Shown here: positions 1-8,453 of the stretch, piece after piece
Layout of the letters: every line of letters begins with the position of its first letter
Position numbering within the stretch: the first letter of the stretch is position 1
Assembly: GCA_000004985.1 (NCBI GenBank)
Contig: GG739069.1
From: Naegleria gruberi
Taxonomy: Eukaryota
Strand: one strand, 5' to 3'
Length of the DNA stretch: 8,453 nt
Notes under the pieces: generated by a model
Databases searched by the model: none
The model's input: only the letters and a program-made list of their open reading frames with translations
What the model was told of the DNA's origin: nothing
Made by a program: the position numbers and the translations under genes

Positions 1-739
1 TAGAAAACAGTTGGTACATGTTATCCAACAGATTTTCCATATTATTCAATTCTTTCATAAATCTGGCCGAAACTAGAGTCTTGTGATGGACTAAACTAGC
101 ATAAAATCTATTTCTCAAGGTTTTTTCGTTATCCAAATAAAAATTAATAAGGGTATGATAATAGCTTGCTTTGATTTGATTTCCTTCTGCGACACAAGTC
201 ATAAACATCAAGTGACAAGAGGCACCCCAATAAAACTGTGTGATATGATCCACAGAAAGTGCTGCAATTTCACATTCTGCCCTTCTCAAAATATAATCCA
301 CATAGTCCAATTCACCCAACAGTTGTGAACTCAATGTCAAAATACCCAAATAGAAAGCATAAATACATCTCAATTCCCCCTTTGATTTTATCCATCCATC
401 ATTATGAAGCAATTCAACATCTTCCCCTCTCTCAAAACAATGCAAGTAATTATTCACAAAATGTACAAGTTTAGCCCTCTCAATCAGAGGATGAATACCA
501 CAAATGAAAGTAAAGTACAACTCAATCACCCTCATAGGTGTAATTGGAGAGGGTTTAGTTGTAAATATTCCAGCACTACCATTTGCATTATTGGTCATTG
601 TAATATCGGTACTACTCTGATCATCGGAAGTCTTTTTCTTAATAGTATCATCGGATGATGATGACGATGACTTGGATTTATCCTTTGATTTTAATGAATA
701 TAATTCAGAACCCTTTCCTCTCTTTTGTGGTGTATTGTA
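1..739 (-). CDS. Zn(2)-Cys(6) (Gal4-type) fungal transcription factor, exon 3, partial (continues past left edge)
   Basis: The reverse complement of 1-739 is open for 246 codons with no stop (YNTPQKRGKGSELYSLKSKDKSKSSSSSSDDTIKKK...VIELYFTFICGIHPLIERAKLVHF...NMENLLDNMYQLFS). It starts directly after a TTATAG acceptor whose TAG is in frame. The IELYF..HP.. stretch resembles the start of the fungal-specific TF middle domain. The ORF track misses it only because there is no stop inside the window. The track's plus-strand ORFs 259-474 and 404-658 are antisense shadows of this exon. Confidence 0.85.
653..670 (-). repeat. Imperfect trinucleotide tract encoding Ser6 within exon 3
   Basis: The plus strand reads GGATGATGATGACGATGA. 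On the coding strand this is TCA TCG TCA TCA TCA TCC (Ser x6). Confidence 0.6.
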
Positions 740-872
740 CTATAAGAAGTTTTCCATTCACATATTCATATGAATAGTGTAATTATTATTGTAATTAAAT
801 ATATCGAAATATGAAGTGATAATATTTTGATGATGGGGGTATAAGGAATATTTTCAATTAATTGAAACGTAC
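740..872 (-). other. Spliceosomal intron 2 of the Zn(2)-Cys(6) gene (133 nt, phase 0)
   Basis: A GTACGT donor follows ...GSECV immediately, and unspliced reading hits TAA at the fifth codon. The interior is A/T-rich. The TTATAG acceptor ends at 740. Splicing gives ...SECV|YNTPQKRG, the usual C.Y....KRG continuation after a zinc cluster. Confidence 0.7.
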
Positions 873-929
873 AACACATTCCGATCCGACTGCTAAACAC
901 TTTGAGCATCCACTTAATTTCTTATCACA
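873..929 (-). CDS. Zn(2)-Cys(6) transcription factor, exon 2 (second half of the zinc cluster)
   Basis: These 57 nt encode CDKKLSGCSKCLAVGSECV. Joined to exon 1 they give ACIRCRKLHKKCDKKLSGCSKCLAVGSECVY, which is C-X2-C-X6-C-X6-C-X2-C-X6-C. This aligns position for position with the Gal4 cluster as I remember it ([31 protein letters not shown]). Confidence 0.85.
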
Positions 930-978
930 CTATTTTGATGAAGTTTTTAAATGAAAGTTTTAAAAGATGAAAACAAAC
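930..978 (-). other. Spliceosomal intron 1 of the Zn(2)-Cys(6) gene (49 nt, phase 0)
   Basis: The donor is GTTTGT (starts at 978) and the acceptor AAAATAG ends at 930. I count 10 G/C in 49 nt. Unspliced reading gives the ORF-track tail VCFHLLKLSFKNFIKIV* and breaks the cysteine spacing. Splicing places Cys3 (TGT, 929-927) exactly 6 residues after Cys2. Confidence 0.85.
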
Positions 979-1134
979 CTTTTTATGCAATTTTCTACAT
1001 CGAATACATGCAATGGGATGGCAATCTCCACTAAACGTCAATTGATTCATTTGCTGATGTTCCTGTTGTTTGTCATTACTTTCACTATTATCGGGAGGAG
1101 ATGATGATGATGAAGGATCCACTTGATGAAACAT
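979..1134 (-). CDS. Zn(2)-Cys(6) transcription factor, exon 1 (start codon and first two cysteines)
   Basis: The ATG at 1134-1132 sits in an A-run context (AAAAAAATG), with an in-frame TAA five codons upstream. The 52 codons read MFHQVDPSSSSSPPDNSESNDKQQEHQQMNQLTFSGDCHPIACIRCRKLHKK and end at AAG|GTTTGT. Confidence 0.9.
1099..1113 (-). repeat. (TCA)4 TCT trinucleotide tract encoding Ser5 in exon 1
   Basis: The plus strand reads AGATGATGATGATGA. On the coding strand this is TCA TCA TCA TCA TCT. Confidence 0.6.
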
Positions 1135-1283
1135 TTTTTTCGTAGTTTAAAGTAACTAGTCGATCGGTTCTGCATGCCAAAACCAGAGAATGCATTGGCC
1201 AAGTTTGAATGTGGTTGGAAATGTTGGTAAAGTGCTTCGGCGGGGTGGAGTTTTTAATATGTACGCCTTTAACAATGTTGTAA

Positions 1284-1309
1284 AAATATTTAAATATTTA
1301 AAAAAAAAA
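1284..1309. promoter_or_regulatory. Putative bidirectional TATA-like element plus A-tract in the divergent promoter
   Basis: AAATATTT occurs twice in tandem (1284-1291, 1292-1299). Each 8-mer is its own reverse complement. A10 follows (1300-1309). The element lies between divergent ATGs at 1134 (-) and 1466 (+). This is position and composition only, with no functional evidence. Confidence 0.25.
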
Positions 1310-1465
1310 TATCCACAGTAATTCTACTAACCAATGTTATTACAGCAAAATCATCCTCCTTAGAATTTGTATCTTTAAAACGGAACAAACCTAACTAGAG
1401 AGAACAAAGAGGATCACTACAAGTTAAACAATAACAATTATCGTACTTAAACCAGAAAGAAAAAA

Positions 1466-1777
1466 ATGATTGGTGCTGGTGGTATGCCAGGTGCCGGTGC
1501 CGATGCTGCTGGTTCTTCCGATGATGCTCCTCCATCTGGTGCTCAACCAAAACTCTCTCGACTCTTACAAATTGAACAAGATTTTGCTGCAAAAGATGAC
1601 CTTGGTATTATTTCCGAAATACATGATAGTAACCAAAAGATTCTGTTGATATCATGCCACACCTTGAATGCGGATCATTCTCTCAACACGGATCATGTAA
1701 TAGTCAAGATTGATACCATCATTAGATCATACAAGATCCGAAATCCCAATACCACAATCAAGGCACCTCTCATGATT
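1466..1777 (+). CDS. 5' end of an unidentified protein-coding gene (G/A/P-rich N-terminus), truncated by the N gap
   Basis: The ATG at 1466 is in the context GAAAAAAATG, the same style as the ATGs at 1134 and 6959. The frame is open for 104 codons up to the N run. All three frames have stops in the ~120 nt upstream. The protein starts MIGAGGMPGAGADAAGSSDDAPPSGAQPK. I count 50 G/C in the 90 nt of 1466-1555, well above the surrounding sequence. I recognise no family, and internal introns cannot be excluded. Confidence 0.55.
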
Positions 1778-4700
1778 NNNNNNNNNNNNNNNNNNNNNNN
1801 NNNNNNNNNNNNNNNNNNNNNNNNNNNNNNNNNNNNNNNNNNNNNNNNNNNNNNNNNNNNNNNNNNNNNNNNNNNNNNNNNNNNNNNNNNNNNNNNNNNN
1901 NNNNNNNNNNNNNNNNNNNNNNNNNNNNNNNNNNNNNNNNNNNNNNNNNNNNNNNNNNNNNNNNNNNNNNNNNNNNNNNNNNNNNNNNNNNNNNNNNNNN
2001 NNNNNNNNNNNNNNNNNNNNNNNNNNNNNNNNNNNNNNNNNNNNNNNNNNNNNNNNNNNNNNNNNNNNNNNNNNNNNNNNNNNNNNNNNNNNNNNNNNNN
2101 NNNNNNNNNNNNNNNNNNNNNNNNNNNNNNNNNNNNNNNNNNNNNNNNNNNNNNNNNNNNNNNNNNNNNNNNNNNNNNNNNNNNNNNNNNNNNNNNNNNN
2201 NNNNNNNNNNNNNNNNNNNNNNNNNNNNNNNNNNNNNNNNNNNNNNNNNNNNNNNNNNNNNNNNNNNNNNNNNNNNNNNNNNNNNNNNNNNNNNNNNNNN
2301 NNNNNNNNNNNNNNNNNNNNNNNNNNNNNNNNNNNNNNNNNNNNNNNNNNNNNNNNNNNNNNNNNNNNNNNNNNNNNNNNNNNNNNNNNNNNNNNNNNNN
2401 NNNNNNNNNNNNNNNNNNNNNNNNNNNNNNNNNNNNNNNNNNNNNNNNNNNNNNNNNNNNNNNNNNNNNNNNNNNNNNNNNNNNNNNNNNNNNNNNNNNN
2501 NNNNNNNNNNNNNNNNNNNNNNNNNNNNNNNNNNNNNNNNNNNNNNNNNNNNNNNNNNNNNNNNNNNNNNNNNNNNNNNNNNNNNNNNNNNNNNNNNNNN
2601 NNNNNNNNNNNNNNNNNNNNNNNNNNNNNNNNNNNNNNNNNNNNNNNNNNNNNNNNNNNNNNNNNNNNNNNNNNNNNNNNNNNNNNNNNNNNNNNNNNNN
2701 NNNNNNNNNNNNNNNNNNNNNNNNNNNNNNNNNNNNNNNNNNNNNNNNNNNNNNNNNNNNNNNNNNNNNNNNNNNNNNNNNNNNNNNNNNNNNNNNNNNN
2801 NNNNNNNNNNNNNNNNNNNNNNNNNNNNNNNNNNNNNNNNNNNNNNNNNNNNNNNNNNNNNNNNNNNNNNNNNNNNNNNNNNNNNNNNNNNNNNNNNNNN
2901 NNNNNNNNNNNNNNNNNNNNNNNNNNNNNNNNNNNNNNNNNNNNNNNNNNNNNNNNNNNNNNNNNNNNNNNNNNNNNNNNNNNNNNNNNNNNNNNNNNNN
3001 NNNNNNNNNNNNNNNNNNNNNNNNNNNNNNNNNNNNNNNNNNNNNNNNNNNNNNNNNNNNNNNNNNNNNNNNNNNNNNNNNNNNNNNNNNNNNNNNNNNN
3101 NNNNNNNNNNNNNNNNNNNNNNNNNNNNNNNNNNNNNNNNNNNNNNNNNNNNNNNNNNNNNNNNNNNNNNNNNNNNNNNNNNNNNNNNNNNNNNNNNNNN
3201 NNNNNNNNNNNNNNNNNNNNNNNNNNNNNNNNNNNNNNNNNNNNNNNNNNNNNNNNNNNNNNNNNNNNNNNNNNNNNNNNNNNNNNNNNNNNNNNNNNNN
3301 NNNNNNNNNNNNNNNNNNNNNNNNNNNNNNNNNNNNNNNNNNNNNNNNNNNNNNNNNNNNNNNNNNNNNNNNNNNNNNNNNNNNNNNNNNNNNNNNNNNN
3401 NNNNNNNNNNNNNNNNNNNNNNNNNNNNNNNNNNNNNNNNNNNNNNNNNNNNNNNNNNNNNNNNNNNNNNNNNNNNNNNNNNNNNNNNNNNNNNNNNNNN
3501 NNNNNNNNNNNNNNNNNNNNNNNNNNNNNNNNNNNNNNNNNNNNNNNNNNNNNNNNNNNNNNNNNNNNNNNNNNNNNNNNNNNNNNNNNNNNNNNNNNNN
3601 NNNNNNNNNNNNNNNNNNNNNNNNNNNNNNNNNNNNNNNNNNNNNNNNNNNNNNNNNNNNNNNNNNNNNNNNNNNNNNNNNNNNNNNNNNNNNNNNNNNN
3701 NNNNNNNNNNNNNNNNNNNNNNNNNNNNNNNNNNNNNNNNNNNNNNNNNNNNNNNNNNNNNNNNNNNNNNNNNNNNNNNNNNNNNNNNNNNNNNNNNNNN
3801 NNNNNNNNNNNNNNNNNNNNNNNNNNNNNNNNNNNNNNNNNNNNNNNNNNNNNNNNNNNNNNNNNNNNNNNNNNNNNNNNNNNNNNNNNNNNNNNNNNNN
3901 NNNNNNNNNNNNNNNNNNNNNNNNNNNNNNNNNNNNNNNNNNNNNNNNNNNNNNNNNNNNNNNNNNNNNNNNNNNNNNNNNNNNNNNNNNNNNNNNNNNN
4001 NNNNNNNNNNNNNNNNNNNNNNNNNNNNNNNNNNNNNNNNNNNNNNNNNNNNNNNNNNNNNNNNNNNNNNNNNNNNNNNNNNNNNNNNNNNNNNNNNNNN
4101 NNNNNNNNNNNNNNNNNNNNNNNNNNNNNNNNNNNNNNNNNNNNNNNNNNNNNNNNNNNNNNNNNNNNNNNNNNNNNNNNNNNNNNNNNNNNNNNNNNNN
4201 NNNNNNNNNNNNNNNNNNNNNNNNNNNNNNNNNNNNNNNNNNNNNNNNNNNNNNNNNNNNNNNNNNNNNNNNNNNNNNNNNNNNNNNNNNNNNNNNNNNN
4301 NNNNNNNNNNNNNNNNNNNNNNNNNNNNNNNNNNNNNNNNNNNNNNNNNNNNNNNNNNNNNNNNNNNNNNNNNNNNNNNNNNNNNNNNNNNNNNNNNNNN
4401 NNNNNNNNNNNNNNNNNNNNNNNNNNNNNNNNNNNNNNNNNNNNNNNNNNNNNNNNNNNNNNNNNNNNNNNNNNNNNNNNNNNNNNNNNNNNNNNNNNNN
4501 NNNNNNNNNNNNNNNNNNNNNNNNNNNNNNNNNNNNNNNNNNNNNNNNNNNNNNNNNNNNNNNNNNNNNNNNNNNNNNNNNNNNNNNNNNNNNNNNNNNN
4601 NNNNNNNNNNNNNNNNNNNNNNNNNNNNNNNNNNNNNNNNNNNNNNNNNNNNNNNNNNNNNNNNNNNNNNNNNNNNNNNNNNNNNNNNNNNNNNNNNNNN

Positions 4701-5892
4701 NNNNNNNNNNNNNNNNNNNNNNNNNNNNNNNNNNNNNNNNNNNNNNNNNNNNNNNNNNNNNNNNNNNNNNNNNNNNNNNNNNNNNNNNNNNNNNNNNNNN
4801 NNNNNNNNNNNNNNNNNNNNNNNNNNNNNNNNNNNNNNNNNNNNNNNNNNNNNNNNNNNNNNNNNNNNNNNNNNNNNNNNNNNNNNNNNNNNNNNNNNNN
4901 NNNNNNNNNNNNNNNNNNNNNNNNNNNNNNNNNNNNNNNNNNNNNNNNNNNNNNNNNNNNNNNNNNNNNNNNNNNNNNNNNNNNNNNNNNNNNNNNNNNN
5001 NNNNNNNNNNNNNNNNNNNNNNNNNNNNNNNNNNNNNNNNNNNNNNNNNNNNNNNNNNNNNNNNNNNNNNNNNNNNNNNNNNNNNNNNNNNNNNNNNNNN
5101 NNNNNNNNNNNNNNNNNNNNNNNNNNNNNNNNNNNNNNNNNNNNNNNNNNNNNNNNNNNNNNNNNNNNNNNNNNNNNNNNNNNNNNNNNNNNNNNNNNNN
5201 NNNNNNNNNNNNNNNNNNNNNNNNNNNNNNNNNNNNNNNNNNNNNNNNNNNNNNNNNNNNNNNNNNNNNNNNNNNNNNNNNNNNNNNNNNNNNNNNNNNN
5301 NNNNNNNNNNNNNNNNNNNNNNNNNNNNNNNNNNNNNNNNNNNNNNNNNNNNNNNNNNNNNNNNNNNNNNNNNNNNNNNNNNNNNNNNNNNNNNNNNNNN
5401 NNNNNNNNNNNNNNNNNNNNNNNNNNNNNNNNNNNNNNNNNNNNNNNNNNNNNNNNNNNNNNNNNNNNNNNNNNNNNNNNNNNNNNNNNNNNNNNNNNNN
5501 NNNNNNNNNNNNNNNNNNNNNNNNNNNNNNNNNNNNNNNNNNNNNNNNNNNNNNNNNNNNNNNNNNNNNNNNNNNNNNNNNNNNNNNNNNNNNNNNNNNN
5601 NNNNNNNNNNNNNNNNNNNNNNNNNNNNNNNNNNNNNNNNNNNNNNNNNNNNNNNNNNNNNNNNNNNNNNNNNNNNNNNNNNNNNNNNNNNNNNNNNNNN
5701 NNNNNNNNNNNNNNNNNNNNNNNNNNNNNNNNNNNNNNNNNNNNNNNNNNNNNNNNNNNNNNNNNNNNNNNNNNNNNNNNNNNNNNNNNNNNNNNNNNNN
5801 NNNNNNNNNNNNNNNNNNNNNNNNNNNNNNNNNNNNNNNNNNNNNNNNNNNNNNNNNNNNNNNNNNNNNNNNNNNNNNNNNNNNNNNNNNNN
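1778..5892. other. Run of 4,115 N (assembly gap or masked sequence)
   Basis: The N run is uninterrupted in the sequence as given. The X-filled ORFs 1466-6058 (+) and 1770-5936 (-) in the track are artefacts of it. Confidence 0.99.
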
Positions 5893-5893
5893 G

Positions 5894-6616
5894 CTAATAG
5901 GTGATATGAGAACACAATCAAAAATCCGTCAAGCACTTCACCACGTCGAACAGGGAGCTGCTGAATCTTATACTCCTCTCCTCAAATATCGTCAAGAAGA
6001 TTTACGTGTTTATCAAGTTGCTAAGAAATTGCATACCATGTGGCAAGAAAGCGACTAGGAAAAGCCAATTACATATGATGATATCGAATTTGCCTTCAAC
6101 TTGTACAAAGTACATTGCGAAAATATGAAAATGATGAAGAGTGAATACTCTCTTGAATATACCAAGTTGATGAAGGTTCTCATTAATATTGTTTTGGTAA
6201 ACAGAGAATATTGCAAGGTTGCCAAACAAGTTCTCAATGAATCAACAAAGAAATACAAGAAGGATATTTCATCAATTGAATCGGCAATTGAATCTAAATT
6301 GAAGGAATATGAATCAACTCAAAGTAATCAAGACAAACTTTTAATGCTCAGACTCTCCTCATACACCATTCAATCTATTTCTAAATTAGACTCTGATTTG
6401 GATGCTTATGAAAATATGGTTGTCCAATGTGTGAAATTGATGTATCCAGAAAGATGTATTATCTATGATTTGGACCTTTGTAAAAAACTTCTTTACATTT
6501 GCCGTACTACAACAGCTTCTTCCCTTTTGGAAAAGAGCAAGGAAATTATGGATGTTTCCTCAGTTCACTATGATAGAGAAAAACTCTTCCAACAAGCTAT
6601 TATTAGGGACAATTAA
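5894..6616 (+). CDS. 3' end of an unidentified protein-coding gene, with one in-frame TAG at 6056-6058
   Basis: One frame is open from the gap edge to TAA 6614-6616, apart from a single TAG (...KKLHTMWQESD*EKPITYDDIEFAFNLYKV...). The 185 codons after the TAG are K/E/L-rich and partly coiled-coil-like (SIESAIESKLKEYESTQSNQDKLL). The track's start at 6101 is a TTG called under bacterial rules. I recognise no family. This could be one gene with an in-frame intron or read-through, or a gene disrupted by a nonsense change. Confidence 0.6.
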
Positions 6617-6630
6617 GGTCATCAAATGTA

Positions 6631-6673
6631 GCCCGTCTAGCTCAGTCGGTAGAGCGTCAGACTGTTAATCTGC
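6631..6673 (+). pseudogene. tRNA-like 5' half (anticodon GUU, Asn-type), lacking variable loop, T arm and 3' acceptor strand
   Basis: The sequence parses as GCCCGTC TA GCTC AGTCGGTA GAGC G TCAGA CTGTTAA TCTGC. That is the acceptor 5' strand, a canonical D arm and box A (TAGCTCAGTCGGTAGAGC), and an anticodon stem of 4 bp plus one U:C. The 7-nt loop has U33, GUU and A37. What follows is CAACAAATTTTGAAATGAAAAAAAG, with no GGTTCGA-type T arm and no GACGGGC acceptor complement. Confidence 0.7.
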
Positions 6674-6679
6674 AACAAA

Positions 6680-6683
6680 TTTT
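6680..6683 (+). terminator. Possible minimal Pol III terminator (TTTT) after the tRNA-like half
   Basis: Four Ts lie 7 nt after the anticodon-stem remnant. The run is short and could be chance in AT-rich DNA. Confidence 0.2.
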
Positions 6684-6689
6684 GAAATG

Positions 6690-6696
6690 AAAAAAA
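6690..6696 (-). terminator. Pol III terminator (T7) of the 5S rRNA gene
   Basis: The minus strand reads ...GGTGCTGTAGTC TTTTTTT C. The oligo-T run lies immediately at the 5S 3' end. Confidence 0.8.
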
Positions 6697-6814
6697 GACT
6701 ACAGCACCACAGGTTCCCAAGTTGTCTCCAACCTCAGTACTGATGTGGCTCGACGATGCTTAACTTCTCAAATCGGACGGGATGAGGTGCATTCATCGTG
6801 ATATGGCCGTAGCC
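6696..6814 (-). rRNA. 5S ribosomal RNA gene
   Basis: The minus strand reads GGCTACGGCCATATCACGATGAATGCACCTCATCCCGTCCGATTTGAGAAGTTAAGCATCGTCGAGCCACATCAGTACTGAGGTTGGAGACAACTTGGGAACCTGTGGTGCTGTAGTCT (119 nt). It carries the conserved eukaryotic 5S blocks CGGCCATA, CCCGTCCGAT, GAAGTTAAGC, AGTACT, GGGAA and GGTGCTGTAG. The 5' and 3' ends pair as helix I (GGCTACGG with CTGTAGTC, allowing G-U). A T7 run follows. The exact ends are good to 1-2 nt. Confidence 0.92.
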
Positions 6815-6958
6815 ATTCATTACCTCAAAATGTGAAATATCAGCCCAATTCCAAGTTCTAACAAGGGAAACCTTAGATGCTCACATGACCAACACTTGAG
6901 TTTCTAAGGCTATGAAATCCAATTCAGCAAATTATTAATTTACAAAAATCAAAAAAAA

Positions 6959-7387
6959 ATGTATAATCACTGTCATCAGCACAATGATACGTTTGATCGT
7001 GGTGATGATTGGAGCGAGAATTGTCCCGATTTTGCTCTCCTCTCTCCAACAAACAGTTCATTCAAAAATCTCTCCTCCGATATTATTTGTTATATTGTTT
7101 TTCAATATTTGGATTACAAAACAATTACAAGTTGTTTATTATTGAATAAGGAATATTATGGAAAGATTGCAAATAATAGATTTCTTTTTATTAATATGTA
7201 TAACGAGTTATTTATTAATAAGAGAATTGCATTATCATCAGTGCAACTACCAGTACTATTTAATTGTGTATCTTTCAGTTCAGCAAATAATGAGTTATCC
7301 AGTAATTGTGAGAGAATGCTTTTGCAATCTGGGAGAATGACAGATGAAAAATTGGAATGTATTAGAAAAAAGTGGCAAGAATCAATT
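6959..7387 (+). CDS. F-box-like protein segment (first part of a putative F-box/LRR gene), ends at an in-frame TAG
   Basis: The ATG at 6959 follows an A9 run. The 143 codons include FKNLSSDIICYIVFQYLDYKTITSCLLLNKEYYGKIANNRFLF. This fits a degenerate F-box pattern (L..[DE][IL][IL]..I...L.....[IL]....L.NK..Y.......[FL][FW]), with the usual Pro and Trp replaced. TAG at 7388-7390 follows, and the same frame then reopens. Confidence 0.65.
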
Positions 7388-7390
7388 TAG

Positions 7391-7715
7391 AAAATGACTC
7401 AACGCAGCACTAGTATTAAGAATGAAAAACAACTACTGTTGAATATTATCAAAAAGATTATCAAAGACAGATTGGATATTTTAAAATTCTTTAAAAATGA
7501 ATTGAAAAGTGCACAAATAGGAGATGGAAAAATGAGACCAGCAGTTGAACTGGTCAAGGAAACACAGGACATTATTGAAAAATTGAAAACTTTTGAAGAA
7601 TTATCGTTGAGCTATCCAAGTTCTAATTACTTTCATGAATCGTTTAATAATTATATAATAGAACAACAGGAAGCTTACGAACCAATTGAGTTGAATAATA
7701 TTATTTCCATACGAG
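7391..7715 (+). CDS. Middle segment of the putative F-box/LRR gene (same frame as 6959-7387)
   Basis: The frame is open for 108 codons immediately after the TAG (KMTQRSTSIKNEKQLLLNIIKKIIKDRLDILKFFKNELKSAQ...EPIELNNIISIR). It ends at CGAG|GTTAGT. The track calls it as a separate ORF from the ATG at 7394, only 3 nt after the stop. That is too close for an independent eukaryotic gene. Confidence 0.55.
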
Positions 7716-7760
7716 GTTAGTTTCTTCTTCTTCTTTCAAGTTTGAAAAAATTTTATGTAG
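7716..7760 (+). other. Spliceosomal intron (45 nt, phase 1) in the F-box/LRR gene
   Basis: The donor is GTTAGT, followed by the pyrimidine tract TTTCTTCTTCTTCTTTC, and the acceptor is ATGTAG ending at 7760. I count 11 G/C in 45 nt. The in-frame TAG at 7718-7720 lies inside the donor. Splicing gives ...IISIR-E-NTKSTNDYV... Confidence 0.7.
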
Positions 7761-8453
7761 AAAATACCAAGTCAACCAATGATTATGTACGAAATTCCTG
7801 TTATACTTCTATTTCAATACTAAAATATTTCAAAAATCTTAAATTTCTCTATCTAGCTGGATATTGTGATTTTCAAGAGCCAGTTAAATTGAACAACTTG
7901 AAAGTATTAATTATAAGAACAGGAGTAATGGAAAATTCCATGTTACAATCAATTCTTAACTGCTCATTCCCACAATTGAAACATTTAGAATTATGGTTAG
8001 GGTCACCCTGTCAAATAAGAAGTAAAATGATCGACCTGTCACATTACAATAATGATATTACAGAAAAAAATTTAACAGAACTGCTTTCAGAATCAGATAA
8101 TGGAAAGTATCCAACATTAGAATATTTTGGTCTGAGAAATACTTATAATATTCCACAACTCTTACCACTTATTATGAAATCAAATATTGCAAAAAGAGTT
8201 AGAGTATTGGATTTATCATTATCAGGTTCAATAACAGAAAATGATGCTCTATTTATTGCAGAGCAAATCCAATTACAGAGAAAAGAATTCACATTGTTAG
8301 AATTTGTTGATTTGAGATATAATAATATTCAACTTGAAAATAATCCGAATAGGGATATCGTGATTCAACAAATTGAAGAGGAATTCAACAAAATAGGAAT
8401 TGCAGTTGATGTATCAAAATCTGATTATTGTAGAATGCAGAACATGAAATTGT
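7761..8453 (+). CDS. Leucine-rich-repeat C-terminal region of the F-box/LRR gene, partial (continues past right edge)
   Basis: I checked 230 consecutive codons one by one and found no stop: NTKSTNDYVRNSCYTSISILKYFKNLKFLYLAGYCDFQEPVKLNNLKVLIIRTGVMENSMLQSILNCSFPQLKHLELWLGSP...YPTLEYFGLRNTYNIPQLLPLIMKSNIAKRVRVLDLSLSGSITENDALFIAEQI...LLEFVDLRYNNIQLENN...IGIAVDVSKSDY. LxxLxLxx(N/G) repeats recur. The ORF track omits it because it has no stop in the window. Confidence 0.8.

What the first reader, a model, noticed from the sequence alone, without database searches (positions are those of the whole stretch)
6008..6058. In-frame TAG at 6056-6058 joins two same-frame open segments of the post-gap gene
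The frame reads ...RQEDLRVYQVAKKLHTMWQESD-TAG-EKPITYDDIEFAFNLYKV... and stays open for another 185 codons. The distance from the TAG to the next in-frame ATG (6125) is too short for an independent eukaryotic promoter. The mundane explanation is a 51-nt phase-0 intron at 6008-6058 (GTTTAT...CTAG). Its length and donor resemble the verified 49-nt GTTTGT intron, and its TAG would be the acceptor. Against this, I count 20 G/C in those 51 nt (39%) versus 20-24% in the verified short introns. There is also no pyrimidine tract, and the donor lacks G at +5. The other options are a nonsense mutation or assembly error, programmed read-through, bicistronic re-initiation, or UAG used as a sense codon.
Basis: partly seen in the sequence, partly recalled or inferred. 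Interest (0 to 1): 0.5.

Follow-up and report, generated by a model that had tools for sequence, protein, structure and literature searches.

The report
Stop codon in a duplicated gene fragment
The in-frame TAG is a single C-to-A change inside a truncated, 99.6%-identical spare copy of a Naegleria gruberi gene whose intact copy elsewhere in the genome has a serine codon there, so it is an ordinary broken gene fragment, not an intron or a recoding signal.

Summary
In detail: TAG at 6056-6058 interrupts one reading frame. It has 54 open codons back to the N gap and 185 open codons forward to TAA at 6614-6616.

The window is not fungal. It is a complete 8,453-bp unplaced scaffold of the amoeboflagellate Naegleria gruberi NEG-M.

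Window 5919-6601 is 680/683 identical to codons 118-345 of an intronless 369-codon N. gruberi gene. That gene is EFC46284.1, which sits on a 530-kb scaffold. Homology stops abruptly at both ends of the segment, so the "post-gap gene" is an internal fragment lacking its start and its last 24 codons.

The intact copy reads TCG (Ser) where the fragment reads TAG. N. fowleri, N. lovaniensis and a metagenomic Naegleria also have Ser there, and Willaertia has Ala. The proposed 51-nt intron is conserved coding sequence and is refuted.

Best reading: a nonsense substitution in a recently duplicated gene fragment (a pseudogene) on a redundant small scaffold. A base-calling error at 6057 cannot be excluded. 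This is ordinary.

One oddity remains. A second in-frame TAG (7388-7390), in a neighbouring F-box-like gene, also sits at a conserved Ser position.

The parts
1778..5892 (.). Scaffold gap (4,115 N) joining contig 1 (1-1777) and contig 2 (5893-8453)
5893..5918 (+). 26 nt at the start of contig 2 with no similarity to the parent gene (5' breakpoint of the copy at 5918/5919)
5919..6601 (+). 683-bp internal fragment of an intronless 369-codon N. gruberi gene (EFC46284.1 / P0007). It corresponds to parent CDS nt 353-1035, codons 118-345, and is 680/683 identical to the intact copy on L005.
6056..6058 (+). The in-frame TAG. Base 6057 is A here and C in the intact copy (TCG, Ser164). N. fowleri has TCT and the metagenomic Naegleria has TCC.
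6085..6085 (+). Second difference from the intact copy: C vs T (ATC/ATT, synonymous, codon 173). The outgroups have ATT, so the change is on the window copy.
6538..6538 (+). Third difference: C vs A (AGC Ser vs AGA Arg, codon 324). The outgroups have AGA, so the change is on the window copy. It is present in the 163-aa NCBI model that is annotated on two scaffolds.
6602..6616 (+). Unrelated sequence after the 3' breakpoint. It happens to supply ...(I)RDN-TAA in place of the parent's last 24 codons (VICKESEQDSKILSHPYELERPIL).
6125..6616 (+). NCBI gene model 'predicted protein' (EFC35681.1 = P0004, 163 aa). This is the longest ATG-initiated ORF downstream of the TAG, i.e. an annotation by-product of the fragment.
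6631..6673 (+). 5' part of a tRNA (acceptor 5' strand, D arm, anticodon arm, anticodon GTT). It is cut off at about position 43 with no T arm or 3' acceptor strand. It is part of the patchwork flanking the fragment.
6696..6814 (-). Full-length 5S rRNA gene (105 bits), followed on its own strand by a T7 run

Best explanation
The window is a small, redundant, unplaced scaffold of the Naegleria gruberi NEG-M assembly. Its 'post-gap gene' is a 683-bp internal piece (codons 118-345 of 369) of an intronless Naegleria/Willaertia-specific gene. The intact copy of that gene lies on a 530-kb scaffold, in the same gene neighbourhood as in other Naegleria.

The piece was copied recently (99.6% identity) into a patchwork locus. 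That locus runs: unrelated 26 nt, the fragment, 29 nt, half a tRNA, a 5S rRNA gene, and an F-box-like gene. The fragment has no start codon, no promoter and no native 3' end, so it is a non-processed pseudogene fragment.

The TAG is a C-to-A substitution of the parental TCG (Ser164) codon. It is one of three point differences, all derived on the copy. Nothing decodes or splices it.

Shown:
- the identity of the organism;
- the existence of the intact copy with Ser at this position;
- the exact breakpoints;
- the three differences;
- conservation of the 'intron' as protein.

Inferred:
- The copy is a real piece of the genome rather than an assembly chimera. The same 163-aa ORF, including the RDN tail and the AGC variant, is annotated on a second scaffold.
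- The A at 6057 is a real mutation rather than a base-calling error.
For: Organism and scaffold
- ORF 6125-6616 is 100% identical to N. gruberi EFC35681.1.
- EFC35684.1 (P0010), a 'partial' protein on a contig of exactly 8,453 bp, equals my spliced translation of the window's minus-strand Zn2Cys6 gene.

Intact parent
- The 90% cluster of P0004 contains P0007 (EFC46284.1, 369 aa, on a 530,355-bp scaffold). It reads ...HTMWQESDSEKPITYDD....
- An ENA contig encoding exactly P0007 (L005) aligns to window 5919-6601 with 680/683 identities and no similarity outside that span.
- L005, N. fowleri and a metagenomic Naegleria all have Rad21/Rec8 downstream of the gene. The window does not.

The codon
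- It is TCG in the parent, TCT in N. fowleri and TCC in the metagenomic Naegleria.

Not an intron
- The gene is a single exon in all intact copies, and the 51 nt encode conserved residues.

Redundancy of the scaffold
- The Zn2Cys6 gene in contig 1 is 307/311 identical to full-length EFC39009.1 on a 304-kb scaffold.
- The two differ by two substitutions and two in-frame Ser-codon indels, the signature of real allelic or paralogous variation.

Junction seen twice
- P0004 carries two accessions on two contigs, of 8,453 and 14,084 bp.
Against: - I could not read the rest of the NEG-M assembly or its traces. Neither the second copy of the junction nor the read support for A at 6057 was inspected directly.
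- No independent assembly (ENA, Logan, JGI) shows the fragment, whereas the intact gene is seen in an ENA contig.
- The fragment starts only 26 nt from a contig end next to a gap, where Sanger consensus quality is typically poor.
- All three differences are derived on the window copy. That fits base-calling errors as well as neutral decay.
- A second TAG on the same contig also falls at a conserved Ser. That is an unlikely coincidence under purely random mutation.
Confidence: 0.75

Rival explanations
1. Base-calling or assembly error. The fragment copy is real or chimeric, but the A at 6057 is a consensus error in a low-coverage contig end of a tiny Sanger scaffold, and the true base is C (TCG).
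For: - The TAG lies 164 nt from a contig end that borders a 4,115-N gap.
- The difference from the parent is a single base.
- All three differences are on the window copy.
- No independent assembly holds the TAG version.
Against: - The AGC (Ser324) difference and the RDN tail are shared by an identical 163-aa model on a second scaffold, so this copy's differences are not all random errors.
- Both models start at the same ATG just downstream of the TAG. That is what is expected if both scaffolds carry the stop.
- Contig 1 differs from its main-scaffold counterpart by in-frame codon indels, which points to real variation.
Confidence: 0.18
2. Broken allele rather than extra copy. Contig 2 is the second haplotype of the parent locus, in which rearrangements removed the 5' third and the 3' end of the gene, and the TAG is a sheltered loss-of-function mutation in a heterozygous, mostly clonal amoeba.
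For: - The ~0.4-1% divergence between this scaffold and main-scaffold sequence is of allelic magnitude.
- Naegleria is described as mainly a heterozygous diploid (PMC9928731, read).
Against: - Two breakpoints 683 bp apart are needed.
- Neither flank returns to the parental neighbourhood (no Rad21/Rec8 downstream, no gene 5' part).
- Contig 1 corresponds to a different main scaffold (304 kb versus 530 kb).
Confidence: 0.15
3. A 51-nt phase-0 spliceosomal intron at 6008-6058.
For: - GT...AG ends.
- The length is a multiple of 3 and similar to the real short introns in this window: 49 nt at 978-930 and 45 nt at 7716-7760.
Against: - The 17 codons are conserved protein in five homologs, and the stop aligns with Ser/Ala.
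- The intact N. gruberi copy is identical here except for base 6057 and is a continuous ORF.
- The gene is intronless in all intact copies.
- GC content is 39%, against an AT-rich composition for the real introns.
Confidence: 0.01
4. UAG is decoded (read-through, or a natural tRNA-Ser(CUA) amber suppressor), so the TAGs at 6056 and 7388 are tolerated sense codons for serine.
For: - Both in-frame TAGs on contig 2 sit at conserved Ser positions.
- TCG is a rare codon, 3-7% of the one-step precursors of TAG.
- Only 2 of 219 well-aligned columns of the F-box alignment are conserved Ser.
- No gene in the window ends in TAG.
Against: - The fragment cannot encode the protein with or without decoding, because it has no start and no native end. 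Its TAG therefore needs no decoding.
- The intact copy in the same genome uses TCG.
- Other N. gruberi genes seen here have no in-frame TAG: P0007, P0012, P0008, Rad21 on L005 and the window's Zn2Cys6.
- TAG is an annotated terminator in 3/8 N. lovaniensis genes and 1/5 metagenomic Naegleria genes examined.
- There is no tRNA with a CTA anticodon in the window.
- A full-text search found no paper that reports a variant code or read-through in Naegleria.
- The 3' context TAG-GAA-AAG is not a known read-through context (own knowledge).
Confidence: 0.02

Closest known systems
Non-processed (duplicated) pseudogene fragments produced by segmental duplication
   Same: - Near-identical (99.6%) partial copy of a gene that is intact elsewhere in the same genome.
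- Abrupt homology breakpoints inside the CDS.
- Missing start and end.
- A disabling nonsense substitution.
- A spurious short ORF annotated from it.
   Different: The duplication mechanism and the genomic address are unknown, because the copy sits on an unplaced 8.4-kb scaffold. Only 3 substitutions have occurred, so decay has barely begun.
Redundant small scaffolds / haplotigs in heterozygous Sanger whole-genome assemblies
   Same: - A tiny scaffold with an internal sized gap.
- Its genes are 99% copies of genes on large scaffolds.
- In-frame indel polymorphisms typical of alleles.
   Different: A simple haplotig would stay collinear with one main scaffold. Here contig 1 and contig 2 match genes on two different main scaffolds, and the match in contig 2 ends inside the gene.
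Gene-fragment capture by transposons (Helitrons, Pack-MULEs) or patchwork 'filler' DNA at repaired breaks
   Same: A mosaic of unrelated short pieces (gene fragment, 43-nt tRNA piece, 5S gene) joined at sharp junctions within 200 bp.
   Different: No terminal repeats, target-site duplications or transposon proteins were found in contig 2. The left side is hidden by the gap. This is a resemblance only and was not tested further.
Natural amber suppression by tRNA-Ser(CUA) (e.g. yeast SUP-RL1/SUP61-type or E. coli supD suppressors; own knowledge)
   Same: TCG-to-TAG is the codon-level mirror of a CGA-to-CUA anticodon change. Both TAGs here replace Ser.
   Different: No suppressor tRNA was found, the intact gene uses TCG, and the fragment is non-functional regardless. 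This is only the 'novel case', not the explanation adopted.

Membership tests
Spliceosomal intron | The sequence is absent from the mature coding sequence, so orthologs and paralogs lack the corresponding residues | tested here: not met
   All 17 codons of 6008-6058 align to conserved residues in five homologs and in the intact N. gruberi copy.
Spliceosomal intron | GT...AG borders, with composition and length like the other introns of the genome | tested here: inconclusive
   The borders are GT..AG and the length is 51 nt. The real introns in the window are 49, 133 and 45 nt and are AT-rich, whereas this stretch is 39% GC.
Duplicated (non-processed) pseudogene fragment | High nucleotide identity to an intact parent gene elsewhere in the same genome | tested here: met
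   Identity is 680/683 to the copy that encodes exactly EFC46284.1, which NCBI places on a 530-kb NEG-M scaffold. The parent DNA I read is an ENA contig encoding the identical protein, not the NEG-M scaffold itself.
Duplicated (non-processed) pseudogene fragment | Truncation and/or disabling mutation relative to the parent | tested here: met
   It lacks codons 1-117 and 346-369, and TCG164 has become TAG.
Duplicated (non-processed) pseudogene fragment | Located at a different locus from the parent (loss of synteny) | tested here: met
   The parent, N. fowleri and the metagenomic Naegleria all have Rad21/Rec8 downstream. The window has a tRNA piece, a 5S gene and an F-box-like gene instead.
Duplicated (non-processed) pseudogene fragment | Not expressed as a functional protein | not testable with these tools
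   No RNA-seq or proteomic data are available here.
Processed pseudogene (retrocopy) | Includes the mRNA 3' end with a poly(A) tract and flanking target-site duplications | tested here: not met
   The copy ends 24 codons before the stop, with no poly(A) and no flanking direct repeats. Absence of introns is uninformative because the parent is intronless.
Stop-codon reassignment (UAG as sense) | In-frame UAG in intact, conserved genes at positions of one amino acid | tested here: inconclusive
   There are two TAGs at conserved Ser columns. One of them is in a non-functional fragment, and five other N. gruberi genes examined have none.
Stop-codon reassignment (UAG as sense) | A cognate tRNA with anticodon CUA, and UAG not used as a terminator | not testable with these tools
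Related Naegleria use TAG as an annotated stop.
Programmed stop-codon read-through | The stop codon itself is conserved in orthologs, with a conserved downstream extension | tested here: not met
   The orthologs and the intact paralog have a sense codon (Ser/Ala), not a stop.

The most novel reading that the evidence does not exclude
Both in-frame TAGs on this contig (6056 and 7388) replace highly conserved serines. The first differs from the intact copy only by TCG to TAG. The most novel reading not excluded is that N. gruberi NEG-M tolerates UAG at serine positions. That could happen through a tRNA-Ser with a CUA anticodon (a natural amber suppressor, or an incipient UAG-to-Ser reassignment), so that such alleles escape purifying selection. 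A less exotic variant is a strong C-to-A mutational bias at T-C-G (CpG) sites in this 5mC/TET-containing organism.
Probability: 0.02. Interest if true: 0.8.

Novelty: already known. Interest (0 to 1): 0.1.

Why it matters
Mostly as a caution. A striking in-frame stop joining two long open segments turns out to be a nonsense change in a spare gene fragment on a redundant scaffold.

- The NCBI model built from it (EFC35681.1 / EFC35943.1, 163 aa) is an annotation artefact that should not be counted as a gene.
- The organism was misjudged as fungal because Naegleria has Zn2Cys6 regulators and short GT-AG introns.
- The only point that could matter more widely is the unexplained coincidence of two TAGs at conserved serine codons. 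That is cheap to test on the full assembly.

Tried and rejected
- **Intron at 6008-6058.** Rejected by homology.
- **Intron removing the second TAG (7388).** I enumerated all in-frame GT..AG candidates of 30-200 nt. Every one deletes the conserved KWQES or neighbouring conserved residues.
- **Retrocopy.** There is no poly(A), no target-site duplication and no 3' end.
- **Complete tRNA.** ARAGORN finds none. Rfam matches only tRNA model positions 1-43 convincingly. The 70 nt do not fold better than shuffles, z = 0.34.
- **Conserved tRNA/5S neighbourhood.** There is no 5S or tRNA at the orthologous loci of either gene in other Naegleria.
- **Independent sightings of the TAG or TCG 30-mer in JGI metagenomes.** 0 hits.
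- **Fetching the NEG-M scaffolds themselves.** P0004 and P0009 are not in the contig index, so the 14,084-bp sister scaffold could not be read.
- **Fritz-Laylin et al. 2010.** Not held in the library.
- **Pfam.** It gives no domain for the parent protein, so its NCBI name 'methyl-accepting chemotaxis protein' is unsupported.
- **Literature searches.** They found no paper that reports stop-codon recoding in Naegleria.
- **Repeats in contig 2.** Nothing meaningful.

Full report
**1. The observation**

The frame through 5894-6616 reads LIGDMRTQSKIRQALHHVEQGAAESYTPLLKYRQEDLRVYQVAKKLHTMWQESD*EKPITYDDIEFAFNLYKV...IIRDN*.

- TAG is at 6056-6058.
- 185 sense codons follow, up to TAA at 6614-6616.
- The next in-frame ATG is at 6125.
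- 6008-6058 is a 51-nt GT...AG stretch with 20 G/C.
- The frame is open upstream only to 5893, the first base after a 4,115-N gap at 1778-5892.

**2. The organism**

The ORF from 6125 is 100% identical to an NCBI 'predicted protein' of Naegleria gruberi (P0004).

A second N. gruberi protein, EFC35684.1 (P0010, 'partial'), is recorded on a contig of exactly 8,453 bp, which is the window's length. Its sequence equals my spliced translation of the minus-strand Zn2Cys6 gene in the window. That gene has exons 1134-979, 929-873 and 739-1, and introns of 49 and 133 nt.

The window is therefore a whole small unplaced scaffold of strain NEG-M, a heterolobosean amoeboflagellate, not a fungus.

**3. What the 'post-gap gene' is**

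Homologs of 360-396 aa exist in N. fowleri, N. lovaniensis, a metagenomic Naegleria and Willaertia magna. They align across the TAG without a gap.

- The TAG column is Ser in the three Naegleria and Ala in Willaertia.
- The codons are TCT (N. fowleri) and TCC (metagenomic Naegleria).

The decisive result came from listing the 90% cluster of P0004. It also holds P0007 = EFC46284.1, a 369-aa N. gruberi NEG-M protein on a 530,355-bp scaffold. P0007 reads ...KKLHTMWQESDSEKPITYDD....

An ENA contig (L005) encodes exactly P0007 as a single 1,110-nt exon, with Rad21/Rec8 downstream. N. fowleri and the metagenomic Naegleria have the same neighbour.

Aligning L005 with the window shows 680/683 identical bases over window 5919-6601. 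This equals parent CDS nt 353-1035, codons 118-345. There is no similarity on either side.

The three differences are:

| Window position | Window | Intact copy | Effect |
|---|---|---|---|
| 6057 | A (TAG) | C (TCG) | Ser164 to stop |
| 6085 | C (ATC) | T (ATT) | synonymous, codon 173 |
| 6538 | C (AGC) | A (AGA) | Arg324 to Ser |

In all three cases the outgroups agree with the intact copy, so the changes are on the window copy.

The 26 nt between the gap and 5919 are foreign to the gene. So is everything from 6602 on, including the RDN-TAA that closes the ORF. The parent instead continues ...VICKESEQDSKILSHPYELERPIL.

**4. Consequences for the interpretations**

- **Intron.** The 51 nt are conserved coding sequence of an intronless gene, so the intron reading is refuted.
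- **Read-through, re-initiation or sense decoding.** These are unnecessary. The segment lacks the first 117 and last 24 codons and has no start of its own. The 163-aa NCBI model is simply the longest ATG ORF after the stop.

The simplest account is a very recent duplicated gene fragment (a non-processed pseudogene) carrying a C-to-A nonsense substitution.

**5. Real or artefact?**

For a real copy:

- The identical 163-aa product, with the AGC variant and the RDN tail, carries two GenBank accessions on two contigs, of 8,453 and 14,084 bp. The 3' junction and at least one of the point differences are therefore seen twice.
- Both models start at the ATG just after the TAG.
- Contig 1's Zn2Cys6 gene differs from the full-length main-scaffold copy (EFC39009.1, 304-kb scaffold) by two substitutions and two in-frame Ser-codon indels in 311 aa. 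That looks like genuine allelic or paralogous variation.

For an artefact:

- The scaffold is tiny.
- The fragment begins 26 nt from a contig end beside a gap.
- No independent assembly shows the fragment, while the intact gene is seen in ENA.

I could not fetch the NEG-M scaffolds or traces. My estimates are overlapping shares, not a partition that sums to 1:

- about 0.75-0.8 that the fragment and its TAG are real;
- about 0.2 that base 6057 is an error;
- within 'real', an unresolved minority share for a rearranged second allele rather than an extra copy.

**6. Surroundings**

- Right after the fragment come 29 nt, then the first ~43 nt of a tRNA with anticodon GTT. Rfam scores it 25 bits, E = 0.0015, truncated. 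ARAGORN finds no tRNA, and there is no cloverleaf fold.
- Then come 22 nt and a complete 5S rRNA gene on the minus strand (6696-6814, 105 bits), with a T7 run after its 3' end.
- Neither RNA gene occurs at the orthologous loci in other Naegleria.

This sharp-edged mosaic is what one sees in duplicated or repaired, poorly assembled regions. I found no transposon hallmarks.

**7. A second in-frame TAG**

The gene from 6959 to the end of the window is F-box-like. Its N. lovaniensis homolog P0006 is named 'F-box domain-containing protein' by UniProt, and the Pfam F-box-like hit is weak.

- It has a 45-nt intron at 7716-7760, at the same position as the 60-nt intron of the N. lovaniensis gene.
- Its first exon contains TAG at 7388-7390.
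- No in-frame GT-AG intron can remove that TAG without deleting conserved residues.
- In a seven-sequence alignment the TAG column is Ser in five of six homologs.
- Only 2 of 219 well-aligned columns are that kind of conserved Ser.
- No N. gruberi protein model exists for this gene anywhere.

TCG makes up only 3-7% of the one-step precursors of TAG in N. gruberi coding sequence at hand. Two TAGs at conserved serines is therefore an a-posteriori coincidence of roughly 1 in 1,000.

I cannot explain it. The options are chance, a C-to-A bias at TCG/CpG sites, or tolerance of UAG at Ser through a tRNA-Ser(CUA).

The last option has a low prior:

- The first TAG is in a dead fragment, so it needs no decoding.
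- The intact copy uses TCG.
- Five other N. gruberi genes seen here have no in-frame TAG.
- Related Naegleria terminate genes with TAG.
- A full-text search found no paper that reports a variant code in Naegleria.

I give it about 2%.

**8. Verdict**

This is an ordinary feature: a nonsense codon in a truncated, near-identical duplicate of a gene, on a redundant unplaced scaffold. Interest is low. The only loose end worth a quick genome-wide check is the Ser/TAG coincidence.

Noticed in passing
window 7388-7390 (gene 6959-8453+): A second in-frame TAG joins ORFs 6959-7390 and 7394-7720 of an F-box-like/LRR-like gene. It aligns with Ser in 5 of 6 homologs (TCA in N. lovaniensis), and no in-frame GT-AG intron can remove it without deleting conserved residues. 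No N. gruberi protein model exists for this gene. Both TAGs are preceded by TGGCAAGAA (W-Q-E).
   Followed up: partly
window 7716-7760: The F-box-like gene has a 45-nt phase-1 intron (GTTAGT...TGTAG), at the same position as the 60-nt intron of the N. lovaniensis ortholog. The frame-2 TAG at 7718 lies inside it. A longer 141-nt intron (to 7856) would delete residues that are conserved in N. lovaniensis.
   Followed up: yes
window 6631-6673 (+): A truncated tRNA gene: the first ~43 nt (acceptor 5' strand, D arm, anticodon arm, anticodon GTT = Asn), with no T arm or 3' acceptor strand anywhere nearby. It is joined directly to the 3' flank of the 5S gene.
   Followed up: partly
window 6696-6814 (-): A complete 5S rRNA gene (Rfam 105 bits) with a T7 terminator-like run on its strand. 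It lies outside any rDNA unit. It is absent from the orthologous loci of both neighbouring genes in N. fowleri, N. lovaniensis and the metagenomic Naegleria.
   Followed up: partly
window 1-1134 (-): A Zn2Cys6 (Zn_clus) transcription-factor gene in an amoeboflagellate, with introns of 49 nt (978-930) and 133 nt (872-740). It is a 99% copy of full-length EFC39009.1 on a 304-kb scaffold. Further partial copies (EFC36074.1, EFC36076.1) lie on a 33.9-kb scaffold, so this region is represented several times in the assembly.
   Followed up: partly
window 1466-1777 (+): The pre-gap ORF (104 codons, MIGAGGMPGAGADAAGSSDD...) starts with strongly biased GGT/GCT/CCA codons. It has no Pfam hit and no homolog or N. 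gruberi model in the protein database. The apparent 1,530-aa ORF 1466-6058 is only an artefact of translating the N gap.
   Followed up: partly
P0007 / L005 261-1370: The intact parent protein is named 'methyl-accepting chemotaxis protein' in NCBI. It has no Pfam domain, and homologs were found only in Naegleria and Willaertia, so the name looks unfounded.
   Followed up: partly
window 1-20 (-): At the very end of the scaffold the Zn2Cys6 frame reads ...NMYQLFS, whereas the other copies read ...NMYQLFFYS. This suggests a one-base miscount in a T run at the scaffold edge. It is inferred from the proteins only.
   Followed up: no

What the first reader, a model, noticed from the sequence alone, without database searches (positions are those of the whole stretch)
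6056..7720. Every interruption of the plus-strand reading frames is TAG, never TAA or TGA, in an AT-rich genome
Reading 5894-6616 and 6959-8453 in their frames gives exactly three internal stops, at 6056, 7388 and 7718. All three are TAG. The only clear terminal stop in the window is TAA (6614). One TAG (7718) lies inside a strong GTTAGT donor. The pattern fits TAG as a splice-site by-product (donor GTTAG, acceptor YAG). It is also what a UAG-to-sense reassignment or UAG-specific read-through would produce. As I recall, UAG-decoding nuclear codes exist in some ciliates and have been reported in an aphelid relative of fungi. I know of none in typical fungi, so the prior is low. The adjacent tRNA-like fragment has anticodon GUU, not CUA, and gives that idea no support.
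Basis: inference. Interest (0 to 1): 0.4.

Follow-up and report, generated by a model that had tools for sequence, protein, structure and literature searches.

The report
Nonsense mutations in duplicated Naegleria pseudogenes
The three in-frame TAG codons are real, but two are ordinary nonsense mutations in recently duplicated, decaying gene copies of the amoeba Naegleria gruberi and the third lies inside a short intron, so nothing here points to an altered genetic code.

Summary
The only in-frame stops in 5894-6613 and 6959-8452 are TAGs at 6056, 7388 and 7718.

The organism is Naegleria gruberi NEG-M (Heterolobosea), not a fungus. The window is an entire 8453-bp unplaced scaffold.

- **TAG 6056.** Window 5919-6601 is a 683-bp internal fragment, 680/683 identical to an intact 369-aa N. 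gruberi gene on a 530-kb scaffold. That intact gene has TCG (Ser) where the window has TAG. Homology stops abruptly at both ends, so the "terminal" TAA at 6614 is not a real gene end.
- **TAG 7388.** The F-box/LRR-like gene exists as at least four roughly 96-100% identical copies on different scaffolds, and every one is annotated only as fragments. The copy on a 696-kb scaffold reads Lys where the window has TAG, and carries its own 2-nt frameshift.
- **TAG 7718.** It lies in a 45-nt phase-1 GT-AG intron at essentially the same site (one residue apart) as an intron in the N. lovaniensis ortholog.

The two coding TAGs replace different residues (Ser and Lys), and the intact parent gene has no in-frame TAG. 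Two TAGs out of two nonsense events has p≈0.07. This is ordinary pseudogene decay plus an intron. UAG recoding is not supported.

The parts
5919..6601 (+). Duplicated internal fragment (about codons 119-345 of 369) of the N. gruberi gene EFC46284.1 (P0007). Both the N- and C-terminal coding parts are missing.
   Evidence: 680/683 identical, without gaps, to L006 613-1295, which encodes P0007 exactly. Homology ends abruptly at both edges.
6056..6058 (+). In-frame TAG, a nonsense substitution of Ser codon TCG (C to A at 6057)
   Evidence: The intact copy has TCG/Ser. Orthologs have TCT or TCC (Ser) in two further Naegleria DNA loci, Ser in the N. lovaniensis protein, and Ala in Willaertia.
6614..6616 (+). 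TAA, the first stop after the 3' breakpoint of the fragment. It is not the gene's own terminator.
   Evidence: The intact gene continues '...AIVICKESEQDSKILSHPYELERPIL' and ends with its own TAA.
6631..6672 (+). tRNA-Asn(GUU)-like 5' half only (truncated)
   Evidence: ARAGORN finds no tRNA. The Rfam tRNA score is 25 bits, below the 29-bit threshold, and only the 5' half matches.
6696..6814 (-). Complete 5S rRNA gene
   Evidence: Rfam RF00001, 105.4 bits, E=5.9e-23, model positions 1-120.
6959..7715 (+). Exon 1 of an F-box/LRR-like gene copy (gene B), interrupted by TAG 7388
   Evidence: Colinear with N. lovaniensis P0001 across the TAG. The JGI model EFC35682 (P0014, 143 aa) stops at this TAG.
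7388..7390 (+). In-frame TAG, a nonsense substitution of a Lys codon (AAG to TAG inferred)
   Evidence: Paralog P0015 (EFC47818, 696-kb scaffold, 96% identical) reads WQESI-K-KMNQRS where the window reads WQESI-TAG-KMTQRS.
7716..7760 (+). 45-nt phase-1 GT-AG intron (GTTAGT...ATGTAG) containing the in-frame TAG at 7718-7720
   Evidence: It lies at essentially the same site (one residue apart) as the 63-nt phase-1 intron of the N. lovaniensis ortholog. Removing it restores colinearity with that ortholog. The JGI model P0161 uses the same donor with a later acceptor at 7856. The intron and its TAG are retained in the independent contig L008.
7761..8453 (+). Exon 2 of gene B (LRR part). Relative to other copies, two single bases are missing after 8436 and after 8444, so the family's TGA stop (8445-8447) is out of frame.
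   Evidence: L008 is 888/900 identical and ends ...CRIAEH-TGA. P0013, from another NEG-M scaffold, ends the same way.

Best explanation
The window is a small unplaced scaffold of Naegleria gruberi NEG-M, built from recently duplicated, multi-copy DNA whose reading frames are decaying. 'Gene A' (5919-6601) is an internal fragment copied from an intact 369-codon gene located elsewhere in the genome. Since the copy was made it has picked up three substitutions, and one of them turned Ser TCG into TAG. 'Gene B' (6959 to the window end) is one of at least four near-identical copies of an F-box/LRR-like gene. Different copies carry different disabling lesions, and this copy has an AAG(Lys)-to-TAG change at 7388. 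The third TAG (7718) is simply part of a GTTAGT intron donor and is spliced out. Shown here: the parent and paralog sequences, the residues at the TAG positions, the breakpoints, the copy number in the annotation, and the intron conservation. Inferred: that the copies are untranslated pseudogenes, and that the exact ancestral codon at 7388 was AAG.
For: Organism and scaffold identity: P0005, P0014 and P0161 are N. gruberi models EFC35681-35683, and the contig length is 8453. TAG 6056: the intact copy P0007 (EFC46284, 530-kb scaffold) reads WQESD-S-EKPI. Its DNA (L006) is 680/683 identical to the window, with TCG against TAG, and identity ends abruptly at 5918/5919 and 6601/6602. The intact gene lies next to Rad21/Rec8, as in N. 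fowleri and another Naegleria, whereas the window copy is followed by a tRNA half and a 5S gene. TAG 7388: paralog P0015 has Lys there and its own 2-nt frameshift. The truncated products P0005 and P0014 each occur on two different scaffolds. All N. gruberi models of this family are fragments of 142-246 aa. Copy-to-copy differences are mostly non-synonymous by my reading of the alignment (about 6 non-synonymous to 3 synonymous), including loss of a Trp that is conserved in the aligned Naegleria/Willaertia homologs. TAG 7718: conserved intron site. Chance: TAG makes up 26% of possible nonsense changes, so p≈0.07 for two of two.
Against: Apart from one TAG each, both frames are long and clean, which could look like selection. 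That is expected for very young copies (0.4-1.3% divergence). I could not read the NEG-M DNA of the other copies, only their annotated proteins and near-identical metagenome contigs. No expression data were available. The other N. gruberi relative found (P0018) is a more distant family member, so no intact full-length copy of this particular subfamily was seen.
Confidence: 0.86

Rival explanations
1. UAG is decoded as an amino acid, or efficiently read through, in N. gruberi, and these genes are functional.
For: All interruptions are TAG. Both coding TAGs sit inside otherwise open frames that are colinear with homologs.
Against: The intact, conserved parent of gene A uses TCG and has no in-frame TAG over 369 codons. 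The two TAGs correspond to different residues, Ser and Lys. Both loci are extra copies with further lesions: truncation at both ends, frame loss at the 3' end, and a frameshift in a sister copy. In the sister species N. lovaniensis, 3 of 7 annotated genes in L005 end at TAG. No tRNA with a CUA anticodon is present in the window. No paper found reports a Naegleria code variant. From background knowledge, N. gruberi is annotated with the standard code.
Confidence: 0.02
2. The TAGs at 6056 and 7388 are sequencing or assembly errors on a low-quality small scaffold.
For: The scaffold is 8.4 kb with a 4.1-kb gap. Its last 20 bases lack two single bases relative to other copies.
Against: The same truncated products are annotated on second, separate scaffolds: P0005 also on a 14,084-bp scaffold, and P0014 also on a 33,919-bp scaffold. 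The TAGs were therefore assembled more than once. Both TAGs lie far from the scaffold and gap edges.
Confidence: 0.07
3. The small scaffolds are divergent alleles (haplotigs) of main-scaffold loci rather than extra paralogous copies, so the TAGs are heterozygous null alleles.
For: Near-identical sequences exist on both large and small scaffolds.
Against: The gene A fragment shares only 683 bp with its parent locus and has different flanks, so it cannot be an allele of that locus. Gene B products occur on four scaffolds, more than two alleles would give.
Confidence: 0.05

Closest known systems
Duplicated (non-processed) pseudogenes and gene-fragment duplicates in eukaryotic genomes
   Same: There is a near-identical intact parent in the same genome. 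The copy is truncated with sharp homology breakpoints, it has lost the parental gene neighbourhood, and it carries a premature stop. Sister copies carry different lesions.
   Different: The gene A fragment lies beside a tRNA half and a complete 5S rRNA gene. The whole block appears on several small scaffolds, and the mechanism of duplication (segmental, transposon-mediated or repair-mediated) was not determined.
Nuclear UAG/UAR stop-codon reassignments (ciliates, Amoeboaphelidium, Iotanema, Blastocrithidia)
   Same: Only the superficial signature is shared: in-frame TAG inside frames that are homologous to real proteins.
   Different: In those organisms TAG occurs at conserved positions of intact single-copy genes and stands for one amino acid. 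Here the intact gene lacks TAG, the TAG-aligned residues differ (Ser, Lys), and the carriers are degenerate copies.
Short spliceosomal GT-AG introns of Naegleria
   Same: 7716-7760 has GT...AG ends and is phase 1. Its site matches the N. lovaniensis intron to within one residue, and the N. gruberi paralog in L009 reads GTAAGT followed by an in-frame TAG at the corresponding place. In-frame stops just after the donor are seen in all three.
   Different: Nothing notable. The JGI model chose a later acceptor (7856), while homology favours 7760.

Membership tests
Nuclear UAG-to-sense reassignment or programmed UAG read-through | In-frame TAG in intact, conserved, functional genes of the organism | tested here: not met
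   The intact N. gruberi gene P0007 (369 aa, colinear end to end with orthologs) has TCG, not TAG, and no internal stop. The TAG carriers are a truncated fragment and a decaying multi-copy gene.
Nuclear UAG-to-sense reassignment or programmed UAG read-through | TAG positions align consistently with one amino acid in homologs | tested here: not met
   6056 aligns to Ser in the 99.6%-identical parent. 7388 aligns to Lys in the 96%-identical paralog.
Nuclear UAG-to-sense reassignment or programmed UAG read-through | A tRNA with anticodon CUA, and/or an altered eRF1 | not testable with these tools
Nuclear UAG-to-sense reassignment or programmed UAG read-through | TAG not used, or strongly avoided, as a terminator | tested here: inconclusive
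   The N. gruberi-like contigs L006, L008 and L009 show five TAA terminators (two in L006, three in L009) and one TGA (L008). The two TAG-ended ORF calls in L009 are not genuine termini: one runs into an intron and the other is shorter than its homologs. In N. lovaniensis, 3 of 7 annotated genes end in TAG.
Duplicated pseudogene or gene fragment | A near-identical intact parent elsewhere in the same genome | tested here: met
   P0007/EFC46284 lies on a 530-kb NEG-M scaffold. DNA identity via L006 is 680/683.
Duplicated pseudogene or gene fragment | Truncation, or a disabling lesion, relative to the parent | tested here: met
   About 118 N-terminal and 24 C-terminal codons are missing, and there is a TAG at 6056. 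Gene B has TAG 7388 plus two missing bases near its end.
Duplicated pseudogene or gene fragment | Located outside the parental gene neighbourhood | tested here: met
   The parent and its orthologs are followed by Rad21/Rec8. The window copy is followed by a tRNA half, a 5S rRNA gene and gene B.
Duplicated pseudogene or gene fragment | No functional protein is made from the copy | not testable with these tools
   No transcript or peptide data were available.
Spliceosomal GT-AG intron (for TAG 7718) | GT...AG boundaries, with removal restoring frame and homology | tested here: met
   7716 GTTAGT ... ATGTAG 7760 is 45 nt. The alignment to P0001 improves once it is removed.
Spliceosomal GT-AG intron (for TAG 7718) | Intron position conserved in orthologs | tested here: met
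   N. lovaniensis L005 has a 63-nt phase-1 intron after ...SLFC, one residue from the window's ...SIR site. The N. gruberi paralog in L009 shows GTAAGT at the corresponding place.
Spliceosomal GT-AG intron (for TAG 7718) | Spliced transcript observed | not testable with these tools
   No RNA data were available. The JGI model P0161 does splice from the same donor.

The most novel reading that the evidence does not exclude
N. gruberi tolerates these premature UAGs through low-level natural suppression or near-cognate read-through. On this reading the multi-copy F-box/LRR genes (and perhaps the gene A fragment) still yield some full-length product, and the TAG-only pattern reflects selection for the leakiest or best-suppressed stop rather than chance.
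Probability: 0.02. Interest if true: 0.5.

Novelty: already known. Interest (0 to 1): 0.06.

Why it matters
It matters mainly as a caution. In-frame stops on small unplaced scaffolds of draft eukaryotic assemblies can mimic the signature of a genetic-code change. The quickest test is to look for an intact paralog or parent in the same genome. Here that test shows ordinary sense codons (Ser TCG, Lys) at the TAG positions. Nothing here changes what is known about Naegleria translation. As a by-product, three JGI gene models on this scaffold (EFC35681-35683) turn out to be pieces of pseudogenes.

Tried and rejected
- **Hidden introns around 6056 and 7388.** The only in-frame GT...AG candidate I could see by reading the sequence is 6017-6058 (GTTGCT...TAG, 42 nt). 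It would delete 'VAKKLHTMWQESD', which is conserved in all orthologs and identical in the parent. Near 7388 the GT...AG spans are only 19-32 nt. Rejected.
- **Treating 1466 to 6616 as one 1,700-codon gene across the N gap.** Rejected. The orthologs are 360-396 aa, and homology starts only at 5919.
- **Looking for the missing C-terminal 24 codons of gene A elsewhere in the window** (tblastn). Not found.
- **Exact-product look-ups of window ORFs and N. gruberi models**. All returned nothing, so NEG-M DNA of the other copies could not be read.
- **Pfam scan of the three plus-strand products.** No hit reached its family's gathering score.
- **Repeat search within the window.** Only short, chance-level matches.
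- **Literature searches for Naegleria stop-codon read-through, UAG or stop-codon usage**. Nothing relevant turned up. A search on 5S genes and heterozygosity was also unhelpful.
- **'TAG equals Ser' idea.** The first homolog alignments put Ser opposite both TAGs, which briefly suggested this. It was rejected once the 96%-identical paralog showed Lys at 7388. The N. lovaniensis alignment there sits next to a 6-residue gap and is unreliable.

Full report
**1. The observation**

Translating 5894-6616 gives one internal stop, TAG at 6056, before the TAA at 6614. Translating 6959-8452 gives two, TAG at 7388 and TAG at 7718. No TAA or TGA is in frame, although both are common in the other frames. 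The stated coordinates and codons are therefore correct.

The pattern is not rare by chance. Of all single-base changes that would create a stop in these 711 sense codons, 25-26% give TAG, 50-53% TAA and 21-24% TGA. Three of three would have p≈0.02 if the three were independent events of one kind. One of them is part of an intron donor, which leaves two of two, p≈0.07.

**2. What the DNA is**

The window is not fungal.

- The 163-aa product of 6125-6613 is identical to 'predicted protein [Naegleria gruberi]' (P0005).
- The 143-aa ORF at 6959-7387 is the N. gruberi model EFC35682 (P0014).
- The partial model EFC35683 (P0161) sits on a contig of exactly 8453 bp.

The window is therefore a complete small unplaced scaffold of N. 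gruberi NEG-M (Heterolobosea), carrying models EFC35681-35683 and a 4114-N assembly gap at 1779-5892.

Between the two plus-strand frames lie a truncated tRNA-Asn(GUU) 5' half (6631-6672) and a complete 5S rRNA gene on the minus strand (6696-6814, 105 bits).

**3. TAG 6056**

Orthologs from N. fowleri, N. lovaniensis, an uncultured Naegleria and Willaertia are 360-396 aa long. They are colinear across the TAG, which aligns to Ser, Ser, Ser and Ala. Where ortholog DNA was read, the Ser codons are TCT (N. fowleri) and TCC (the uncultured Naegleria contigs).

The 90% cluster of P0005 also holds P0007 (EFC46284.1), a 369-aa N. gruberi protein on a 530-kb scaffold. P0007 reads ...HTMWQESD-S-EKPITYDD....

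A contig that encodes P0007 exactly (L006) matches window 5919-6601 at 680 of 683 bases with no gaps. The three differences are:

| Window position | Window | Intact gene (L006) | Effect |
|---|---|---|---|
| 6057 | TAG | TCG | nonsense in place of Ser |
| 6085 | C (ATC) | T (ATT) | synonymous (Ile) |
| 6538 | AGC | AGA | Ser in place of Arg |

Identity collapses immediately outside 5919 and 6601. The last 24 codons of the intact gene are nowhere else in the window.

The intact gene and its orthologs are followed by Rad21/Rec8. The window copy is not.

'Gene A' is therefore a very recent copy of an internal gene fragment. It has no start and no native end, and one of its three substitutions is a nonsense change. 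The TAA at 6614 is just the first stop met after the breakpoint. The ORF starting at 1466 is a different gene that runs into the gap.

**4. TAG 7388**

The frame from 6959 to 8453 is colinear with N. lovaniensis P0001 (F-box-annotated, 542 aa; BLASTP E=3e-72) on both sides of the TAG, so it is one gene. The TAG falls in a variable-length linker beside a 6-residue gap, which makes that alignment uninformative about the residue.

An exhaustive phmmer search found four N. gruberi-level matches:

| Protein | Identity to window | Source | Note |
|---|---|---|---|
| P0014 | 100% | EFC35682 on this scaffold; EFC36078 on a 33.9-kb scaffold | 143 aa, stops at TAG 7388 |
| P0015 | 96% | EFC47818 on a 696-kb scaffold | 142 aa, spans the TAG position |
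| P0013 | 96% | EFC35942 on the 14-kb scaffold, which also carries a second copy of P0005 | 184 aa |
| P0012 | 98% | a metagenome contig | 173 aa |

P0015 spans the site and reads WQESI-K-KMNQRS where the window has WQESI-TAG-KMTQRS. The TAG therefore replaces Lys; a single AAG-to-TAG step is inferred.

P0015 itself enters from another frame (MSYPVIVR|MLLQ). This corresponds to a 2-nt GA deletion relative to the window, so that copy carries an independent frameshift.

Contig L008 matches window 7554-8451 at 888/900 and ends ...CRIAEH-TGA. The window lacks two single bases in its last 20 nt and so misses that TGA stop. By my reading of that alignment, the ten substitutions between the two copies comprise about six non-synonymous changes, three synonymous changes and one intronic change. 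One of them removes a Trp that is conserved in the aligned Naegleria/Willaertia homologs. This suggests relaxed constraint, although the numbers are small.

Every N. gruberi model of this subfamily is a fragment of 142-246 aa. A more distant N. gruberi relative, P0018, lies on an 820-kb scaffold.

Gene B is therefore one member of a recently amplified, decaying gene family, and its TAG is a nonsense mutation.

**5. TAG 7718**

It lies in GTTAGT, at the start of a 45-nt phase-1 intron (7716-7760, ending ATGTAG).

- N. lovaniensis has a 63-nt phase-1 intron at essentially the same site, one residue away.
- The N. gruberi paralog in L009 also runs into GTAAGT followed by an in-frame TAG.
- Removing 7716-7760 restores colinearity with P0001.
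- The JGI model P0161 uses the same donor with a later acceptor at 7856. Homology of 7761-7856 to the ortholog favours the 7760 acceptor.

Under either acceptor the TAG is intronic.

**6. Recoding hypothesis**

All the features that could be tested fail.

- The intact conserved gene carries TCG, not TAG.
- The two coding TAGs stand for different residues, Ser and Lys.
- The carriers are truncated or multiply damaged extra copies.
- The same truncated products occur on separate scaffolds, so these are real mutations rather than a leaky code acting on essential genes.
- In N. lovaniensis, 3 of 7 annotated genes in one locus end at TAG.
- No tRNA-CUA is present in the window.
- No paper in the library reports a Naegleria code variant.

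From background knowledge, N. gruberi is annotated with the standard code. I could not run a genome-wide code inference, tRNA scan or eRF1 inspection.

**7. Verdict**

The most likely account (confidence about 0.86) is ordinary nonsense mutations in young duplicated pseudogene copies plus one intronic TAG. The 'TAG-only' pattern is a small-number coincidence. Interest is low.

Noticed in passing
window 5919-6958: A mosaic of unrelated pieces lies side by side: an internal 683-bp gene fragment, 29 nt of unrelated sequence, a 42-nt tRNA-Asn 5' half, then a complete 5S rRNA gene on the opposite strand. The neighbouring gene pair (gene A fragment plus gene B copy) is also annotated on a 14,084-bp scaffold. 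This could be a 5S-associated repeat unit, or a fragment-capturing mobile or repair event.
   Followed up: partly
window 6041-6058 and 7373-7390: Both coding TAGs are preceded by the same peptide, WQES (WQESD-TAG and WQESI-TAG). The intact parent has WQESDS and the paralog has WQESIK, so the shared motif predates the mutations and looks coincidental.
   Followed up: yes
window 8436-8447: Relative to contig L008 and to model P0013, the window lacks one base after 8436 and one after 8444. This puts the family's TGA stop (8445-8447) out of frame. It is either a further lesion or low-quality sequence at the scaffold end.
   Followed up: partly
window 1-1134 (minus strand): A Zn2Cys6-type zinc-cluster gene (…CIRCRKLHKK|CDKKLSGCSKCLAVGSEC…) with two short introns (about 925-981 and 743-866). 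Its third exon is open to the window start.
   Followed up: partly
window 1466-1778 (plus strand): An ORF starting MIGAGGMPGAGADAAG… runs into the 4114-N assembly gap. It has no Pfam hit and is unrelated to the fragment after the gap.
   Followed up: partly
window 7716-7856: The JGI model EFC35683 (P0161) splices 7716 to 7856 (141 nt). Homology to N. lovaniensis favours a 45-nt intron ending at 7760, so the annotated model probably skips 32 real codons.
   Followed up: yes
L006, L008, L009 (ENA metagenome ERZ929261): One environmental metagenome contains contigs that are 98.7-100% identical to N. gruberi NEG-M genes, including a copy of the decaying gene B family. The family is therefore present outside the laboratory strain.
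   Followed up: no
P0007 / EFC46284.1: The intact parent gene is named 'methyl-accepting chemotaxis protein' in NCBI. It has no Pfam domain on record, and its orthologs are annotated only as hypothetical or uncharacterized proteins. The name looks like an annotation artefact.
   Followed up: no

Follow-up and report, generated by a model that had tools for sequence, protein, structure and literature searches.

We have analysed a stretch of 8,453 nucleotides of Naegleria gruberi DNA (contig GG739069.1 of assembly GCA_000004985.1), referred to here as the window. Its left part holds a minus-strand gene (1–720) and a gene start at 1466, and ends at a run of 4,115 Ns (1778–5892) that splits the scaffold. 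To the right of this gap lies, on the plus strand, the 3′ part of a conserved heterolobosean protein gene without Pfam domains (gene A, 5921–6604). It is followed by 26 nt (6605–6630, +), reaching from the end of the gene A homology to the first base of a tRNA 5′ fragment with the anticodon GUU (Asn), which comprises tRNA positions 1–42 (6631–6672, +). A 23-nt AT-rich spacer (6673–6695) separates the break in the tRNA from the 3′ terminus of an intact-looking 5S rRNA gene on the minus strand (6696–6814). The region upstream of the 5S gene is at the same time the intergenic region (6815–6958) before gene B, an F-box/LRR-like gene (6959–8453, +) with an intron at ~7718–7856.

The fragment and the base after it (6631–6673, +) read GCCCGTC-TA-GCTC-AGTCGGTA-GAGC-G-TCAGA-CTGTTAA-TCTG-C. 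This gives the acceptor 5′ strand (GCCCGTC), a D arm that contains box A (TAGCTCAGTCGG) and an anticodon arm with the loop C32-U33-G34-U35-U36-A37-A38; the variable loop, the T arm with box B and the acceptor 3′ strand are all missing from 6631–6672. ARAGORN made no tRNA call in the window. The first-pass annotation of this DNA, made from the letters alone, had suggested a covariance-model search, and we find that the Rfam tRNA model (RF00005), when forced to align at full length, recovers no complete cloverleaf: the score of 25 bits is below the gathering score of 29 bits and a 33-nt insertion takes the place of the T arm. When the stretch is cut at 6673 and a 3′-truncated alignment is allowed, the score is 29.7 bits (E 6.8e-5), and the match covers model positions 1–42 of 71, with its 3′ end marked as truncated. 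A scan of JGI metagenomes with the 35-mer 6638–6672 found it to be identical (35/35) in 14 intact tRNA-Asn(GTT) genes, a resemblance to tRNA far beyond chance. Position 43 is A in all 14 of these genes and C in the window (6673), so the tRNA identity stops at position 42 (6672). The acceptor 5′ strand, D arm, box A and GUU anticodon loop listed in the first-pass annotation are therefore confirmed by direct reading, by the truncated Rfam match and by the 35-mer identity. The tRNA part given there as 43 nt is clean as described but one base shorter, and the U:C pair said to close the anticodon stem is better read as the first base that is not tRNA. The fragment is free of obvious decay and, with positions 1–42 clean and the end abrupt, it is a truncated piece of a tRNA gene and not a degraded whole tRNA, again as first proposed. 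In isolation, its predicted folding is no more stable than that of shuffled sequence (z = −0.34).

On its 5′ side the fragment starts 14 nt past a stop codon (TAA, 6614–6616), the spacing given previously. This stop, and the replacement codons R-D-N before it, are provided by the 26 nt at 6605–6630, which may represent the original 5′ flanking sequence of the tRNA gene. On its 3′ side the fragment runs into CAACAAATTTT. A TTTT is present here (6680–6683, +), although it lies 7 nt past the fragment and not directly after it as the early description implied. The same AT-rich spacer also holds the A7 (6689–6695, +) that represents the T7 terminator of the minus-strand 5S gene, and in this setting TTTT is weak evidence for a terminator. 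No significant similarity to 6673–6695 was found elsewhere in the window.

The missing 3′ half was sought in all sequenced bases of the window, that is, outside the N gap at 1778–5892 (4,115 bases). There is no T-loop motif or box B resembling GGTTCRANNCC downstream of the fragment, and the sole near match in the window, at 8225, is at chance level. A custom search, directed at T arms of five pairs and at acceptor 3′ strands that could pair with GCCCGTC, returned only the reverse complement of the fragment itself. An Rfam scan of the whole window at E ≤ 10 picked up, besides the 5S gene and the fragment, only a single chance snoRNA match, and a second copy of the fragment was not found in the window. 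Upstream of 6631, the coding sequence of gene A extends to 6616 and neither a T arm nor an acceptor 3′ strand is present; a permuted tRNA gene was rejected on these grounds. The earlier statement that no 3′ half lies nearby and that the gene is not permuted thus holds. A functional tRNA gene would be expected to give a complete cloverleaf, a score above gathering as a whole molecule and both box A and box B, and the locus gives none of these three in full. In the absence of box B, T arm and 3′ acceptor strand, the fragment cannot recruit TFIIIC in the normal way, nor can its product fold as a tRNA or be aminoacylated.

The perfect preservation of positions 1–42, with box A and a textbook anticodon loop, and the T4 run 7 nt downstream could speak for a functional half-tRNA gene, whose product would be either the 5′ half of a split tRNA-Asn joined in trans or a small RNA of ~50 nt ending at TTTT. 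Split tRNA genes in Nanoarchaeum equitans and permuted ones in Cyanidioschyzon merolae have complementary extensions or a permuted adjacent half, and they are the only genes for the tRNA concerned. The window resembles them in encoding a 5′ half without an adjacent 3′ half; it differs in having no upstream 3′ half and no complementary extension, and where the GC-rich one of the Nanoarchaeum type would follow the 5′ half there is CAACAAATTTT instead, with only 7 AT-rich bases before T4. We know of no split site at 42/43 in either of these systems. In addition, neither a B box nor any other Pol III promoter can be recognised, the isolated fragment has no special stability, T4 is fairly often expected by chance in an AT-rich spacer, the fragment is missing from the orthologous loci (see below) and 883 intact tRNA genes are reported for N. 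gruberi. Together these points make a working half-tRNA gene very improbable. That the fragment has been kept through use, whether as a ~50-nt mimic of a 5′-tRNA half made by Pol III or Pol II or as the 5′ module of a trans-joined tRNA-Asn, we consider extremely improbable; if it were used, such a split or half tRNA gene would be without precedent in the nucleus of a free-living eukaryote, leaving aside the permuted genes of some algae.

The 14 metagenome tRNA-Asn(GTT) genes are identical to one another and to the window at positions 8–42, and have a different acceptor stem (GCTCCYR). Their carrier contigs (L007–L020) come from freshwater metagenomes, are unrelated and probably of prokaryotic or phage origin, and mostly bear tight clusters of several tRNA genes (Tyr-Gly-Asn, Asn-His-Arg and others). 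Among these, the clusters on L013 and L016 contain a tRNA-His with the anticodon ATG, and a tRNA with an apparent four-base anticodon is found on L011 (3280–3367). The combination of the acceptor stem and D arm of the window with a GTT anticodon is absent from representative genomes of 185,579 prokaryotic species, and no IMG/VR contig has it either. With zero matches in both collections, bacterial contamination or transfer was rejected as the source. The metagenome 35-mer scan contained no Naegleria copies, only intact tRNA-Asn genes. The parent is most naturally taken to be a nuclear tRNA-Asn(GUU) gene of Naegleria, and a tRNA-Lys(UUU) gene with a T34-to-G change is a possible alternative. 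The first-pass annotation had seen a Lys-type body with G34; the body is equally that of a normal tRNA-Asn(GUU), given the identity of bases 8–42 to the 14 tRNA-Asn genes.

The 5S rRNA gene next to the fragment matches the Rfam model RF00001 over positions 1–120 with 105.4 bits. It runs from 6814 to 6696, convergent with the tRNA fragment and 23 nt from it, and its coordinates match an entry at 6695–6811 of scaffold_382 in Table S1 of PMC3369914, which makes the window very likely the beginning of this small scaffold. A protein-database search with the six-frame translations of the 5S gene led, by way of spurious ORFs, to two further Naegleria-type 5S loci, one in N. lovaniensis (L022, 10102–10220) and one in a Logan contig (L023, 374–492); two marine-metagenome contigs (L024, L025) were also found in this search. 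The 5S gene of the window is 95–96% identical to those of L022 and L023. Two compensatory pair changes (CCACA...TGTGG in the window versus CTGCA...TGCAG in the other two) argue that it is a working gene and, as far as its sequence tells, it looks functional. Directly upstream of the 5S gene is a motif common to N. gruberi and N. lovaniensis, GTAATGAAT (GTAA(A)TGAAT), and an AT-rich, TATA-like stretch lies ~20–27 nt upstream; N. gruberi 5S genes have been reported to be preceded by a TATA box (PMC3369914). In N. lovaniensis, the 5′ part of the gene model C9374_006095 (Kelch-repeat protein, P0008; L022 10001–10933) crosses the opposite-strand 5S gene and a run of Ns, and its N-terminus is probably mis-annotated.

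Both of these related loci are solo 5S genes, with no tRNA or tRNA fragment beside them, and no similarity to the tRNA fragment of the window was detected in any of the four contigs L022–L025. The similarity of L022 and L023 to the window consists of the 5S gene plus ~6 nt of flank on each side, reaching ~7 nt upstream of 5S in the case of L022. Naegleria 5S genes thus do not carry the tRNA fragment as a conserved appendage. These loci bear on whether the fragment belongs to a dispersed element, either as the tRNA-derived head of a SINE-like repeat or as part of a recurrent composite of a tRNA piece and a 5S gene. The number of Pol III genes in N. gruberi is unusually large (924 tDNAs and 279 5S genes), so that something must spread them, and the fragment is sequence-perfect. 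Nevertheless, the head of a tRNA-derived SINE has A and B boxes, and the B box, part of the usual internal promoter of such elements, is absent here; there is no second copy in the window, the two other Naegleria 5S loci are without a tRNA piece, and the 35-mer scan of metagenomes gave only intact tRNA-Asn genes of other organisms. Nor is there a convincing target-site duplication: around the 5S gene and the fragment, a search for target-site duplications and terminal repeats returned only A-rich matches at chance level. We therefore regard a dispersed element as unlikely. An A-rich direct repeat of 12 nt (6685–6696 and 6946–6957) brackets the 5S gene and 131 nt of its upstream region, and an imperfect inverted repeat of 10 nt (6676–6685 and 6825–6834) flanks the 5S gene symmetrically, at a distance of 10 nt on either side. 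In DNA as AT-rich as this, neither repeat rises above chance level (blastn-short E = 36), and neither is taken for a target-site duplication or a terminal repeat.

Two known arrangements in which tRNA sequence adjoins another small-RNA gene were compared with the window. Acker and co-workers are said to have described, in 2008, dicistronic tRNA-5S rRNA genes in Yarrowia lipolytica, in which a complete tRNA upstream of the 5S gene and on the same strand gives a joint transcript. In both organisms tRNA sequence is found within a few tens of bases of a 5S gene and the 5S genes are dispersed. Unlike the Yarrowia case, the tRNA piece of the window is incomplete, has no B box, and lies on the opposite strand, downstream of the 5S gene and past its terminator. 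In trypanosomatids, which like Naegleria belong to Discoba, the snRNA and 7SL genes have companion tRNA genes or tRNA-like sequences as promoters; these are upstream and divergent, and their A and B boxes are both needed. The likeness to the window is that tRNA-type boxes adjoin another small-RNA gene, and the difference is that the fragment is downstream, convergent and without a B box. Readings of the piece as part of a dicistron, as a promoter or as a half-tRNA gene thus find no support, given its convergent orientation to the 5S gene, the lack of a B box and the two solo Naegleria 5S genes. A recognisable TFIIIA has been reported to be missing in N. gruberi (PMC3369914), as in the Yarrowia case.

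The flanking protein genes place the fragment in a rearranged region. An N. gruberi 'predicted protein' (P0004) matches the ORF that ends at 6616 with 100% identity, and orthologues of gene A were found in N. fowleri (L001), N. lovaniensis (L002), Willaertia magna (L003) and environmental Naegleria (L004–L006). The homology of gene A to all of them, both in protein and in DNA, stops at 6604–6606, which shows that gene A has been cut short at its 3′ end, 26 nt ahead of the tRNA fragment. In place of some 24 conserved C-terminal codons (ICKESE...PYELERPIL), the window has R-D-N and a stop. These ~24 residues are kept in N. fowleri (L001 7119–7194), Willaertia (L003) and environmental Naegleria (L004); the N. 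lovaniensis contig (L002) ends before this stretch and is without a downstream neighbour. An intron was rejected as the cause of the missing C-terminus, as the stop codon TAA comes before any possible GT, and a tblastn search gave no trace of the C-terminal peptide further downstream in the window. A protein search gave no second N. gruberi paralogue of gene A.

Neither tRNA nor 5S sequence is present at the orthologous loci L001–L006. The downstream neighbour of gene A is Rad21 in N. fowleri and environmental Naegleria, and peptidase M32 in Willaertia; gene B is not its neighbour in the related species. Gene B has a single homologue, in N. lovaniensis (L021), and this too is without a neighbouring 5S or tRNA gene; among the species compared, neither flank therefore brought the Pol III sequences along. 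From the changed neighbours and the empty orthologous loci, we conclude that gene order switches exactly here and that the Pol III sequences are specific, among the species compared, to the N. gruberi arrangement. The comparison of synteny proposed in the first-pass annotation gave no tRNA or 5S gene at L001–L006 and different downstream neighbours in three of the four related loci, and the recombined origin considered there agrees with the rearranged position, as judged from the orthologous loci and the end of the gene A homology. The more specific proposal, in which the arrival of the 5S gene cost the tRNA its 3′ half, gains no support; no 3′ half is found beyond the 5S gene, and gene A is truncated as well. 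Because this truncation is 26 nt before the start of the tRNA, at least two junctions must be involved. On the other side of the gap, the left-side genes of the window show no similarity to kinesin or Ufm1, which flank gene A in relatives; the N run intervenes.

Each of the flanking genes contains a single in-frame TAG (6056–6058 in gene A and 7388–7390 in gene B) with the frame open on both sides, and both TAGs come after a W-Q-E-S-x motif. The corresponding codon in gene A is TCT in N. fowleri and in N. lovaniensis, TCC in environmental Naegleria and GCA (Ala) in Willaertia; in gene B it is the Ser codon TCA in N. lovaniensis. Loss of gene function, errors in base calling or read-through of the stop codon could each account for the TAGs. 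In the NCBI annotation, gene A begins at the next ATG (163 aa). With its C-terminal loss and the TAG at 6056, this copy of gene A may be dead or shortened.

An assembly or cloning chimera, in which case the half-tRNA would not exist as such in the genome, would account for the change of neighbours in a different way. The scaffold is short and has a 4.1-kb N gap, both flanking genes have an in-frame TAG where orthologues have Ser, and 5S and tRNA genes exist in many copies and are easily mis-joined. We nonetheless find a chimera quite unlikely: the sequence from 5893 to 8453 is contiguous without any N, mis-joins at repeats normally need shared sequence and the tRNA and 5S genes share none, and, as gene A is cut 26 nt before the tRNA, two mis-joins within 70 nt would be required.

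The reading that we prefer, with a probability of roughly 0.65, is that the fragment is an inert relic of a tRNA-Asn gene at a rearrangement junction in N. gruberi. As expected of a truncated relic, its homology to tRNA is partial with an abrupt end, and it is absent at the orthologous position (L001–L006 and L021). A tRNA gene would have been broken inside the 3′ strand of the anticodon stem in a lineage-specific rearrangement or insertion, and the same event, or series of events, would have removed the last ~24 codons of gene A and brought what remained of the tRNA gene next to the convergent 5S gene, 23 nt from its 3′ end. The junction may have been made by breakage and end-joining or by ectopic recombination at Pol III genes. 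The intact sequence of the fragment fits either a recent event or selective constraint; under the relic interpretation its unblemished state suggests that the break was fairly recent. The fragment itself appears to be without function. It probably sits in the makeshift 3′ UTR of a truncated and possibly dead gene A, within which it would at most be copied passively.

A variant of this history has no former tRNA gene at the site: the fragment would be filler DNA, derived from a reverse-transcribed tRNA or tRNA fragment and captured during the repair of a double-strand break. The tRNA identity seems to begin exactly at the mature +1 and ends abruptly, and the capture of cDNA at sites of break repair is documented in yeast (discussed in PMC2675101). 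On the other hand, cDNAs of a mature tRNA are expected to begin at the 3′ CCA end and not at position 42, no CCA or other 3′ part is present, and the upstream 26 nt may equally be the native 5′ flank of a tRNA gene. Such filler is, in our estimation, quite improbable.

A relic of a tRNA-Asn gene accords with what is known of the N. gruberi genome, for which 924 tDNAs have been reported in 41 Mb, 883 of them intact and 41 pseudogenes, with 84% solitary (PMC2888827), together with 279 putative 5S genes scattered over many scaffolds (PMC3369914). With so many dispersed Pol III genes, relics of turnover and chance juxtapositions are plausible. From the published counts, we estimate the number of 5S genes with a tDNA end within 25 nt by chance at ~0.3 genome-wide, and one tDNA-5S juxtaposition is therefore unremarkable. 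A literature search, for the sequence itself and for linkage of tRNA and 5S genes in Naegleria, found nothing specific to this arrangement. In common with the tRNA pseudogenes and relics of eukaryotic nuclear genomes (PMC2888827), the fragment has an incomplete cloverleaf and a non-conserved site, and the tDNAs of its genome turn over rapidly. It differs in that pseudogenes called by tRNAscan-SE are usually full-length and degenerate, whereas the fragment is sequence-perfect with a clean cut at 42 and would be missed at 25 bits by a threshold for whole tRNAs. In yeast, tRNA genes are enriched approximately threefold at evolutionary breakpoints and at sites of gene gain (Gordon, Byrne and Wolfe 2009, PMC2675101). 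There, as in the window, a Pol III gene is found where gene order and neighbours have changed; the yeast breakpoint tRNA genes are generally intact, whereas here a broken tRNA adjoins a protein gene shortened at its 3′ end, and the yeast association is a statistic whereas the N. gruberi junction is a single case.

The observation, then, is real and its explanation most likely an ordinary one, the wear of a genome and not a new kind of gene. The locus carries some warnings for annotation: the model of gene A is truncated and possibly that of a dead gene, spurious ORFs are drawn over the 5S gene, and clean tRNA fragments of this kind are overlooked by detectors of whole tRNAs. If the main reading is true, the fragment would be one more relic among the ~1,200 reported dispersed Pol III genes of N. 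gruberi. Its value, although modest, would be that of a dated scar that locates, to the base, a lineage-specific junction beside Pol III genes where a protein gene was cut short at its 3′ side and gene order changed, in keeping with the idea, derived from yeast, that tRNA genes are fragile or recombinogenic.

What the first reader, a model, noticed from the sequence alone, without database searches (positions are those of the whole stretch)
7241..7390. In-frame TAG at 7388-7390 separates an F-box segment from its LRR partner
One frame runs from 6959 to beyond 8453, about 498 codons, with only two interruptions. An F-box at the N-terminus and LRRs at the C-terminus is the standard FBXL architecture (Grr1 and Skp2 type). 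That argues for a single gene, yet ...ECIRKKWQESI-TAG-KMTQRST... breaks it, and the next ATG is only 3 nt after the stop. CAATTTAG|A is a plausible acceptor. The only in-phase GT donors upstream are weak: GTATCT at 7268 (123-nt intron), GTACTA at 7253 (138 nt) and GTGCAA at 7241 (150 nt). The putative intron sequence also looks like coding sequence by eye rather than like the A/T-rich verified introns. Alternatives are a nonsense allele or pseudogene, read-through, stop and restart (TAG AAA ATG), or two adjacent proteins from one transcript.
Basis: partly seen in the sequence, partly recalled or inferred. Interest (0 to 1): 0.55.

Follow-up and report, generated by a model that had tools for sequence, protein, structure and literature searches.

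The report
Nonsense TAG in Naegleria F-box gene
The TAG is a real premature stop codon that replaces a conserved serine in one divergent Naegleria gruberi copy of a single-polypeptide F-box/leucine-rich-repeat gene, so it is most likely an ordinary broken gene copy and not an intron or a new kind of recoding.

Summary
Frame +2 is open from 6959 to 8452 except for TAG 7388-7390 and TAG 7718-7720, where about 44 stops are expected by chance. The window is a complete 8453-nt Naegleria gruberi NEG-M scaffold. GenBank models it as separate proteins: EFC35682 (143 aa, ends at the TAG) and EFC35683 (LRR part).

Homologues in N. fowleri, N. lovaniensis, Willaertia and two N. gruberi paralogues read straight through this site as one protein. 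The stretch 7337-7387 (MTDEKLECIRKKWQESI), which every proposed intron would remove, is conserved. The TAG falls on a column that is Ser in all five Naegleria homologues. The intron idea is therefore refuted.

The second TAG lies in a 45-nt intron (7716-7760) at the same position as the N. lovaniensis intron.

The identical 143-aa product is also annotated on a second scaffold, which argues against a random base-call error.

Just upstream, 5919-6601 is a 683-nt internal fragment of another gene. It is 99.6% identical to the intact copy and carries its own TCG-to-TAG change. A truncated tRNA and a 5S rRNA gene follow it. The scaffold is small, redundant and patchwork-like.

Best reading: a recent nonsense mutation (null allele or young pseudogene). 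Read-through or a Ser-inserting suppressor is not excluded but has no positive support. Interest is low.

The parts
6959..7715 (+). Exon 1 of the F-box / STM4015-like-LRR gene. GenBank models only 6959-7387 as EFC35682 (NAEGRDRAFT_76662, 143 aa).
   Evidence: Open frame. Collinear homology to N. lovaniensis P0001, E 3e-72 pairwise. P0039 is the exact 143-aa product.
7070..7213 (+). F-box-like segment LSSDIICYIVFQYLDYKTITSCLLLNKEYYGKIANNRFLFINMYNELF. The usual Pro of the 'LP' motif is Ser here.
   Evidence: Aligned with IPTDVLCYIILQYLDWKTV... of the homologues. Pfam F-box-like hits in 3 of 10 family members, none for this copy. Profile versus beta-TrCP F-box, E 0.014.
7337..7387 (+). Conserved helix MTDEKLECIRKKWQESI immediately before the TAG.
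   Evidence: Aligned with MTEHKLMLIRKAWENSV, MTEQKLMLIKKTWENSV, MTDAKLRLIRERWNNAI and others. Predicted helix at residues 129-142.
7388..7390 (+). In-frame TAG (the finding), at a column that is Ser in five Naegleria homologues (TCA in N. lovaniensis, TCT in the N. gruberi paralogue 67091).
   Evidence: The identical truncated product is annotated on two scaffolds.
7394..7396 (+). First ATG after the TAG (TAG AAA ATG). It is a possible but unsupported restart or independent start.
   Evidence: The GenBank model EFC35683 instead starts at the ATG of MRPAVELV further downstream.
7716..7760 (+). 45-nt phase-1 intron GTTAGT...TGTAG that contains the second TAG (7718-7720).
   Evidence: The length is a multiple of 3. 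N. lovaniensis has a 63-nt GTAAGT intron at the same place. The same 45-nt stretch is present in the independent contig L006. Removing it keeps the conserved ...NLK...G block, which the 141-nt intron implied by the GenBank model would delete.
7761..8453 (+). Exon 2, the LRR-type module, running off the scaffold end. The STM4015-like match covers about 7817-8425.
   Evidence: NCBIfam NF038076, E 1.2e-23, below the family cut-off. Profile versus PDB 2ra8_A, E 9e-32. Foldseek 2ra8, E 1.8e-10.
8437..8446 (+). Two single-base deletions relative to the 98.7%-identical contig L006. They destroy the natural end ...DYCRIAEH-TGA. They lie in the last 17 nt of the scaffold.
   Evidence: Probably read-end errors and not true lesions (inference from their position).
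5919..6601 (+). 683-nt internal fragment of the N. gruberi gene XP_002679028.1 (369 aa, intact on a 530-kb scaffold), with TCG-to-TAG at 6056-6058. It is part of the context and not part of the F-box gene.
   Evidence: blastn against L005: 680/683 identical, no gaps, homology ends abruptly at both sides. Protein alignment.
6631..6674 (+). 5' part of a tRNA (anticodon loop CUGUUAA, so GUU/Asn type), truncated after the anticodon stem.
   Evidence: ARAGORN finds no tRNA. Rfam tRNA 25 bits, below the gathering score, with the T-arm replaced by unrelated sequence.
6696..6814 (-). Complete 5S rRNA gene followed by a T7 run.
   Evidence: Rfam RF00001, 105.4 bits, E 1.8e-23, model positions 1-120. 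The T-run is read directly from the sequence.

Best explanation
The TAG at 7388-7390 is a genuine nonsense codon in the DNA of N. gruberi NEG-M. It arose recently at a conserved serine codon of a single-polypeptide gene. That gene has an N-terminal F-box-like motif, a helical linker and a C-terminal STM4015/2ra8-type leucine-rich-repeat module.

Shown here: the gene is one unit in all relatives. The sequence on both sides of the TAG is conserved coding sequence. The TAG replaces Ser. The other TAG is intronic. The same truncated product is annotated on two scaffolds.

Inferred: translation stops here and gives a 143-residue F-box-only stub, so this copy is a null allele or a young pseudogene. 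It lies on a small, redundant, patchwork-like scaffold that also carries a dead gene fragment with a TCG-to-TAG change.
For: 1. Organism and annotation. P0006, P0039 and P0166 (EFC35681, EFC35682, EFC35683) are exact N. gruberi products of this window, and P0166 sits on a contig of 8453 nt, which is the window length.
2. Single gene. P0001 aligns over 96% of the joined translation (E 2e-55; pairwise). P0160, P0013, P0165, P0012, P0164 and P0011 all read through the site.
3. The TAG column is Ser in five of five Naegleria homologues, with codons TCA and TCT in the two examined.
4. The second TAG lies in a positionally conserved intron.
5. The same 143-aa product is found on a 33,919-nt scaffold (EFC36078). 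Part of the left-end gene of the window is also identical to a model on a contig of the same length.
6. The neighbouring 683-nt fragment is 680/683 identical to the intact gene, and one of the three differences is TCG-to-TAG. This shows that nonsense changes sit unrepaired on this scaffold.
7. This copy has lost a block conserved in all other full members (Y.G..PNEHYHF..DY, about 37 residues) and the Pro of the F-box LP motif.
8. Downstream of the TAG, window versus L006 shows 6 nonsynonymous and 3 synonymous changes. dN/dS is about 0.5, not different from neutral (p 0.40).
9. There is no read-through context and no downstream RNA structure.
Against: Apart from the one TAG, the 483-codon reading frame is intact in a 29% G+C sequence, so any loss of function is very recent or the gene is still used in some way.

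dN/dS of 0.5 rests on nine changes and does not exclude constraint.

The two frameshifting indels lie in the last 17 nt of the scaffold and are probably read-end errors, so they cannot be counted as pseudogene lesions.

Both TAGs of the scaffold fall on Ser columns after W-Q-E-S-x. That coincidence is improbable under random mutation: TCG is about 3% of the codons one step from TAG, and the chance of WQES at fixed offsets is about 1.5e-6.

No read, RNA or protein data could be examined.
Confidence: 0.62

Rival explanations
1. Split gene that is still used. The F-box stub (143 aa) and the LRR module are made as two proteins, the second from its own transcript or by re-initiation at ATG 7394 (or 7532 as in the GenBank model).
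For: An ATG lies 3 nt after the TAG. The downstream frame is intact for about 340 codons. The TAG falls just after a predicted helix, in a low-confidence loop before a region of variable length in the family. The STM4015-like module exists as free-standing proteins of about 300 aa in other organisms (P0002). GenBank annotates two genes.
Against: All eight homologues examined encode one polypeptide. Re-initiation after a 143-codon ORF is inefficient in eukaryotes (established knowledge). An F-box without its substrate-binding module, and a module without its F-box, lose the logic of an SCF adaptor. No promoter evidence exists.
Confidence: 0.12
2. Translational recoding. UAG is read through here, either by context-dependent read-through or by a Ser-inserting amber suppressor tRNA in N. 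gruberi, so that the full-length protein is made.
For: Both in-frame TAGs on the scaffold occupy Ser columns and follow W-Q-E-S-x. The frame is otherwise intact. None of the five genuine gene ends visible in the N. gruberi-type contigs uses TAG (4 TAA, 1 TGA), although that sample is tiny.
Against: The intact parent of the upstream fragment uses TCG, and the fragment is truncated at both ends, so its TAG is an unselected mutation. Homologues and paralogues use ordinary Ser codons. No CAR-YYA or CUAG context follows either TAG, and there is no downstream structure (z 0.43 and -0.13). Full-text searches for Naegleria with UAG/'stop codon', 'in-frame stop' and 'suppressor tRNA' listed no paper whose title or abstract reports such recoding (the hits were not opened).
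Confidence: 0.07
3. Sequencing or assembly error in a thinly covered Sanger scaffold. The true codon would be a Ser codon such as TCG.
For: The scaffold is only 8453 nt with a 4115-nt gap, so each contig rests on few reads. Two single-base indels relative to L006 sit at the extreme scaffold end.
Against: The identical 143-aa product ending at this stop is annotated on a second scaffold, and the same holds for the 163-aa product downstream of the other TAG. There are no frameshifts elsewhere in about 2.4 kb of coding sequence. Position 7389 is in the middle of its contig.
Confidence: 0.07
4. The TAG is removed by splicing: donors at 7241, 7253 or 7268 with the acceptor at 7390, or a mini-intron 7372-7407 or 7372-7413.
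For: In-phase GT...AG pairs exist. The gene has a confirmed 45-nt intron elsewhere.
Against: Every candidate deletes residues conserved in six homologues, including the W-x-x-S-x-S motif and for the longer ones MTDEKLECIRKK. The donors GTGCAA, GTACTA, GTATCT and GTGGCA differ from the GTTAGT, GTAAGT and GTTTGT donors of the introns seen here. Homologues have no intron at this place.
Confidence: 0.02

Closest known systems
Naegleria/Willaertia F-box + STM4015-like LRR proteins: N. fowleri FDP41_001029 (XP_044564589.1), N. lovaniensis C9374_014053 (XP_044553485.1), Willaertia ABK040_011197 and ABK040_014843, and the N. gruberi paralogues NAEGRDRAFT_67091 and NAEGRDRAFT_71640
   Same: Collinear homology over the whole length. 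They share the F-box-like motif, the conserved helix MT[DE].KL..I...W..[SA][VI]S, the KKIIKDRL linker, FPQLKHLELW and GK[FY]P.LEYFG in the LRR module, and the intron position.
   Different: This copy is only 33-38% identical to the others. It has TAG instead of the conserved Ser. It lacks the PNEHYHF block and the F-box Pro. It carries an 11-residue insert after HLELWLG. On this scaffold it has lost the C-terminal RYIAVGE-like end.
FBXL-type F-box/LRR substrate adaptors of SCF ubiquitin ligases (Skp2, Grr1)
   Same: N-terminal F-box-type motif followed by a C-terminal alpha/beta solenoid of leucine-rich repeats. It presumably has the same adaptor logic (inference).
   Different: The repeat module is related to the STM4015 family and to PDB 2ra8, not to the Skp2-type repeats. 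Pfam does not recognise an F-box in this copy. Skp1 binding is untested.
STM4015 family proteins (NCBIfam NF038076) and B. fragilis Q64V53 (PDB 2ra8)
   Same: The C-terminal 230 residues match at E 1.2e-23. The family profile matches 2ra8 at E 9e-32. The predicted fold matches 2ra8 at Foldseek E 1.8e-10.
   Different: The score (84 bits) is far below the family cut-off (275 bits). The named family consists of free-standing proteins of about 300 aa without an F-box.
Young unitary pseudogenes or null alleles with a single premature stop
   Same: One nonsense codon at a conserved residue in an otherwise intact frame. The neighbouring sequence carries another decayed gene piece. Substitutions downstream are compatible with neutrality.
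   Different: Loss of function is not demonstrated, and no independent lesion can be trusted.
Programmed stop-codon read-through and natural amber suppression
   Same: An in-frame UAG inside a conserved, otherwise open frame.
   Different: The stop is not conserved in relatives. No known stimulatory context or structure is present. No suppressor tRNA is known for Naegleria.

Membership tests
FBXL-type F-box/LRR protein (Skp2/Grr1) | Recognisable F-box motif of about 45 residues | tested here: inconclusive
   There is no Pfam F-box or F-box-like hit at E<=1 for 6959-7387 or for the joined protein. Homologues in the same alignment columns do hit F-box-like (3 of 10, best E 4e-8), one of them also hits F-box (E 1.2e-4). 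The family profile matches beta-TrCP F-box chains at E 0.014-0.023.
FBXL-type F-box/LRR protein (Skp2/Grr1) | C-terminal repeats of the FBXL (cysteine-containing, LRR_6-like) type | tested here: not met
   Only sub-threshold LRR hits were found (LRR_At5g56370 E 0.0094, LRR_4 E 0.61). The module matches STM4015 and 2ra8 instead.
FBXL-type F-box/LRR protein (Skp2/Grr1) | F-box and repeats on one polypeptide | tested here: not met
   This copy is interrupted by TAG 7388-7390. The feature is met in all homologues.
FBXL-type F-box/LRR protein (Skp2/Grr1) | Binds Skp1 and recruits substrates to an SCF ligase | not testable with these tools
   This requires biochemistry.
Naegleria/Willaertia F-box + STM4015-like family | Collinear full-length homology | tested here: met
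   E 2e-55 with 96% coverage to P0001; alignment A3.
Naegleria/Willaertia F-box + STM4015-like family | Intron at the junction of the linker and the LRR module | tested here: met
   The window has a 45-nt intron at 7716-7760. N. lovaniensis has a 63-nt intron and the N. gruberi paralogue 67091 has a GTAAGT intron at the same place.
Naegleria/Willaertia F-box + STM4015-like family | Conserved block Y.G..PNEHYHF..DY | tested here: not met
   It is absent from the window copy as a gap of about 37 residues.
Spliceosomal intron covering 7241-7390 | In-phase GT...AG borders | tested here: met
Spliceosomal intron covering 7241-7390 | Sequence not represented in homologous proteins | tested here: not met
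   7337-7387 encodes a helix conserved in six homologues.
Programmed stop-codon read-through | Stop codon conserved in relatives | tested here: not met
   Relatives have Ser codons TCA and TCT at this position.
Programmed stop-codon read-through | Stimulatory 3' context or downstream RNA structure | tested here: not met
   The sequences after the stops are TAG AAA ATG and TAG GAA AAG. Folding z-scores are 0.43 and -0.13.
Reassigned UAG / natural amber suppression | Cognate tRNA with anticodon CUA | not testable with these tools
   The N. gruberi genome is not held. The only tRNA-like sequence in the window is a truncated GUU type.
Reassigned UAG / natural amber suppression | In-frame TAG at conserved sense positions of functional genes | tested here: inconclusive
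   There are two cases in the window, both at Ser columns. One is in a truncated fragment whose intact parent has TCG.
Pseudogene / null allele | Premature stop relative to orthologues | tested here: met
Pseudogene / null allele | Relaxed constraint or further lesions | tested here: inconclusive
   dN/dS is about 0.5 from 6 nonsynonymous and 3 synonymous changes. The two indels lie at the scaffold end and are suspect. A conserved block has been lost.
Pseudogene / null allele | No full-length protein made | not testable with these tools
   This needs proteomics or ribosome profiling.

The most novel reading that the evidence does not exclude
N. gruberi (or strain NEG-M) decodes some UAG codons as serine, through a tRNA-Ser-derived amber suppressor or a context-dependent mechanism linked to the preceding W-Q-E-S-x peptide or codons. 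TCG-to-TAG changes at serine codons would then be tolerated and the F-box/LRR protein would be made full-length.
Probability: 0.03. Interest if true: 0.8.

Novelty: new member of a known kind. Interest (0 to 1): 0.15.

Why it matters
The practical value is for annotation. GenBank entries EFC35682 and EFC35683 (XP_002668426 and XP_002668427) are two halves of one interrupted gene. EFC35681 is a fragment of XP_002679028 and not a gene. The 141-nt intron implied by the EFC35683 model is probably wrong, and 45 nt fits the homologues.

The work also defines a heterolobosean family that joins an F-box to an STM4015/2ra8-type repeat module otherwise known as free-standing, uncharacterised proteins.

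It would matter for genetic-code biology only if the TAG turned out to be decoded. Nothing found here supports that.

Tried and rejected
1. Ciliate-type or other reassigned code. Rejected as the default because CAA is the common Gln codon, there are no in-frame TAA or TGA codons, and the organism proved to be N. gruberi.
2. Yeast origin, suggested by codon usage and a Zn-finger-like exon at 928-1134(-). Rejected by exact N. gruberi protein matches.
3. The '1530-aa ORF' 1466-6058. It is an artefact of translating a 4115-nt run of N.
4. Intron candidates. All were enumerated and rejected on conservation.
5. The first word-indexed protein search missed the exact N. gruberi product and most homologues. 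'No N. gruberi protein' was therefore a false negative, corrected by the exhaustive search.
6. Independent DNA across the TAG. Exact look-up of the 143-aa ORF in the contig index found nothing. A pattern scan and a peptide-pattern scan of JGI metagenomes found nothing. The one independent contig, L006, starts at window position 7554, 164 nt downstream of the TAG.
7. Downstream RNA structure for read-through. None found.
8. Treating the two terminal indels as pseudogene lesions. Withdrawn once the window was recognised as the whole scaffold, because they lie at its last 17 nt.
9. Literature searches for UAG recoding or suppressor tRNA in Naegleria. The listed titles and abstracts showed nothing relevant.

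Full report
**1. The observation**

Frame +2 of the window is open from the ATG at 6959 to the last base. It is interrupted only by TAG 7388-7390 and TAG 7718-7720. The stretch is 29% G+C. Its composition predicts about 44 stop codons in 498 codons, and the two other frames hold 37 and 55. This is therefore a real coding frame. The three in-phase GT donors at 7241, 7253 and 7268 with the acceptor at 7390 are all present.

**2. What the window is**

Exact protein matches identify the organism as Naegleria gruberi NEG-M.
- 6125-6613 is EFC35681 (163 aa).
- 6959-7387 is EFC35682, NAEGRDRAFT_76662 (143 aa). It ends at the TAG.
- The LRR part is EFC35683, a 'partial' 246-aa model on a contig of 8453 nt. 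That is the window length, so the window is a whole small scaffold.
- The run of N at 1778-5892 is most simply a scaffold gap. The '1530-aa ORF' listed across it is an artefact.
- The same 143-aa and 163-aa products are each annotated a second time, on contigs of 33,919 and 14,084 nt. Part of the gene at the left end of the window is identical to a model on a 33,919-nt contig. The scaffold's content is thus present at least twice in the assembly, either as haplotigs of a heterozygous genome or as a recent duplication. PMC9928731 describes Naegleria as 'mainly a heterozygous diploid'.

**3. One gene or two**

The joined translation matches N. lovaniensis C9374_014053 (542 aa) at E 2e-55 over 96% of its length. 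The pairwise alignment runs straight across the TAG.

An exhaustive profile-free search with that protein recovered these relatives:
- N. fowleri FDP41_001029 (549 aa).
- Two Willaertia magna proteins (534 and 549 aa).
- An environmental Naegleria-type sequence.
- Two N. gruberi paralogues, NAEGRDRAFT_67091 and NAEGRDRAFT_71640.

In the multiple alignment every one of them is continuous through the site.

The 17 residues before the TAG (MTDEKLECIRKKWQESI, 7337-7387) align with MTEHKLMLIRKAWENSV, MTEQKLMLIKKTWENSV, MTDAKLRLIRERWNNAI, MTDAKLRLIREKWNTAI and MSDQKLMLIKRKWEEAV. The TAG column is Ser in all five Naegleria sequences and Gln in Willaertia. The Ser codon is TCA in N. lovaniensis and TCT in the N. 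gruberi paralogue. After the TAG comes a linker of variable length and then the strongly conserved KNE.Q.LL.LIKKIIKDRL.

The intron explanation is wrong. Each in-phase GT...AG pair that removes the TAG would delete conserved residues, and the homologues have no intron here.

**4. The second TAG**

TAG 7718-7720 lies in GTTAGT...TGTAG (7716-7760, 45 nt, phase 1).
- N. lovaniensis has a 63-nt GTAAGT intron at the homologous point, after ...NIVSLFC versus ...NNIISIR.
- The N. gruberi paralogue 67091 also has an intron there.
- An independent metagenome contig of an N. gruberi-type amoeba carries the same 45 nt. This is L006, ENA ERZ929261, 98.7% identical to window 7554-8451.
- The GenBank model EFC35683 joins ...ISIR directly to AGYCDFQ. 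That implies a 141-nt intron (7716-7856) and would delete the conserved ...NLK...G segment. The 45-nt version fits the family better.

**5. What the protein is**

Pfam finds no F-box in this copy. Homologues in the same columns do have one: F-box-like in 3 of 10 members, best E 4e-8. The family profile weakly matches the beta-TrCP F-box (E 0.014).

The C-terminal module matches three references:
- NCBIfam NF038076 'STM4015 family protein', at E 1.2e-23 but far below the family cut-off.
- PDB 2ra8 (B. fragilis Q64V53), at E 9e-32 by profile.
- PDB 2ra8 again, at Foldseek E 1.8e-10 with an AlphaFold model of moderate confidence (mean pLDDT 62, pTM 0.67).

The architecture is an F-box-like motif, a helical linker and an LRR-type solenoid. 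It is analogous to FBXL adaptors but is not a Skp2/Grr1-type member.

The window copy is the most divergent member, 33-38% identical to the others. It lacks the conserved Y.G..PNEHYHF..DY block, has Ser for the F-box Pro, and carries an 11-residue insert.

**6. The neighbourhood**

Window 5919-6601 is 680/683 identical, without gaps, to an internal part of the intact N. gruberi gene XP_002679028.1 (369 aa, on a 530-kb scaffold). The DNA of that gene was read from contig L005. Homology stops abruptly at both ends.

One of the three differences is TCG-to-TAG at 6056-6058. N. fowleri, N. lovaniensis and an environmental relative have Ser at this position. This piece is a dead gene fragment, and the GenBank 'predicted protein' EFC35681 is its tail.

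It is followed by a tRNA truncated after the anticodon stem (6631-6674) and a complete 5S rRNA gene on the minus strand (6696-6814, 105 bits) with a T7 terminator. The scaffold is therefore a patchwork of the kind that collects in poorly assembling, redundant regions.

**7. Mechanism**

The best-supported reading is a plain, recent nonsense mutation of a serine codon. Translation would end after 143 residues and this copy would be a null allele or young pseudogene.

Shown:
- The gene is a single unit in relatives.
- The flanks of the TAG are conserved coding sequence.
- The TAG replaces Ser.
- The stop is annotated in two separately assembled contigs.
- A second unrepaired TCG-to-TAG change lies next door.
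- The gene has lost family-conserved features.

Inferred: termination at the TAG and loss of function.

Substitutions between the window and L006 downstream of the TAG are 6 nonsynonymous and 3 synonymous. dN/dS is about 0.5. That is not distinguishable from neutrality (p 0.40) and only marginally different from strong constraint (p 0.07). The two 1-nt deletions that destroy the natural end (...DYCRIAEH-TGA in L006) lie in the last 17 nt of the scaffold, so I treat them as probable read-end errors.

**8. Rivals**

- A functional split into two proteins is possible. An ATG lies 3 nt after the TAG, the downstream frame is intact, and free-standing STM4015-type proteins exist. No relative is organised this way.
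- Read-through or suppression has no positive support. The stop is not conserved, no known stimulatory context follows it, there is no downstream structure, and the literature searches listed nothing relevant.
- A base-call error is made unlikely by the duplicate annotation.
- The intron is contradicted by conservation.

**9. An unexplained coincidence**

Both in-frame TAGs of this scaffold replace a conserved Ser and both follow W-Q-E-S-x (TGGCAAGAA AGC GAC TAG and TGGCAAGAA TCA ATT TAG).

From the window's own usage, TCG is only about 3% of the codons one step from TAG. The chance of W, Q, E and S at four fixed offsets is about 1.5e-6.

The W-x-x-S-x-S motif is ancestral in both families. 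The six bases between the shared nonamer and the TAG differ completely, so gene conversion does not explain it.

Because the upstream TAG sits in a truncated fragment whose intact parent has TCG, I regard this as coincidence. It is the only hint for the speculative reading that UAG can be read as Ser in this organism. I give that reading about 3%.

**10. Verdict**

The explanation is ordinary: a nonsense-interrupted copy of a lineage-specific F-box/LRR gene on a small redundant scaffold, mis-annotated as two genes. Interest is low. The useful outputs are the annotation corrections and the definition of the F-box + STM4015-like family.

Noticed in passing
window 5919-6601: A 683-nt internal fragment of the N. 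gruberi gene XP_002679028.1, which is annotated 'methyl-accepting chemotaxis protein'. It is 680/683 identical to the intact copy, has sharp ends, and carries TCG-to-TAG at 6056-6058. GenBank EFC35681 (163 aa) is just the tail of this fragment.
   Followed up: yes
window 6056-6058 and 7388-7390: Both in-frame TAGs replace a conserved Ser and both are preceded by W-Q-E-S-x with the identical nonamer TGGCAAGAA. This is statistically odd and unexplained.
   Followed up: partly
window 6696-6814 (-): A complete 5S rRNA gene (Rfam 105 bits) with a T7 terminator, lying between the gene fragment and the F-box gene.
   Followed up: partly
window 6631-6674 (+): The 5' part of a tRNA (GUU anticodon loop), cut off after the anticodon stem about 20 nt before the 3' end of the convergent 5S gene. 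ARAGORN calls no tRNA.
   Followed up: partly
window 7716-7856: The GenBank model EFC35683 joins ...ISIR to AGYCDFQ, which implies a 141-nt intron. Homology and contig L006 favour the 45-nt intron 7716-7760, which retains a conserved segment.
   Followed up: yes
window 8437-8446 versus L006 884-893: Two single-base deletions in the last 17 nt of the scaffold remove the natural C-terminus and TGA stop seen in the 98.7%-identical metagenome contig. They are probably read-end errors. L006 itself has Arg for the family-conserved Trp of HLELW.
   Followed up: partly
window 1778-5892: A run of 4115 N, most simply a scaffold gap. ORF lists that translate N as X create spurious 1530-aa and 1388-aa ORFs across it.
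   Followed up: yes
window 2-739 (-) and 928-1134 (-): A minus-strand gene running off the left end, with a likely upstream exon that contains a C-x2-C motif (ACIRCRKLHKK) and a GTTTGT donor. Residues 178-245 are identical to the start of NAEGRDRAFT_76254 on a 33,919-nt scaffold.
   Followed up: partly
window 7817-8425; proteins P0002, P0019: The LRR module of this heterolobosean F-box family is homologous to the STM4015 family, with 833 hits at E<=0.001 in the representative library. This suggests that a free-standing module was fused to an F-box. The origin of the fusion was not examined.
   Followed up: no
The word-indexed protein search missed the exact 143-aa N. gruberi product and all but one homologue for this low-complexity, AT-rich query. 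Negative results from that tool should not be trusted for such sequences.
   Followed up: yes
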